Shown here piece by piece: positions 1 to 49,498 of a stretch of DNA of 49,498 nt. Where the stretch lies: IMG/VR virus record IMGVR_UViG_3300029839_000128. One strand, given 5' to 3'. The stretch's first letter is position 1. Each line of letters opens with the position of its first letter. Both the position numbers and the translations under genes were made by a program. Origin of the DNA: a virus. Lineage: Duplodnaviria; Heunggongvirae; Uroviricota; Caudoviricetes. A model generated the notes under the pieces. The model made no database searches. It saw only the letters and a program-made list of their open reading frames with translations, and had not been told where the DNA came from.

Positions 1-17
1 GCGCAGATAATATCCAT

Positions 18-227
18 ATGGCGGAGCGCATGGAGCAGTTGCTTAAATTGTTTGACTATGTGCCGGGGAGTTTAACAGATAAAGATCTGGAAATGGCGCT
101 GATGCACTATGATGGCGATGAGTCAAAGCCTTACTGTGATATTGTTTACTGGGGGCTGTTGGTGCTGCGAAAATATCTGAAGGTGAGGGATGAATGTGCC
201 GAGTGGCGAAAAAACTATGTTTTCTGA
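18..227 (+). CDS. hypothetical protein (may be 5'-truncated by window edge)
   Basis: The frame is open from the window start; the stop overlaps the start of the next gene, as in an operon. Confidence 0.6.
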   Translation: MAERMEQLLKLFDYVPGSLTDKDLEMALMHYDGDESKPYCDIVYWGLLVLRKYLKVRDECAEWRKNYVF

Positions 228-1053
228 AATGCGCCAGGGAATCCTGGTTGACGCTTCAAGAACATTCGATCTGAGCCAAATTGTAAATTCCGGCCAATGT
301 TTTCGTTTAGTAGAATATCCCCACCGCAATTATGTGGCTGTTACTGGGAATCACATGGTAGATATCTCTTACATAAGTTTAACAGACTCTTATCTTTTTC
401 GATGTTCGAGAAGGGATTTTGAAGATATCTGGTATCCTTATTTTGATTTTGATACCGATTATCGGATTTTTCAGGAGAAAATGCAGGGAGATCTGTTTTT
501 GAGGGATGCTATTCAGGCCGGAGGCGGCATTCGCATTCTCAAACAGGACATATGGGAGACAGTTATAACTTTTGTCATATCACAACGCAATAATATCCCA
601 CGGATTCGAGGTTCTGTGAACAAATTGTGTCAAGAGTACGGGACTTTGATTGGGTATGACCGGTTTAAGAATCCTCATTATAGTTTTCCAACTCCTGAGC
701 AGTTGCGTGGCAAGGATCTTTCTGTAGCGTCTTTGGGGTATCGTTGCAAGTATGTGGAGATGTTGACCCATTACAACGAAGGTTATTGGAAAGAACTGGT
801 TGAAATGAGTGACATTGAAGCAAAAGAGGCGCTTTTGAGTATCCATGGTGTAGGAGAGAAGGTAGCAAACTGTATTATGCTCTTTGGTTTGCACCGTATG
901 GACAGCTACCCCAGAGATGTGTGGATCAATCGACTGATCGACGATGTGTACCATGGGGACTTTGATGCCGGCAAATATGAGGGTTTTGCGGGGTATGTGC
1001 AGCAGCTTCAGTTTTATCACTACCGCAAGATTCAGAGAGGGGGTAAAGAATGA
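217..1053 (+). CDS. ogg: 8-oxoguanine DNA glycosylase/AP lyase (OGG, HhH-GPD superfamily)
   Basis: N-terminal FDLSQIVNSGQCFR (OGG_N-like); GIRILKQDIWET..FVISQRNNIPRI; HhH motif IHGVGEKVANC with catalytic Lys, then PRDVW with catalytic Asp. ATG at 217 is preferred over the track start of 190. Confidence 0.9.
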   Translation: MFSEMRQGILVDASRTFDLSQIVNSGQCFRLVEYPHRNYVAVTGNHMVDISYISLTDSYLFRCSRRDFEDIWYPYFDFDTDYRIFQEKMQGDLFLRDAIQAGGGIRILKQDIWETVITFVISQRNNIPRIRGSVNKLCQEYGTLIGYDRFKNPHYSFPTPEQLRGKDLSVASLGYRCKYVEMLTHYNEGYWKELVEMSDIEAKEALLSIHGVGEKVANCIMLFGLHRMDSYPRDVWINRLIDDVYHGDFDAGKYEGFAGYVQQLQFYHYRKIQRGGKE

Positions 1054-2273
1054 TTGTAAAAGTATGTGATATGATTATGGGAGCCGGCAAAACTGAAAGT
1101 GCGATTACACAAATGAGCCGAGATATCGAAAGTCGATATATTTTTATTACTCCTTATTTGGATGAAGTAGAGCGAATTAAACAGAGTTGTCCTAATCGGG
1201 AGTTCCACGATCCTTGCAATAAAGGCGATGGTAAATTAGAGGATCTTCATGTGTTGCTACGGGCTGGTGTTAATGTTGCCAGTACGCACGCACTGTTCAA
1301 GACATATAACGATACTACAAAAGAGTTGATCCGAGAGGGTAAATACAAGCTGATTTTGGATGAAGTTGCAGAGGTTGTAAAAATCCAGGAAGTTTCTAAG
1401 GATGATATTGAACTGCTTCTGAATGACAAAATGATTGTTGTGGGGAAAGATGGTCGTGTTAGGTGGAATAACGAAGAATATGACGGTGCATTTCGGGAGT
1501 TGAGAGATCAAATTCTGACCGGCCATGTAATTATGTATCACGGGTGCCTGATGTTATGGGAATTTCCCATTGAAGTATTTACGGCATTTCACGATGTAAT
1601 CGTGTTGACTTATATGTTTGATGCTCAGATCCAGAAGTATTATTTTGACATGAATCATGTGGAAATACAGCGCATTGGCACTGTATTTGATCGTGGAGAG
1701 TATCATTTTTGCGACTATACCGGCGTGCCGGAGTATGTGTATACACTTCCTGAGCGTATTCATATTCTGGAAGATGAGAAGTTGAATGGGATCGGAGACT
1801 CTTACACCAGCCTTTCTTCATCCTGGTATGGAAGAGCGAAGAGCACAAAGCAGAAGCCTTTGCTGAAACAGCTAAAAAATAATCTGACTAATGTATTTAT
1901 TAACAAATTTGCTTCACCTACCAGCCAAAATCTATGGACTACATTTAAGGATTATCGGGAAGTGTTGAAAGGTAAAGGGTATACAAAGGGATTTTTGTCC
2001 TACAACATTCGGGCGACAAATGATTACCGCGATCGTGACCACCTGGCCTATTGTGTGAATGTGTTCTATAACCCCATTCTGAAAAACTACTTTGTGGATC
2101 ATGGAGTAGAAATTCAGGAAGAGCGCTACGCACTAAGCGAGATGATTCAGTGGATCTGGAGATCAGCAATTAGAGACGGTAAGGAAATTTGGATCTACAT
2201 TCCAAGCCGGAGAATGCGGGAACTGCTGCAGGAGTGGTTGGCGGATTTATCTACTCCCGTTAGCAACACATAA
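1050..2273 (+). CDS. SF2-type helicase-like P-loop ATPase (phage)
   Basis: Walker A DMIMGAGKT, motif Ia FITPYLDE, Walker B LILDE and C-terminal QWIWRSAIRDG. Start overlaps the upstream stop (ATGA). Confidence 0.75.
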   Translation: MIVKVCDMIMGAGKTESAITQMSRDIESRYIFITPYLDEVERIKQSCPNREFHDPCNKGDGKLEDLHVLLRAGVNVASTHALFKTYNDTTKELIREGKYKLILDEVAEVVKIQEVSKDDIELLLNDKMIVVGKDGRVRWNNEEYDGAFRELRDQILTGHVIMYHGCLMLWEFPIEVFTAFHDVIVLTYMFDAQIQKYYFDMNHVEIQRIGTVFDRGEYHFCDYTGVPEYVYTLPERIHILEDEKLNGIGDSYTSLSSSWYGRAKSTKQKPLLKQLKNNLTNVFINKFASPTSQNLWTTFKDYREVLKGKGYTKGFLSYNIRATNDYRDRDHLAYCVNVFYNPILKNYFVDHGVEIQEERYALSEMIQWIWRSAIRDGKEIWIYIPSRRMRELLQEWLADLSTPVSNT

Positions 2274-2284
2274 AATTATCGGAG

Positions 2285-2482
2285 GTGATAGCAGTGCGCG
2301 ACCCAAAAAGAATTGGCCTGTTTTGTGACCGATTGAAAGCAGTATGGGCGACCAACCCCGATTTGCGCTTTGGTCAGTTGGTTGCGATGCTTCAATCAGC
2401 AGGAGGAGATTTATTCTATCTGGAAGACGATACGGTTTTGCAACTGATTGAACAGAAGATTGGACGGGAAGTTAATGGATAA
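2285..2482 (+). CDS. small hypothetical protein (RDPKRI...W...PDLRFGQL, DUF1040-like)
   Basis: GGAGG RBS; the RDPxRI / WxxxPDLRFGQL pattern is common in small phage proteins. The true start may be the GTG at 2294. Confidence 0.65.
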   Translation: MIAVRDPKRIGLFCDRLKAVWATNPDLRFGQLVAMLQSAGGDLFYLEDDTVLQLIEQKIGREVNG

Positions 2483-2783
2483 TTTCAAAGAGACGGCTTG
2501 GGATCACATTTCAGGTGAAAAAACGGCTACATTTTCAACTTCTGAGAAAAAGTGGATCAGGTTGATTGAACGACTAAAAGAAGAGTACCCGGATGAGGTT
2601 GATATTCGCCATGTCAATCAGGATGGCAGCATTTACGTTCACCTGCCGGCTGATTGGATGAGGATTAGACCTAAGAAGAAGAGCAACCTCACGCCGGAGC
2701 AGATTGCAGCGTCCACAGCGAGACTTGAATTGGCAAGACAGAAACGGTTGGAAGATTTGAGGCAAGCTGGAGTGGCGGAATAA
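2475..2783 (+). CDS. hypothetical protein
   Basis: ORF in operon order; ATG at 2475 overlaps the upstream stop. Confidence 0.7.
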   Translation: MDNFKETAWDHISGEKTATFSTSEKKWIRLIERLKEEYPDEVDIRHVNQDGSIYVHLPADWMRIRPKKKSNLTPEQIAASTARLELARQKRLEDLRQAGVAE

Positions 2784-2800
2784 AGGAAAGGAGGACAGCG

Positions 2801-2992
2801 ATGGACGCCACGCGAAAAGAGTGTATTTGGTTTGAGCAATGTGGTTCTGATTGCCCAGGGCGTTGCCCGGATTTCTCGCCGTTGGATGAAACGGAGAATA
2901 CAGAAAACTATTATCATAACATTCTGAGAGAAAATACCGAGGAATACCAGAGCATGATCAAAGAGTATTCCCATGGAGGTGAGGCACCGTGA
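2801..2992 (+). CDS. small Cys-rich hypothetical protein
   Basis: Strong RBS AAGGAGG; four Cys in CIWFEQCGSDCPGRC. Confidence 0.7.
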   Translation: MDATRKECIWFEQCGSDCPGRCPDFSPLDETENTENYYHNILRENTEEYQSMIKEYSHGGEAP

Positions 2993-3324
2993 ATCGCGAG
3001 CAAAGACGGGCGCTGAAACGTAAGCATAAGGATATCCGGGCAGAGTTTGCTGATAAACTGAACAGGATGTCCAAAGAGATCGATAATCCTTTGCGTGATG
3101 GGGATCGGGTGCGTTTGGATGTTGACCGAATTACCGGTAGATCTGATTATGCGCATACCCAGCAATCGTACCGGGATTTTGTAGAGAGTAGCAGGGAGAA
3201 AGTCTTTACTGTTCGTTTATACCGCAAGAGGGAAGACGGGTTTTCTGCTCTTGCAGAATTGGTCGATGTTCCGAATTGGATTTTTTGGCACGGCGATCTA
3301 ATTCGCGTAGAGGAAGGGGCGTAA
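2989..3324 (+). CDS. hypothetical protein
   Basis: RBS GGAGGTGAGG, GTG start overlapping the previous stop, MNREQRR N-terminus. Confidence 0.7.
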   Translation: MNREQRRALKRKHKDIRAEFADKLNRMSKEIDNPLRDGDRVRLDVDRITGRSDYAHTQQSYRDFVESSREKVFTVRLYRKREDGFSALAELVDVPNWIFWHGDLIRVEEGA

Positions 3325-3328
3325 TCCT

Positions 3329-6148
3329 ATCAATAACTCAGTTTATATCGTATCTGCAGATGCGAAAGATTTGTTTTTGACTAATTATTCTAATGCCAAC
3401 TGTACCGGATATAGCGTCCGGTACAATGGCGGGGAAAACCGGGGTGAGTTTAACACTAAGCGTTTTTTGAACACTCTGGATTACAGTCTTGATTTGATTA
3501 AGCTACGCGAGGTATATGAGAAGGTATATCGACGCATGGACTTCACATTTAGTAAACATGGCAAGGAGTATTGCCGCCGTGTGATCAATGTAACCTTCAA
3601 ATACAGTGTAAAGGAGTACAATCGGTTCTTTGATAAGACTTATATCAAGTTTGGATATTTGCCGGATGACGTGACTTTAACCGACAATGTTTGCATGAAA
3701 GATGGGGAGCTGATTGCTATTCGTGTAGATGAGCCTGTGGATAATCCGCTCTCGGCTTCTGCACTTGGAGATCTGTTTGTATTTGACAATGGGGCATATA
3801 GGCTTGGTAAGAGTATGAAGGTACTCTTTACTGTAGCGCAGTTGCGTGAAAAGTTGTATCAAGATGGATTTGTATGTGACGGGATCTTCTTCCGCCGCTT
3901 TAAGCGCTCCTCTGGCAGCAGCCGTGTTGGTAAATGCCTGTTTATCGACGATCAGCTGTATAGCCGAATGCACCGGTGGGAGATGTGCGGCCTGCGGGTG
4001 AAAGAGGGGCAGGAGGTGGATTTGGCAGCGCTGGAAGCCTATATTGCTCTGACACTGAGCAGTATTGTAGGTACGATCCCATTGCGGCCTGAAAACTTTT
4101 TGGTCATCAAGGATTATACCAGTGTGTTTCAGGATCGCGTGGTAGCATCACGCATTGGCGAAGACGGCTGGCTGAAATCGGAACCGGAGACAGTGAATGT
4201 GGAAAACAGCATTTGGGACGGCCAATCGCTGATCGACAAGAGCGCCATGGGCAGTTACGGAATGTACGGTATGATTTTGCTGCGCAACCGGTTTTTCAAA
4301 TCGGCTTGTTTTAACACAAACATTCGACTCTTTTTTGAGGATCGGGGTATCACTGATGTTTCGCAGCTGAACGGATTTACTCTGGCAAAGTCTCTTGACG
4401 ACATCAAGATCATTACGACGCCCAGCAGCATCAAATATTTGAAATTCGGCACTCTGGAAGACTGGTTACGGCTGTTGGACGAAGACGGTAACTTTGGAGT
4501 TGTGAAGCATGAGAAGCCCACTCACTTCTTTGACGGGCGTATGGTTCAGATCCACTATCAGCTGCTTAATACGCTGCAGATGTCTCAGGAAGAGGTAGAT
4601 CTGCTTGTGAAGCCGTCACTGGACTATCTGCGGATGATCCAAACCGACCCGGCAGTGCTGCGGTATCATATCCGGTATTCCGGTGAAGAGGAGCCGATTA
4701 GCGCGGTATCCACTACTAACGATGTGGTGTATCAGATGCTTGGCGTATCTGATAAGTTCTCTCAAACTAAACTCTATTATGAGTTTAAGCAGGATGTGTC
4801 CGAGTCTTTCAAAAAGGCTTTACGGCGTGGTCATATTTTGGTAGACGGCAATTACTCCACATTGCTGGGAAACCCTGCCGAAATGTTGATGGAAGCTATC
4901 GGAAAGTTTGACGGCACCAGTCAGATCGGCGTAGGCAATATTCACAGCAAGCGGTTTAGCTTTAACCAAACCATTCTTGGCTCCCGTAGTCCCCATGTGA
5001 CCATGGGAAATGTGTTACTGACTAAAAACCGCAGAAATGAGGCAATCGAGCGTTATTTTAACCTAACAAACGAGATCGTCTGCATTAACAGTATTGGTGA
5101 AAATATTTTGATGCGGCTCTCCGGTGCGGACTTTGACTCGGATACCATGCTGCTGACCGACAACCCTATTCTGGTGCGGGCGGCAGAGCGGAACTATGAG
5201 CGCTTTTTGGTGCCTACCAGTATGGTGGAGGCTAAGAAAGTGGTACGTCACTATACCAAGGCGGAGCAGGCCGACCTGGACATTAAAACCTCTGTCAACA
5301 AGATTGGCGAAATCGTAAACCTGTCCCAAGAGCTGAATACCAAGCTGTGGGATGAGCTGAACGGCGGTAAGACCTATGAAGAGGTGGAAGAGTTATACTG
5401 CGACATTGCCAAGCTGGATGTTTTAAGCGGCATTGAGATTGACAAGGCTAAACGTGAGTTCGCGGTGGACAGTGTGGCTGAGATTAAAGCGCTGAAACGG
5501 AAGTATGAGGCTAAGGATGATGATGGCCGGCAGATCAAGCCCAACTTTTTTGGTAAGATTGCTCGGATGAAGGGCTATTATGACAGCGAGCGCAAAAACT
5601 ATAAGTTCCATGACACAACTATGGACTATTTGCAGCATAGTCTGAATGCTTTCCGTGTAGAAAGGCGACAGAACATTTTTATTCCGTTTTCTGAACTGTT
5701 AGTATCTGGGGAAGATTATTCTAACCGTAGTGTAAAATATCCGCAGGTAGACCGTATTCTGGCGCTGGTGAGAAATATGCGGGCACAGATCCAAGCGGTT
5801 TGGAACAATACGGATGACGGGCTGGACAATAAGAGCAAGGCAATGCTGGTAGCGGAAGTCCGGGAGGAATGTTATAGCTATATCAAGTCGATCCAGTTGA
5901 GCCGTCACACAGCCTACCGATTGCTGCTGGCAATCGAAGATCCGGCAAACAAAGACATCTCTCGCAGCTTGTTCTATATGCTTTTTACACTGCCTAACGA
6001 CAGTTTTATAGAGTTGATCGAAGAGAGCAGGACGCCTATTTCGGTACTGACAGAGGATGAAAACGCAGCTGGTAGTATTGAGATTTATGGATTCCGGTTT
6101 CGCAAAGACTCGTCGATTCCACCGATTATGAACGGGGTTATTTATTGA
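3329..6148 (+). CDS. yonO: YonO-like single-subunit (two-barrel, RdRP-related) DNA-dependent RNA polymerase
   Basis: Motifs KRSSGSSRVGK, IWDGQSLI, RSPH, RLSGADFDSD (DxDxD at 5129-5143), IGEIVN and IDKAK. It lies upstream of a YonK/YonJ/HU/terminase block as in SPbeta. The track start is TTG 3371, but the frame extends to ATC 3329 behind an RBS. Confidence 0.85.
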   Translation: MNNSVYIVSADAKDLFLTNYSNANCTGYSVRYNGGENRGEFNTKRFLNTLDYSLDLIKLREVYEKVYRRMDFTFSKHGKEYCRRVINVTFKYSVKEYNRFFDKTYIKFGYLPDDVTLTDNVCMKDGELIAIRVDEPVDNPLSASALGDLFVFDNGAYRLGKSMKVLFTVAQLREKLYQDGFVCDGIFFRRFKRSSGSSRVGKCLFIDDQLYSRMHRWEMCGLRVKEGQEVDLAALEAYIALTLSSIVGTIPLRPENFLVIKDYTSVFQDRVVASRIGEDGWLKSEPETVNVENSIWDGQSLIDKSAMGSYGMYGMILLRNRFFKSACFNTNIRLFFEDRGITDVSQLNGFTLAKSLDDIKIITTPSSIKYLKFGTLEDWLRLLDEDGNFGVVKHEKPTHFFDGRMVQIHYQLLNTLQMSQEEVDLLVKPSLDYLRMIQTDPAVLRYHIRYSGEEEPISAVSTTNDVVYQMLGVSDKFSQTKLYYEFKQDVSESFKKALRRGHILVDGNYSTLLGNPAEMLMEAIGKFDGTSQIGVGNIHSKRFSFNQTILGSRSPHVTMGNVLLTKNRRNEAIERYFNLTNEIVCINSIGENILMRLSGADFDSDTMLLTDNPILVRAAERNYERFLVPTSMVEAKKVVRHYTKAEQADLDIKTSVNKIGEIVNLSQELNTKLWDELNGGKTYEEVEELYCDIAKLDVLSGIEIDKAKREFAVDSVAEIKALKRKYEAKDDDGRQIKPNFFGKIARMKGYYDSERKNYKFHDTTMDYLQHSLNAFRVERRQNIFIPFSELLVSGEDYSNRSVKYPQVDRILALVRNMRAQIQAVWNNTDDGLDNKSKAMLVAEVREECYSYIKSIQLSRHTAYRLLLAIEDPANKDISRSLFYMLFTLPNDSFIELIEESRTPISVLTEDENAAGSIEIYGFRFRKDSSIPPIMNGVIY

Positions 6149-6301
6149 AAATACACAAAAATAGCCTAAAAATGGTCGAAAAATTCTGAATTGAGTTGTA
6201 CAAACCGACGAAGATTTACGGGGTTACAAGATTTGACTTTTCTCCGATTTAGGATAGAAGTGAATATACTATCCTAATTTATATGAAAAGGATGAATTTT
6301 T

Positions 6302-6535
6302 GTGATCCCTATTACCAAGGAAGAGAAAGACCTGTTGGTCAAGTTGTTTCCCCGTCAGAAGTTTCCCAGAACTATGAAGCAAGACTCTAAGCGGCATCAT
6401 TATTTCTGCACTGAAAGTGAGGAGCTTATGCGGGCTATTGCCCATAGCAATTCTCAAGCGGCGCAGTTCGTTAAAGAGGCTGATCAGCGCAAGGAGTTGC
6501 GTGAGGCGAGAAAGAAGTATTTTGGTGATCGCTGA
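6302..6535 (+). CDS. hypothetical protein
   Basis: RBS AAAGGATG, GTG start, stop overlaps the next start. Confidence 0.7.
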   Translation: MIPITKEEKDLLVKLFPRQKFPRTMKQDSKRHHYFCTESEELMRAIAHSNSQAAQFVKEADQRKELREARKKYFGDR

Positions 6536-6729
6536 TGGCTTTCACGGAGAAACGCGAACAGTACAAAAATGCGGTTCTTGACCTCTCCGATAACACGCTG
6601 ACCGAGTTTGAGCGCGACGATGTGCGCGTTTACAGTATCGAAGAGATTTTGAAACGCTGGGATGGCGTGCCTGGTATTGTACTGACGATCGAACGGCGGG
6701 TAGGTCTTCCGCCGATAGAAGAGAGGTGA
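6535..6729 (+). CDS. YonK-like small protein
   Basis: 64 aa; the pattern LDLSDNTLTE..YSIEEILKRWDG..LTIE..LP resembles SPbeta YonK as I recall it. Its position just before a YonJ-like phosphoesterase matches. Confidence 0.6.
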   Translation: MAFTEKREQYKNAVLDLSDNTLTEFERDDVRVYSIEEILKRWDGVPGIVLTIERRVGLPPIEER

Positions 6730-7964
6730 AACCATTCGTGAACCCCAAATATGAACGAAAAGAAGGAGAAACAGATTTTGAATACGGTTTGCGCCTAATT
6801 GAGATCAAAGTTGAACAAAAACCCGACGATTTGGATTGGGAAGACATTGTTGAAGCGGCTGGCTTAGATTGTCACCGAGATAGTCTGCGTAAAGCGGCAT
6901 CCGTTACTCCTTATTCGGGATATGCCGTGGCGCAGTATTTCAAACGCAAGTTTGCAGGGGAAGGGAAGCCCGACCAAGAGGAATACTTGGGTGAGCTTGA
7001 TTTTAAGATCATGCAAATGCGTAAGGAAACAAAGCGTTTTTATGATCAGCGGCGCGAGTTCAACAAGTTAGTAGACCGGATTGGTCGCGAAGAAAATCTG
7101 GAAGACCGACTGGTGGATGCGGCGGTTGCGTTGAATGAGCAAATTCCGCTACGCATGGATAAAGGCGTGTGTTATACATACGACGATAATGAAGCCATTC
7201 TGGTGTTTGCGGATTGGCACTACGGCATGAAGACAGACAATATCTGGGAGAAATATAATACTGAAATCTGTCGAAATCGTGTAGAGCGTCTGGTTGCCAT
7301 GGCGATTGAGCGTATTCGGTTACATAAGTGCCGTCGGTTGCACATTCTTCTATTGGGCGATATGGCCCACGGTGCTATCCACACCAGCGCCAGAGTTGCT
7401 TCGGAAGAGTTGGTATGCGATCAGGTGATGCAGGTTTCGGAAATTATCGCTCAGGCAGTGAATGCTTTGGCCGATGAGGTGGAAGAGACGGTAGTTCATG
7501 CCACCTATGGAAACCATTTGCGAACCGTTCAAAATAAGAATGACAGTATTCATGCAGACAATATGGAGCGCCTGATTCCTTGGTGGCTGGAGCAGCGTCT
7601 TGGGAGCCGGAATGATGTGATTTTCCCGGAGGCGGAATACTATGAGTTTCTGTATTTTAATGTCTGTGGGTACAAAATTTGCGCCACGCATGGAGATCTG
7701 GACAATGTGAAGAGCGCAGGTCGCACACTGAATACATTATTTGTGAAGAAATATGGCTCTGAGATTGACTATGTGATTCTTGCCGATAAACACCACAAAG
7801 AAGAATTTGAGGAGCTTGGTATTGAAAGCATGGTTGTTAGGAGTTTGTGCGGCACGGACGAATATGCTAACGGAAAGCGTTTGTATTCGACGCCCGGACA
7901 GCTAATGATGGTATTTAAGCCCGGAATGGGTGCGGATGCCTGTTACCAGATCAAATTGAATTGA
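6726..7964 (+). CDS. calcineurin-like metallophosphoesterase (YonJ-like) with N-terminal helical region
   Basis: Motifs ADWHYG, LGDMAHG, YGNH, THGD and ADKHH (variant of GHxH). The probable start is GTG 6738 after GAGGTG. Confidence 0.8.
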   Translation: MKPFVNPKYERKEGETDFEYGLRLIEIKVEQKPDDLDWEDIVEAAGLDCHRDSLRKAASVTPYSGYAVAQYFKRKFAGEGKPDQEEYLGELDFKIMQMRKETKRFYDQRREFNKLVDRIGREENLEDRLVDAAVALNEQIPLRMDKGVCYTYDDNEAILVFADWHYGMKTDNIWEKYNTEICRNRVERLVAMAIERIRLHKCRRLHILLLGDMAHGAIHTSARVASEELVCDQVMQVSEIIAQAVNALADEVEETVVHATYGNHLRTVQNKNDSIHADNMERLIPWWLEQRLGSRNDVIFPEAEYYEFLYFNVCGYKICATHGDLDNVKSAGRTLNTLFVKKYGSEIDYVILADKHHKEEFEELGIESMVVRSLCGTDEYANGKRLYSTPGQLMMVFKPGMGADACYQIKLN

Positions 7965-7980
7965 ACAGGAGCGATAGCGT

Positions 7981-8295
7981 GTGATCAAAAGCGATTTGGT
8001 CAATGCTCTGGCTGAGATGGATTACTGCAAGAACCAGGTGGGTGAAGTAATTAGCGATATTTTCAGGGTGATTGCAGAGGCACTTGTGGAAGGAGAAAAG
8101 GTCACGATTCGTGGCTTTGGAACTTTTGAGGTGAAAACGAGAAAAGGGCATCTGGTTCAGGATGCCCATACTAAGCAGAAGAAAATGATGGATGATTACC
8201 AGACGATAGTTTTTAAGCCTGGTGATAATCTGAAAGATGCTGTGAAGTATCGCGACGCCGATAGGCTTACTCTTCTGTCCAGAGCAGAAAAATAA
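7981..8295 (+). CDS. hup: HU-family histone-like DNA-binding protein
   Basis: MIKSDLVNALAE, VTIRGFGTFEVKTRKG and FKPGDNLKDAV signatures. Confidence 0.92.
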   Translation: MIKSDLVNALAEMDYCKNQVGEVISDIFRVIAEALVEGEKVTIRGFGTFEVKTRKGHLVQDAHTKQKKMMDDYQTIVFKPGDNLKDAVKYRDADRLTLLSRAEK

Positions 8296-8319
8296 AATGA
8301 AAAATTTAATGAGTTGCTA

Positions 8320-8348
8320 TTGACAATGAGAGAAAGCTGTGGTATAGT
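8320..8348 (+). promoter_or_regulatory. sigmaA/sigma70 promoter driving the RNA operon
   Basis: TTGACA (8320-8325), 17-nt spacer, TATAGT (8343-8348), an extended -10 TG and an A/T-rich upstream (UP-like) tract. Confidence 0.85.
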
Positions 8349-8427
8349 ATGAACATAGCAACGCATTAAAACATTTGTTGGTGAAGTACAGGATAAAATA
8401 AATTGTTTTGTTTACCAACTATGGACT

Positions 8428-8442
8428 TGTTCTTTGAAAACT
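8428..8442 (+). promoter_or_regulatory. rrn-type boxA antitermination element
   Basis: TGTTCTTTGAAAACT matches the Firmicutes rRNA-operon boxA and lies ~75 nt after the predicted TSS. Confidence 0.65.
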
Positions 8443-9076
8443 CAATCTTTCAATCATGCTTATTACTAACTCAGTGAACAAAGTGTGTCAGCGCTCTGAG
8501 GTATGGGGTAATTTCAGTCTGATCTGCGAGGGATACCTTTCAGGGAGGGCTGCTGCTGTGTAGCGATACATGGTGGGTAGGCGGAAACCGCCAAGAAAAA
8601 CTTATAGCGCCAAGAGTTGTCGCTTTGTAATGCACAGAACTTTCGGGCGAAACAATAGACGCTCCTGTGGAGAATAAGCCTTTGGGATTACGGTGTGGCA
8701 GCTGTAACGACGGAGGTAAAGCCAATAATTCGCTCCTGTCTTGATGTCGGAGAAATCCGGCTATAACGAAAGTCGCTGGTTAGAGTAGCCGTAGGACAGA
8801 GAGAAGATGATCTTTTTATAATGCAAATTGGATTGCGTTTTGTAAAAGTAAAATTTCTGAACGAACGGTGAAATTTACGGGTAGGCAATCCCGTGCGGGA
8901 ATAAGCGGACATAGAGCCGTGTAGGAGACTGGAACATCTCTGGGGTAAGAAGTTAGGGGTCGCGCCCCGAAGCTCAGACTTATCTTCCCGGTGGCAGAAA
9001 AACGAAGAAGGCAATGGAGGTAGGGTGAAGATCCAGTAATAAGTATGATTGAGAGATTGAGTTTTTCAAAGCAACA
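8428..9076 (+). ncRNA. large structured ncRNA (~570 nt core in a 40-bp terminal stem), ROOL-like candidate
   Basis: 8428-8467 pairs with 9035-9076 (40 bp, 2 G-U, 2 bulges). There is no + strand ORF in the track and there are many internal hairpins. It sits between a strong promoter and a tRNA array. The family name is by size and context only. Confidence 0.7.
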
Positions 9077-9089
9077 CATAAAAAGATTT

Positions 9090-9165
9090 GGGGCCATAGC
9101 TCAGCTGGGAGAGCGCCTGCCTTGCAAGCAGGAGGTCGGGAGTTCGATCCTCCCTGGTTCCACCA
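9090..9165 (+). tRNA. tRNA-Ala(TGC)
   Basis: Cloverleaf, anticodon arm CCTGC-ctTGCaa-GCAGG, G3-U70, encoded CCA. Confidence 0.97.
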
Positions 9166-9278
9166 GTAAGATGTGTTGGATATGTTGACGATTGTGCGGT
9201 TCAGCTCATTACTTTACTGCTATTTTAGTCAAAATCCTATCAGCTGCAGATGAGGTTCTTCGGACGCACATCGTAAAT

Positions 9279-9354
9279 CGGGATATAGCTCAGCAGGTAG
9301 AGCATACGATTGATAATCGTAAGGTCGGAAGTTCGACTCTTCCTGTCCCGACCA
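9279..9354 (+). tRNA. tRNA-Ile(GAT)
   Basis: TACGA-ttGATaa-TCGTA, GTTCGA T-loop, CCA. Confidence 0.95.
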
Positions 9355-9356
9355 TA

Positions 9357-9374
9357 AACCTTGAAAAGTAAATA
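9357..9374 (+). promoter_or_regulatory. second boxA-like element upstream of tmRNA
   Basis: AACCTTGAAAAGTAAATA resembles the clostridial rrn spacer boxA (ACCTTGAAAACTGAATA type). Confidence 0.4.
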
Positions 9375-9375
9375 T

Positions 9376-9785
9376 GGGGTCGCAATGGGTTCGACGGGGT
9401 TTTGAGAATGTGATGTTCGCAGGTAGAAGACCGCCTCAAGGCTTAACCAAAAATAAAATGACGACACTACTGTTGTAATGATCCATCCCGCACTGGCTGC
9501 TTGTGTAGCAGAGGGGATTGCCGCCTAATTGACGGCTGGAACCAAAACAATGCACTTGTACGGAAGGGGCATTTGAGGTTAAAGAATCCGTACATAAACA
9601 GTTTCCTTGTTCTGTAACAAAATAAGGTGGTGGAGGTGTGCCAAGCCGGTACGCCCTAAGTGTAGATTTGACAGTATCGCAAGCAACTTTCCGCAAGGAG
9701 AAAGCTGAAACACTGTCTATTGCGTAAGAAGACATCTCATAAGTAGGAATTTCGGACAGGGGTTCGATTCCCCTCGACTCCACCA
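9376..9785 (+). ncRNA. ssrA: tmRNA (transfer-messenger RNA)
   Basis: 5' GGGGTCG..GGTTCGACGGGG; 3' GGACAGGGGTTCGATTCCCCTCGACTCCACCA; acceptor stem with G3-U70. Tag frame 9460-9528 (DDTTVVMIHPALAACVAEGIAA*) follows an A-rich resume context. Confidence 0.95.
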
Positions 9786-9788
9786 TAT

Positions 9789-9864
9789 AGAGGATGTAGT
9801 GCTAATGGATAACACGCCGGCTTTGGGAGCCGGAATTGCGGTTCAAATCCGACATCTTCTACCA
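9789..9864 (+). tRNA. tRNA-Pro(TGG), atypical (8-bp acceptor, short T-stem)
   Basis: CCGGC-ttTGGga-GCCGG anticodon arm, GTTCAAATC T-loop, CCA; acceptor AGAGGATG/CATCTTCT. Confidence 0.75.
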
Positions 9865-9868
9865 TCTT

Positions 9869-9929
9869 TGGGGCACTTACAGCAACATTAACAAAACTTG
9901 TATAGGTTTCAAGAAAAAAATGTGCCCTA
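9869..9929 (+). repeat. ACAGCAAC stem element, copy 1 (candidate small RNA)
   Basis: TGGGGCAC/GTGCCCTA stem enclosing TTACAGCAAC, an A-rich linker and a CTTG/CAAG hairpin. Confidence 0.65.
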
Positions 9930-9937
9930 TAAAATAC

Positions 9938-10004
9938 GGAGACGCTAACAGCAACTTAACAAAAAAATCAAAGCTATTTACATTTGACAACAAAATGCGT
10001 CTTC
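9938..10004 (+). repeat. ACAGCAAC stem element, copy 2
   Basis: GGAGACGC/GCGTCTTC stem enclosing TAACAGCAAC, an A-rich linker and a TCAAA/TTTGA hairpin. Confidence 0.65.
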
Positions 10005-10010
10005 AAATAT

Positions 10011-10086
10011 TGGCCCGTAGCTCAGTTGGTAGAGCGCCTGACTGTTAATCAGGATGTCGCAGGTTCGAGTCCTGCCGGGTCAGCCA
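10011..10086 (+). tRNA. tRNA-Asn(GTT)
   Basis: CCTGA-ctGTTaa-TCAGG, G73, CCA. Confidence 0.97.
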
Positions 10087-10136
10087 ACAATAACAGGCGT
10101 AATGCCGTTTGCCCTTGGGAGACCGGGGTTATATAT

Positions 10137-10211
10137 TGCGGGGTAGAGCAGCGGTAGCTCACCAGCCCCATAAGCTGGGGGTCGTGGGTTCGAGTCCCAC
10201 CTCCGCAACCA
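10137..10211 (+). tRNA. tRNA-Met(CAT), initiator-like body
   Basis: CCAGC-ccCATaa-GCTGG; TGCGGGG acceptor and A11-U24 resemble fMet; CCA. Confidence 0.85.
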
Positions 10212-10442
10212 TGCCCGCCTCACGAACAGAGCGGAGACTGTAAACCGAATGAGGAATAGAAACCATCGTATCTGGCAGCGGTGATTTGCAGGTTTAGGAA
10301 ATCTGATGACGAGCGGAAAGACGCTACACCCAAGGCTTTTGACCAAGTTAGGTTTGGGTTGAAGAAAAACTGGCGGAGATCCATTACTCCTGAACTGGTG
10401 ACGCTTCGCAAAGACGAAGATTGCGCCGCAAGCGGCGCATAT

Positions 10443-10518
10443 GTCCGGTTAGCTCAGCTGGGAGAGCATATGCCCTACAAGCATGGGGTCGGCGGTTCGA
10501 GTCCGTCACCGGACACCA
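10443..10518 (+). tRNA. tRNA-Val(TAC)
   Basis: TATGC-ccTACaa-GCATG, GTTCGA T-loop, CCA. Confidence 0.93.
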
Positions 10519-10523
10519 TAAAT

Positions 10524-10600
10524 GCAGGCGTAGTGTTTAACGGATAGCATACTGGTCTTCCAAACCAGGGGTACGGGTTCAAATCCCGTTGTCTGCTCCA
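10524..10600 (+). tRNA. tRNA-Gly(TCC)
   Basis: CTGGT-ctTCCaa-ACCAG, U73, CCA. Confidence 0.93.
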
Positions 10601-10609
10601 TTTTAATAT

Positions 10610-10694
10610 GCGGGTATGGCGGAATTGGAAGACGTGCGGGATTTAGGTTCCCGCGCCGTAAGGCGTGTGAGTTCGATCCTCACTACCCGTACCA
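10610..10694 (+). tRNA. tRNA-Leu(TAG)
   Basis: CGGGA-ttTAGgt-TCCCG, long variable arm, CCA. Confidence 0.95.
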
Positions 10695-10696
10695 CT

Positions 10697-10761
10697 GGGG
10701 CACTTACAGCAACTTATTTTCTGGAATCAACTGTTAATTGATCAAACCAAAACAGTGCTCC
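10697..10761 (+). repeat. ACAGCAAC stem element, copy 3, carrying an Asn(GTT)-type anticodon stem-loop
   Basis: GGGGCACT/AGTGCTCC stem, TTACAGCAAC, and internal ATCAA-ctGTTaa-TTGAT. Confidence 0.7.
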
Positions 10762-10769
10762 GTATATAT

Positions 10770-10856
10770 GCCGGCGTGATGGAATTGGTAGACTTGACGG
10801 ACTCAAAATCCGTTGGTAGCGATACCGTGTGGGTTCGAGTCCCACCGCCGGCACCA
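10770..10856 (+). tRNA. tRNA-Leu(CAA)
   Basis: ACGGA-ctCAAaa-TCCGT, long variable arm, CCA. Confidence 0.95.
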
Positions 10857-10864
10857 GCTTTTAC

Positions 10865-10949
10865 GCGGGGGTGGCGTAACTGGCAGACGCATCAGGCTTA
10901 AGTCCTGATATCGTGAGGTGTAGGGGTTCGAGTCCCCTTCCCCGCACCA
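10865..10949 (+). tRNA. tRNA-Leu(TAA)
   Basis: TCAGG-ctTAAgt-CCTGA, long variable arm, CCA. Confidence 0.92.
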
Positions 10950-10959
10950 TATTACAGCT

Positions 10960-11036
10960 GGCAGCATGACTGGAGATGGCTCCAGCACGGCTTCATAAGC
11001 CGTAAGACGCAGGTTCGAGTCCTGCTGCTGCCACCA
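10960..11036 (+). tRNA. tRNA-Met(CAT) (elongator Met, or Ile2), atypical D-arm
   Basis: ACGGC-ttCATaa-GCCGT, GGCAGCA/TGCTGCC acceptor, CCA; the D-arm is CTGGA/TCCAG. Confidence 0.85.
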
Positions 11037-11039
11037 TAT

Positions 11040-11113
11040 GATGCCGTAGCCAAGTGGTAAGGCTCTGGGCTGCAACCCCAGGATCATAGGTTCAAATCCT
11101 ATCGGCGTCTCCA
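11040..11113 (+). tRNA. tRNA-Cys(GCA)
   Basis: CTGGG-ctGCAac-CCCAG, U73, CCA. Confidence 0.95.
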
Positions 11114-11116
11114 TAT

Positions 11117-11192
11117 TGGGGTATCGCCAAAATGGTTAAGGCACAGGACTTTGACTCCTGCACTACTGGTTCGAGTCCAGTTACCCCAGCCA
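11117..11192 (+). tRNA. tRNA-Gln(TTG)
   Basis: CAGGA-ctTTGac-TCCTG, U1-A72, CCA. Confidence 0.95.
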
Positions 11193-11340
11193 TAAGGTTT
11201 GACCGTACCTTGCCACACGGTTTGGTATGACACCGCCATAAGTAGTGTGTAGCGGCAGCGCGCAGAAGGTTATGCGAGCTATGCGTTGGTTCTACGGCAA
11301 TGTGAAAGTAAGTGTTGGCAGCACACCGTAGAGTTTATAT

Positions 11341-11417
11341 GCTCCCATCCTCTAATTGGAATAGGAGGCCGGCCTCTCAAGCCGGCAATACGAGTTCGAG
11401 CCTCGTTGGGAGTACCA
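11341..11417 (+). tRNA. tRNA-Glu(CTC)
   Basis: CCGGC-ctCTCaa-GCCGG, CCA. Confidence 0.92.
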
Positions 11418-11420
11418 AAT

Positions 11421-11497
11421 GGTGCCGTGGACGAATTGGTAGAGTTGCCGGCCTTTCAAGCCGGAGTTTGCGGGTTCAATCCCCGCCGGCATCACCA
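11421..11497 (+). tRNA. tRNA-Glu(TTC)
   Basis: CCGGC-ctTTCaa-GCCGG, CCA. Confidence 0.92.
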
Positions 11498-11513
11498 GAA
11501 ATGAGGATCGTAT

Positions 11514-11744
11514 ATGGGCAGAAAATCTAACGAAACACAAGTTAAAATTGTGAAGAAGATACCGTCTACTGAAAATGGGCCGGGTGTACATTGTACTACT
11601 TTATCTGGGGACATATATATTATTTCTCAATGCGTAGAGAAATGCAGATTTACATTATGGCACAAGGTTGAAGGAGGTTTTGTCCAGATAGCAACTGCGA
11701 AATCTCCATTAGATCTTGATGATATGATTCCTTGGATAGACTAA
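11514..11744 (+). CDS. small hypothetical protein embedded in the tRNA array
   Basis: 76-aa ORF that fills the spacer between tRNA-Glu and tRNA-Asp; GAGGA RBS before the ATG. Confidence 0.6.
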   Translation: MGRKSNETQVKIVKKIPSTENGPGVHCTTLSGDIYIISQCVEKCRFTLWHKVEGGFVQIATAKSPLDLDDMIPWID

Positions 11745-11746
11745 AT

Positions 11747-11823
<77 letters not shown>

Positions 11824-11825
11824 AT

Positions 11826-11900
11826 AGGGGTTTGGTGTAATTGGCAGCATGACGGTCTCCAAAATCGTTGGTGAGGGTTCAAATCCTTCAACCCCTGCCA
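11826..11900 (+). tRNA. tRNA-Trp(CCA)
   Basis: ACGGT-ctCCAaa-ATCGT, G73, CCA. Confidence 0.95.
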
Positions 11901-11901
11901 T

Positions 11902-11977
11902 GCTGATGTAGCTCAGATGGTAGAGCGATTGTTTCGTAAGCAATATGTCCAGAGTTCGATTCTCTGCATCAGCTCCA
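11902..11977 (+). tRNA. tRNA-Thr(CGT)
   Basis: ATTGT-ttCGTaa-GCAAT, CCA. Confidence 0.93.
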
Positions 11978-11980
11978 TTT

Positions 11981-12056
11981 GCTGGTATAGCTCAGATGGT
12001 AGAGCGACGGATTTGTAACCCGTAGGTCGTCGGTTCGACCCCGGCTACCAGCTCCA
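11981..12056 (+). tRNA. tRNA-Thr(TGT)
   Basis: ACGGA-ttTGTaa-CCCGT, CCA. Confidence 0.93.
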
Positions 12057-12194
12057 TTCACAAGATATGTAGTTTGGAAACTACACTAAATATAGGAGTT
12101 TTAATAGAAATCAATGAAGCATTGTTTTAAGAACCATCCCGAATAGTAATGGGCAGGGGATAAATACATATAAATACTTAGTCAAAATATAAAT

Positions 12195-12281
12195 CGGTAG
12201 GTATCCAAATTGGTGAAGGAAGCGGTCTGTAAAATCGTGACATTAGAAACGCTGTTGGTTCAAGTCCAACCCTACCGACCA
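12195..12281 (+). tRNA. tRNA-Tyr(GTA) with C1-G72
   Basis: GCGGT-ctGTAaa-ATCGT, long variable region, acceptor CGGTAGG/CCTACCG, A73, CCA. Confidence 0.9.
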
Positions 12282-12286
12282 AATAT

Positions 12287-12379
12287 GGCGGAATTGACCC
12301 CAGTAGGTGCGGGGAGCAGTCTTGAAAACTGTTGGCTGTGATGAGCGGCTTGTGGGTTCGAGTCCTACTTCCGCCGCCA
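12287..12379 (+). tRNA. tRNA-Ser(TGA)
   Basis: GCAGT-ctTGAaa-ACTGT, long variable arm, G73, CCA. Confidence 0.92.
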
Positions 12380-12441
12380 TACTTCATATACCATGTGTAT
12401 ATTGAAGCCAGGGAAGTCGTATTGCGATTTCCCTCTTTTAC

Positions 12442-12518
12442 GGAACGATAGCTTATGAGGTCTGAGCGGCGGTCTGAAAAACCGCAGGATGAAGGATCGT
12501 TACCTTCTCGTTCCACCA
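12442..12518 (+). tRNA. tRNA-Phe(GAA), T-loop variant
   Basis: GCGGT-ctGAAaa-ACCGC; T-arm GAAGG-ATCGTTA-CCTTC; CCA. Confidence 0.88.
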
Positions 12519-12874
12519 TGCCAGAAATGGCAACTTTACTCCTATCAAGGTGCGAGGCGAGACGGATAGGCGTCTAAGACCCACGCAACATCTTATCTTA
12601 TGCCGGCAAGTGTATGGGGTCATTCCCTCCGGTGAAAGTCCGGCGCAGAAACGCGATAGATCTAACTGAGCTGCTGTGAGCAAAGCAGGCAAGCCGATCA
12701 GGAGCGCGGCGGGCCGACATACCCCAACAGGACTTTGGGAGCCTGAGAAAGTATGTCCCTCTAAAGGTGGTCAGCAACTGAGGTAAAAGAAGTGTAGTAA
12801 CCGTGCAAATCGGAACGACTGGTAAATTCCATCCGTGAGAGTCGGACGTTGCTTCTACGAAAAGAAGCTTTTAT

Positions 12875-12950
12875 GCGCCTGTAGCTCAGATGGAAGAGCA
12901 GCGCACTTTTAATGCGTGGGTCGGGGGTTCGATTCCCTTCAGGCGCACCA
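12875..12950 (+). tRNA. tRNA-Lys(TTT)
   Basis: GCGCA-ctTTTaa-TGCGT, CCA. Confidence 0.96.
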
Positions 12951-12974
12951 AATCATATGACCAATATTATGAGG

Positions 12975-13002
12975 AGTCCGACCATTTCTGGTCGGGCTTT
13001 TT
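12975..13002 (+). terminator. intrinsic terminator ending the RNA operon
   Basis: AGTCCGACCA-tttc-TGGTCGGGCT followed by a T-run. Confidence 0.8.
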
Positions 13003-13026
13003 CTATATAGAAAGGAGGCCGCAGCA

Positions 13027-14025
13027 ATGGCGGTAAAAAAGCAGCTGATGAAAAGAACGTCGGCTCCGAAAGTAAACAAGAATGCAAAGCCTGGAACGAT
13101 TGAGCCGCGCATTGAAAGTGACGAGGAATATCGCTGTGTAACTTGCGGCCACAAGTATAAAAAGCAGGAAAGCAATTTTGGAGCGTCTAAATCTCCGCTA
13201 TTTTCAGGTAACAATGGATATGTTCCTTATTGCCGACATTGTATCGCAAAACTCTACGAGAGCTATATCCCTTTTTATGATAACGATGAGGATGCGGCAA
13301 TGGAAAGGGTATGCCAGATTACCGATATGTATTTTGATCCAGATATTTGGGCTATGTCCCGGAAGATCAGCACCAGCAAGGATGGGAAAAGCCGGAATAG
13401 GGTGAGCACCTATATTTCAAAGTTGAATTTGAAACAAAGTGATGGCTGCAATACCTATTCTGACACCTTAATCCGCAGATGGGAAGCAGAAGTAGAAAAT
13501 GCTGAGACTGTGCAGGAAGCTGTACAGAACGAAGATATCAAAGTCACACTGGAAACTATGCGTAGATTTGGTATGGGATTTACAGATGGCGATTACGATG
13601 TGATGCAGTCTGAATATGATAGCTGGATTGAAAAGATGGGCGAGCCGATCGATAAGCGCCAAGAAGAGCTTTATGTAACAATTTGTTATTTGAAGCTCAA
13701 TCTACAAAAAAGTATTCAGGGTGGATCGACCGGTACCGGAACAACAGCTAATTCTTATAAAGCTTTTATTGAGGCTGCAACAACCGAGATTGAAGACCGA
13801 AAGAAAAAGGCTGAAGCTGATATGGAGCTTAAACCTATTGGTATGCTTTATCGAGACATCGAAGAGTATTGTCCGGCTGAGTATTACAAGGACAAAACTT
13901 TGTATGCAGATTTCGATCATTTGAAAGAATATATCCTCCGGTTTATGTCCCGCCCTCTTAAAAATCTTCTGACCGGCTCCAAAGAAATGGATAAGGAATT
14001 TAACTTGTCTGGATCGGAGGAGTAA
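13027..14025 (+). CDS. Zn-finger protein preceding terminase (putative terminase small subunit, YonG-like position)
   Basis: CVTC...CRHC Zn ligands, strong RBS, directly upstream of TerL. The function is inferred from position. Confidence 0.55.
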   Translation: MAVKKQLMKRTSAPKVNKNAKPGTIEPRIESDEEYRCVTCGHKYKKQESNFGASKSPLFSGNNGYVPYCRHCIAKLYESYIPFYDNDEDAAMERVCQITDMYFDPDIWAMSRKISTSKDGKSRNRVSTYISKLNLKQSDGCNTYSDTLIRRWEAEVENAETVQEAVQNEDIKVTLETMRRFGMGFTDGDYDVMQSEYDSWIEKMGEPIDKRQEELYVTICYLKLNLQKSIQGGSTGTGTTANSYKAFIEAATTEIEDRKKKAEADMELKPIGMLYRDIEEYCPAEYYKDKTLYADFDHLKEYILRFMSRPLKNLLTGSKEMDKEFNLSGSEE

Positions 14026-14027
14026 TT

Positions 14028-15827
14028 ATGGATTATGAAAAAATCATGGATGAGCGTCAGAAACACCTCCATGAACACTTTTCTCCTAATAGTTATCTTG
14101 GAGATCCAGATCGAGTTAAACGGTTGCTGGACTGGATGACGTTCTGGCGACGAAATCCAAATCGATTTGTCCAGTATTACTTTGGAATCGTGCTCCATCT
14201 GTATCAGCATATCATTTTATATCTGATGGACATTTATCCCAGTATTTGCATTGTTGCAGCGCGAAGCGCAGCTAAGTCATTTATCATTGCGGTATACGCC
14301 TGCAAGGAGGCGATTTTACGACCTGGTGCCCGTATCGTTATTGCGTCAGCCACCAAGAAACAAGCACGATTGATTGTTTCGGAAAAGATAAAAAAAGAAA
14401 TTTTACCGCGATCTCCGCTTTTGCAGGAGGAAATCGATACCTTTAAGGATAGCCAAAATGATATTGAGGTCATTTTTAGAAACGGTAGTTCTATTGTAGT
14501 TACAGTAGCGAACGATACAGCTCGTGGTCTGCGTGCTACGGTTATGATTTACGAAGAGTTCCGAATGATCGTAAAGAATATCATTGATACAGTTTTGTCT
14601 CCTTTTCTGTATGCTCGGCAGGTGCCTTTTATGCAGTATGAGGAGTATGATTCGCTGCTGGAAGAGCCAAAGGAAGTTTATATTAGTTCTGCGTGGTATC
14701 GAAACCATTGGATGTGGGGCAGTATAAAAACTTTTGTAAAAGATATGCTTGGCAAAGACTCTTCGGTAGTGATTACAATGGATTACAGCATTGCTTTGAA
14801 ACACAAAATCAAAACCAGAAATTTCCTTATCAAAGAGCGAAAGAAGTTGGACGCCATCGCGTGGGCAATCGAATATGAGAACCAAATGATTTCGGAAAAT
14901 GCTCATGCGTATTTTACTTATGAGATGTTAAACAAAAATCGTATTTTGAAGCGCCCATTTTATCCAAGGAAAAATGAGGATGTTCTCTCTCGCGTAAGGA
15001 ATAAATACGCTATTCCTAAACAAAAAGGAGAAGTACGAATTATCAGTTGCGATATTGCATCTGAGGGAGGTACTGGAAACGATAATTCCGTATTCTCATG
15101 TATTCGTGCTTTACCAGAGTCTAAAGAGTATAAGAGATCGGATACGGGTGGAGATCATATCGAAGTGCAGCAGGGTTATCGCCGACAGGTGGTTTATATG
15201 GAAGCTCAGGAAGAGTTTGAAACCATTAAGCAAGCGATCCGAATTAAGCAACTGTTTGCTGATTTTGAGGCGGATTACTGTGTGTTGGATACCAGAAACG
15301 CTGGTGTTGCCATTTTTGATGCACTGGCGAAGGTACTCTATGATGAGGAACGCAATGTAGAATATACTCCATGGACTTGCATGAATGACGATAAGCTAAA
15401 ATCTCGCATTGTAATTGCGGGCCAAGAAGAGGTTGTATTTTCTGTTAAGGCACAGTTGGATACCAATAGCAAAATTGCAGTTTGTATGCGCAATACTCTT
15501 GAAAATGGAATGATTGAGCTGATGATCAATAACCAAGAAGGTATTGAAGAGCTGCAGCGTCTTGTTCCAGAGTATGCGACAGCGGATGTAGATACTCAAA
15601 TTGGTTATGAGCGTCCATTCCACGAAACTTCCGCGCTGGTCAACGAAATGATTGGTTTGGAATACACAGTTATGAACCAGACGGGCTTAATCCGTATTGA
15701 GGAGAAAGCTGGCGCAAGAAAAGACCGTTATACATCGGTATCCTATGGCAACTATTTTATTGAGCTTTTGGAAAAAGATTTGTTTTCTGATAGCTCTGAA
15801 TACGAATACCTAACTCTTGTAAATTAA
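14028..15827 (+). CDS. terL: terminase large subunit
   Basis: Walker A variant AARSAAKS, Walker B IYEEFR, YISSAW coupling motif, nuclease motifs SCDIA and RKDRYTS. Confidence 0.9.
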   Translation: MDYEKIMDERQKHLHEHFSPNSYLGDPDRVKRLLDWMTFWRRNPNRFVQYYFGIVLHLYQHIILYLMDIYPSICIVAARSAAKSFIIAVYACKEAILRPGARIVIASATKKQARLIVSEKIKKEILPRSPLLQEEIDTFKDSQNDIEVIFRNGSSIVVTVANDTARGLRATVMIYEEFRMIVKNIIDTVLSPFLYARQVPFMQYEEYDSLLEEPKEVYISSAWYRNHWMWGSIKTFVKDMLGKDSSVVITMDYSIALKHKIKTRNFLIKERKKLDAIAWAIEYENQMISENAHAYFTYEMLNKNRILKRPFYPRKNEDVLSRVRNKYAIPKQKGEVRIISCDIASEGGTGNDNSVFSCIRALPESKEYKRSDTGGDHIEVQQGYRRQVVYMEAQEEFETIKQAIRIKQLFADFEADYCVLDTRNAGVAIFDALAKVLYDEERNVEYTPWTCMNDDKLKSRIVIAGQEEVVFSVKAQLDTNSKIAVCMRNTLENGMIELMINNQEGIEELQRLVPEYATADVDTQIGYERPFHETSALVNEMIGLEYTVMNQTGLIRIEEKAGARKDRYTSVSYGNYFIELLEKDLFSDSSEYEYLTLVN

Positions 15828-15840
15828 GGAGGTGAAGATT

Positions 15841-17511
15841 ATGGCAAGTGAATCAAGATTTCGATTGTGGCGCAGCCAAAAGTCGCAAGCTGAACCCGTT
15901 CAGGTAGCAACAGAGCAGAATGCGGCAGGTGAGGTTGCGGCGGCAATTTTACATGAGTTCAACACACAGCTTGGTGCATCTTATTTGAATATGATTAGCG
16001 GATACAGTAAGGGTTCTGCGCCTTATTCTACGCAGGAAATCTTAAATATGGCAAAAGACCCTATGAACCATATTTCTGAGTTGAGACGCTGGGCAAAGTG
16101 GGCATATTATTCTAACGGTACAGTTGGAACAGCGGTGGATAGCCTAATGGGTCTTCACTCTTTGGATTACATTGTAGTGGCGAAACCTAAAAAAGCAGGA
16201 ACAGAGCGCAAAAGTTATCGTCAGAGTGCAGATCGCATGAATAGTGTTTTAAGATCCATGCGATACAAGGAAGTAATCCGCGATGCCATTTTTCGTAATG
16301 CCAATGAGGGAATGTATGTTGGATATATGGAAACGCGGACAGTTCCGGTGGAAAACAAGATAGCGTTGACAGATATGGATGTGCAGGGTATTTCTGAAAT
16401 CAACTCTGCTGGCGTAAACACCATTGTTATCCCGCTTCCGTTGGAATATACCAGAATTATTGGCCGCAGAAACAACTGCTACGAGGTAGCGTTTGATCTG
16501 CGGTATTTTAACGGCATGATTGAGAGTGAGCGTAAGCGCAAGCTACAGGGGTTTCCACGACAGATCCAAGACGCATGGACACAGTACGAACAGGGGGCTT
16601 TCCCTGATGGTGCAAGTTGGCTTCGGTTGGACTGGCACAAAACAATCGTAACTAAAATTAAGAGCGGACAGAGTGATCCCTATGGCGTTCCGTTTGCAGT
16701 GGCTGCGCTGGACGATATTGAATATGCAAAGTATTTTATCAACACCAAACGTCGTGTGCTGGATACTGTCAATAACCAAATCTACTATGAGACATTCCCG
16801 GAGGGTAAAGACAAGGGTACTTCTGCGTTGTCAAAAGGGCAACAAGAGAATCAGCATAATACCGTAAAGCAAGCACTTACACAGCGTAGCAACGGCTGTG
16901 GGATTTCCTTCTTCTCTCTTGCGGCAGGCACTAAAATGGATCGTTTGCCGGTGGATATCTCTCTGTTGGATGAGGAAAATGAGAATGCAATCAAAGAAGA
17001 TGTCAATGAGGATATCGGGTTTGCTTCTGCTGCGTTGAGCGGAAGCTCGACGGGTAACTATGCCACGGCAACGCTAAACCTTGAGATCATTTCTAATAAT
17101 GTGTTTACTTGGATCGAAGCGATTGTAGAAGAGATGAATAAGTGCCTCAACTACAATGTGATTCGTGACGGAAGCTACCGTATTGAGTTTCGTGTGTTGC
17201 CGATTACATTTGTCAATCGTGAAAGATCGGTAAAGTTTTTCTCCGATCTATACTCTCGTGGTAAAGGTAGCTTGATGGCGTGGATTGCGTCAACAGGCAT
17301 CAATGCCGATGATTACCTTTCTTTGATGGATTATGAGCTGGAAGAGGACTTTGAGAATCGTTACCCGGTTCATAAAACTTCCTTTACTGTTACTGGTAAA
17401 GATGCCCCGGATGAAGATGTGGATCATAGTACGAGAGGACTTGAGACAAATCCCAGCACAGCTTCGACCAAAGCAAATAATGGCAATGCAAGCCCATCTC
17501 CGTCAGATTAA
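15841..17511 (+). CDS. portal protein
   Basis: ~556 aa directly after TerL, with a DPYGVPF motif. ATG 15841 follows AAGGAGGTG (track start 15832). Confidence 0.75.
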   Translation: MASESRFRLWRSQKSQAEPVQVATEQNAAGEVAAAILHEFNTQLGASYLNMISGYSKGSAPYSTQEILNMAKDPMNHISELRRWAKWAYYSNGTVGTAVDSLMGLHSLDYIVVAKPKKAGTERKSYRQSADRMNSVLRSMRYKEVIRDAIFRNANEGMYVGYMETRTVPVENKIALTDMDVQGISEINSAGVNTIVIPLPLEYTRIIGRRNNCYEVAFDLRYFNGMIESERKRKLQGFPRQIQDAWTQYEQGAFPDGASWLRLDWHKTIVTKIKSGQSDPYGVPFAVAALDDIEYAKYFINTKRRVLDTVNNQIYYETFPEGKDKGTSALSKGQQENQHNTVKQALTQRSNGCGISFFSLAAGTKMDRLPVDISLLDEENENAIKEDVNEDIGFASAALSGSSTGNYATATLNLEIISNNVFTWIEAIVEEMNKCLNYNVIRDGSYRIEFRVLPITFVNRERSVKFFSDLYSRGKGSLMAWIASTGINADDYLSLMDYELEEDFENRYPVHKTSFTVTGKDAPDEDVDHSTRGLETNPSTASTKANNGNASPSPSD

Positions 17512-17525
17512 GGAGGTGAGAGGGA

Positions 17526-18680
17526 ATGTATCAGGTTTTGAAAGGGTGTTCACCTATCTATGAGATTTCCAGTGAAAGAACCGTGGCTGGCAGACGGCCT
17601 ATTAAAGTTGTGTTGCACGAGATTTTTCCCAGTGCAGACCAATGGCAGGACAATGGTATCTCATGGAACGAACAATATACAAGGGATAACTTGCCGTCCG
17701 TGGCGGGTATGTCAATCGTTGCAGAATTTCTGACCGACGATCGAGATATCCCCTATGGGCACGGCATGACAGAAATTCGCTCTGATAATTTGCCTTTATT
17801 TGAAGACGCCACAATGGTGGGTCATTTTGAAAAGGCACATATCGACGATATTGAAATTGACGGTGTAGCCAAACGTGTTTTGATCGCGGAGGGCACACTG
17901 GATGAAATGCGTTATCCCAAATTCGTTACCTGGCTGAGAGAGCATATGGCGGACTCTGTTGTAAAAGGGTCGGTTGAAATTGTTGGTAAGCCAGAGAACG
18001 ATGGACACATTATTTACTCCGGCGGTTGGAAAGAGCAGGGACGTGTGCCACAAATTTATGATTATAGTGGCTATGCGATCCTGGGCGTCAAACCGGCTGA
18101 TGAGGCCGCTATCGTAATGGAGTTAAATAATAAAAAAGATGACAAGGAGGATTGTAACATGGATGAGAAGCTGAAAAATGAGCTGATGGCGGTCATCTCC
18201 GGTGCTATTTCTGAGACAAACGCAAAGTGGGATGAATATTACGCCAGCGTTCAGGCAAAAGAGGCCGAGATTGCTCAGCTACAAGCTGATATTCAGGCAA
18301 AAGAGGCCGAGATTGCTCAACTGCGTGCTGATATGGAAAAGTATCAGGCGGAAAAGGCAGCAGCTGAGGCTGGTTTGTCTGAGGCAAATGCCAAGATCAC
18401 CGAGTTGGAGAATGAGCGTTCTCGTGCTGAGCTGAACTCTGCGCTGGAACCCTATTCTGAAGAGCAACGTGCGGTGGCTCAGGATGACATTGATGCGTTC
18501 AATGCTAATCCTGGTAGCGTTGAGATCAACAGCATTATCGGTAAGATCTGTACCGAGATGGTTCGCGTGGCACGCGAGGCCAGCAAGGTTGCAGAGACAA
18601 ACGCATCCAATATTGATGTGTTTGGCATGACTGAAGAGACAAAGCCGCATAGCGACGACGGCGATGTTGAAGTATTTTAA
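17526..18680 (+). CDS. prohead protease/scaffold protein (YonD-like)
   Basis: Globular N-domain (PYGHG, GSVEI) plus a coiled-coil C-domain with an internal RBS; located between portal and capsid genes. Confidence 0.7.
   Translation: MYQVLKGCSPIYEISSERTVAGRRPIKVVLHEIFPSADQWQDNGISWNEQYTRDNLPSVAGMSIVAEFLTDDRDIPYGHGMTEIRSDNLPLFEDATMVGHFEKAHIDDIEIDGVAKRVLIAEGTLDEMRYPKFVTWLREHMADSVVKGSVEIVGKPENDGHIIYSGGWKEQGRVPQIYDYSGYAILGVKPADEAAIVMELNNKKDDKEDCNMDEKLKNELMAVISGAISETNAKWDEYYASVQAKEAEIAQLQADIQAKEAEIAQLRADMEKYQAEKAAAEAGLSEANAKITELENERSRAELNSALEPYSEEQRAVAQDDIDAFNANPGSVEINSIIGKICTEMVRVAREASKVAETNASNIDVFGMTEETKPHSDDGDVEVF
18250..18333 (+). repeat. 42-bp tandem duplication in the scaffold coiled coil
   Basis: TTCAGGCAAAAGAGGCCGAGATTGCTCA..GCTGATA x2, encoding QAKEAEIAQL(Q/R)AD. 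Confidence 0.9.
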
Positions 18681-18697
18681 GAATGGAGGAATGAAAG

Positions 18698-19159
18698 ATG
18701 AAGTACAAGACAATCGGTGCTTTCAAGGGCGTACAGAATGTCGGTAACTGCAAAGCCGTTGTCGATCTAAAGGTTGGCATGGGTGTTATCCTGGATCGCG
18801 CCGCAAAGACCGCAGCTCTCCCCGCCTCTGAGGACGAGGCTAAGGCTTGCTATCGTATTGTTACCAATATCAATGACAAGCCTGAAATGCACAATTTCAG
18901 CGAGACCACAGTGGTTTTGACTGGTGAGTTTGTTCGCGCTGATGACCTAACCAGCATTGCAAACATGGAGATTGAGTTTGCAGCTTCTGAGATCAATGGT
19001 GACATTGCTGATCTGGCTGTAGGCGATAATATGGTCTTCGGAACAGACGGTCTGATTGCTAAGGCTGATGCTGTTGATGGCTACAAGGTCTATTTTGAGA
19101 TCATTGAGAAGACTGCATACATGGGAAGCGGCATTCTGGCCGTTATTCGTGTACAGTAA
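18698..19159 (+). CDS. putative head decoration/capsid accessory protein
   Basis: 153 aa between scaffold and MCP, with highly expressed codon usage. Confidence 0.6.
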   Translation: MKYKTIGAFKGVQNVGNCKAVVDLKVGMGVILDRAAKTAALPASEDEAKACYRIVTNINDKPEMHNFSETTVVLTGEFVRADDLTSIANMEIEFAASEINGDIADLAVGDNMVFGTDGLIAKADAVDGYKVYFEIIEKTAYMGSGILAVIRVQ

Positions 19160-19177
19160 TAAAGGAGGGAGAAAATA

Positions 19178-20284
19178 ATGAGCATTTATGAGATCAATAT
19201 GGCAAACGCTCGTGCTGATGTTGACACATTGCGTGTCAAGCAGAACTCCCCGGTTGTAGAGGTGTTTTCTGCCCTTGCTGCCGGCAATCAGCCGAATGTT
19301 GCTGACAGCGTGAAGGATAAAGCGATCGCTACTATTAAAGAGCTGTCTTCTAAGGCTCTTGCCGGCGATCCTGTTGCCCAGAGTGAGATTAACTCTATCA
19401 TCCGGTTCTCTATTGAACCCAAGCTGCTGGAGGCCGTGAAGCTGTTTAGCTTTATGGGCAACTATAAGCGTATCGGATACCATGAGGCTCCTATGATGAA
19501 GACCTATAAGTACGAGAGTATTGATTCTCGCTTCCAGGCTTCTTCTTCTGATGTGCCTTTTGCAGCTTACAGCTTCCGTGAGTATCCCATCGGTACTCAG
19601 ACTATTTCTGGTGGTTTCTCTGTGGATTATCGTGAGCTGCAGAGCGGTAACTTCGATGGAAATGTTGCCGAGGGTATGAATCAGGTTCAGATCGACATGA
19701 AGAATAAGGCCGTATACTATGTGACCAGCGTTCTCTACAATGCGCTGAAGAACGCTAAGGGTGTAAAGCATTTTGCTGAGTCCAGCGGTATCACCAAGAC
19801 TGGCGTTGATGCTATGCTGAAGTCTATGCGTCGTTATGGTAAGGTCAACATTGCTGGCGACTACAGTGTGGTTTCTCAGTTCAATGATTTTTCCGGCTAT
19901 CTGACTGTCGGTGCCAATGCCATTCCTTTCGGTGCTGATGTTATCGCAGATGAAATTCGCAAGACCGGCCTGATCAGCTACTACAACGGCGCTTTCGTGA
20001 CTGAGCTGCCCAATGCAATCAACTGGACAAAGCTGAATGCTGATGGTACTGACTATGATCTGTATCTGCCCCAGGGCTTGCTGTTCATGCTGCCCCAGGG
20101 TGTTGTGTCTCCTTTGCAGGTCTTCCTGCGCGGCGGCATGACTACTATGACCGGTGACGATATCGTGACCCGTCAGCATATGACACGCTTCGATATGGAG
20201 CTTGGCGCTGGTGTTGCTGAGGGCATGGAGGATCAGATTGGTCTGATTTCTGATACCAATTACGAGGTGCCTGTTGCTATCTAA
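19178..20284 (+). CDS. major capsid protein
   Basis: 368 aa with a strong RBS and strongly biased codons; it follows the scaffold/decoration genes and is followed by a hairpin. Confidence 0.8.
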   Translation: MSIYEINMANARADVDTLRVKQNSPVVEVFSALAAGNQPNVADSVKDKAIATIKELSSKALAGDPVAQSEINSIIRFSIEPKLLEAVKLFSFMGNYKRIGYHEAPMMKTYKYESIDSRFQASSSDVPFAAYSFREYPIGTQTISGGFSVDYRELQSGNFDGNVAEGMNQVQIDMKNKAVYYVTSVLYNALKNAKGVKHFAESSGITKTGVDAMLKSMRRYGKVNIAGDYSVVSQFNDFSGYLTVGANAIPFGADVIADEIRKTGLISYYNGAFVTELPNAINWTKLNADGTDYDLYLPQGLLFMLPQGVVSPLQVFLRGGMTTMTGDDIVTRQHMTRFDMELGAGVAEGMEDQIGLISDTNYEVPVAI

Positions 20285-20304
20285 TGCAACTAATTAAATC
20301 ATTC

Positions 20305-20335
20305 AGGGAGGGGTTGTGCGCCCCTCCCTAATTTT
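20305..20335 (+). terminator. putative terminator/stabilising hairpin after MCP
   Basis: GGGAGGG/CCCTCCC stem followed by TAATTTT. Confidence 0.55.
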
Positions 20336-20355
20336 GAAATCAAGGAGAATCAATA

Positions 20356-20823
20356 ATGGCTACAAACAATGTTCTGGTAAACAACCTGTGCGGTTGGCCG
20401 CTATATTTTAAGCGTGCTGCTGGTGTAGGTGACATTACGATTCCGGCTAATGCAAAACGCTTTCCTATGCTGTCATATGACGAGGTACTGACTCAGATTC
20501 AGTTAGGCAATGTCATGTTTGTAGGAACAGATGGCCTTGGAAATCATGCACGCATTCAGATCATCGACGAAGCGCAGCGTAAAGAACTGTTTGGTATGAA
20601 CGATCAGGATATGGACGCCGCCATTGTGGTGGATTTGGAATCTGTTAAGGCTCTGCTGGCAATCCGCACTAAGGCAAAATTCCATGAGCAGCTGAATCGT
20701 ATGGTTACGACCAGTGCGGAGAAAAAAATGCTGCTGGAATTGGCAGATAAGGCCGGCGCAGCTGAGGCTGAATCCTGGAAGGTGGACGCTTTGCGCGAAC
20801 TTGCTAATACAGCCGGCGTGTAA
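20356..20823 (+). CDS. hypothetical virion-module protein
   Basis: AAGGAG RBS; position after MCP. Confidence 0.75.
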   Translation: MATNNVLVNNLCGWPLYFKRAAGVGDITIPANAKRFPMLSYDEVLTQIQLGNVMFVGTDGLGNHARIQIIDEAQRKELFGMNDQDMDAAIVVDLESVKALLAIRTKAKFHEQLNRMVTTSAEKKMLLELADKAGAAEAESWKVDALRELANTAGV

Positions 20824-20848
20824 TTTGTAAAAGGAGAAGGTGTGGTGT

Positions 20849-21241
20849 ATGGCAACAACTTTTTCTGAGATTGAAACACTTTTCCACTCCATGCCTTTGA
20901 CGAAGTTTGAGATCCCGGAGGGGTTGGAGGCAGAGTGGCTTAAAATTGCGGTGGCAGATTATGAGTTGAATTTGGGCTGCGATTTGAAATATGACGCAGA
21001 AAAGCGCGAGTTTTCCGGTATTTTGAGTTCGATCACTTGCCGGACATTGGCGCAAATGATGTATGTGTCGTATTTACAAAGAGAACTTAGCAGAGTCATG
21101 GCGTTAAATGGCATTTATGGTAAGGATATTCAGCTGACGGGCCAGGATGCAACAAAACGAGTGACAAAGCAGGAGCTTGACAGTCAAATCGCCCTGGTTG
21201 AGTCTTTGCTTCATCGACAAAAGCAGCACGCATATGGATAA
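20849..21241 (+). CDS. putative head-tail connector
   Basis: ~130-aa helical protein in the neck position; ATG 20849 preferred over the track start of 20840. Confidence 0.55.
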   Translation: MATTFSEIETLFHSMPLTKFEIPEGLEAEWLKIAVADYELNLGCDLKYDAEKREFSGILSSITCRTLAQMMYVSYLQRELSRVMALNGIYGKDIQLTGQDATKRVTKQELDSQIALVESLLHRQKQHAYG

Positions 21242-21252
21242 GGGGTGGTAAG

Positions 21253-22305
21253 ATGTCGGCTGAATCAAAAAATTGGTATCGCATGACACGCCCCTTGTTT
21301 AACAGTGGTTTTGAGGACGATGAGTTTTGGGCATATGGGCGAGACGGCTTTCAAGAGCTTTTGGATTCCGCTATCGGGTCAGATGTTTTGATTTATGATA
21401 AGAGTATTCAAAAGGAGCCGATAACAGTACGCGCCATTATGCAAAACAAAATGAGTGATGTTTACAACAGTACCACTGTAAGGCAGATCCTTTGTAATAT
21501 CGGTGTGTTGAAGTGCGGGCAATATGTAGAATGCGATGGAGCTATGTGGCTTGTGAGTGCTTTGCCTGATAATAACCGTATTTACGAAAAGGCTGTACTT
21601 TGGAAGTGTAAGCATACGATTCGTTTTATCTCGCCACTGACTGGAGAAATTGTGGCATATCCGGTATTTAGTACGAACAGCACACAGTATGGTACGGGAG
21701 AACTTGGAAAGACCTATATGACGGTTGGTGAAGATCAACACTTAGTCTATATTCCTTATAACGAGGAGACGATCATGCTGGATGTCCAATTTCGTTTTTT
21801 GATGGACAAGAATCGCAAGAATCCAGCGACGTATCGAATTACAAGAGTCGATCCTGTATCGTATGCGGTAGGTGATGAGCGGATCGATGATGGGCTGATC
21901 CAATGGGCAGTATTGCAGACGCAGTTCAACGAAGCAACAGATAATAAGGAACTAATGGTTGCTGATTATTACCCACAGAAATCGGAGGGCGATACTTCTC
22001 ATATTGATCAGGGTGGTTTTGCATTGATTGATTTAGACGGAGATCAAATGCTTGCCCTTGGTGAGAAAAAGCAAATCCGAATTGCTTATCGGCTCCCTGA
22101 TGGTTCGGATACAACGCTTCCTGATTATCGTATGGAGTATGATCTTGCTGGAGGAGCTGCCAGTGTGGTAGAGGAGAATGCCGATCTGATTACTTTGCAA
22201 GCGTCAGACAACCAGGATTTTGTGGGTAAAACGATTGAGATCCGGGTAATCAGCGATGTGCTGAATAGCAATATAACAATGAAAATCCAAATTGTGAACT
22301 GGTAG
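21253..22305 (+). CDS. putative head-tail adaptor/neck protein
   Basis: Neck-module position; beta-rich sequence. Confidence 0.5.
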   Translation: MSAESKNWYRMTRPLFNSGFEDDEFWAYGRDGFQELLDSAIGSDVLIYDKSIQKEPITVRAIMQNKMSDVYNSTTVRQILCNIGVLKCGQYVECDGAMWLVSALPDNNRIYEKAVLWKCKHTIRFISPLTGEIVAYPVFSTNSTQYGTGELGKTYMTVGEDQHLVYIPYNEETIMLDVQFRFLMDKNRKNPATYRITRVDPVSYAVGDERIDDGLIQWAVLQTQFNEATDNKELMVADYYPQKSEGDTSHIDQGGFALIDLDGDQMLALGEKKQIRIAYRLPDGSDTTLPDYRMEYDLAGGAASVVEENADLITLQASDNQDFVGKTIEIRVISDVLNSNITMKIQIVNW

Positions 22306-22316
22306 GAGGTGACAAT

Positions 22317-22817
22317 ATGCCGCATTTTGATTCAATCACCCAGCAGAAATTGTTGCTTAGGAAGAAACTGTTGCAAAATCAAGCGGTTGTAAATCTTTTG
22401 GTCAATACAGGCAACAATGTGGTGGAATTTGAAGATGTGCAAACGGGAAGTAAAAGCCCTGCGGCAGAATTGATTAAAACACACTTCTATGTTCCCGAAA
22501 ATACAACGGTTGACAAAAATTTCATTACGATGCGGAGTCGCGTGATTTATACCGACACGAATGTAGTGAAGGAGACTGCGTTGACTGTTTACATTATCTG
22601 CAATGAAGACCAAATTGATTTGCTGCAAGGCTCCAGAGCGGATTTGCTGGCAGATGAGGTCGATCGTATTTTGAATAATGGGGACACGCCTTTGTTTGGT
22701 TTAGGCGGAGTAAAACTCAGCACGGCAGACGAGGTACAGTTCAACGAAGGATATTCTGGGTGGCAAATCCCATATGTGACCCACGAAATGAACCGGGAGG
22801 CTGGTTTGATTGATTGA
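22317..22817 (+). CDS. putative tail completion/terminator protein
   Basis: 166 aa upstream of the major tail protein, with a RADLLADEVDRILN motif; strong RBS. Confidence 0.5.
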   Translation: MPHFDSITQQKLLLRKKLLQNQAVVNLLVNTGNNVVEFEDVQTGSKSPAAELIKTHFYVPENTTVDKNFITMRSRVIYTDTNVVKETALTVYIICNEDQIDLLQGSRADLLADEVDRILNNGDTPLFGLGGVKLSTADEVQFNEGYSGWQIPYVTHEMNREAGLID

Positions 22818-23532
22818 CTACTTAAGAGTATTCAGAGGGGGAGATTACCCCCTGAGTGCCAAAATCACGATCAAGCAACCAACCCTGGATGAAATATGCG
22901 CATATGGTGAACAACGCTATTGGGGTTTGGTGCGAGCGATTTGTTCGACGCCGGCTGATCGCAAAGTGGAAATTTGGGATTCACAACACATTTTTTGGGA
23001 CAAAGTGGACGAGTATGAATTGTTTCTATCTCTTTTTAAGACTTTCTCTGAAACAGATATGTCAATCCTTTTTGGAGATTTAGACTTTACTTCGTTCAAA
23101 CCATCGATGAACGGTTTGCAGGAGATCGCGATGAAGAACAAAGATAATGTTGTGATAGATCGAGCCACTCATAAGTTTCTGACCGATTACATTCGACGAC
23201 TCCATAAACTGCAAAAAAATGTGGATACAGGGTTCGATGATTATACCAAGGAAATTATGATTGAGGACGACAGAGATGAGATGGCGATACGAATGCGAAA
23301 ACCGTTTGAGTCGTTGCTGCTGCCGTTGATTTCCTCTTTAACCAACTGCCCTGAGTTTAAGTATCGATGGGATGATGTTTGGGAACTGCCCATTGGTGTG
23401 TTTATGGACAGTGTGGAACGGGTTCAGAAACATAAGAATTATAGCTTTGTAATGCACGGTATTTACAATGGCTGTGTGGATCTAAAGAAGCTTAACAAAA
23501 AGGAATTGAATTGGATGGCGGAGATGAAATAA
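22810..23532 (+). CDS. hypothetical tail-module protein
   Basis: 240-aa ORF overlapping the upstream stop. Confidence 0.7.
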   Translation: MIDYLRVFRGGDYPLSAKITIKQPTLDEICAYGEQRYWGLVRAICSTPADRKVEIWDSQHIFWDKVDEYELFLSLFKTFSETDMSILFGDLDFTSFKPSMNGLQEIAMKNKDNVVIDRATHKFLTDYIRRLHKLQKNVDTGFDDYTKEIMIEDDRDEMAIRMRKPFESLLLPLISSLTNCPEFKYRWDDVWELPIGVFMDSVERVQKHKNYSFVMHGIYNGCVDLKKLNKKELNWMAEMK

Positions 23533-23566
23533 TCTTCTCAAAATAATATGGAAAGGATGATAAATC

Positions 23567-24343
23567 ATGGCAATTTTCAATGCAAATAACTATGTCATTG
23601 ACAAGGTGCGCCGTGTAACTCAGATCAATCTGGAGACTGGCATGGTCGATTTCACCGGAACCAGCGTCGAAAGTCCCCAGGTCGAGTTTACTGGCGAGTC
23701 TGTTGACAAGACCGATGCTCAGGGCGTGCTTTTGGCTCGTTTTGATACCGCCAAGGGTGTAAACTTCTCTGGTGAGCTGTCCGTCTTGTCTATGCCTCTG
23801 ATGGCTGCTCAGTTGGGTACTGAGGTACAGATCGCATCTGAGGAGAGCAAGTTGAAGGGTGAGGACTTTGAGATTTTGAAGGTTGTGGGTGGCAGGGCTA
23901 CCCTAACCCACACCCCCACTGTCGCTCCTACTCATGTGTATCCCATCACCAACGACAAGAATATTGATAACACCAATATTATTGAGGTTGGTGCCGAGGC
24001 TGAGCAGGCACAAATTACTGGTAGTGATATTACTCTGCCTGAGAGTTTCAGTGGCACTATGATCGGCGTTTACTATCAGTATGAGACTGCTGCTGCAGTC
24101 AAGGTGTCTGATGGTAGTGAAAACCACGCTGAAGCTGCTAAGTATATCGTTGATATTCTTGCTGCCGACGTGTGCAATCCTTCTATCAAGCGTGCTGGTA
24201 AACTGGTTTTCCCCAAGGCCAAGATTGATAACAACTTCACGCTGAACCTGACTACCGAGGGTACACATCCGTTCTCCTTCTCTGCTCTGAAGGATTACTG
24301 CGCTGACGATGAGGAGTTGTGCTATCTGCTCTTCCACGAGTAA
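23567..24343 (+). CDS. major tail (tube) protein
   Basis: 258 aa with highly expressed codon bias and a C-terminal beta pattern (FTLNLTTEGTHPFSFSAL) typical of siphovirus tube proteins; position fits. Confidence 0.7.
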   Translation: MAIFNANNYVIDKVRRVTQINLETGMVDFTGTSVESPQVEFTGESVDKTDAQGVLLARFDTAKGVNFSGELSVLSMPLMAAQLGTEVQIASEESKLKGEDFEILKVVGGRATLTHTPTVAPTHVYPITNDKNIDNTNIIEVGAEAEQAQITGSDITLPESFSGTMIGVYYQYETAAAVKVSDGSENHAEAAKYIVDILAADVCNPSIKRAGKLVFPKAKIDNNFTLNLTTEGTHPFSFSALKDYCADDEELCYLLFHE

Positions 24344-24357
24344 GATAGCGGAGCGCT

Positions 24358-24720
24358 ATGCTTAAACATTGCAAAGTGTGCGGTACTGAGTACGACAGTT
24401 GCTTTTCCTGCGAGAAGCAAAATAGCTGGCGTGCTCATACCGACACAGCAGATCATTACTATATCCTCAGTGTTTTGATGGAATATCAGAGCGGCCACGA
24501 CGCAAAGAAAGCGTATCGTGCGCTTCGGAAGCGTGGTGTGGATCTTCGCGCAACAGATGGATATTTGCCGACAATTCGTAAACTTTTGACAGAGATCTAT
24601 GATATCTACCATGAGAGCGGGAAAGCAAAACAAGCTGCTGCGGTGGAGCTGGCTGTAGCCTCGACAGAGGCTGAGCAGATTCCGGTAGAAACTACTGGGG
24701 AAGTGACAATCAAAGAGTAA
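24358..24720 (+). CDS. hypothetical protein with Zn-ribbon (CKVC..CFSC)
   Basis: Two CxxC pairs at the N-terminus; followed by a terminator. Confidence 0.7.
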   Translation: MLKHCKVCGTEYDSCFSCEKQNSWRAHTDTADHYYILSVLMEYQSGHDAKKAYRALRKRGVDLRATDGYLPTIRKLLTEIYDIYHESGKAKQAAAVELAVASTEAEQIPVETTGEVTIKE

Positions 24721-24724
24721 GAGG

Positions 24725-24751
24725 AAAGGAGGGCGCAAGCCCTCCTTTTTT
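24725..24751 (+). terminator. intrinsic terminator
   Basis: AAAGGAGGGC-GCAA-GCCCTCCTTT plus T-run (GNRA loop). Confidence 0.85.
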
Positions 24752-24770
24752 CGCTATGGGGGTGGGGAGC

Positions 24771-25304
24771 ATGAGAATACTGGCGGTTGATCAGGCAAGA
24801 CACGGCGGTTGGGCCGTTTTTGATTATGAAAATAAGACATTACTCGATTATGGAGTATGGTCATACGACAATAAAAAATGTTCGTTTGAACAGGCGATGC
24901 TGCATATTGAAGCGTTGATTGATGAGGTGATTCACGCGCATGGCGCTGATGCAGTTTTCTTTGAGGACATTCAACTAAGGCAGAATGTTCAATCTTTTAA
25001 GAGGCTGGCACAGCTGCAAGGCGCACTCGTTTTGCTCTGCGAGAAGAACGAATACCTATATGGTTTGGTGGCACCTACACAATGGCAGAACTATTGTAAG
25101 GCACGCGGGCGAACAGAAAAAGAAATTAAGGCTAAGGTGACAGAAATTATCCCTGGATGCAAAAAAAACTCAAAAGTTCTGTCATTGCAGTTTGTAAAAG
25201 AAAAGTTTGGTATCGAAACGGAGAACGACAACCTTTCTGATGCGATCTGTATCGGGCACTATGTCGTAAACAATTTAGAAATTGCAAAAGGAGAAACAAC
25301 ATGA
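24771..25304 (+). CDS. RuvC-like Holliday junction resolvase
   Basis: MRILAVDQA (Asp), VFFEDIQ (Glu) and NDNLSDAICIG (two Asp). ATG 24771 follows GGGGAG. Confidence 0.85.
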   Translation: MRILAVDQARHGGWAVFDYENKTLLDYGVWSYDNKKCSFEQAMLHIEALIDEVIHAHGADAVFFEDIQLRQNVQSFKRLAQLQGALVLLCEKNEYLYGLVAPTQWQNYCKARGRTEKEIKAKVTEIIPGCKKNSKVLSLQFVKEKFGIETENDNLSDAICIGHYVVNNLEIAKGETT

Positions 25305-25951
25305 AGAAAATCCGTGATGAAAAGAAGCCTTTGGTTGAGTTTATGGACGAGTTCGGCGATGTGGAAACGCTGATGGAGACCAGTTTGCCCGATCCCACGC
25401 TGTTGGAATATTATCGTCGGCTACAGAAGCGCGAGATTTTGTGGAATGATGATATTGACGATACCACAATCGATATTGCCATGTATATCAAGAAATGGAA
25501 TGAGGAGGATAAAGGTAAGGGCGTTGAGGAACGCAAGCCTATTAAGATCTTTATCAATTCGGACGGCGGTAGTTTGGATACTATCATGCACATTATCGAT
25601 ATGATTTTACTGTCAAAGACCCCTGTTATTACGATTGGTATGGGTCGTGTATATAGTGCTGGTGGGCTTCTATTGATGGCAGGCCATAAGCGCTATATTT
25701 TCAATCATACCAGCTGTCTGATTCACGACGGTTCTTCCGGTGCGATTGGCAGTGTTGGTAAGCTGCTGGACAATCTGAAGTTTACTGAGGCGTTTGAACA
25801 GCGAGTGAAGCAATACATTACATCACAGACTCGCATTACCTCTGAGATGTATGAAGACAACTATCGCCGTGACTGGTTCCTTTTCAGTGACGATATGATT
25901 CGCTTGGGTATTGCGGATGAGGTTGTGGCAGACATCGATACCATTCTTTAA
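25301..25951 (+). CDS. clpP: ClpP-like serine protease
   Basis: PIKIFINSDGG, VYSAG (Ser), LIHDG (His), RDWF (Asp) and GIADEVV. Confidence 0.88.
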   Translation: MKKIRDEKKPLVEFMDEFGDVETLMETSLPDPTLLEYYRRLQKREILWNDDIDDTTIDIAMYIKKWNEEDKGKGVEERKPIKIFINSDGGSLDTIMHIIDMILLSKTPVITIGMGRVYSAGGLLLMAGHKRYIFNHTSCLIHDGSSGAIGSVGKLLDNLKFTEAFEQRVKQYITSQTRITSEMYEDNYRRDWFLFSDDMIRLGIADEVVADIDTIL

Positions 25952-25963
25952 GGGGTGAAAACT

Positions 25964-26695
25964 ATGGCAAAGAAACGCACGGGATCGGATATTTACGATG
26001 TACCTATGTCTCTCCGGGATCAGCCCTTTTATGGGTTGGTTCTGGATGAGCAACAGCAGGTTTTCCGAGATGCGATCTGGGACGAAAACAAACTGATTGT
26101 TTTTTGTAATGCAAAAGCAGGAACCGGTAAAACTCTGATCGCTACGGCAACGGCAAATTTGTTGTGTAAGTATGGACGATATGAGGGGATCGTGTACATT
26201 GCGTCTCCCACTCAGGAGCAGAAGCAGGGATATCTGAAAGGTAGTATTGAGGAAAAGTCCGAACCCTATTTCGAGCCATTTTATCAGGCGCTCAAAAAAA
26301 TTGGTGTCAATTTGAACACTGCTTTTTACGATGACAGTGTAAACGAAAAATATCAGACAGCATACATTGAGTGTCTTACACACACCTTTTTGAGAGGCAC
26401 TAACTTTGAAAATAAGGTGGTAATCGTGGATGAGGCGCAAAATTTCTATTTTGATGAATTGATGAAAGTTTTGACCCGCATTCACGATAATTGTAAGGTG
26501 ATCGTGATTGGACACGACGGGCAGAATGATTTGCTGTCTAACCCAGAGCGCTCTGGGTTTGTACCATATCTCTCATGGTTTAAGAATGACGAAAGAACAG
26601 CTGTTTGCCAACTGGAGAAAAACTATCGTGGTTGGATTAGCCAGCACGCAGACGAGTTGAATTTCAAGAGTGCAATGAAATTTATGGAGGACTGA
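25964..26695 (+). CDS. phoH: PhoH-family ATPase
   Basis: AKAGTGKT, GYLKGSIEEK, FLRGTNF, VDEAQN, LTRI and IGHDGQND. ATG 25964 follows AAGGGGTG (track start 25955). Confidence 0.9.
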   Translation: MAKKRTGSDIYDVPMSLRDQPFYGLVLDEQQQVFRDAIWDENKLIVFCNAKAGTGKTLIATATANLLCKYGRYEGIVYIASPTQEQKQGYLKGSIEEKSEPYFEPFYQALKKIGVNLNTAFYDDSVNEKYQTAYIECLTHTFLRGTNFENKVVIVDEAQNFYFDELMKVLTRIHDNCKVIVIGHDGQNDLLSNPERSGFVPYLSWFKNDERTAVCQLEKNYRGWISQHADELNFKSAMKFMED

Positions 26696-26697
26696 AT

Positions 26698-27330
26698 ATG
26701 AAGAAAATTGCAGTCAATACCGTAAAGGCGTTCCTGAAGGAGCACGCTGATACGGGGACGGTAACAAAGGAATTTCCTGTGGCAGATTCCACCTTTGAAG
26801 TACAGATCCGTACTATTCTGACTGTTGATGAGAAGACAAAGTTTATTTCTCGCGTGGTAAGAAATTGCTTTGATGCGGCAGGCAATTATCATCCTGAGTT
26901 TCTGACACCTATGCTCCGCGCTACCATTTTGCAGATGTGTACTAATGTACCTGTTTTGACGATGAAGGGCGAAGCAGAGAATATGGATTTGGATGCTATG
27001 AATGCTTTGTATCAAGCAATGAATTTGGATTATTTGGACAATGAGCCGTATCAAGCGATGATGCGAGAGATGGTAGGTCTGTGTCAAGTGGGTATTGAAT
27101 GGCGCAAGGCACGCAACCTGAGTGACGGTAATAAGGTAAGTGTCAACGCAATGAATGCTTTGGGGGATGCCGCTATTTCTATCCGAAATGTAATGGAGGC
27201 ACTGGCAAAGAAAGCGGATAGCACTGATATGGATACTCTAATGCAGTATGCCGGGAAGATCTCCAAAGCAACAGAAAATTTGGATGAGGGTGGTATTTTG
27301 CAGGGTATTCTGGACGCCCAGATCAAATAA
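26698..27330 (+). CDS. hypothetical protein (possible tail assembly chaperone)
   Basis: GGAGG RBS; two genes upstream of the tape measure. Confidence 0.6.
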   Translation: MKKIAVNTVKAFLKEHADTGTVTKEFPVADSTFEVQIRTILTVDEKTKFISRVVRNCFDAAGNYHPEFLTPMLRATILQMCTNVPVLTMKGEAENMDLDAMNALYQAMNLDYLDNEPYQAMMREMVGLCQVGIEWRKARNLSDGNKVSVNAMNALGDAAISIRNVMEALAKKADSTDMDTLMQYAGKISKATENLDEGGILQGILDAQIK

Positions 27331-27363
27331 GCAACACAGAAAATCAACCGAGGAGGTGGAGGC

Positions 27364-27855
27364 ATGACAATTCGAGAGGCGTTAGCGGTGGCAAATAAGC
27401 AGCTGGTACAGAAAATTGACAACGCAATGACCAATGAAGTTTTTAAGGAAGTCCAGGATGAAGAAGCGGCCACCATCTTTTCAGAGGTTTATAAGGTCTA
27501 TACGCCCCGGATGTATCGCAGACGGGGCGATATGGGTGGACTGGGAGACCCTTATAACATTGAGATTCGGGGAGGTAGCGCTAAGGGCGGCGTTTTGGTA
27601 GTGGTCAATGTGACTGAACCAAACCCCGGAGGCTGTTTTGATAACAGTAGGGTTACGACAGGGAAGAATTTGCCGGAGTTGGTGGAATACGGACACGGCT
27701 ACAAATATTACACCTATGATTTCCCTTCAAAAAAGGGGCGTTTTATGGAGCCAAGACCATTTACTGCTAAAACAATCGAGCATTTGAAGGAAAGTGGGGC
27801 ACACATATCTGCTTTGAGAGCGGGGCTAAAAAGGCAGGGTGTGAGAGTGAAATGA
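27364..27855 (+). CDS. hypothetical tail/neck protein (HK97 gp10-like features)
   Basis: YxRRG..LG, VEYG and PRPF motifs are reminiscent of gp10-like neck proteins. Confidence 0.5.
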   Translation: MTIREALAVANKQLVQKIDNAMTNEVFKEVQDEEAATIFSEVYKVYTPRMYRRRGDMGGLGDPYNIEIRGGSAKGGVLVVVNVTEPNPGGCFDNSRVTTGKNLPELVEYGHGYKYYTYDFPSKKGRFMEPRPFTAKTIEHLKESGAHISALRAGLKRQGVRVK

Positions 27856-27870
27856 ATTTCAAAATAAAGG

Positions 27871-30800
27871 GTGGTGAGGAATGTGGATGAGGATCTGAAG
27901 ATTGTAGTTACCAGTGAATTGGAGGCTGACGAACAAGCGTCAGCGCAACGAATTTCTGCGCAACTTCCGAGTATTGCTAAGTTGATCAATCAGCAAAGCA
28001 AGATCAAAGTGCGGGTTGAAGTTGATAACAGCAACATCCAGACTGAGGCTCAGAAATTCAGCAAAGAGTTGAGCAGAGCAACCCAAACGCATAAGGTGGG
28101 TGTTTCTGTTGGGTTGGATCAAGCTTCTGTAAGAAAGATGCAGGCTGAGCTGAATAGCTTGAAGGTTAGTCCCGACGTTTCTCACGCCATGACTGAGCAA
28201 CTGGAAAAGATGGGCATTCAGATTGATCGCATTACTGGTCGTTGGGAACAAGCCAGCAATCAAGAAGAGAGAATGCTAAGCCTATCTATCCAAGGCACAG
28301 ATCAGCTTGGACGAAGTGTATCCTATTTACAGACATACGATGCGATTACGGGCGATATCAATACGCACTTAACCAATGTAACAATGAATTTGGAGAGGCA
28401 GCGTCAGATTGAAGCTCAGATTGCGGCCAAAGCTAAGGCAGATAATGAGTCCCGAATTTCTTATTTGACAAAGCAAAAGGCGGTATTGTCTGATATTCAG
28501 GCGTCTTATACTGGGGCCACTTCTGCAAAGCCAGTAAATGATACTACGCACCTGGATGCGTTGAACGCCAAGTATACCGAACTTGAGACTAAAATTCAGA
28601 CCATGATTGGCACAACTGGTCAGCTGGATAAGGTACAACGTGCGAGTATTGAAGCAGAGATTGCCGCATTGAAGCAACTGGTTAAAGAATATCAGAATGC
28701 GGAGTATGTAGCAACAAAGCTTAGAACGAAAGATATTGGCTCTATCAAAACAGATCAGTTTGCAGCATTGGACACATTGGAAAAACGCCTACAGTCCGCC
28801 GGCACTTTAACCGATGAGTTCAAGAGTCGCATTAGTGGACTGAGAACGCAGTTAGGAGAAGCTTTTGATCCGGCGTCTTTGACAGCATTTTTGAACAGTT
28901 TTGATAGGCTGGAAGGAGATGTGAAAACCTTCCAAGAGCAGTTGCGAGGTGTGAATGCTCTTTATACACAGATGATTGCTGTGGAGAATAAAGTCACCAG
29001 AACAAAAACTGCGATGGTAGGGTTAGATCCGACTGCAGATAAGGAAAAGTTGGCGGTACTAAATGAGCAGTTGGCTTTGTATGAACGTCAAAGACAAATG
29101 CTGAATGAGCAGCTTACTCCTTATGCAGCGATCATCCAGTACGCACGGCAGGCTGAATCTGCTGAAAGGGCGCGTCTTGAAAATGAGATTAAGTTAAAAC
29201 TTTCCGGTGCAGAACTGGCAGATAAGGCGCGAGAGATTGATCAGACCATGCAGAGAATCCCTTCTACTGTTCAAGATCTGCAGATGCGCTTTAGTCAGTT
29301 GGTTGCGCCAACTGATAATTTGATTCAAAAAATGCAAATGCTTCGGGAGACCGAGGCGGCATATAGCTCTGCTAAAACAGATGCAGAAAAAATTGCAGCC
29401 TATGAACGGCTGCAATTTTTAATTGCCGAATGCAGCAAAGAAATGTCTGAACTGAACCGTGTACAGCGTGGCGATGTGCTAAATTTCAAGTTTAATGAAA
29501 ACTTGGAAAAAGCAAAGGCAGATCTGGCGGCAGTTGGACGGCAATGGAGTGCGCTAAAAAGCGACCCTGGTTTGAATGCGCAGTTCCAGCAACTTGGATA
29601 TAATCTGCAAGTTATTGATAATCAGATGGATCTGAATAAGTGGACTTCACAATTTAGCAGATTCAAGTCTGAGGTAAAAGCTGCCGGCAAGAATATGCAA
29701 TCTCTGGGCGATGTACTGAAGAATAATGTTGGTAAGGTTTTGCAGTGGGTTTCTGCTACAACTTTACTATTCCGAGCATTCAGTATTTTGAGAAATGCAA
29801 TTTCCACCGTTGTTGCATTGGATACGGCAATGATCGACTTGCGTAAAACAACCCAGGCAACGGAGGAAGAATATCGCAAATTTTATCTGAGCGCTAACGA
29901 GACGGCTAAGGCGTTGGGCGTTACCACTGAAGAGGTAATTTCTCAGACAGCTGAATGGAGCCGACTGGGTTATACTATGCAGGAGGCCGCAAAGCTGGCG
30001 GAGAACTCTGCAATTTTCAGAGCAGTATCTCCCGAAATGGACATTGATATGGCGACCGATGGCCTGGTTAGTATAATCAAGGCATTTGATATCGATGTGG
30101 ATGATACCATGGACGGTATCATTTCTAAGGTCAATTCAGTAGGCAACGCATTTGCTGTAAGTAATGCAGATATTGTAGAGGCTTTGACACGCAGCTCCGC
30201 CGCTATGTCTGCGGCAAACAACACATTCGACGAAACAGTGGCGCTGGCTACGGCTGCTATCGAAATCACAAGAGACGCCAGCAGTGTTGGTAACGCATTG
30301 AAGACAATTTCTATGCGTATTCGTGGTTATGACGAGGAGACGGAAGAGTATGTTGGAGGCGTCGAGGAGCTGACGGGCGCAATCGCCGATTTGACAAAGA
30401 CTGCAAGCAATAATAATCGGGGTATTTCTTTGTTTGAGGAAGGAGACCCAGAGACTTATCGTTCTACTTATGACATCCTGGCAGATATTGCTGCTATCTG
30501 GGATGAATTGACCGATAAAAACCGTGCAGATCTGTTGGATAAATTGTTTGGTAAGCAGAGAGCGCAAGTTGGTGCTGCAATGCTTGCCAACTTTGAACAG
30601 GCGGATGCAGCAATTAAAACTATGGCCAATAGTGCGGGCAGCGCTGAAGCTGAGATGGAAAACATCTATCAGTCTTTGGATTATAAGTTGAACGCATTGC
30701 AGGAGACATGGGTAGGCGTTGCTCAGAATTTGTTTGATACAGATCAAATGAAATTGGTTGTTGACGGTTTAACGGCGCTTTCCAATGCTGTAGATTGGTT

Positions 30801-33800
30801 GACAGATAAATTAGGGCTGTTTGGAACGATTGGTCTTGTAGTAGTGATTGGGCATCTTGTGAAATTTAGATCTACGCTTAGCACAATCAATACTGCAATT
30901 ACCCCAGTTTTGAATACGCTTTCCAATATTAGTTTTGATGGTAGTACATCAAGCGTGCTGAGTTATGCTCTGGCATTGAGTTCTCTTGAGCCTACACAAC
31001 AGAGATTGGCAATGAGTATGGCTGGGTTAAATGCCGAGCAGCAGCAACAGGTTATTACAATGATGACAGCCGTTGCTGCAATGAAACAATATACCGTTGC
31101 TGAGCTTGAAAAAACACTTGGCATGGAAGCCGGCACTTTGGCAAACGAATTGAATGTTGCTTCAACCGAAAGGGTTACAGTTGAAATCTTGAAAGCTGCG
31201 GTAGCAAACGGGACGCTTACCCAAGCGCAGATGGAACAGATTTTAATGACAAATAGGCAGGCTGCGGCAAATAATACTGCTGGTTTGTCATTTAAGAACT
31301 TGGGAGCAACTGCCGGTGCTGCGTGGAAGAGCATGAGTGCGCTGTCTAAATTTAGCTTGATTGCGGGCGTAGTAACGACTGCAATTTCTCTAATTTCTGC
31401 TGCATGGACTTATTTTTCTGAACGTGCTGAGCGAGCAAAGCAAAAAATGGAGGAGCTTGAGAATGAATATGAGGAGCTTGCTTCTACCATTTCAAGCACC
31501 GCTACGACATTCAGAAATTTGCGGAATACTTCTGAAGAGATTATCCCAAGATTTGTTGAGCTGGCAAAGGGCGTTGATAAATTCGGAAAAAATGTTAGCT
31601 TAACAGATGAAGAGTATGAAGAGTTTCTATCTCTAAATAACCAGATTGCAGAAATGTTCCCAGAAATCAATATGGGAATGGACAGCAATGGTAATGCAAT
31701 GCTGGCACTATCTTATAGCGCTGATACGCTTACAGAGTCTCTTATGGCTTTGGTTGAGGCGGAAAGAGCCGCCGCAAATGCTGAGATCGCGAAGACCATG
31801 CCAGACGTGCTTACAAATATTGAAGAGACGAACGAGGTATATCGCGATCAAATTGCCGATCTGAGAGACATTCAGGATGAGTATACTCAGGTATTTGAGG
31901 ATATCCAAAATCGTAGTCTGCCTACAGAGGTGGGAAGATTTTCTACCAAAGAGGCGGGAGAAGCTGCCGCTCGTGAGTTTATTCAAAAAGCACAAGAGCT
32001 TGGTATGCACGGATCGGTATATATTGACGACCAGCAATCAACCAATAATGGATATGTTTTTAAGGTCGAGTGGGACTACTCTGCATTGGATGTTGCTCCC
32101 ACACTCAATATGCCGTATATCGAAGATCAATACGAGATCGCAATTCAGCGTTATGAGCAACAAATCAATAATTTTGAAGAGCGGATGCGTGCGAAGTGGG
32201 CACAGCTTAATCCGGTAGTAGGTAGTTGGCTGCAAACTGATTTTATGTTCCAAGATCTCAATGGTCAAATGCAAGAAATTGCTGAGACGATGGTATCGGG
32301 ACTGGATTTCAGTGAGCTTGGGCTAACAACCCAGGAGGAAGTTCAGCAGTATGTAGATGATAATATTGTTGAGCCACTATTTTTGGCTGCGCCTGAAGTA
32401 AAAGAGGCTTTCAATAGTATTGTTGATTGGAAAGAACAGTTGGCAAATGGCGAGATTACCAACGAGGATTTTGCTTCTAATATTAGAGAGGCGTTTGATG
32501 GTATTTTCGCTTCTTTACAGCCTGCTAATGCAGAAGCTTTTAAGAACATTTTTACTACAGCATTTAATGAAATGGGGATCGCAGGAAGCAATTTCAATTC
32601 TGTATTGGATGGCCTAATCGATGAATGGGCGGGGAATACTTCTGGTGCTCAGCAATTTAGCGGAGAGCTATCTGAACTATCTGAAACTCTCTCTGCCTTG
32701 AAGTCTTCCTATGATCTTTTAGAGCAAGCTCAAGAAGATATGGCAACAGGTGGTCTGACGGCGGAAACTATTGAAGCTTTAGCCAATGCAGAAGAGGATT
32801 ATCTAAGCTATCTTTATGAAGAAAATGGTGTAGTAAAGCTAAATGTAGAGGCTTGGAAAGAAAAGGCTAATGCACAAATGGCGGGAGATATCGCGTTAAT
32901 TGAGAGCGAAATTTCTGCCATTGAGCAGCAAAATGCCGCATTGCGGGATAACATTGCTTATTACGAAGAGCAGAGAAGCCTTGGTAATGACGGCGGATTG
33001 TGGTCAAGTCTAATCGCGGAAGCAACAAGTGAAATTGAGGCGAATAATGCAGCGATTGCAGAGCATCAGAAGAAACTTGCTATGTATAGCGTTTTGTATG
33101 GTGATATTACAGGTGATGTAGATGCCTATACTGCAGCGTTGCATAATTTCACTAATGTGGCGAACAGCATTGATAGTATTTCAAGCTCGTTCCAAACTCT
33201 TGCCGATCTACAAGCGACAGTGGCAGATGGATTTACAATGTCGCTGGAAAAAGCATTGGAGTTTGCGGCTGTTTATCCAGAGATTCTTAACAATGCTCAG
33301 GTTACGGCTGATGGTCAAATTGCTTTGAATGAAGGGGTTGTCAATACTTTCATTCAAGGAAAGAAAGCAGAACTTGACACTCAAATTGATGCTCAGATTG
33401 CCCAGCTTGAGGCTGACAAAGCGGTTCTGGAAGCTAAGATGCAAGCGGCTCAAGCACAACTTGATCTTGCCAAAAGTGTTGGTGAGGGAGAGGGGCAAAT
33501 CTCTAAAGAGTTGGCTGAATATCGTATCAATGCCGGTAATGCTGTTGCGCAAGCATTGATTGATGCCGGTATTGACGAAGCAACTGCATTTAAGCTTGCG
33601 GCTGCTGCCATGTCTCAAAATGCACAAGAGTTTAATCAGATTGCAGCGGATGTATGCACAGATGTAAATGGCAATTTTAATCAGGCCGCCTACGATCTGG
33701 CGCAAACGATGTATAACAATCTGACGAATGTTAAGACCGACCTGGCATCTGTAGCAAAACAAGCACATCAAACAGCACAGGCTATCGCAGGTATTGCAGA

Positions 33801-36378
33801 TGGATCGGTTGCTGGATCAAGCACTGTTCAAGGCGGATCAGGTGGCGGAACTACCGGAAACGGGATTAAGATCAATCTTACCAGCGGAAATTTTGAGGGT
33901 ACCGAGTATACCTACGAGGCAAAAGAAATTGGTCTGGATGATTTTATTGCAGATTTAGAGTTGGATATTTCAACTTATGAAGACGCTATTGCTCAGATTG
34001 ATGGTCAAATTGCTACGCTGCAAGCTCTTAAAAATATTCCGCTTAAAGAGTTCAAAAGTGACTCTGGAAGTGATAGCGGCTCTGGGAGCGATGAAGTAGA
34101 AGAGTATATTGCTGATATCGATAAGTACCGTGAGGCAGTAGAGCGGCTACGGAAAGCGCAGGAGTTGGTATCTGATATTGAGCTGAAAATTGAGGACAGC
34201 GACAATATCAAAGAAAAGATTCTGCTAACACGACAACTGATTGGCGCTTATGAGCGCGAACAGGATGCACTGCACGATCTAAACAATGAGAGAGACGCCA
34301 CTATTCAGGCGGGCGTTGAATCTCTGCGAGAGTTGGGTTTTGCGGTTGAATATAACGCTGATACCAATGATCTTTGGATTTCCAATATGGAACATCTGAA
34401 TGAGTTGACAGCGGACAGCGTAGGTAGTTACGGCAGTATGCAGGAGGCTACCAATGCTCTGCGGGAGGATACCGAAGGGCTGATTGACACTATTACTGAA
34501 CTGAACGAGGAAAATCGTGAGGGCAGTGAATCGTGGAAAGAGGTTGAAAGTGGTATTAAGAGCCTGCGTGAGCAGATTACGGACTATCTCTCTGAGATTG
34601 TGCAGGAGGCAAGCGACTCTGTTGACTCTATTCAGAGTGTCTATGATACTTTACATGATGCGGCAGATGAGTATGCTTCCAGCGGCTATATCACGGTAGA
34701 TACCCTGCAAAGCATTATCGGATTGGGTCAGCAGTACCTGGCTTATTTGATGGATGAAAATGGGCAGTTGGTAATTAACGAAGAGAGTATCAAGAAAGTT
34801 ATCGCTGCCCGGACTCAACAGATGGCGATCGAAAGCTCTCTCGCCTATGTGGAAGCACTTCGCATGGCGAAGGCTGAGGGGGATATTGCAACGCTTAATA
34901 ATCTTCTGTATGCCACCGAGCAGGCCACTAATGCTACATGGGGATTTGTCTATGCAAATCTGGCGTTGGCCGGGTTGGACGACGCTCAATATCAGGCAGC
35001 GCTGCAAAATATCAACGCTTTGCGTTCTTTGGCGGAAAGCGCGGTACAGAGTATTGGGCAGACAGTTGGCGGTGTAACAGAAGAGCTGGAAGAGATGCAG
35101 AATGGATTGAACGACATCCTTGATTATGTGATGGATATGCTTAAACAGCGTATTCAAGATCAGATCGACGGATTGGAGGACATGAAGGATGCGTACTCCG
35201 AAATCATTGAATTGAAAAAGGAGTCGTTGGAGGCCAGCAAAAATGAGGCAGACTATCAGAAAACTATGGCGTCTAAGATGCGGGAAATCGCAAAGTTGCA
35301 AGCTCGTATTGATGCGTTGAGTTTGGATGATAGTCGTGAGGCTCAGGCGGAAAAGACGGCGCTGCTTGAAGAGATGTCAGAACTCCAGCAAGAGTTGGCA
35401 GATGATCAGGCAGACAGAACGCTTGAAGCTCAGGAAGATGCCCTGGACAAGATGGAAGAAGCTTATCACGAGGAGAAGGATAAGGAGATTGAGATCCTGG
35501 AGGATAGTATCTCTTCTTACCAGAAACTTTATGATATGGCGATTGAGTATATTGAGTCCCACTGGGATACGCTGTATAGCGAACTGATCAGCTGGAACAC
35601 CCAGTATGGCGATGTGCTGAACAGTGAAATTACCAGTGCTTGGGATAATTGCCTTGCTGCCGCACAGCGGTACGGAAGCTATGTATCTGCGCTGAATAAC
35701 ATCGGTGGAGATATTGAGGCTTCGCAGTCTTCCGGCACAAACATCCAGGTAGGGAACACCAACTACGATAACAGCTCCAGCAATGAAGATATGGTTCATG
35801 CGATCATCAAGGAGATGTATGCAAACAGTCGGTTGCACCACTCAGAAGATGAGGCGGGTAAGGCATATTTGAATAAGCGGAACCTGGTACTTGGCGCTCA
35901 GCTGGCACAGTACGGCATTACTGCGGTGCGCGGCGACGATGGCGTTTGGTATGTAGACAGGGTTGGTGGTGAGCTGTTGTACGATAAGTACAAAAAGTAT
36001 ATCTATCACAAGGGTGGTATCGTTGGCGGCGGAGATTTGAAATCCAATGAGCAGATCTCTCTGCTGAAAACCAAGGAGTGGGTGTTGAGCGAACAAATGG
36101 TGGACAATTTGACCACGCAGATGGATCGTATTAACCTGCTTTCTGAAGCCCTGAGCGATCTACCGGATTATGCCGGTAACTCCACTTTTGCCGATGTAAT
36201 GAAGCAAGTGGCCGGCAGTAAGACGGTGAATAATGTTACCAATAACAGCAAACCCATTGAGCTACAAATTGGTGACACGACAATTTACGGAGCGGATCAG
36301 TCTACGGTCAAAGAGCATATCAAGATTACACGCGATATGGTCAATCAGATCGGGCGGATCATTGGAATCGGGAGATAA
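27871..36378 (+). CDS. tail tape measure protein
   Basis: 2835-aa Ala/Glu-rich helical protein. It has a TMP core (LDTAMIDLRK..EWSRLGY..VGNALKTISMRIRG), hydrophobic segments and a C-terminal YHKGGIVG. The start may be GTG 27883. Confidence 0.92.
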   Translation: MVRNVDEDLKIVVTSELEADEQASAQRISAQLPSIAKLINQQSKIKVRVEVDNSNIQTEAQKFSKELSRATQTHKVGVSVGLDQASVRKMQAELNSLKVSPDVSHAMTEQLEKMGIQIDRITGRWEQASNQEERMLSLSIQGTDQLGRSVSYLQTYDAITGDINTHLTNVTMNLERQRQIEAQIAAKAKADNESRISYLTKQKAVLSDIQASYTGATSAKPVNDTTHLDALNAKYTELETKIQTMIGTTGQLDKVQRASIEAEIAALKQLVKEYQNAEYVATKLRTKDIGSIKTDQFAALDTLEKRLQSAGTLTDEFKSRISGLRTQLGEAFDPASLTAFLNSFDRLEGDVKTFQEQLRGVNALYTQMIAVENKVTRTKTAMVGLDPTADKEKLAVLNEQLALYERQRQMLNEQLTPYAAIIQYARQAESAERARLENEIKLKLSGAELADKAREIDQTMQRIPSTVQDLQMRFSQLVAPTDNLIQKMQMLRETEAAYSSAKTDAEKIAAYERLQFLIAECSKEMSELNRVQRGDVLNFKFNENLEKAKADLAAVGRQWSALKSDPGLNAQFQQLGYNLQVIDNQMDLNKWTSQFSRFKSEVKAAGKNMQSLGDVLKNNVGKVLQWVSATTLLFRAFSILRNAISTVVALDTAMIDLRKTTQATEEEYRKFYLSANETAKALGVTTEEVISQTAEWSRLGYTMQEAAKLAENSAIFRAVSPEMDIDMATDGLVSIIKAFDIDVDDTMDGIISKVNSVGNAFAVSNADIVEALTRSSAAMSAANNTFDETVALATAAIEITRDASSVGNALKTISMRIRGYDEETEEYVGGVEELTGAIADLTKTASNNNRGISLFEEGDPETYRSTYDILADIAAIWDELTDKNRADLLDKLFGKQRAQVGAAMLANFEQADAAIKTMANSAGSAEAEMENIYQSLDYKLNALQETWVGVAQNLFDTDQMKLVVDGLTALSNAVDWLTDKLGLFGTIGLVVVIGHLVKFRSTLSTINTAITPVLNTLSNISFDGSTSSVLSYALALSSLEPTQQRLAMSMAGLNAEQQQQVITMMTAVAAMKQYTVAELEKTLGMEAGTLANELNVASTERVTVEILKAAVANGTLTQAQMEQILMTNRQAAANNTAGLSFKNLGATAGAAWKSMSALSKFSLIAGVVTTAISLISAAWTYFSERAERAKQKMEELENEYEELASTISSTATTFRNLRNTSEEIIPRFVELAKGVDKFGKNVSLTDEEYEEFLSLNNQIAEMFPEINMGMDSNGNAMLALSYSADTLTESLMALVEAERAAANAEIAKTMPDVLTNIEETNEVYRDQIADLRDIQDEYTQVFEDIQNRSLPTEVGRFSTKEAGEAAAREFIQKAQELGMHGSVYIDDQQSTNNGYVFKVEWDYSALDVAPTLNMPYIEDQYEIAIQRYEQQINNFEERMRAKWAQLNPVVGSWLQTDFMFQDLNGQMQEIAETMVSGLDFSELGLTTQEEVQQYVDDNIVEPLFLAAPEVKEAFNSIVDWKEQLANGEITNEDFASNIREAFDGIFASLQPANAEAFKNIFTTAFNEMGIAGSNFNSVLDGLIDEWAGNTSGAQQFSGELSELSETLSALKSSYDLLEQAQEDMATGGLTAETIEALANAEEDYLSYLYEENGVVKLNVEAWKEKANAQMAGDIALIESEISAIEQQNAALRDNIAYYEEQRSLGNDGGLWSSLIAEATSEIEANNAAIAEHQKKLAMYSVLYGDITGDVDAYTAALHNFTNVANSIDSISSSFQTLADLQATVADGFTMSLEKALEFAAVYPEILNNAQVTADGQIALNEGVVNTFIQGKKAELDTQIDAQIAQLEADKAVLEAKMQAAQAQLDLAKSVGEGEGQISKELAEYRINAGNAVAQALIDAGIDEATAFKLAAAAMSQNAQEFNQIAADVCTDVNGNFNQAAYDLAQTMYNNLTNVKTDLASVAKQAHQTAQAIAGIADGSVAGSSTVQGGSGGGTTGNGIKINLTSGNFEGTEYTYEAKEIGLDDFIADLELDISTYEDAIAQIDGQIATLQALKNIPLKEFKSDSGSDSGSGSDEVEEYIADIDKYREAVERLRKAQELVSDIELKIEDSDNIKEKILLTRQLIGAYEREQDALHDLNNERDATIQAGVESLRELGFAVEYNADTNDLWISNMEHLNELTADSVGSYGSMQEATNALREDTEGLIDTITELNEENREGSESWKEVESGIKSLREQITDYLSEIVQEASDSVDSIQSVYDTLHDAADEYASSGYITVDTLQSIIGLGQQYLAYLMDENGQLVINEESIKKVIAARTQQMAIESSLAYVEALRMAKAEGDIATLNNLLYATEQATNATWGFVYANLALAGLDDAQYQAALQNINALRSLAESAVQSIGQTVGGVTEELEEMQNGLNDILDYVMDMLKQRIQDQIDGLEDMKDAYSEIIELKKESLEASKNEADYQKTMASKMREIAKLQARIDALSLDDSREAQAEKTALLEEMSELQQELADDQADRTLEAQEDALDKMEEAYHEEKDKEIEILEDSISSYQKLYDMAIEYIESHWDTLYSELISWNTQYGDVLNSEITSAWDNCLAAAQRYGSYVSALNNIGGDIEASQSSGTNIQVGNTNYDNSSSNEDMVHAIIKEMYANSRLHHSEDEAGKAYLNKRNLVLGAQLAQYGITAVRGDDGVWYVDRVGGELLYDKYKKYIYHKGGIVGGGDLKSNEQISLLKTKEWVLSEQMVDNLTTQMDRINLLSEALSDLPDYAGNSTFADVMKQVAGSKTVNNVTNNSKPIELQIGDTTIYGADQSTVKEHIKITRDMVNQIGRIIGIGR

Positions 36379-36382
36379 GATT

Positions 36383-36410
36383 GGGACGCCCCGTTTGGGG
36401 CGTTCCTTTC
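36383..36410 (+). terminator. hairpin/terminator after tape measure
   Basis: GGGACGCCCC-gttt-GGGGCGTTCC followed by TTTC. Confidence 0.6.
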
Positions 36411-36431
36411 ATTAGCAAGGAAGGGAAGACG

Positions 36432-37217
36432 ATGTTTAAGAGCTATGAATTTACCTATGCTGGAATGCCCGCTTCCATGTTCAGTATGTATGTCGCGGAT
36501 ATGTCCAGCAATAAACACACTGCCAATAGTTTTGGCAATAAGGCAAACTTGGTGGAAAAGCGTCTTGCAAACCGCATTGCGCCTATTCACTATGGTGTGC
36601 GATATAACGACAGCCCATTAAGCTTTACCCTGATTTTCGGCGCAGATCATAAGTTAGACCGATATGAAATGCAGGCCGTTTCCAAGTGGCTAACTGGATA
36701 TCAGGATTATCAATGGCTAAGTATCGATCAGCCGGATATGGAGCATATTCAATTCCGCTGCTTGATTCAAGAATTGACACCCATTCATTTGAGTTGGGCA
36801 CCGATGGCTTTTGAAGCAAAAATTATTTGTGATTGTCCTTATGGGTATAGCTACCCTTTTGAGAAAACTTATCAAATTAGTGGCTCAACTACGGTGCGGT
36901 TTTATAACGATAGTTCCTGTATGGAACAACTGCGCCCGGAGATGCTGATCAATCTCTCTGCGGGTAACTCCAACTTCGGCGTGAAGAATTTGACGACAGG
37001 GGATGAGATGATATTCACCGGTTTGCCGGGGAGCGAACTGACTATTCGGATTGACAATGAAAATCAAGTGATTACGGAAGAAGTGTCTGGTTACGACTTG
37101 TACGATTACTTTAACTTTGGTTTTCTTAGGTTAGATCCAGGGGACAACGAACTGGTGTTTACCGGAAATGGTAGCGTAACACTTAAAGGAAGATACCTTT
37201 ATAATGTGGGTGCATAA
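36432..37217 (+). CDS. distal tail protein (Dit)
   Basis: Directly after TMP; starts MFKSYEFTYAG, contains CDCPYGYS and C-terminal FLRLDPGDNEL. ATG 36432 follows an RBS. Confidence 0.75.
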   Translation: MFKSYEFTYAGMPASMFSMYVADMSSNKHTANSFGNKANLVEKRLANRIAPIHYGVRYNDSPLSFTLIFGADHKLDRYEMQAVSKWLTGYQDYQWLSIDQPDMEHIQFRCLIQELTPIHLSWAPMAFEAKIICDCPYGYSYPFEKTYQISGSTTVRFYNDSSCMEQLRPEMLINLSAGNSNFGVKNLTTGDEMIFTGLPGSELTIRIDNENQVITEEVSGYDLYDYFNFGFLRLDPGDNELVFTGNGSVTLKGRYLYNVGA

Positions 37218-37232
37218 GAAAGGAGGCCAGAG

Positions 37233-40200
37233 GTGTATCTGGATTATTCAAAATTGAAAAGCGGCCAGATCAAGCAGCCTGAGTTGAGGCTACAAACTCT
37301 GGCTGGTAAAGAATTGGGGATTATCCCATGGGTCAATGGATTGAACTTCGAGCTAAACTATGCAGCGGTAAGTCGTGTAGAGTTCGATGTTCCTCGGCAT
37401 TCTGATGGTAAAATCAATCCTTTGTATCAGAAATTGACCAGCTATAAGATGTTGTTTACCAAAGAACTTGGTATTTACATTCTGCAAAGACCTACTACGT
37501 CGGGAGACGGTGTATCGGAGGTTAAGCATATTACTGGTTATTCTATTGAGCAGATTTTTGAAAAGAAGATGCTCTTTTTAGAAGAGGGAACCTACAATTT
37601 CTGGAACCCAGTGACGCCGGATGATACAATTCTGGGAAGAATCCTGGAGTTGGATACTACATGGAGCATTGGTTATGTCGATCCAAAGTTAATTGGATGT
37701 TATCGCACATTTGATGAGTATGATAGCGACGCTCTAAGTTTCTGCTACGGAAGTGCTATGGAGAAGTACAACTGCACTATCGTATTTGATGTGTACGCAA
37801 AAACCATCAATGCTTATGATGCCGGCAAGAGTCGGGGCACGGTACCGGTCTATCTTAGCTATCAAAATTTGGTGGATGCAGTAGACCTGGAAGAGTTGAC
37901 TGACGACATGGTGACACAGCTGCATTTGTACGGATCAGACGACTTGAGTATCCGTGACGTAAACCCTATGGGTACGGACTATCTGGTAGATCTATCCTAT
38001 TTTATTTCCAATGGTGATCTGGATGTAGTCCCGGAGGGAAGTACCGTAAAGTTGGCTGAACGTGTGAAGGGTTGGGACGCTTTAATCCGCAGCAATCAAG
38101 GATACTATACCAATCTGGTAGCGGCGCGTGCCTCCAAGACAGCACAAAAGCTGGCTGAGGAGGTAACGCTTGCGGATCTGAAAAGTGAACTGGAAGTGCT
38201 AACGACGGAGCAGAGTGTAATCATTCAGGCGATTGCGCTGGAGACCACCGAAGCGGGCAAGGCCACTCAGCAAAAAAACTTGTCTGATAAGACGGCAGAG
38301 ATCGATCGTAAGAAAGAGGAGATTGCCTCTCAGGAGGCAGTCATCGCAGACTTGCAGGATGAGATCGATCAATATGCTGGAGATATTCAGGCTGTAGTCA
38401 ATCAGTTGGCATTCTCCAAGTATTTTACAGAAGCCGAGCAAAAGATCCTTAACCTGTATTTGATTGAGGGCGATACGACAGAAGAGACATTTGTGGCGAC
38501 CGATGTTGATACTGCGGCGTCCGGTGCGATTTCCACCATTCAAGGCAGCTTGAAGATCAGTGATTCAAATGTAGTGCGTGCGACATTGAACGGGAAGAAG
38601 TTGTATGGCGCTACGGGCGGAGCACTTCAGATTATCAGTGCCAAGCTGACAACGGATATTGTGCAAGGAACTTTGGAAGTAGACGAGAGTAGCGGTGCAT
38701 ATGTGCTGACAGCCTATATGGGAACGATTACTTTTGGAGAGCATAGTTTTCCAAGCGGTATGATTACGGTATCTGGCACACTTTCTCAATTTTCCAGTGA
38801 CATTTCTACTCAAAACAGCGAGGGTGTTTCGGAGGATAAAGGAAGTTGGATTTCTTTTGAAGCGGCGTCGTCTAAGATGTTTTTCACTGTAAATGTGAAC
38901 GATTATCAGAAGTATTCTGTCGCCCGTGAGCTTTACTCATTCGGAGAGGAGTTGCTGGAGGAGTGGGCGTGGCCGGTATACGAGTTTTCTATCGATACGG
39001 CTAACTTCCTGTTTCAAAAGGAATTTGAACCGTTCAAAGACAAGCTTGAGTTCGGTAAGAACATTTATTTGAATATCGGCGATGAGGGCGTTATTGAGCC
39101 GAAGTTTATCGGTTTGAGTATCGATTTTGATAATCCCGAAAATATTACCCTGACATTTTCCAATCGTTTTCAAAAGCGAGATGTAGTAGCAAATTGGTTG
39201 AGCGATATTAACAAGACCAGTGCTTCCAGTCGGAGTTTTGATGCCAGTAAGTATCTCTATAACAAGACGGCAAATAAAACTACGCAGGTTTCTCAATTTA
39301 TGGAGAATGCGCTGGATGCTGCGGTGAACACCATTATTGGTGCCAGTAACCAGAGCGTCGTGATTAACGGTGCAGGTATTCAGGTGGGCGGTGACAGTAA
39401 GTATCAGTTGCGCATTGTGGATAATATGATCGCTATGACTGACGATAGCTGGCAAAGCGCAAAACTTGCGTTGGGGCGGTTCTATTCTGATGCAAAAACT
39501 GGTCTGAAAGATGACAGTGGAAAAGATATTCTAATTGGCGAGACTTGGGGTATTAACACAGAACTGTTGGCCGGTAATTTGATTATCGGTAATAATTTGG
39601 TGTTGGAAAACGCTAATGATGATGGCGTGATGCAGTTCAAAGTGGATGCTACTGGTGCGTGGCTCTATAATGCTTCATATATCATGCAACATAATAATGG
39701 CGGATTGATGATTTTCGACCCCAAATATGGCATTGTAGCGGGAACTAAACTTTTGTTCGATACCAACGGAACTACGGTTACTCCAGAATTTATTGACGAG
39801 TATGGAGATATTGAGTTTGACTCAGATGGTATGCCTGAAAACGCAAACTTCTTTTTGGATTTACGAGACGGTAGTGCATATTTTCGTGGTAAGGTAACGG
39901 CTACTTCTGGTAAGATTGGCGGATTTACCATCGAAGATACATTTTTGCATGGTGGTAGTAATTCTAATTATGTGGCGTTGAATGGATCTGGCAGTGGAGC
40001 TAACAGTCTTTATGCAATGTGGGCTGGAAGTCCTACCCCAGAAAATGCACCGTTTTCTGTTAGAAAGAATGGAGACCTCTATGCTAAAAACGGCACATTT
40101 AGAGGAACTGTGTCTGGAGCATCGTTTAGAGATCGTGCTGGAAATTCTATGATGAATAGTTTGTATGAGTTTACCGCAGATTATCTGAACCTAAACGGAA

Positions 40201-41156
40201 TCAATGTTGGTAATGGTAACTTTGTAGTTGATTCGTCAGGAAATGTTTCTATCAAAGGAAGCATCACAATGGCAGCGGGGTCATCTATTAACTGGGCGCT
40301 TGTAAGCGAACAGAATACCGCACAAAGCGCAGCTTATTCCAGAGCGGATACTGCATACAATTTAGCGGATTCTGCTTATTCCAGGGCGAATACAGCATTC
40401 AATTTAGCGGACTCCGCTTATGATAATGCTGATGACGCATACAATCTTGCATGGGAAAATCGCCTGACAGATCTGAATGTATTCAATGTTTTGACGGGCG
40501 GTGGAAGTAGATTTGGAATTTTTAGTGATTCTACATCAAATAGACTATATATCAACGCAAGTTATATTCGTGCTGGTACGATTGATGCTGATATCGTTAC
40601 GCTTGGAAGTGATTACGGTGGATTCTGTTGTGGAAGAGGTTCAGATGGTGTCAATACAACCTATGGCGCTATGGTATATGGCTCTGCCGGCCCATACGCA
40701 GACTATTATCTTTTTGTAAGCAATAAAGGAGCAATGATGTCGGGTGGAAGCGCATCGATATATTGTGCTAACAACGGTATTCATGCTTCGGAAGAAATTT
40801 CTGTTGACTCAGACATTCGACTGAAAAATGACATTAGGTTTGATGTAGAGAAGTATGAAGATTTCTTCTTGGGATTACAGGCGTCTACATTTTGTTTGAA
40901 TGGGAGAAATGATAATTTGCGTCATATCGGGTTTATTGCACAAGAGGTGGAGAAAACACGAATTTCATGTGGTATTGATAAGAACGATCTGGCTCTTCTT
41001 GAATATTGCAAGAAGAATATTAGGGGCAGTGATGGAGATTTATCAGATAACTACTATGGTATTCGGTATGGAGAATTTATTCCATTGTGCGTACATATGA
41101 TTCAAAAATTATATCAGCGCATTAGTTATCTCGAAACAAAACTTATAAAGGAGTAA
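37233..41156 (+). CDS. Tal/tail spike protein with C-terminal peptidase S74 (intramolecular chaperone) domain
   Basis: Follows Dit. Tail-hub-like N-terminus, coiled coil, Gly-rich beta region, then SDIRLKNDI..HIGFIAQEV..YGIRYGEFIP. Confidence 0.8.
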   Translation: MYLDYSKLKSGQIKQPELRLQTLAGKELGIIPWVNGLNFELNYAAVSRVEFDVPRHSDGKINPLYQKLTSYKMLFTKELGIYILQRPTTSGDGVSEVKHITGYSIEQIFEKKMLFLEEGTYNFWNPVTPDDTILGRILELDTTWSIGYVDPKLIGCYRTFDEYDSDALSFCYGSAMEKYNCTIVFDVYAKTINAYDAGKSRGTVPVYLSYQNLVDAVDLEELTDDMVTQLHLYGSDDLSIRDVNPMGTDYLVDLSYFISNGDLDVVPEGSTVKLAERVKGWDALIRSNQGYYTNLVAARASKTAQKLAEEVTLADLKSELEVLTTEQSVIIQAIALETTEAGKATQQKNLSDKTAEIDRKKEEIASQEAVIADLQDEIDQYAGDIQAVVNQLAFSKYFTEAEQKILNLYLIEGDTTEETFVATDVDTAASGAISTIQGSLKISDSNVVRATLNGKKLYGATGGALQIISAKLTTDIVQGTLEVDESSGAYVLTAYMGTITFGEHSFPSGMITVSGTLSQFSSDISTQNSEGVSEDKGSWISFEAASSKMFFTVNVNDYQKYSVARELYSFGEELLEEWAWPVYEFSIDTANFLFQKEFEPFKDKLEFGKNIYLNIGDEGVIEPKFIGLSIDFDNPENITLTFSNRFQKRDVVANWLSDINKTSASSRSFDASKYLYNKTANKTTQVSQFMENALDAAVNTIIGASNQSVVINGAGIQVGGDSKYQLRIVDNMIAMTDDSWQSAKLALGRFYSDAKTGLKDDSGKDILIGETWGINTELLAGNLIIGNNLVLENANDDGVMQFKVDATGAWLYNASYIMQHNNGGLMIFDPKYGIVAGTKLLFDTNGTTVTPEFIDEYGDIEFDSDGMPENANFFLDLRDGSAYFRGKVTATSGKIGGFTIEDTFLHGGSNSNYVALNGSGSGANSLYAMWAGSPTPENAPFSVRKNGDLYAKNGTFRGTVSGASFRDRAGNSMMNSLYEFTADYLNLNGINVGNGNFVVDSSGNVSIKGSITMAAGSSINWALVSEQNTAQSAAYSRADTAYNLADSAYSRANTAFNLADSAYDNADDAYNLAWENRLTDLNVFNVLTGGGSRFGIFSDSTSNRLYINASYIRAGTIDADIVTLGSDYGGFCCGRGSDGVNTTYGAMVYGSAGPYADYYLFVSNKGAMMSGGSASIYCANNGIHASEEISVDSDIRLKNDIRFDVEKYEDFFLGLQASTFCLNGRNDNLRHIGFIAQEVEKTRISCGIDKNDLALLEYCKKNIRGSDGDLSDNYYGIRYGEFIPLCVHMIQKLYQRISYLETKLIKE
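40332..40450 (+). repeat. ~3 x 42-bp tandem repeat (AYSRADTAYNLADS)
   Basis: Period-42 repeats start at 40332, 40374 and 40416. Confidence 0.85.
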
Positions 41157-41162
41157 CAACTT

Positions 41163-41339
41163 ATGAAAACTGAAATCATGCAGCGTCTGAATCTTATTTT
41201 AGGAGCACTTAACTCCATTTCCGTTAGCGGAAAAACTAATCTTGCAAACCTAAGTGGTAGCATTGCGATGTTGGAAGAAGTAGCGCAGAAGTTAAATGGT
41301 GTAGAAATTGTGGAATCGGATGAACCCACTGAAAAATAA
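41163..41339 (+). CDS. small hypothetical protein (58 aa, not in ORF track)
   Basis: AAGGAG RBS; MKTEIMQRLNLILGALNSISVSGKTNLANL...EPTEK*; fills the gap exactly. Confidence 0.75.
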   Translation: MKTEIMQRLNLILGALNSISVSGKTNLANLSGSIAMLEEVAQKLNGVEIVESDEPTEK

Positions 41340-41347
41340 TATGGAGG

Positions 41348-41746
41348 GTGGTGATGGGCGTGAATTGCGACTATAACCCTTATTCGCTCCCCACCATTGA
41401 CTTTGTAGGAGGATCAACGCAAGAGTTAGTGTTTCATACCTTCTTTTCTCAGAATAAGAAACCGTTTGATTTATCCTCCTGCACAGCCAGTTTTGCGGTG
41501 ATCAGTTTTATCAATAAGAATGGATCTCCGCTTATTATCAAAACTATGCAGATTGATAAAAGTGAGGACGGAGACGGGACAGTAACAAATGTTCTGCGTG
41601 TGGTATTACAACCGGAGGATACGGTAGATTTGGTGGGTAAGTTTATCTATCAGATTTCGATTCAAGATATCTCAGGTGATATTGAGATCCCGGATCAGGG
41701 TATTCTTCGTATTGCAAATAATATCCACAAAAATTTTTCTCGGTAA
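41348..41746 (+). CDS. BppU-N-like baseplate/tail protein
   Basis: PFDLSSCTASF..VVLQPEDT..GKFIYQISI pattern typical of baseplate-upper N-terminal domains. Confidence 0.55.
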   Translation: MVMGVNCDYNPYSLPTIDFVGGSTQELVFHTFFSQNKKPFDLSSCTASFAVISFINKNGSPLIIKTMQIDKSEDGDGTVTNVLRVVLQPEDTVDLVGKFIYQISIQDISGDIEIPDQGILRIANNIHKNFSR

Positions 41747-41782
41747 GCAACACATAAAATCATTTAGAAAGGATGACGAACA

Positions 41783-42187
41783 ATGAATACGACCTATTTT
41801 CTAAATTTGGTATCGGGCAATGTGTTCGGTTCCAAAAAATCTCCGGCTATTCCTGAAAAGTATTATCTGGGTTTGAGCAGCACTGCACCTTCCTTGGACG
41901 GTAGTGGCGTAACCGAGCCTGGTGATGGTACTGGTTATGCTCGTGTAGAGCTGACATCGCTGAGTGCGCCTATCAATGGTGGCGTGACTAACGGTGGCGC
42001 AATCGATTTTGCGGAGAGTACCGCTGAATGGGGCACTATGACACACTATGTCATTTACGATGCGCTATCTGAAGGTAATCTGTTGATGTATGGCGAGTTG
42101 TCTGCCAGTCGTAAAGTTGAGGCGGACACGATTATGACAATCAAGTTGGGTTCTCTGAATCTGTCCGTAGTAAACCCCACGGCATAA
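41783..42187 (+). CDS. phage tail fibre/structural protein
   Basis: YLGLSSTAP..GYARV..IDF..WGTMTHY.IYDA..GNLL motif common in small phage tail proteins. Confidence 0.65.
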   Translation: MNTTYFLNLVSGNVFGSKKSPAIPEKYYLGLSSTAPSLDGSGVTEPGDGTGYARVELTSLSAPINGGVTNGGAIDFAESTAEWGTMTHYVIYDALSEGNLLMYGELSASRKVEADTIMTIKLGSLNLSVVNPTA

Positions 42188-42200
42188 GGAGCGATAATAT

Positions 42201-43124
42201 ATGAAGGAGTACGATATTTTCCTGAAACGGCGTTTGGCCGAGGGCACGATCATCGTTTACTCCCTCCCGTATCGTGATGGCGTATCCGTAGTCAACAGAG
42301 TGATTTTGCAGGCAATGTTATCGTACTTTGCTTTGCAAAAAAAGATTGCAGTGTCCAACCAATCCTCTTTGCTGGCCGAGCTGGATGAAATGCTGGCAAC
42401 AGTCAGTGAGAGGATTGGCGATCAGGTTTGTCTGGATGCGCACGCTAAACTTGCGCTCAAGTATCAAAATGAGTTAGAACAAGCGGCAATGGAGTTGGAT
42501 ATTCCAACTTTTGTGTTGTTTGCTCAGAGCTTTTTTGCTTTTGAGAATCAGATCGGCATCCAGGTAAGTCAACCAGAGGGTTATACCAAAAGTTCTATTG
42601 GTAACGCTTTGAGCAAAATGTCGCTGTTGGTAGCAAGCCTTGGAGAGCAAAAGCAGGTTTTTGAGGCTATTCAAAATCGAACTGTTTTTCAGGCAGATTC
42701 CCTGGCGTTTGTAAAGCATGACTTTGAGCAGGGAGAGAGCGCGATGGAAATTGGGTCGGCAAGCCCAGAACTATATTATCGCTACACAATGGGTATGGAA
42801 GCCGCGTTTGCGATTGCGGCAAGTATCGGTGAAACAGAGTTCCACTACTCTTTGGGAGACGGTAGTAGTGCGATGAGTATTACTACTTCTAAGCCGGAGA
42901 CTGCGGCGGAGAAAAGATTGCAAATTAACAATGCCATTGAGATGTTCTCATCATTGGTGGTCGAAACGATCAGTATGTTTGCAGTATCAAATAGCGCAGA
43001 AATTCTATCGGCGTTGAACGCAGGGATGAAGCGGTATCGCCTACTTTCAGAACTGGATGATAAAGCGCTAACTGAAATTGACAATATGACTCTGAAAGAT
43101 TTGGACTTTGTTGTACTTGCTTAG
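42201..43124 (+). CDS. hypothetical tail-module protein
   Basis: 307-aa ORF with AAGGAG RBS. Confidence 0.7.
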   Translation: MKEYDIFLKRRLAEGTIIVYSLPYRDGVSVVNRVILQAMLSYFALQKKIAVSNQSSLLAELDEMLATVSERIGDQVCLDAHAKLALKYQNELEQAAMELDIPTFVLFAQSFFAFENQIGIQVSQPEGYTKSSIGNALSKMSLLVASLGEQKQVFEAIQNRTVFQADSLAFVKHDFEQGESAMEIGSASPELYYRYTMGMEAAFAIAASIGETEFHYSLGDGSSAMSITTSKPETAAEKRLQINNAIEMFSSLVVETISMFAVSNSAEILSALNAGMKRYRLLSELDDKALTEIDNMTLKDLDFVVLA

Positions 43125-43140
43125 GAAAGGAGTAAAGAAA

Positions 43141-43431
43141 ATGTCACAGGCACATTTGGGGAGTTTTAACGGAACTGTGACGCCAAACATCAATATGTTG
43201 GATGTATTCAAGGCAAATGAAATTGCTGATAACCCTAACAGCATCTTGAACTTTGGCGATATGGTGCTGAAGAAATTCGGCATCTCGTGTCCCGCAGGAA
43301 CCACAATTATTATTAACGGGAAAGAAATCCCGTTGTTTACAGGAGTTTTCGAGCTTGGTATGAATCAAATCGATATTACATCGTTGGTTTTCAAGCAAGC
43401 TGTCGATGTAAATATTTACTATATGTTTTAA
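43141..43431 (+). CDS. hypothetical protein
   Basis: ATG 43141 follows AAAGGAG (track start 43108). Confidence 0.7.
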   Translation: MSQAHLGSFNGTVTPNINMLDVFKANEIADNPNSILNFGDMVLKKFGISCPAGTTIIINGKEIPLFTGVFELGMNQIDITSLVFKQAVDVNIYYMF

Positions 43432-43443
43432 GGAGGGGAGCGT

Positions 43444-43818
43444 ATGGCTGACATTCCTTTCTTTGGTGGAGTAGCTACATCGGGCGGAGGATCAGGCGGA
43501 ACAACAAACTATGATATGTTGATCAATAAGCCGGTAATCAATGTATCAGGCGATCCAGTTGTAATTTGTGATTTGGAAACCGGAGTTTACAACATTGAAG
43601 GTACATGGTCAATTACTTCTGACGATGTAAAGAGAGAGACATTGAAAGACGATCTTTTCTATGTATCGAACGATGAAGTTGAGTGCAGACTTACTTGGAT
43701 TTCGGCGGGTATGTTTCACACATATCAAGTTCCCTCTGGAGGCAGTGCGTCTGACATTAGCGAAGATACACTCGCAACTGCTGACGGTGTTATTTCACAA
43801 ATGGTTGGACAATTTTAG
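43444..43818 (+). CDS. hypothetical tail-associated protein
   Basis: GGGSGGTTNYDMLINKP motif seen in tail fibre proteins; strong RBS. Confidence 0.65.
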   Translation: MADIPFFGGVATSGGGSGGTTNYDMLINKPVINVSGDPVVICDLETGVYNIEGTWSITSDDVKRETLKDDLFYVSNDEVECRLTWISAGMFHTYQVPSGGSASDISEDTLATADGVISQMVGQF

Positions 43819-43881
43819 TTGTGCATATGAGCATTAGCTCTTTGCAAATAAATAGCCATTTATGGCAGAAAGGATGATGGT

Positions 43882-44979
43882 ATGGCGCATTTCGTTTATA
43901 CCGGTTTGAAGGAAAATCTTCCTTCAGTTCGTGAGGCGGCATTCTATCTGTGTACGGATACCCGCGAGCTGTATTTTGGGGAAAACCTATTTACAGCAGC
44001 AGTTCGCCCGTATACAGGTGAAAAACCCACGAATCCGGCGGTTGGTATTTTGTATGTCAATACAGATACTGGCGTCGGAGAGATTTACGATGGCTCGCAA
44101 TGGATTCCTCTTATTGGAGACATTGACGCAAGCAACGTGTATTTCGACTCTGATCTGGTGTTCACCTATCAATTTGGTAAGTATATCCCTGTTGATGGTA
44201 AGGTGACAGTTCCTGCTGAGGGGAAGAGCTTCAAAGAGGTACTGTCAGACGCATACGCAGAGGATCAGATGCCGGATATTACACAACCCTCGGTTTCACT
44301 CGTATCGTCTCAAATTAAAGCTTACGAGGTTGGAACATCTGTTACTCCGGCATATACTGCCACTTTTAATCCTGGATCATACGAGTATGGCCCAGAGACT
44401 GGTGTGGAAGTAGAGAGCTGGGAAGTAACCGACACCAATGGTGGTTCAAAGGACACCGCAACCGGTTCGTTTGATGCGTTTGTTGTTGGAGATGACACAA
44501 GTTACTCTATCACCGCGAAAGCAACTCATACTGCCGGCGTTGTGCCTAATACTGCGTTGGAAAATGAGTATGCAGCCGGCCAAATTAAAGCTGGCACAAA
44601 GCAGTCTACAAAGTCCAAAATTTCTGGCTACCGGAACAGCTTCTATGGCACTCTTTCGGCTAAAGACGGAGAGATCAATTCTGCTCTGGTAAGAAGCCTG
44701 CCCACTAAGAGTAATAAAGCTTTGGCAAATGGCAACACCTTTACGATTACCATTCCAACCGGTGCATTGCGTGTAATGTTTGCTTATCCTGCTACATTGC
44801 GCGACGTAACTTCTGTACAGGATGTTAATGGTATGAATGCAGAGATCAAGAGCGCTTTTACTTTGCACAATATTGAGGTTGAAGGAGCTTCTGGTTACAC
44901 CGCTATTGGATACAAGGTTTATGTAATGGATCTTGCCAATGCAAATGACACTGCAAATACCTATAAGGTAACGATTTAA
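43882..44979 (+). CDS. tail fibre-associated protein (Ig-like/beta-rich)
   Basis: N-terminal module shared with 45304-46509; Thr/Ser-rich beta region. Confidence 0.65.
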   Translation: MAHFVYTGLKENLPSVREAAFYLCTDTRELYFGENLFTAAVRPYTGEKPTNPAVGILYVNTDTGVGEIYDGSQWIPLIGDIDASNVYFDSDLVFTYQFGKYIPVDGKVTVPAEGKSFKEVLSDAYAEDQMPDITQPSVSLVSSQIKAYEVGTSVTPAYTATFNPGSYEYGPETGVEVESWEVTDTNGGSKDTATGSFDAFVVGDDTSYSITAKATHTAGVVPNTALENEYAAGQIKAGTKQSTKSKISGYRNSFYGTLSAKDGEINSALVRSLPTKSNKALANGNTFTITIPTGALRVMFAYPATLRDVTSVQDVNGMNAEIKSAFTLHNIEVEGASGYTAIGYKVYVMDLANANDTANTYKVTI

Positions 44980-44996
44980 GAAAGGAGGAAAAGTAG

Positions 44997-45266
44997 ATGG
45001 CAAACTTTGGTCAACTGAATTTTGCGGTTAGTTTTAATCCCACCACTGCTTTCCCCCTTGATGCTCGAAGCTATTTTGACAGCTTGAGCGAAGCACAAGC
45101 GGCGGCAGCTACTGCTGAAGAGGTAGGCAGCTCTAACAGTGTGTATTATATCGGCCAAACTTTGGTGGTTGTTGAAAATGGCGCTGCAACTCCCTATACC
45201 ATTCAGCCGGATAAAACACTGAAAAAACCGGGTGTTTCTTTGGATGAGCTTGTTGCTGATTTTTAA
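44997..45266 (+). CDS. small tail fibre-associated protein
   Basis: AAAGGAGG RBS; FPLDAR..YYIGQ motif. Confidence 0.65.
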   Translation: MANFGQLNFAVSFNPTTAFPLDARSYFDSLSEAQAAAATAEEVGSSNSVYYIGQTLVVVENGAATPYTIQPDKTLKKPGVSLDELVADF

Positions 45267-45303
45267 CAACAACAAATAAAAAAATGAAAGGAAATGATGA
45301 ATT

Positions 45304-46509
45304 ATGGCAAATCTGATTTACAAGGGCAATAAGGCAAACCTTCCTGCTAAGCGCAATGCGACTTCGTTCTATCTGTGCGAGGACACTCGTGAGCTGTACT
45401 TTGGCGCAAATCTTTATACTGAGGCAGTGCGCTTCTATACTACGGACAAGCCTGTTGCTCCTGCACAGGGCGTCCTTTATATTGACACTGTAACTGGTGC
45501 TGGCGATGTTTGGAATGGTACTTCCTGGAGCAATGTAATCAAGGGTTACGCAACCACTATCGCAGAGGGTGCGAATGATACTACTGTGCCTACTACCAAG
45601 GCTACTAAAGACTATATTGATCAGAAGGTATCTGATGTAGTCGCTGGCTCTATTGATGGCCTGGGCGCTCTGGCAAGCAAGGATGAGGTGGCCGAGACCG
45701 ATCTTGCCGCTGCTCTTGCTCAAAAGCTGAATGGTAAGGCCGACCAGACTGCTATGGAGGCTGAGATCGCTCGTGCAACTGCTGCCGAGGGTCAGAATGC
45801 TACCGATATTGATGCTCTTGAGGGTCGTATGGACACCGCCGAGGGTAAGATTACAACTCTGGTTGGTGCCGATACCGGTAAATCTGTTCGCGCCATCGCC
45901 AACGAGGAGTTGGCTGCTCAGCTGATTCCTGAGGATGCTCAGGACTCTCTTGATACTCTCGCTGAGATCGCTGCATGGATTCAGAGCCATCCCGACGATG
46001 CTTCTGCAATGAACGCCGCGATTGCCGCACTGCAGGCCATCCTGGACGGTATTGGCGATACCGAGAGCGGCGAGAAGGCCACTGTGGTTGCTTATGTAAC
46101 TGACGCTATTGCAGCTCTGAACATTGGCGATTATGCTAAGGCTTCTGCCCTGACTGCTCTTGCTGGTCGTGTGACTGCTCTGGAGGGCGCAACTCACACC
46201 CACGCAAACAAGGCTCTGCTGGATACCTACACCCAGACTGAGACTGACCTGGCTGACGCCGTTGCAAAGAAGCACGAGCACACCAACAAGACTGTCCTGG
46301 ACGGCATCACTTCTGAGAAGGTAGCTAAGTGGGATGCCGCAGAGCAGAACGCCAAGGATTATGCTGACGGCTTGGCAGATGATTACGATGCTGCCGGTGC
46401 AGCTAATCAGGCACTTGCGGATGCAAAAGCCTATACCGACGAGAAGGATACCGCTATGGGCGTTCGCATGACCGCCGTAGAGGAAATTGTGACCGTAGGC
46501 ACCTTTTAA
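45304..46509 (+). CDS. tail fibre protein (coiled coil, HxHxNKxxLD repeats)
   Basis: LDTLAEIAAWI motif, two HxHxNK repeats, Ala-rich coiled coil and highly expressed codon usage. Confidence 0.75.
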   Translation: MANLIYKGNKANLPAKRNATSFYLCEDTRELYFGANLYTEAVRFYTTDKPVAPAQGVLYIDTVTGAGDVWNGTSWSNVIKGYATTIAEGANDTTVPTTKATKDYIDQKVSDVVAGSIDGLGALASKDEVAETDLAAALAQKLNGKADQTAMEAEIARATAAEGQNATDIDALEGRMDTAEGKITTLVGADTGKSVRAIANEELAAQLIPEDAQDSLDTLAEIAAWIQSHPDDASAMNAAIAALQAILDGIGDTESGEKATVVAYVTDAIAALNIGDYAKASALTALAGRVTALEGATHTHANKALLDTYTQTETDLADAVAKKHEHTNKTVLDGITSEKVAKWDAAEQNAKDYADGLADDYDAAGAANQALADAKAYTDEKDTAMGVRMTAVEEIVTVGTF

Positions 46510-46546
46510 TCGAGGATACATTATTAGGTTTCTCGAATGACAAACT

Positions 46547-46576
46547 GCGCCCCCACAATGTGGGGGCGCTTTCTTT
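46547..46576 (+). terminator. intrinsic terminator
   Basis: GCGCCCCC-acaatgt-GGGGGCGC followed by TTTCTTT. Confidence 0.8.
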
Positions 46577-46592
46577 ATAAAGGAGGTGCGCT

Positions 46593-47135
46593 GTGGGCTA
46601 CAATTTTCGAGTTTATGAAACGGTTAAAAGCAAGGCAGAGAATACAGGCATTTGCCCGATCATGCCCGGTCAGTATCTGATTTGTACGGACAGTGGTGAT
46701 GTCTACTATGACACAGGAGATAATGTGCGCAAGCATTTGACTGACATTATCGATCTTGCAACAGAAGAGGAAAGATTGGCCGTCCTTGCACCGTTGGACA
46801 AATTCTATTTCGTGAAAAGCACCGCACATTTTTGGCGGTATTTGAATGGTGAATGGGTTGATTTGACTTCTGGTGGTGGAGAAAGCGTAGCGGTATACGC
46901 AACTCTTTCCGCTAATGCGTGGCAAAATGCGCAGCAAACAATTTCTGTATCGGGTCTTGGAGTAAACCAAAATGGCGTAGTTAGTGTAACTCAAAATATT
47001 TCAGCTCAGGCAATGGAAGCAGTAAGAAATGGAATGCTGTATGCCTGTGGGCAAGGTGAAGGAACACTGACTATTGCGGCAGACGGAGATGTTCCTACCT
47101 GTGATATTCCGGTTGTCATTATTTTACTTCGTTAA
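46593..47135 (+). CDS. tail fibre-associated protein
   Basis: AAAGGAGGTG RBS; C-terminal domain paralogous to the next gene. Confidence 0.7.
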   Translation: MGYNFRVYETVKSKAENTGICPIMPGQYLICTDSGDVYYDTGDNVRKHLTDIIDLATEEERLAVLAPLDKFYFVKSTAHFWRYLNGEWVDLTSGGGESVAVYATLSANAWQNAQQTISVSGLGVNQNGVVSVTQNISAQAMEAVRNGMLYACGQGEGTLTIAADGDVPTCDIPVVIILLR

Positions 47136-47153
47136 AAAAGGAGGTGTTGATGT

Positions 47154-47558
47154 ATGGCGGAAACACCTAATTACGGACTTTATTTAGAAGATGACGCCTC
47201 AACAAAATTTCAAATGTGGCGTGAAAAAATGAATGGTTCCGATAATTCAAATATGGTGAAAATCGACACTGCTTTGGGCGAAAAAGCTCAAAAGAGTGAA
47301 CTGATTACTGGTGTACTATCGGCATCAGCATGGAGCGGAGTTGACTCACCCTATACACAAGTTCTCGCAGTAACGGGCCTTACTGCAAATCAAAACGGAA
47401 CAATTTCAGTCGCACAAAATGCGACGATTGAGCAGCGGGAAGCGGCTCGTATGGCAATGTTGGCTGTGATTGGACAATCGGAGGGGAATTTAACCATTGC
47501 TGCTGATGGCGAAATGCCTGACATTGACATTCCTGTTGTTGTTATTCTCTTGGGTTAA
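47154..47558 (+). CDS. tail fibre-associated protein
   Basis: MAETPNYGL..NMVKIDTAL N-terminus; C-terminal LSASAW..PDIDIPVVVI domain. Confidence 0.7.
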   Translation: MAETPNYGLYLEDDASTKFQMWREKMNGSDNSNMVKIDTALGEKAQKSELITGVLSASAWSGVDSPYTQVLAVTGLTANQNGTISVAQNATIEQREAARMAMLAVIGQSEGNLTIAADGEMPDIDIPVVVILLG

Positions 47559-47572
47559 AGGAGGAAATCTTT

Positions 47573-49498
47573 ATGCCTATTATTTCAAATTTTCCAACTG
47601 GAGGCGGTAGTGGCGGAGGTCTTCAGCTTGCTGCCGTTTCTAATATTGTAACAAAGGTCTCGCATGAGAAAGTTTATATTAAATGGACTGATCCTGAAGA
47701 CCTTATTGTTGCTGACTCTACGCTTGCTGAATGGGCTGGTACATTGCTTGTGCGTAAAGCGGGTTCTTATCCTACAAGCAGACGGGATGGAACGGTTATT
47801 TTGGATAGTAAGGTGCGTAATCAATATCAGAACGCATATTTTTGTGATAGCGGATTGACTGATGGCACAACCTACTATTATAAGTTTTTCCCCTATACGA
47901 CAACTAATACCTATACGGAGCATGATGATTGTCAGTTTACGGCGACGCCTGCGGCTCCGGTTATGGGTAATGTAAGCGGCATGAGCGCAGTAGCGGCGGG
48001 TAATGGCAAGTTGGCAATTAAATGGACAGACCCTGCAGCTACTATCACTGACGACGGCCTGACGCTTGCTACATGGGCAAAAACAACAGTTGTAGTTAAA
48101 GCGGGTGGTTATGCTACATCACCTGACGATAGCGCAGCTGCATATAAATATGTGAGCACTACACGCAATGCTTATGCAAGCACACCGCTTACAGCAACAG
48201 GGTTGACGAACGGAACAACTTATTATGTGTCGTTCTTCCCTGAGTCAACTGATGGAGCAGTAAATACAAATACGGCTAACAGAACCACTGGAGAGGCGAA
48301 TCGTATGACTATTGCTACGGTTCCTTCGCAAAGTGGTTCTTTGACTTATACGGGAAGCGCACAGACTCCTTCTTGGAGTAATTATGACACTTCTAAGATG
48401 ACGCTGAGTGTAACTGCGCAAACAAATGCTGGTACATATTCTGCGTCGTTTACGCCTAAAGATGACTACCGTTGGAGTGATGGCAGCACCTCGGCAAAAA
48501 GTGTGTCGTGGACGATCAATAAGGCTACTGGTACTCTGACCGTCAGTAAGGGCACTGTGAATCTTAGCCTTGATACGCCAAGCGATACATTTACTATTGG
48601 CGGAAACCATGATGGCACAATCAGTGTCGTATCAAACAATACTGGTATTGTAACAGTTTCAAGAAGCGGGAACACTGTGACTGTAAACAATGTCAATCAA
48701 ACAACCGGCAACACCACTATTACGGTAAGCTGCGGTGCTGGTACGAATTATACTGCACCAGCAAGTAAGACCGTCAATGTGGTTGCTAAGTTCGTTAGCA
48801 ATGTTTTGAATGAAAACTCTTGGGATGTCATCAAGAGCGTTTCAGACAACGGGCAGGGCGATAACTATTGGGATGTTGGTGATACCAAGACCATTACTAT
48901 CAATGGCAAAATTGGAACTACTAACTTCTCCAGCGTTTCCATTGATGCTTTTATTGCCGGATTTAATCACAACAGCTCTCGCGAGGGATCTAACCGCATT
49001 CACTTTATCATTGGTAAGAAGAGCGGAAAGATGGTTGGGTTGTTTGATAGCAAATATGCGGACGATACCGGCTGGTCTACTGGTACAACCGGAAACTTTG
49101 TAATGAATACCAGTGCCACAAACTCTGGAGGATGGAACAATAGCTATATGAGAAAGACGTTGCTTGGTAACAGCAAGAGTCCTACCAGCCCTCTCGCAAA
49201 TAGCTTTATTGCTGCACTGCCGTCAGATCTAAGAGCTGTTATGAAGTCAGTGACAAAATATACGGATAACACAGCAAATGGCGGAGGCAACCAGAGTTCC
49301 TATGTTACTGCGACTACAGACTATTTGTGGTTGCTTGCAGAATTTGAGGTTCAGGGTACTCGCAGCTATGCTAACTCTTACGAGCAGAACTACCAGGCTC
49401 AATACCAGTATTTTAAGTCTGGTAACAGCAAAATTGCATATAAGTACAATGCTACCGGGACGGCAGTTTACTGGTGGCTCCGCTCCGCCTATTACAGC
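47573..49498 (+). CDS. receptor-binding/adhesin-like protein: FN3/Ig-like domains + DUF6273-like C-terminal domain (3'-truncated; not in ORF track)
   Basis: AAAGGAGG RBS and ATG 47573; the frame (spot-checked) stays open to the window end, ~642 codons. It has two KWTDP..GL(T)xGTTYY FN3-like repeats, then GGWNNSYMR..LPSDLR..DYLWLLAEFEV..YWWLRS. Confidence 0.85.
   Translation, partial: MPIISNFPTGGGSGGGLQLAAVSNIVTKVSHEKVYIKWTDPEDLIVADSTLAEWAGTLLVRKAGSYPTSRRDGTVILDSKVRNQYQNAYFCDSGLTDGTTYYYKFFPYTTTNTYTEHDDCQFTATPAAPVMGNVSGMSAVAAGNGKLAIKWTDPAATITDDGLTLATWAKTTVVVKAGGYATSPDDSAAAYKYVSTTRNAYASTPLTATGLTNGTTYYVSFFPESTDGAVNTNTANRTTGEANRMTIATVPSQSGSLTYTGSAQTPSWSNYDTSKMTLSVTAQTNAGTYSASFTPKDDYRWSDGSTSAKSVSWTINKATGTLTVSKGTVNLSLDTPSDTFTIGGNHDGTISVVSNNTGIVTVSRSGNTVTVNNVNQTTGNTTITVSCGAGTNYTAPASKTVNVVAKFVSNVLNENSWDVIKSVSDNGQGDNYWDVGDTKTITINGKIGTTNFSSVSIDAFIAGFNHNSSREGSNRIHFIIGKKSGKMVGLFDSKYADDTGWSTGTTGNFVMNTSATNSGGWNNSYMRKTLLGNSKSPTSPLANSFIAALPSDLRAVMKSVTKYTDNTANGGGNQSSYVTATTDYLWLLAEFEVQGTRSYANSYEQNYQAQYQYFKSGNSKIAYKYNATGTAVYWWLRSAYYS

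Follow-up and report, generated by a model that had tools for sequence, protein, structure and literature searches.

The stretch of DNA analysed here, called the window throughout (49,498 nt), comes from a large tailed phage, as is evident from its genes for terminase, portal, tape measure protein (2835 aa) and tail proteins. Behind a gene for an HU-type DNA-binding protein, its + strand holds an RNA at 8428..9076 which is a full-length member of the ROOL family and heads a cluster of 23 tRNAs and a tmRNA. The features of the locus are the following.

7981..8295, + strand: gene for an HU-type DNA-binding protein (PF00216, E 2e-21; phrog_379), the upstream landmark
8320..8348, + strand: sigma-70-type promoter (11/12 to the consensus, extended -10)
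8377..8419, + strand: leader hairpin before the boxA-like element, in a boxB-like position (fold z -2.9)
8428..8442, + strand: boxA-like element of rrn type, forming the outermost part of the 5' arm of the closing stem (host consensus matched at 13/15)
8428..8467, + strand: 5' arm of the closing stem (MFE fold), P1 plus an extension past the Rfam model's 16 bp
9035..9076, + strand: 3' arm of the closing stem (MFE fold)
9090..9165, + strand: tRNA-Ala(UGC), 13 nt past the stem (Rfam, tRNA scan)
9279..9354, + strand: tRNA-Ile(GAU) (Rfam, tRNA scan)
9355..9369, + strand: second boxA-like element, directly before the tmRNA (12/15)
9376..9785, + strand: phage tmRNA (RF00023, 83.5 bits; ARAGORN)
9789..12950, + strand: remaining tRNA array of 21 tRNAs (tRNA scan)
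14028..15827, + strand: terminase large subunit, by which related phages were collected; genes for portal, tape measure and tail lie behind it

ROOL RNAs were described by Weinberg et al. 2017 (PMC5737381) and Cousin et al. 2017 (PMC5643018). Members studied so far assemble as hollow RNA-only cages: the env-120 RNA forms an octamer according to the text of Kretsch et al. 2025 (PMC12286853), while reviews list an octamer for E. faecalis ROOL and a hexamer for L. salivarius ROOL (PMC12990946, PMC12412911, PMC12515178). When the whole 49.5-kb window was scanned against 4227 Rfam families at gathering score, ROOL (RF03087) was matched at 8446..9053 (+) over model positions 1-574 of 574 with 377.4 bits, the cut-off being 99.1 (E 6.3e-87). 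GOLLD and OLE gave no match at gathering score in the whole window, nor at E <= 0.5 in 8200-13100. A preliminary description made from the sequence alone had proposed a large structured, ROOL-like RNA whose size favoured ROOL over GOLLD, and had suggested comparison with these three models; both proposals are thereby borne out, and its option of a new family, made dependent there on the lack of a strong ROOL match, is refuted. The RNA measures 608 nt in the model match and 649 nt with the whole closing stem, compared with a family mean of 581 nt given by Weinberg et al. (PMC5737381). For a ROOL copy it is unremarkable, joining a family in which structures have already been solved.

Relatives of the terminase (69-80% identity) occur in ten bacterial genome records bearing Clostridia, Clostridiaceae or Clostridiales titles or named as Dysosmobacter, Oscillospiraceae, Butyricicoccus or Hominicoprocola, and four of these ten genomes carry ROOL. 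The host is thus inferred to belong to the Clostridia, with named hosts including Oscillospiraceae. Among virus records the nearest is G001, a linear sequence of 123 kb (91% complete) whose ROOL scores 375.7 bits and differs from that of the window in 5 of 649 bases. A serine recombinase (PF07508) was not found in G001, and a lifestyle could be proposed solely from the relatives inside bacterial contigs. NusB and RNase III are present in all three host genomes searched and were not found in G001, so that these factors would come from the host. The window also encodes an 8-oxoguanine glycosylase, a YonK-like protein and a RuvC-like/ClpP-like/PhoH-like gene trio, the last inside the structural region (190-1053, 6535-6729, 24756-26695).

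The promoter predicts a transcription start near 8355, and all 17 sequences examined, the window among them, have a promoter in this position. The window's promoter is surrounded by a 16-bp inverted repeat (15/16; 8305-8320 and 8355-8370); such a repeat, differing in sequence, accompanies 14 of the 17 promoters (window included), two of the five ROOL-less ones among them, and may serve as a repressor-binding site or fold as a hairpin when transcripts of the HU gene read through. The leader hairpin at 8377..8419 is not conserved, relatives having a tRNA-Thr or nothing there. Part of the leader (8358-8377) is imperfectly repeated right behind ROOL at 9071-9090 (17/20); within lineages the two copies are more alike than the cross-lineage mean in 11 of 12 cases and than the cross-lineage maximum in seven. 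This repeat could favour ROOL loss by recombination or form an alternative pairing. In the tmRNA, the tag reported by ARAGORN looks wrong; the probable tag frame, 9460-9528, gives a 22-residue peptide ending in IAA-stop, an ending typical of tmRNA degradation tags. Gene-free gaps without Rfam match lie between the tRNAs at 10212-10440, 11193-11340 and 12520-12870; RNA-run contigs cover 10123-10430 and 12454-12807, and further structured RNAs are possible in these gaps.

Fold, covariation and expression of the RNA

The minimum free energy fold reproduces the pairing first described for this RNA, i.e. a closing stem of 40 pairs between 8428-8467 and 9035-9076, with 38 Watson-Crick pairs, two G-U wobbles (8449/9053 and 8458/9044) and single-base bulges at 9062 and 9072, which encloses 567 nt. 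Fold energy is -222.4 kcal/mol on the + strand (z -6.3) and -162.7 kcal/mol on the - strand (z -3.4; 20 shuffles each). No + strand open reading frame of at least 60 aa overlaps the region, in agreement with the preliminary description. The five hairpins quoted there (8580-8592, 8747-8760, 8877-8894, 8956-8968 and 8814-8847) are all present; the fifth, situated in the variable linker, is no more stable than its shuffles (z -1.0) and is absent from the consensus structure.

Covariation was assessed in an alignment of the window with 11 non-redundant clade copies, 71-80% identical to it. For these 12 sequences, RNAalifold predicted 155 pairs, 68 of which show change on both sides, so that the covariation suggested earlier as a check is indeed found. 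Pairing is retained in 98.0% of 1860 cells, a value reached by none of 500 shuffles and compared with about 40% in slid controls, the consensus structure being favoured in this count by its derivation from the same alignment. Compensatory change occurs in 21 of 24 helices across the interior, and in 12 of 28 consensus pairs of the closing stem. In the inner 27 positions of that stem (324 cells), 46 G-U and no A-C pairs were counted beside ten other mismatches, which fixes both the + strand and selection at the RNA level. Selection on RNA pairing had originally been read from the window's two wobbles; these are thin evidence by themselves, and it is the relatives that uphold the claim. Across the ROOL region the relatives carry many indels, of 1-2 nt and larger. 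Hairpin-like insertions of about 59 and 24 nt are located in the P3a arm of two clade ROOLs (L030:1213-1927 and L007:1248-1906; alignment columns 106-164), where this arm, as judged from the alignment, would be a second tolerated cargo site beside the linker.

Long-range contacts and loops were located as follows, their names being mapped from the text of Kretsch et al. (PMC12286853).

8696..8724, + strand: long-range pairing 8696-8699/8721-8724 (48/48 cells paired; one pair C-G in 7 and U-A in 5 sequences), likely the intermolecular kissing contact L8-J6/8 (bridge B4)
8799..8855, + strand: variable linker containing hairpin 8814-8847 (Rfam insert columns; poorly conserved in the alignment), predicted to lie inside the cage by analogy with the same work
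8856..8978, + strand: pseudoknot-type pairing 8856-8860 (linker flank)/8974-8978 (60/60 cells paired, one compensatory change), which we take as the linker-flank/J17-18 pseudoknot
8956..8968, + strand: hairpin with a 5-nt loop, 8960-8964 (loop identical in 11 of 12 sequences, one base differing in the window), likely the self-kissing loop L18 joining the half-cages

Taken together, the two long-range contacts are paired in every one of 108 cells and each has a single compensatory pair, a compensatory count also reached by 35 of 500 shuffles. A third candidate contact, 8657-8661/8737-8741, competes with a candidate 8737-8740/8795-8798 in the 12 sequences. The loop at 8960-8964 reads UCGCG in the window and UCGCU in the 11 relatives, giving the window a perfect 4-base palindrome, and the variant might alter cage stability.

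Sequence runs holding all or part of the stretch number 22 from 11 studies, mostly of gut, faeces or chicken gut, and 15 of them are recorded as RNA. Contigs cover the ROOL core in four of five RNA runs examined, from three of four studies: 8468-8994 in X1 (depth 215), 8507-9014 in X4 (180), 8538-9033 in X8 (main contig 60) and two pieces in X3 (4-5), these contigs showing neither strand, ends nor level and possibly containing DNA. In run X2, no ROOL contig was among the matches listed. The ROOL contig of X1 stands at depth 215 against 3.6-7.4 for neighbouring coding contigs, a difference that supports no ranking of genes given that the runs were chosen for holding the stretch. Four differences from the window common to X1, X4 and X8 keep the structure, two turning G-U into G-C, one G-C into G-U and one being unpaired. 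RNA contigs of three studies reach the stem's inner ends or stop short of them, and a run of unrecorded kind (X19) spans it; such ends are a weak hint of an RNase III cut, as a 40-bp stem can also block library making. RNA cover is missing over 8378-8467, a gap from which no inference is possible. This copy is a real, full-length ROOL that is very likely expressed.

Relatives of the locus and the boxA-like element

A core-motif scan of viral contigs returned at least 91 loci, 73 of which hold ROOL by profile, with 16 of the first 20 above the Rfam cut-off; a terminase search added 80 further viral loci. Against 50,697 GenBank phage records, blastn gave hits of tRNA length only among the 30 matches listed, none of the records reaching 80% query coverage. 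Gain and loss were followed in 91 terminase-anchored sequences, of which 54 were informative in that a ROOL match or the HU junction was visible, a selection favouring ROOL carriers; ROOL is present in 37 and absent from 17 of the 54. On a 19-row terminase tree the presence of ROOL needs four changes, at least three being forced by well-supported branches, and it is no more clustered than shuffled labels (71/500). Judged from these sequences, ROOL is a dispensable accessory in these phages, in agreement with its being non-essential in L. salivarius as stated in PMC12286853. At ROOL-less loci, a small GC-rich hairpin takes ROOL's place in 11 of 12.

The flanks of distant ROOL loci (e.g. L012, L038, L074 versus L003, L011, L055, L068) fall into three types. 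ROOL may have its own promoter just before the stem, in several cases with a terminator-like hairpin behind; it may be wedged between tRNAs with a short stem; or it may carry boxA and a long stem. This variety suggests that several routes could lead to the mature RNA. In a group with 69% terminase identity (L102, L146, L151, L154, L156 and others), a segment of about 900 nt, apparently a protein-gene start, separates ROOL from tRNA-Ala, and the tmRNA is without boxA. Three distant phage loci (L011, L016, L018) have a RAGATH-21 RNA upstream of their ROOL.

The boxA-like element at 8428..8442 begins with the first base of the closing stem. It was scored against a 15-nt host-group boxA consensus, TGYACCTTGWAAAYT, which was taken from rRNA loci of the Oscillospiraceae group and built post hoc, after the motif had been noticed. 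With 13/15 it is the only site of at least 13/15 in the 49.5-kb window on either strand, 0.7 being expected per window; sites of at least 12/15 (13 seen, 9.3 expected) are barely above chance. Read from 8427, it also agrees at 11/13 with the NusB-binding B. subtilis consensus, NusB binding to such a boxA-like sequence being reported in the text of PMC13753749. Among the 12 host 16S loci with both flanks, 11 (in 9 of 10 genomes) have the same 15-nt motif in the leader-trailer helix, on the outer part of the 5' arm. Of 16 host spacers, 11 show an almost identical motif before 23S, and the variant in a twelfth matches the window at 14 consecutive bases. In the complete genome G002, six of seven exact TGYACCTTGWAAAYT matches flank its three 16S genes, a count that is partly circular given that G002 contributed to the consensus.

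For the survey of ROOL loci, 115 sequences with a ROOL match were reduced to 28 by removing those without anchor or flank and collapsing near-copies. All ten clade lineages, whose shared ancestry (71-80% identity to the window) means that they are not ten independent origins, score 11-14/15 at -40 (nine) or -39 (one) from the next helix (shuffle p 0.003-0.05), and their stems have 28-41 pairs. Outside the clade, three of 18 ROOL lineages score 12/15, all with stems of 34-40 pairs, and 15 lack a strong box, scores which a consensus from this host group may set too low for the boxA of other hosts. Hence, boxA is not needed for ROOL in general. Several distant ROOLs are preceded by matches of the CTTGAAAA type, which fall within the anticodon arm of tRNA-Ser(UGA) and were set aside. 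Conservation is 0.70 in the box, compared with 0.52 in the would-be partner strand and 0.38 in the 15 nt upstream. The box is almost fully paired in the window's closed stem, and its 5' half is mostly unpaired in the relatives; a box conserved while its pairing is lost is as expected for a protein-binding site. A control in which the 5' arm was compared with the reverse complement of the 3' arm gave the higher score to the 5' arm in 10 of 10 cases, a partly trivial outcome as bulges shift the register.

The 12 loci that lack ROOL and have an intact array, from about three lineages, keep the promoter, and their best box score before the first tRNA is 9-10/15. Among 545 distinct windows behind other tRNAs, ten reach 12/15, eight of these being the ROOL box behind tRNA-Thr. 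Spacers of the tmRNA type have a box of at least 11/15 in eight of 14 distinct cases, the three host tmRNAs scoring 8-9. The tmRNA-proximal site of the window is weak alone, 12/15 sites being near chance there.

In the published ROOL alignment, at least 15 rows open with a boxA-like motif (supplement of PMC12286853). The main text of that work contains none of the terms boxA, RNase III, antitermination and Nus, and its searchable supplements none of boxA, RNase III and NusB; boxA and RNase III are likewise absent from the main text of PMC5737381. No link between ROOL and boxA was found in this literature, to which the supplement of Weinberg 2017, outside its scope, may add matter bearing on the claim. 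As a sequence feature the boxA and stalk are well supported, and they yield a hypothesis of biogenesis that can be tested; they are apparently unpublished.

Proposed biogenesis and its rivals

On balance, the ROOL gene heading the tRNA/tmRNA cluster is best read as one whose transcript the host would make and trim as it does its rRNA precursors, before the RNA assembles into a cage. Host polymerase would start near 8355 from the promoter observed at 8320-8348. While still single-stranded, the nascent boxA-like element would bind host NusB-S10 and set up an rrn-type elongation complex, which could aid both polymerase passage and folding over 600 untranslated bases. The 3' arm would then close the 28-40-bp leader-trailer helix, a pairing supported by covariation; RNase III would cut this helix and RNase P would free tRNA-Ala. 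The freed core of about 570-610 nt would fold as ROOL and join other copies through the conserved kissing contacts, as expected from solved relatives, and the cage would serve as a dispensable accessory of the phage's translation-support kit. Of the parts of this model, assembly of the present RNA into a protein-free hexamer or octamer cage is quite likely by analogy with those relatives, reading of the box by Nus is probable from its sequence and position, and an RNase III cut in the closing stem is slightly favoured.

Precedents exist in rRNA maturation. RNase III cuts both rRNA stalks in B. subtilis, as given in rrn references (PMC13753749, PMC4838370, PMC10250234), and in E. coli the leader-trailer helix is described as essential for 30S formation, the effect of boxA being 2-3-fold (PMC10250234). 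According to the text of PMC13753749, direct demonstration of an rrn antitermination complex is still lacking for Gram-positive bacteria. The env-120 RNA used for cryo-EM (659 nt) has its two ends paired in a stem (PMC12286853), so a long stem is compatible with a cage. If the model is true, ROOL would gain its first host protein partners and a biogenesis route, and its production would be tied to host rRNA control. The texts searched describe no protein partner or maturation route for ROOL, and the boxA-stalk names candidates, NusB-S10 and RNase III, along with the exact bases. The clade moreover offers natural pairs with and without ROOL, near relatives keeping promoter and tRNA array with the small hairpin instead, some of them in genomes of named strains. 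As to the purpose of the cage, the published hypothesis is encapsulation; that it is stable and abundant and contains, or acts as a decoy for, small RNAs or host proteins binding or cutting RNA is a speculative and rather doubtful proposal.

Two other readings accept the RNA and differ on the stem or the box. The long stem could be part of the mature ROOL, a rigid P1 rod whose ends arise by the start site or by RNase P and exonuclease, with the likeness to boxA inherited and unread. This is unlikely, yet it has on its side the solved env-120 structure, in which covarying pairs extend from position 1 to position 659 (PMC12286853), as well as the lack of a strong box in 15 of 18 distant lineages and the pairing of the box in the window's own fold. 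It accounts poorly for a box sequence that is kept where the partner strand has drifted and pairing is lost, that is absent at the heads of ROOL-less arrays, and that recurs before the phage tmRNA and not before three host tmRNAs. Such recurrence, seen also in the ROOL-less phages L098 and L138, would suit a boxA that acts as antitermination signal for the whole operon of about 4.6 kb of tRNAs and tmRNA, with ROOL merely lying behind it and the stem no RNase III site, and so would a long untranslated operon under a strong promoter. The 12 ROOL-less loci with intact arrays, however, have no box at the array head (best 9-10/15), and in loci opening with tRNA-Thr the box is nonetheless found right at the ROOL stem, which makes this reading improbable.

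Rivals that deny a functional + strand RNA fare worse. Patchy presence in related phages and the leader repeat behind ROOL, above the cross-lineage mean in 11 of 12, would fit a DNA-level inverted-repeat cassette (MITE-like) between direct repeats, in which RNA structure is incidental. The strand-specific wobble bias (46 G-U, 0 A-C), the compensatory change in 21 of 24 helices and the full-length ROOL match refute it as the main explanation and leave it a very small probability; the leader repeats may still account for ROOL loss. A protein gene on the minus strand, where ORFs of 61, 108 and 93 aa overlap the ROOL region, is more improbable still in view of the + strand wobble bias, the many indels in relatives, the + strand promoter and the orientation of all neighbouring genes on +. 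Trimming of a boxA-bearing precursor by the host is the preferred reading.

Comparison with known systems

With the ROOL family (RF03087) the RNA shares the full-length model match, the size, the multi-junction fold, the variable linker, the long-range contacts and the phage tRNA neighbours. It differs in a closing stem of 40 bp, compared with 16 bp in the Rfam model, in a boxA-like outer arm that the ROOL texts searched do not mention, in its clostridial gut-phage lineage, and in a putative self-kissing loop one base off that of 11 relatives. GOLLD is likewise a large ornate phage RNA adjoining tRNAs and, according to the text of PMC12286853, forms RNA-only cages; its sequence and structure are unrelated to the RNA at hand, which it does not match in Rfam.

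Compared with an rrn leader, the enclosed RNA is ROOL instead of 16S, the second RNA is a tmRNA with no stalk seen, and the whole is phage-encoded. The Ala-then-Ile order recurs in one host rrn spacer, yet the pair also heads ROOL-less arrays and lies about 900 nt behind ROOL in some relatives, so that tRNA order alone is no evidence of rrn mimicry. A bolder reading, evenly poised between true and false, is that ROOL and the phage tmRNA are additional RNAs of ribosomal type in gut phages, which would have copied host boxA and leader-trailer helix to let the rRNA antitermination complex and RNase III transcribe, fold and excise a cage-forming RNA. The likeness itself runs from promoter and leader hairpin through a boxA placed outermost on the 5' side of a long leader-trailer helix and the large structured RNA within it to tRNA-Ala and tRNA-Ile, a second boxA and a second large RNA.

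Follow-up and report, generated by a model that had tools for sequence, protein, structure and literature searches.

The window, by which we mean the whole 49,498-nucleotide stretch of phage DNA analyzed here, carries an RNA-gene array on its + strand between positions 9090 and 12950, comprising 23 tRNA genes and one tmRNA gene (9376-9785) as identified by ARAGORN and Rfam, with three short elements interleaved among them at distances of 2-8 nt from the adjoining RNA genes. The first stem G follows the CCA of the upstream tRNA by 5 nt in copy 1 and by 2 nt in copy 3, and 6 nt separate the end of copy 2 from a tRNA-Asn gene; the original prediction had placed copies 1 and 3 at 2-4 nt after a CCA. 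A + strand promoter-like site at 8320-8348 (TTGACA, 17 nt, TATAGT with TG; 11/12 positions, by consensus match only) lies 5′ of a ROOL RNA and the array and is a possible start of the element-carrying transcript, in a region where promoter-like sites are not above chance (8 vs 6.2 ± 2.5 in shuffles). Another such match, at 9984-10011, overlaps copy 2. Directly 3′ of the last tRNA gene, a + strand terminator-like hairpin at 12976-13003 (8 pairs, then TTTTT), recognized by reading the sequence and unlisted by a promoter/terminator scan whose yield did not exceed chance, possibly marks the end of the RNA-gene transcript. Metatranscriptome contigs span all three copies together with flanking tRNAs (contig X16 at 9617-9939 and 10473-10829, contig X15 at 9945-10296), though DNA carry-over is possible in these data and the contigs carry neither RNA ends nor levels.

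The three elements, all on the + strand, are copy 1 (9869-9929), copy 2 (9938-10004), and copy 3 (10696-10762), each supported by its sequence, its fold, and covariance-model scores (75.7 bits with model R1 and 42.9 bits, E 4.7e-9, with model R2 for copy 1; 36.4 bits, E 2.8e-7, and 48.6 bits, E 1.3e-10, with R2 for copies 2 and 3, respectively). All three copies are 60-67 nt long and share one layout, in which a 7-8-bp terminal stem is followed, directly 3′ of its 5′ strand, by T(T/A)ACAGCAAC (U(U/A)ACAGCAAC in the RNA) and then by a variable insert; we refer to stem plus motif as the handle. The stem pairs GGGGCAC (9870-9876) with GTGCCCT (9922-9928) in copy 1, with an extra pair U9869-A9929, GGAGACGC (9938-9945) with GCGTCTTC (9997-10004) in copy 2, and GGGGCACT (10697-10704) with AGTGCTCC (10754-10761) in copy 3. 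The motif reads TTACAGCAAC in copy 1 (9877-9886) and copy 3 (10704-10713), and TAACAGCAAC in copy 2 (9946-9955). The inserts differ: a weak CTTG/CAAG hairpin with AGG within its loop in copy 1, a TCAAA/TTTGA hairpin with a 10-nt loop in copy 2, and in copy 3 a 5-bp stem closing a 7-nt loop (ATCAA/CTGTTAA/TTGAT, 10726-10742), followed 3′ by an A-rich linker. The loop CTGTTAA corresponds to an Asn GUU anticodon loop and is identical to that of the tRNA-Asn in the array, while the hairpin stem differs.

RNAfold predicted an 8-bp closing stem on the + strand for all three copies, with folding energies that are not unusual against shuffled sequences (z -0.93, -2.04, and -0.86). ACAGCAAC itself occurs five times in the window, always on the + strand, vs 1.79 expected, a number reached by 6 of 100 shuffles and hence weak when taken alone, as is the count with two mismatches allowed (107 matches vs 83 expected). 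A covariance model of the family returned exactly these three copies in the window (E 1e-10 to 3e-7; next best E 3.7). A possible fourth element at 12762-12873 (GGTCAGCAAC) was rejected because it passed only a loose descriptor and not the model.

The shared architecture proposed in the original prediction is thus present at these sites in both sequence and predicted closing stems, as is the copy 3 hairpin resembling an anticodon arm with the tRNA-Asn loop, and the lack of D arms, T arms, and CCA is borne out by the sequence, ARAGORN, and Rfam. Other details of that prediction needed revision. Copies 1 and 3 have an identical 17-nt 5′ part, and therefore the stem covariation claimed within the window depends on copy 2 alone, so that the claim is upheld through homologues (below) rather than through the three copies. 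The G3-U70-like pair noted in copy 3 does not hold as a signal, because the place of the G-U pair in the stem (position 1, 2, or 3) changes from copy to copy. Similarly, the motif had been called invariant, and its final C varies across the family (U in 71, C in 45, and A in 24 of 140 matches).

These window elements belong to a widespread small-RNA gene family that is absent from Rfam. A simple descriptor, which asked for CAGCAA and for some stem of 6 bp or more, passed 10 of 35 + strand sites and 9 of 41 - strand sites and was too loose; covariance models were therefore used instead, including R1, built from the three window copies alone. The family consensus is a terminal 7-8-bp stem, a single-stranded UWACAGCAA(Y/A), and a variable insert, with ACAGCAA kept in 134 and CAGCAA in 140 of 149 distinct elements while stem sequence and insert vary freely. 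In alignments fitted to the model, from which the pair counts derive, one set of homologues (A3; 61 distinct rows) had 99.8% of stem cells paired, with five of seven pairs changed on both sides and a score reached in 0 of 500 shuffles, and an independent set from bacterial genomes (A5; 89 distinct rows) had 98.7% paired, with all seven pairs changed on both sides; slid controls paired in just 23-57% of cells. Phages of Firmicutes, Actinobacteria, and Proteobacteria all conserve the motif, which is foreign to tRNAs, and a T arm or even an entire tRNA-like body is retained in some relatives. A giant-virus bin had three handle-pattern matches and no DUF2828 gene (see below) in a record that is only partly searchable. 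An exact 17-mer scan also returned six stretches, two of which (L010 and L014) lay in DNA that was free of tRNA genes and looked like coding sequence, and were set aside as chance matches. Literature searches on the protein, on Ro60 in phages, and on the motif found no description of the RNA family and, for DUF2828, no paper on what the protein does, a scope outside which lie the supplements of Chen 2014 listing phage YrlA loci.

Anticodon-like loops vary across the family, a point that the original prediction had put forward for testing. Hairpins with a YUNNNRN loop on a stem of 4 bp or more occur in 72 of the 149 distinct elements, vs 8.1 ± 2.7 in shuffles, and there are elements that would be nearly identical but for a change among GUU, GCU, and UUU. 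Copies 1 and 2 have no anticodon arm as their insert and display hairpins of two other recurring kinds, and two relatives (L106:1457-1515 and L107:1434-1492) have the copy 2 hairpin but with a 7-nt loop, CTTTTAC. Judged by these sequences, the idea of an anticodon decoy would fit copy 3 and roughly every second family member.

No Rfam family reached its gathering threshold on any of the three elements, permissive searches gave only sub-threshold matches, and neither ARAGORN nor RF00005 called a tRNA at these positions. The elements are like tRNAs in having an end stem of acceptor-stem length (7-8 bp), in their location and orientation within a tRNA array, and, in copy 3, in a 5-bp stem with a 7-nt CU-GUU-AA loop; they are unlike tRNAs in that they have no D arm, T arm, discriminator, or CCA, and in that ACAGCAA is foreign to tRNA. 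The original prediction of a small-RNA family without a named match holds at threshold, although below it the family resembles the Dictyostelium Class I RNA. This family (RF01414) gave the best sub-threshold Rfam match, with 20.7 bits for copy 1 and 17.3-26.8 bits for relatives (gathering 41.5), and in four of five phage records searched the best RF01414 match fell exactly on a handle element. Both RNAs are ~60 nt long, and in both the 5′ and 3′ ends meet in a short stem that stays paired despite changes in its sequence; both have a conserved motif directly after the 5′ strand (11 nt in Class I RNA), with CUUACAGCAAU common to both (Rfam consensus CCUUACAGCAAU vs CACUUACAGCAAC in copies 1 and 3), and both have a variable interior, an A-rich 3′ linker, and UG after the 3′ strand. 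However, Class I RNAs are reported to be unique to dictyostelids, with a DUSE promoter, and to be bound directly by the RRM protein Rnp1A (Kjellin et al. 2021, PMC7919456), while the window elements lie inside a phage tRNA array and not in dictyostelid genes with a DUSE promoter ~60 nt upstream.

Likeness of another kind exists to Y RNAs and their bacterial YrlA relatives, the RNA partners of the ring protein Ro60. An identity with YrlA was rejected, since RF02553 (YrlA/Y RNA; gathering 69 bits) had no match on the three elements; its only weak matches (17.8 and 24.3 bits) fall on true tRNAs, and near the DUF2828 genes of three cultured phages it had none at E ≤ 0.01. The Ro60-binding helix of YrlA/Yrl RNAs is described as carrying GNCGAA/CGAA or a GGUCCGA-type motif (Chen 2014, PMC4201824; PMC12135203), and the GNCGAA/GGUCCGA-type motif is absent from the element stems, where the handle is a stem plus UWACAGCAA. 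The window copies are also shorter (60-67 vs 80-130 nt), have no T-arm/D-arm domain, and would have a partner protein of DUF2828+DUF7788 rather than TROVE type, encoded ~45 kb away in the nearest relative. The arrangement appears comparable, in that small RNAs are encoded near, and on the same strand as, a protein with a predicted Ro60 fold and a vWA domain, the terminal stem is the presumed protein handle, and the variable module mimics parts of tRNA. Same-strand adjacency of Ro60 and Y RNA genes has been reported (Chen 2014, PMC4201824), Ro60 with Yrl1/Yrl2 is described in Thermus phage phiLo (PMC12135203), and RNA-repair neighbors are a further common point (here, in the nearest relative, a kinase+HD gene along with a weak match to a ligase, and in Listeria phage LP-125 annotations of an RtcB-like ligase and a putative RNA ligase). 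Ro60 and Y RNA are also mentioned in a report on an RtcB/RtcA operon for RNA repair that is under the control of damaged tRNAs (PMC7790460).

Linkage to a partner gene, likewise put forward for testing, was found, and the gene is DUF2828. R1 was searched over 79 viral loci (~11 kb) chosen solely for a DUF2828 gene, and 73 of the 79 had at least one match at E ≤ 0.1. All 140 matches were on the strand of the gene, and 137 of them lay at most 600 nt upstream of the DUF2828 start. The loci are far from independent, since the 80 proteins (including that of the nearest relative) form 10 clusters at 70% identity, one with 68 members, and only six of the 10 clusters have an RNA match at E ≤ 0.1. Among DUF2828 loci of bacterial genomes, just 43 of 80 had a match within ±3 kb, and most of a Lachnospiraceae DUF2828 group of ~50% identity had none in that range. 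In the reverse direction, a handle-only pattern returned at least 120 viral stretches, from the first 55 of which 50 loci were taken, one per contig, and 48 records were searched. DUF2828 was above the Pfam cut-off in 40 of the 48, in 19 of the 22 records that were at least 90% complete, and in 0 of 14 control genomes; eight handle-bearing records, including three of the near-complete ones, had no DUF2828. For comparison, tblastn finds DUF2828 in 711 of 50,697 phage records overall (~1.4%), and in a protein atlas DUF2828 clusters are mostly viral. Handle RNA and DUF2828 gene are thus linked in both directions and by strand, with the link to the protein being one of co-occurrence only.

The window contains no DUF2828 gene, and we therefore infer one for its phage from the nearest phage record, hereafter G001, with which 67% of the window's sampled words are common. 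G001 carries the same three copies, with two differences from the window in the elements, both within linkers and none in the handle. Its DUF2828 gene lies 45 kb away and has three further handle elements just upstream, two of them inside tRNA-like genes, and a kinase+HD gene downstream, along with a weak RNA_ligase match (20.9 bits, under the Pfam cut-off of 27). Elsewhere, "type A" elements upstream of DUF2828 genes have the same architecture as copy 3, and the largest phage cluster has an element whose end directly adjoins the DUF2828 ribosome-binding site. Handle elements also lie near DUF2828 in cultured phages whose hosts span three phyla, namely Mycobacterium phage Faith1 (two), Listeria phage LP-125 (two), and Felixounavirus LF82P2 (one, between tRNA genes). 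They are downstream of the gene in Faith1 and LF82P2 and 19-27 kb away in other phages. Downstream of DUF2828, LP-125 has genes annotated as RtcB-like ligase and putative RNA ligase, and the 13.4-kb stretch around the Faith1 gene has no tRNA gene by record annotation or Rfam scan. Records of Felixounavirus, Listeria Pecentumvirus, and mycobacteriophages annotate DUF2828 as hypothetical, "RNA-binding protein", or "Ro-like RNA binding protein".

The DUF2828 protein is predicted to fold like Ro60. An AlphaFold model of the G001 protein (pLDDT 82.2, pTM 0.76) had Ro60/TROVE chains as all 13 of its best PDB matches, over the full length (E 1.2e-9 to 2.2e-5, TM ~0.4-0.58). At the sequence level its Pfam domains are DUF2828+DUF7788 and not TROVE, the TROVE model PF05731 had no match in G001, and phmmer of a DUF2828 protein against the PDB gave no sequence relative (only a chance match at E 0.66).

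Together, these observations favor, with a probability of about 0.6, a reading in which the elements are Y-RNA-like partner RNAs of the Ro60-fold DUF2828 protein, bound through their stem-plus-motif handle. The protein is then a candidate recognizer of ACAGCAAC, and, by analogy with Ro60 and Y RNA, the RNA would be its partner rather than the sponge originally suggested; handle RNAs and DUF2828 would probably form a second kind of Ro/Y-RNA particle. In such a model, a single transcript would cover the array, and the enzymes that mature its tRNAs, with RNase P acting at the downstream tRNA and trimming following the upstream CCA, would release discrete ~60-nt RNAs, whose handle the Ro60-like ring may bind while the insert is displayed, an Asn (GUU) anticodon arm in the case of copy 3. 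Modeled on Y RNAs tethering Ro60 to other proteins, the particle might either bait host enzymes that attack or recognize anticodon loops, or bring phage RNA-repair enzymes to damaged tRNA.

Several alternatives have to be weighed against this partnership. The RNAs could be free-standing decoys with no dedicated protein, baiting or sponging host anticodon nucleases or other enzymes that read anticodon loops, with DUF2828 linked only through a shared tRNA-defence neighborhood. The anticodon-arm mimics in copy 3 and in 72 of the 149 distinct members, the change of anticodon between near-identical elements, and the position of elements in tRNA arrays and near repair-like genes would all suit such decoys. 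Yet a decoy needs no conserved handle, and ACAGCAA is kept in 134 of 149 elements while stem and insert vary; an anticodon arm is lacking in about one member out of two, copies 1 and 2 among them, and the handle tracks DUF2828 in both directions, even in the Faith1 stretch without a tRNA gene. We thus regard free decoys as unlikely. It is quite unlikely, in our view, that the handle is bound by some other host or phage protein (e.g., of RRM or La type), with DUF2828 acting in the same pathway without touching it. Co-occurrence cannot separate a direct from an indirect partner, and the direct binding of Class I RNA by Rnp1A (Kjellin et al., PMC7919456) offers a precedent, but the Ro60 fold combined with same-strand adjacency, within a few hundred nucleotides and in many lineages, is the arrangement reported for Ro60 and Y RNA (Chen 2014, PMC4201824), and on informal inspection no other gene was seen consistently adjoining the elements.

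A very unlikely reading makes the elements cis-acting, either as leaders regulating DUF2828 translation or as processing or punctuation signals in tRNA transcripts, with no role as free RNA. It draws on the element of the largest cluster that ends at the DUF2828 ribosome-binding site, on window copies that abut tRNA ends, and on the promoter-like match overlapping copy 2; however, in the nearest relative ~45 kb separates these copies from the gene, elements in other phages are downstream of the gene or 19-27 kb off, several copies with different inserts occur per genome, and promoter-like matches are at chance level. Functionless remnants, whether decayed tRNA genes or neutral repeats, are disfavored as highly improbable: the elements do sit among tRNA genes, and some relatives have T arms or whole tRNA-like bodies, but stem pairing is kept by compensatory changes, phages of three host phyla have all conserved a motif foreign to tRNA, and both differences between the window and G001 spare the handle.

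Taking the partner-RNA reading further, we tentatively consider it possible, and no more than that, that phages of Firmicutes, Actinobacteria, and Proteobacteria carry a second Ro60/Y-RNA-type particle with interchangeable tRNA-piece inserts. An arms race against anticodon nucleases of the host would drive exchange of the insert anticodons, the particle would bait these nucleases or guide phage repair enzymes, and the Class I RNAs of social amoebae would be the eukaryotic branch of the same RNA family. Neither the protein family nor the RNA handle of such a particle is canonical, which would be why it has escaped notice. For annotation, the elements account for "empty" spacers in phage tRNA arrays, and they give the first lead outside amoebae on the purpose of the Class I RNA handle. 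If the partnership is true, DUF2828 would gain a named partner RNA and a testable role, and the Ro60/Y-RNA principle of a ring protein with a modular tethering RNA would extend to a second protein-RNA pair and be tied to the conflict between phages and their hosts over tRNA cleavage.

All three copies are closed on the + strand by a terminal stem, GGGGCAC/GTGCCCT in copy 1 (~9870-9928), GGAGACGC/GCGTCTTC in copy 2 (9938-10004), and GGGGCACT/AGTGCTCC in copy 3 (10697-10761), which RNAfold closes with 8 bp in each, and T(T/A)ACAGCAAC stands directly 3' of the 5' stem strand in all of them, confirming the shared architecture of the original prediction. The predicted tRNA-Asn-like loop of copy 3 was also found, since its inner hairpin (10726-10742) carries CTGTTAA, the loop of the array's tRNA-Asn, on an unrelated stem. 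Folding energies were ordinary (z = -0.93, -2.04, and -0.86 against shuffles in RNAfold), the motif count in the window (5 vs 1.79 expected) is weak taken alone, and neither ARAGORN nor Rfam called any of the copies. The stems had been said to covary; as the first 17 nt of copies 1 and 3 are identical, only copy 2 bears this out within the window.

Among homologues, the covariation is supported in two alignments of family members, both fitted to the model: 99.8% of stem cells are paired in the first (61 distinct rows), with both sides changed in 5/7 pairs, and 98.7% in the second (89 distinct rows from an independent genome set), with both sides changed in 7/7. Neither alignment's covariation score was attained by any of 500 shuffles, and slid controls paired 23-57% of cells. 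Family members have a median length of 62 nt, and ACAGCAA, followed by U, C, or A, is present in 134/149 distinct elements. Hairpins of ≥4 bp whose loop fits YUNNNRN occur in 72 of the 149, vs 8.1 ± 2.7 in shuffles. The anticodon-like loops vary, as had been anticipated, with GUU (19), GCU (11), UUU (8), and UGA (4) as triplets, and near-identical elements can differ solely in this triplet; T arms, or entire permuted tRNA-like bodies of 120-147 nt, are found in other members. Copy 3 is orthologous to the common Asn-type element, and, compared by eye, the copy 2 hairpin appears to match relatives with a CTTTTAC loop and copy 1 seems to resemble a subclass with GGG-containing loops.

These handle elements (stem, motif, and variable insert) are tied to a partner gene encoding DUF2828, a phage protein family predicted to be Ro60-like, from both the protein side and the RNA side. 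A covariance model built from the three window copies only (7-bp stem) was searched against 79 viral loci selected solely for a DUF2828 gene, yielding a match at E ≤ 0.1 in 73; all 140 matches lay on the gene's strand, and 137 ended ≤600 nt upstream of its start. The 80 proteins concerned (these 79 plus that of G001, the nearest phage record to the window) form 10 clusters at 70% identity, the largest with 68 members, and six of the 10 contain a match at that threshold. For a second set of 80 DUF2828 loci from bacterial genomes, mostly Clostridia and probably prophages, a refined model matched 43, with 91/95 matches on the gene's strand, and a Lachnospiraceae group (~50% identity) was mostly without a match within ±3 kb. 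Conversely, a handle-only pattern (20 fixed and 4 two-fold positions, gap 25-55), for which we calculate under ~4 chance matches per 10^12 bases, matched at least 120 viral stretches. From the first 55 listed, 50 loci (one per contig) were taken and 48 records searched, of which 40 encoded DUF2828 above the Pfam cut-off; among records ≥90% complete, the count was 19/22 vs 0/14 control genomes, and cultured phages overall encode it in 711/50,697 records. Handle-to-DUF2828 distances in the searched records ranged from adjacent to ~27 kb, and the 45 kb of G001 therefore somewhat exceeds them. Separately, a 914-nt contig from a giant-virus bin holds three exact pattern matches, and DUF2828 was not found in the searchable part of that bin's record.

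Scanning viral contigs for an exact 17-mer returned six stretches, two of them from G001 (123 kb, 91% complete, sharing 67% of the window's sampled words). Stretches L009 and L011 carry tandem elements with different stems directly upstream of one ORF each, encoding DUF2828 plus DUF7788 (Pfam, 145 and 135 bits) and weakly matching vWA; L010 and L014, coding-like DNA without tRNA genes, were treated as chance matches. In G001, a DUF2828 protein with 40% identity is encoded at 38070-39518 (- strand), followed 3' on the same strand by a class-V aminotransferase, a weak RNA_ligase match (20.9 bits, below cut-off), a YunG-like gene, and an AAA_33 kinase plus HD protein. The aminotransferase (cysteine-desulfurase-like, 247 bits; 6784-7938, - strand, in L016, a stretch of G001) lies immediately 3' of DUF2828, beside RNA-repair-like genes. 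On the 5' side are more handle elements and two motif-bearing tRNA-like genes (L016 9647-9760 and 10411-10521, - strand, G001 39.6-40.5 kb; Rfam tRNA 50.3 and 46.8 bits), in which acceptor, D, and T arms are intact and the 7-nt anticodon loop is swapped for a handle-motif insert, 47 nt long in the first and 45 nt in the second. For one of these genes, the T stem shares sequence with the 3' strand of the handle, and two folds would therefore compete.

Cultured phages show similar arrangements, including two elements directly 3' of a gene annotated 'Ro-like RNA binding protein' in Faith1, one element flanked on both sides by tRNA genes in Felixounavirus LF82P2, and two directly 5' of the DUF2828 gene in Listeria phage LP-125, where a ROOL-like RNA and tRNAs lie further 5' and the DUF2828 gene is followed by genes annotated as an RtcB-like ligase and a putative RNA ligase. 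The LP-125 ROOL-like match (4471-5022 of its stretch L305; 87.4 bits, below the gathering score of 99.1) is placed as the window's ROOL is relative to tRNAs and handle elements, with the DUF2828 gene near in LP-125. Because the two place ROOL alike, ROOL, tRNAs, and handle RNAs may travel together.

The window, phage DNA contained chiefly in public runs from chicken-gut metagenomes, bears a large-terminase gene (14028-15827), an HU-like gene (7981-8295), and, 3' of the terminase gene, large + strand ORFs (e.g., 2835 and 1307 aa) that by size alone would fit tail genes. ARAGORN and Rfam delineate one + strand RNA-gene block, comprising a full-length ROOL RNA (8446-9053, 377 bits) directly 5' of the tRNA/handle array, 23 tRNA genes (9090-12950), and, within the tRNA array, a phage-borne tmRNA gene (9376-9785, Rfam 83.5 bits) whose ARAGORN tag peptide has 28 residues. 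The G+C-rich spacer of 356 nt that separates tRNA-Phe from tRNA-Lys (12519-12874, + strand) contains neither an ORF nor a handle-model match, gave nothing in Rfam at E ≤ 1, and may be another structured RNA. Four other unassigned + strand spacers of 113-231 nt within the array (9166-9278, 10212-10442, 11193-11340, and 12057-12194) matched neither Rfam nor the handle model, the first showing by eye a closing stem of ~10 bp (ACGATTGTGCG/CGCACATCGT). Between tRNA-Glu and tRNA-Asp lies a 76-codon ORF (11514-11744, + strand) with GAGGA nearby and no Pfam family.

The AlphaFold model of the DUF2828 protein (17-row input alignment; pLDDT 82.2, pTM 0.76) has Ro60/TROVE structures, matched over the full length, as its best 13 PDB matches, and TROVE itself, the Pfam domain of canonical Ro60 (PF05731), is absent from G001. 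Handle RNAs have the stem, CUUACAGCAAU motif, length, and terminal UG in common with Dictyostelium Class I RNAs (RF01414), whose top match falls on handle elements in 4/5 phage records with every score below threshold. Contigs from RNA libraries cover copies 1-3, a coverage that says nothing on RNA ends or levels. The handle elements are a real, conserved, uncatalogued RNA family. They share their logic with YrlA/Y RNAs (RF02553), whereas the handle and the protein family differ, and we infer, as to both binding and function, that the handle RNA most likely partners a Ro60-like protein of the phage in the manner of a Y RNA.
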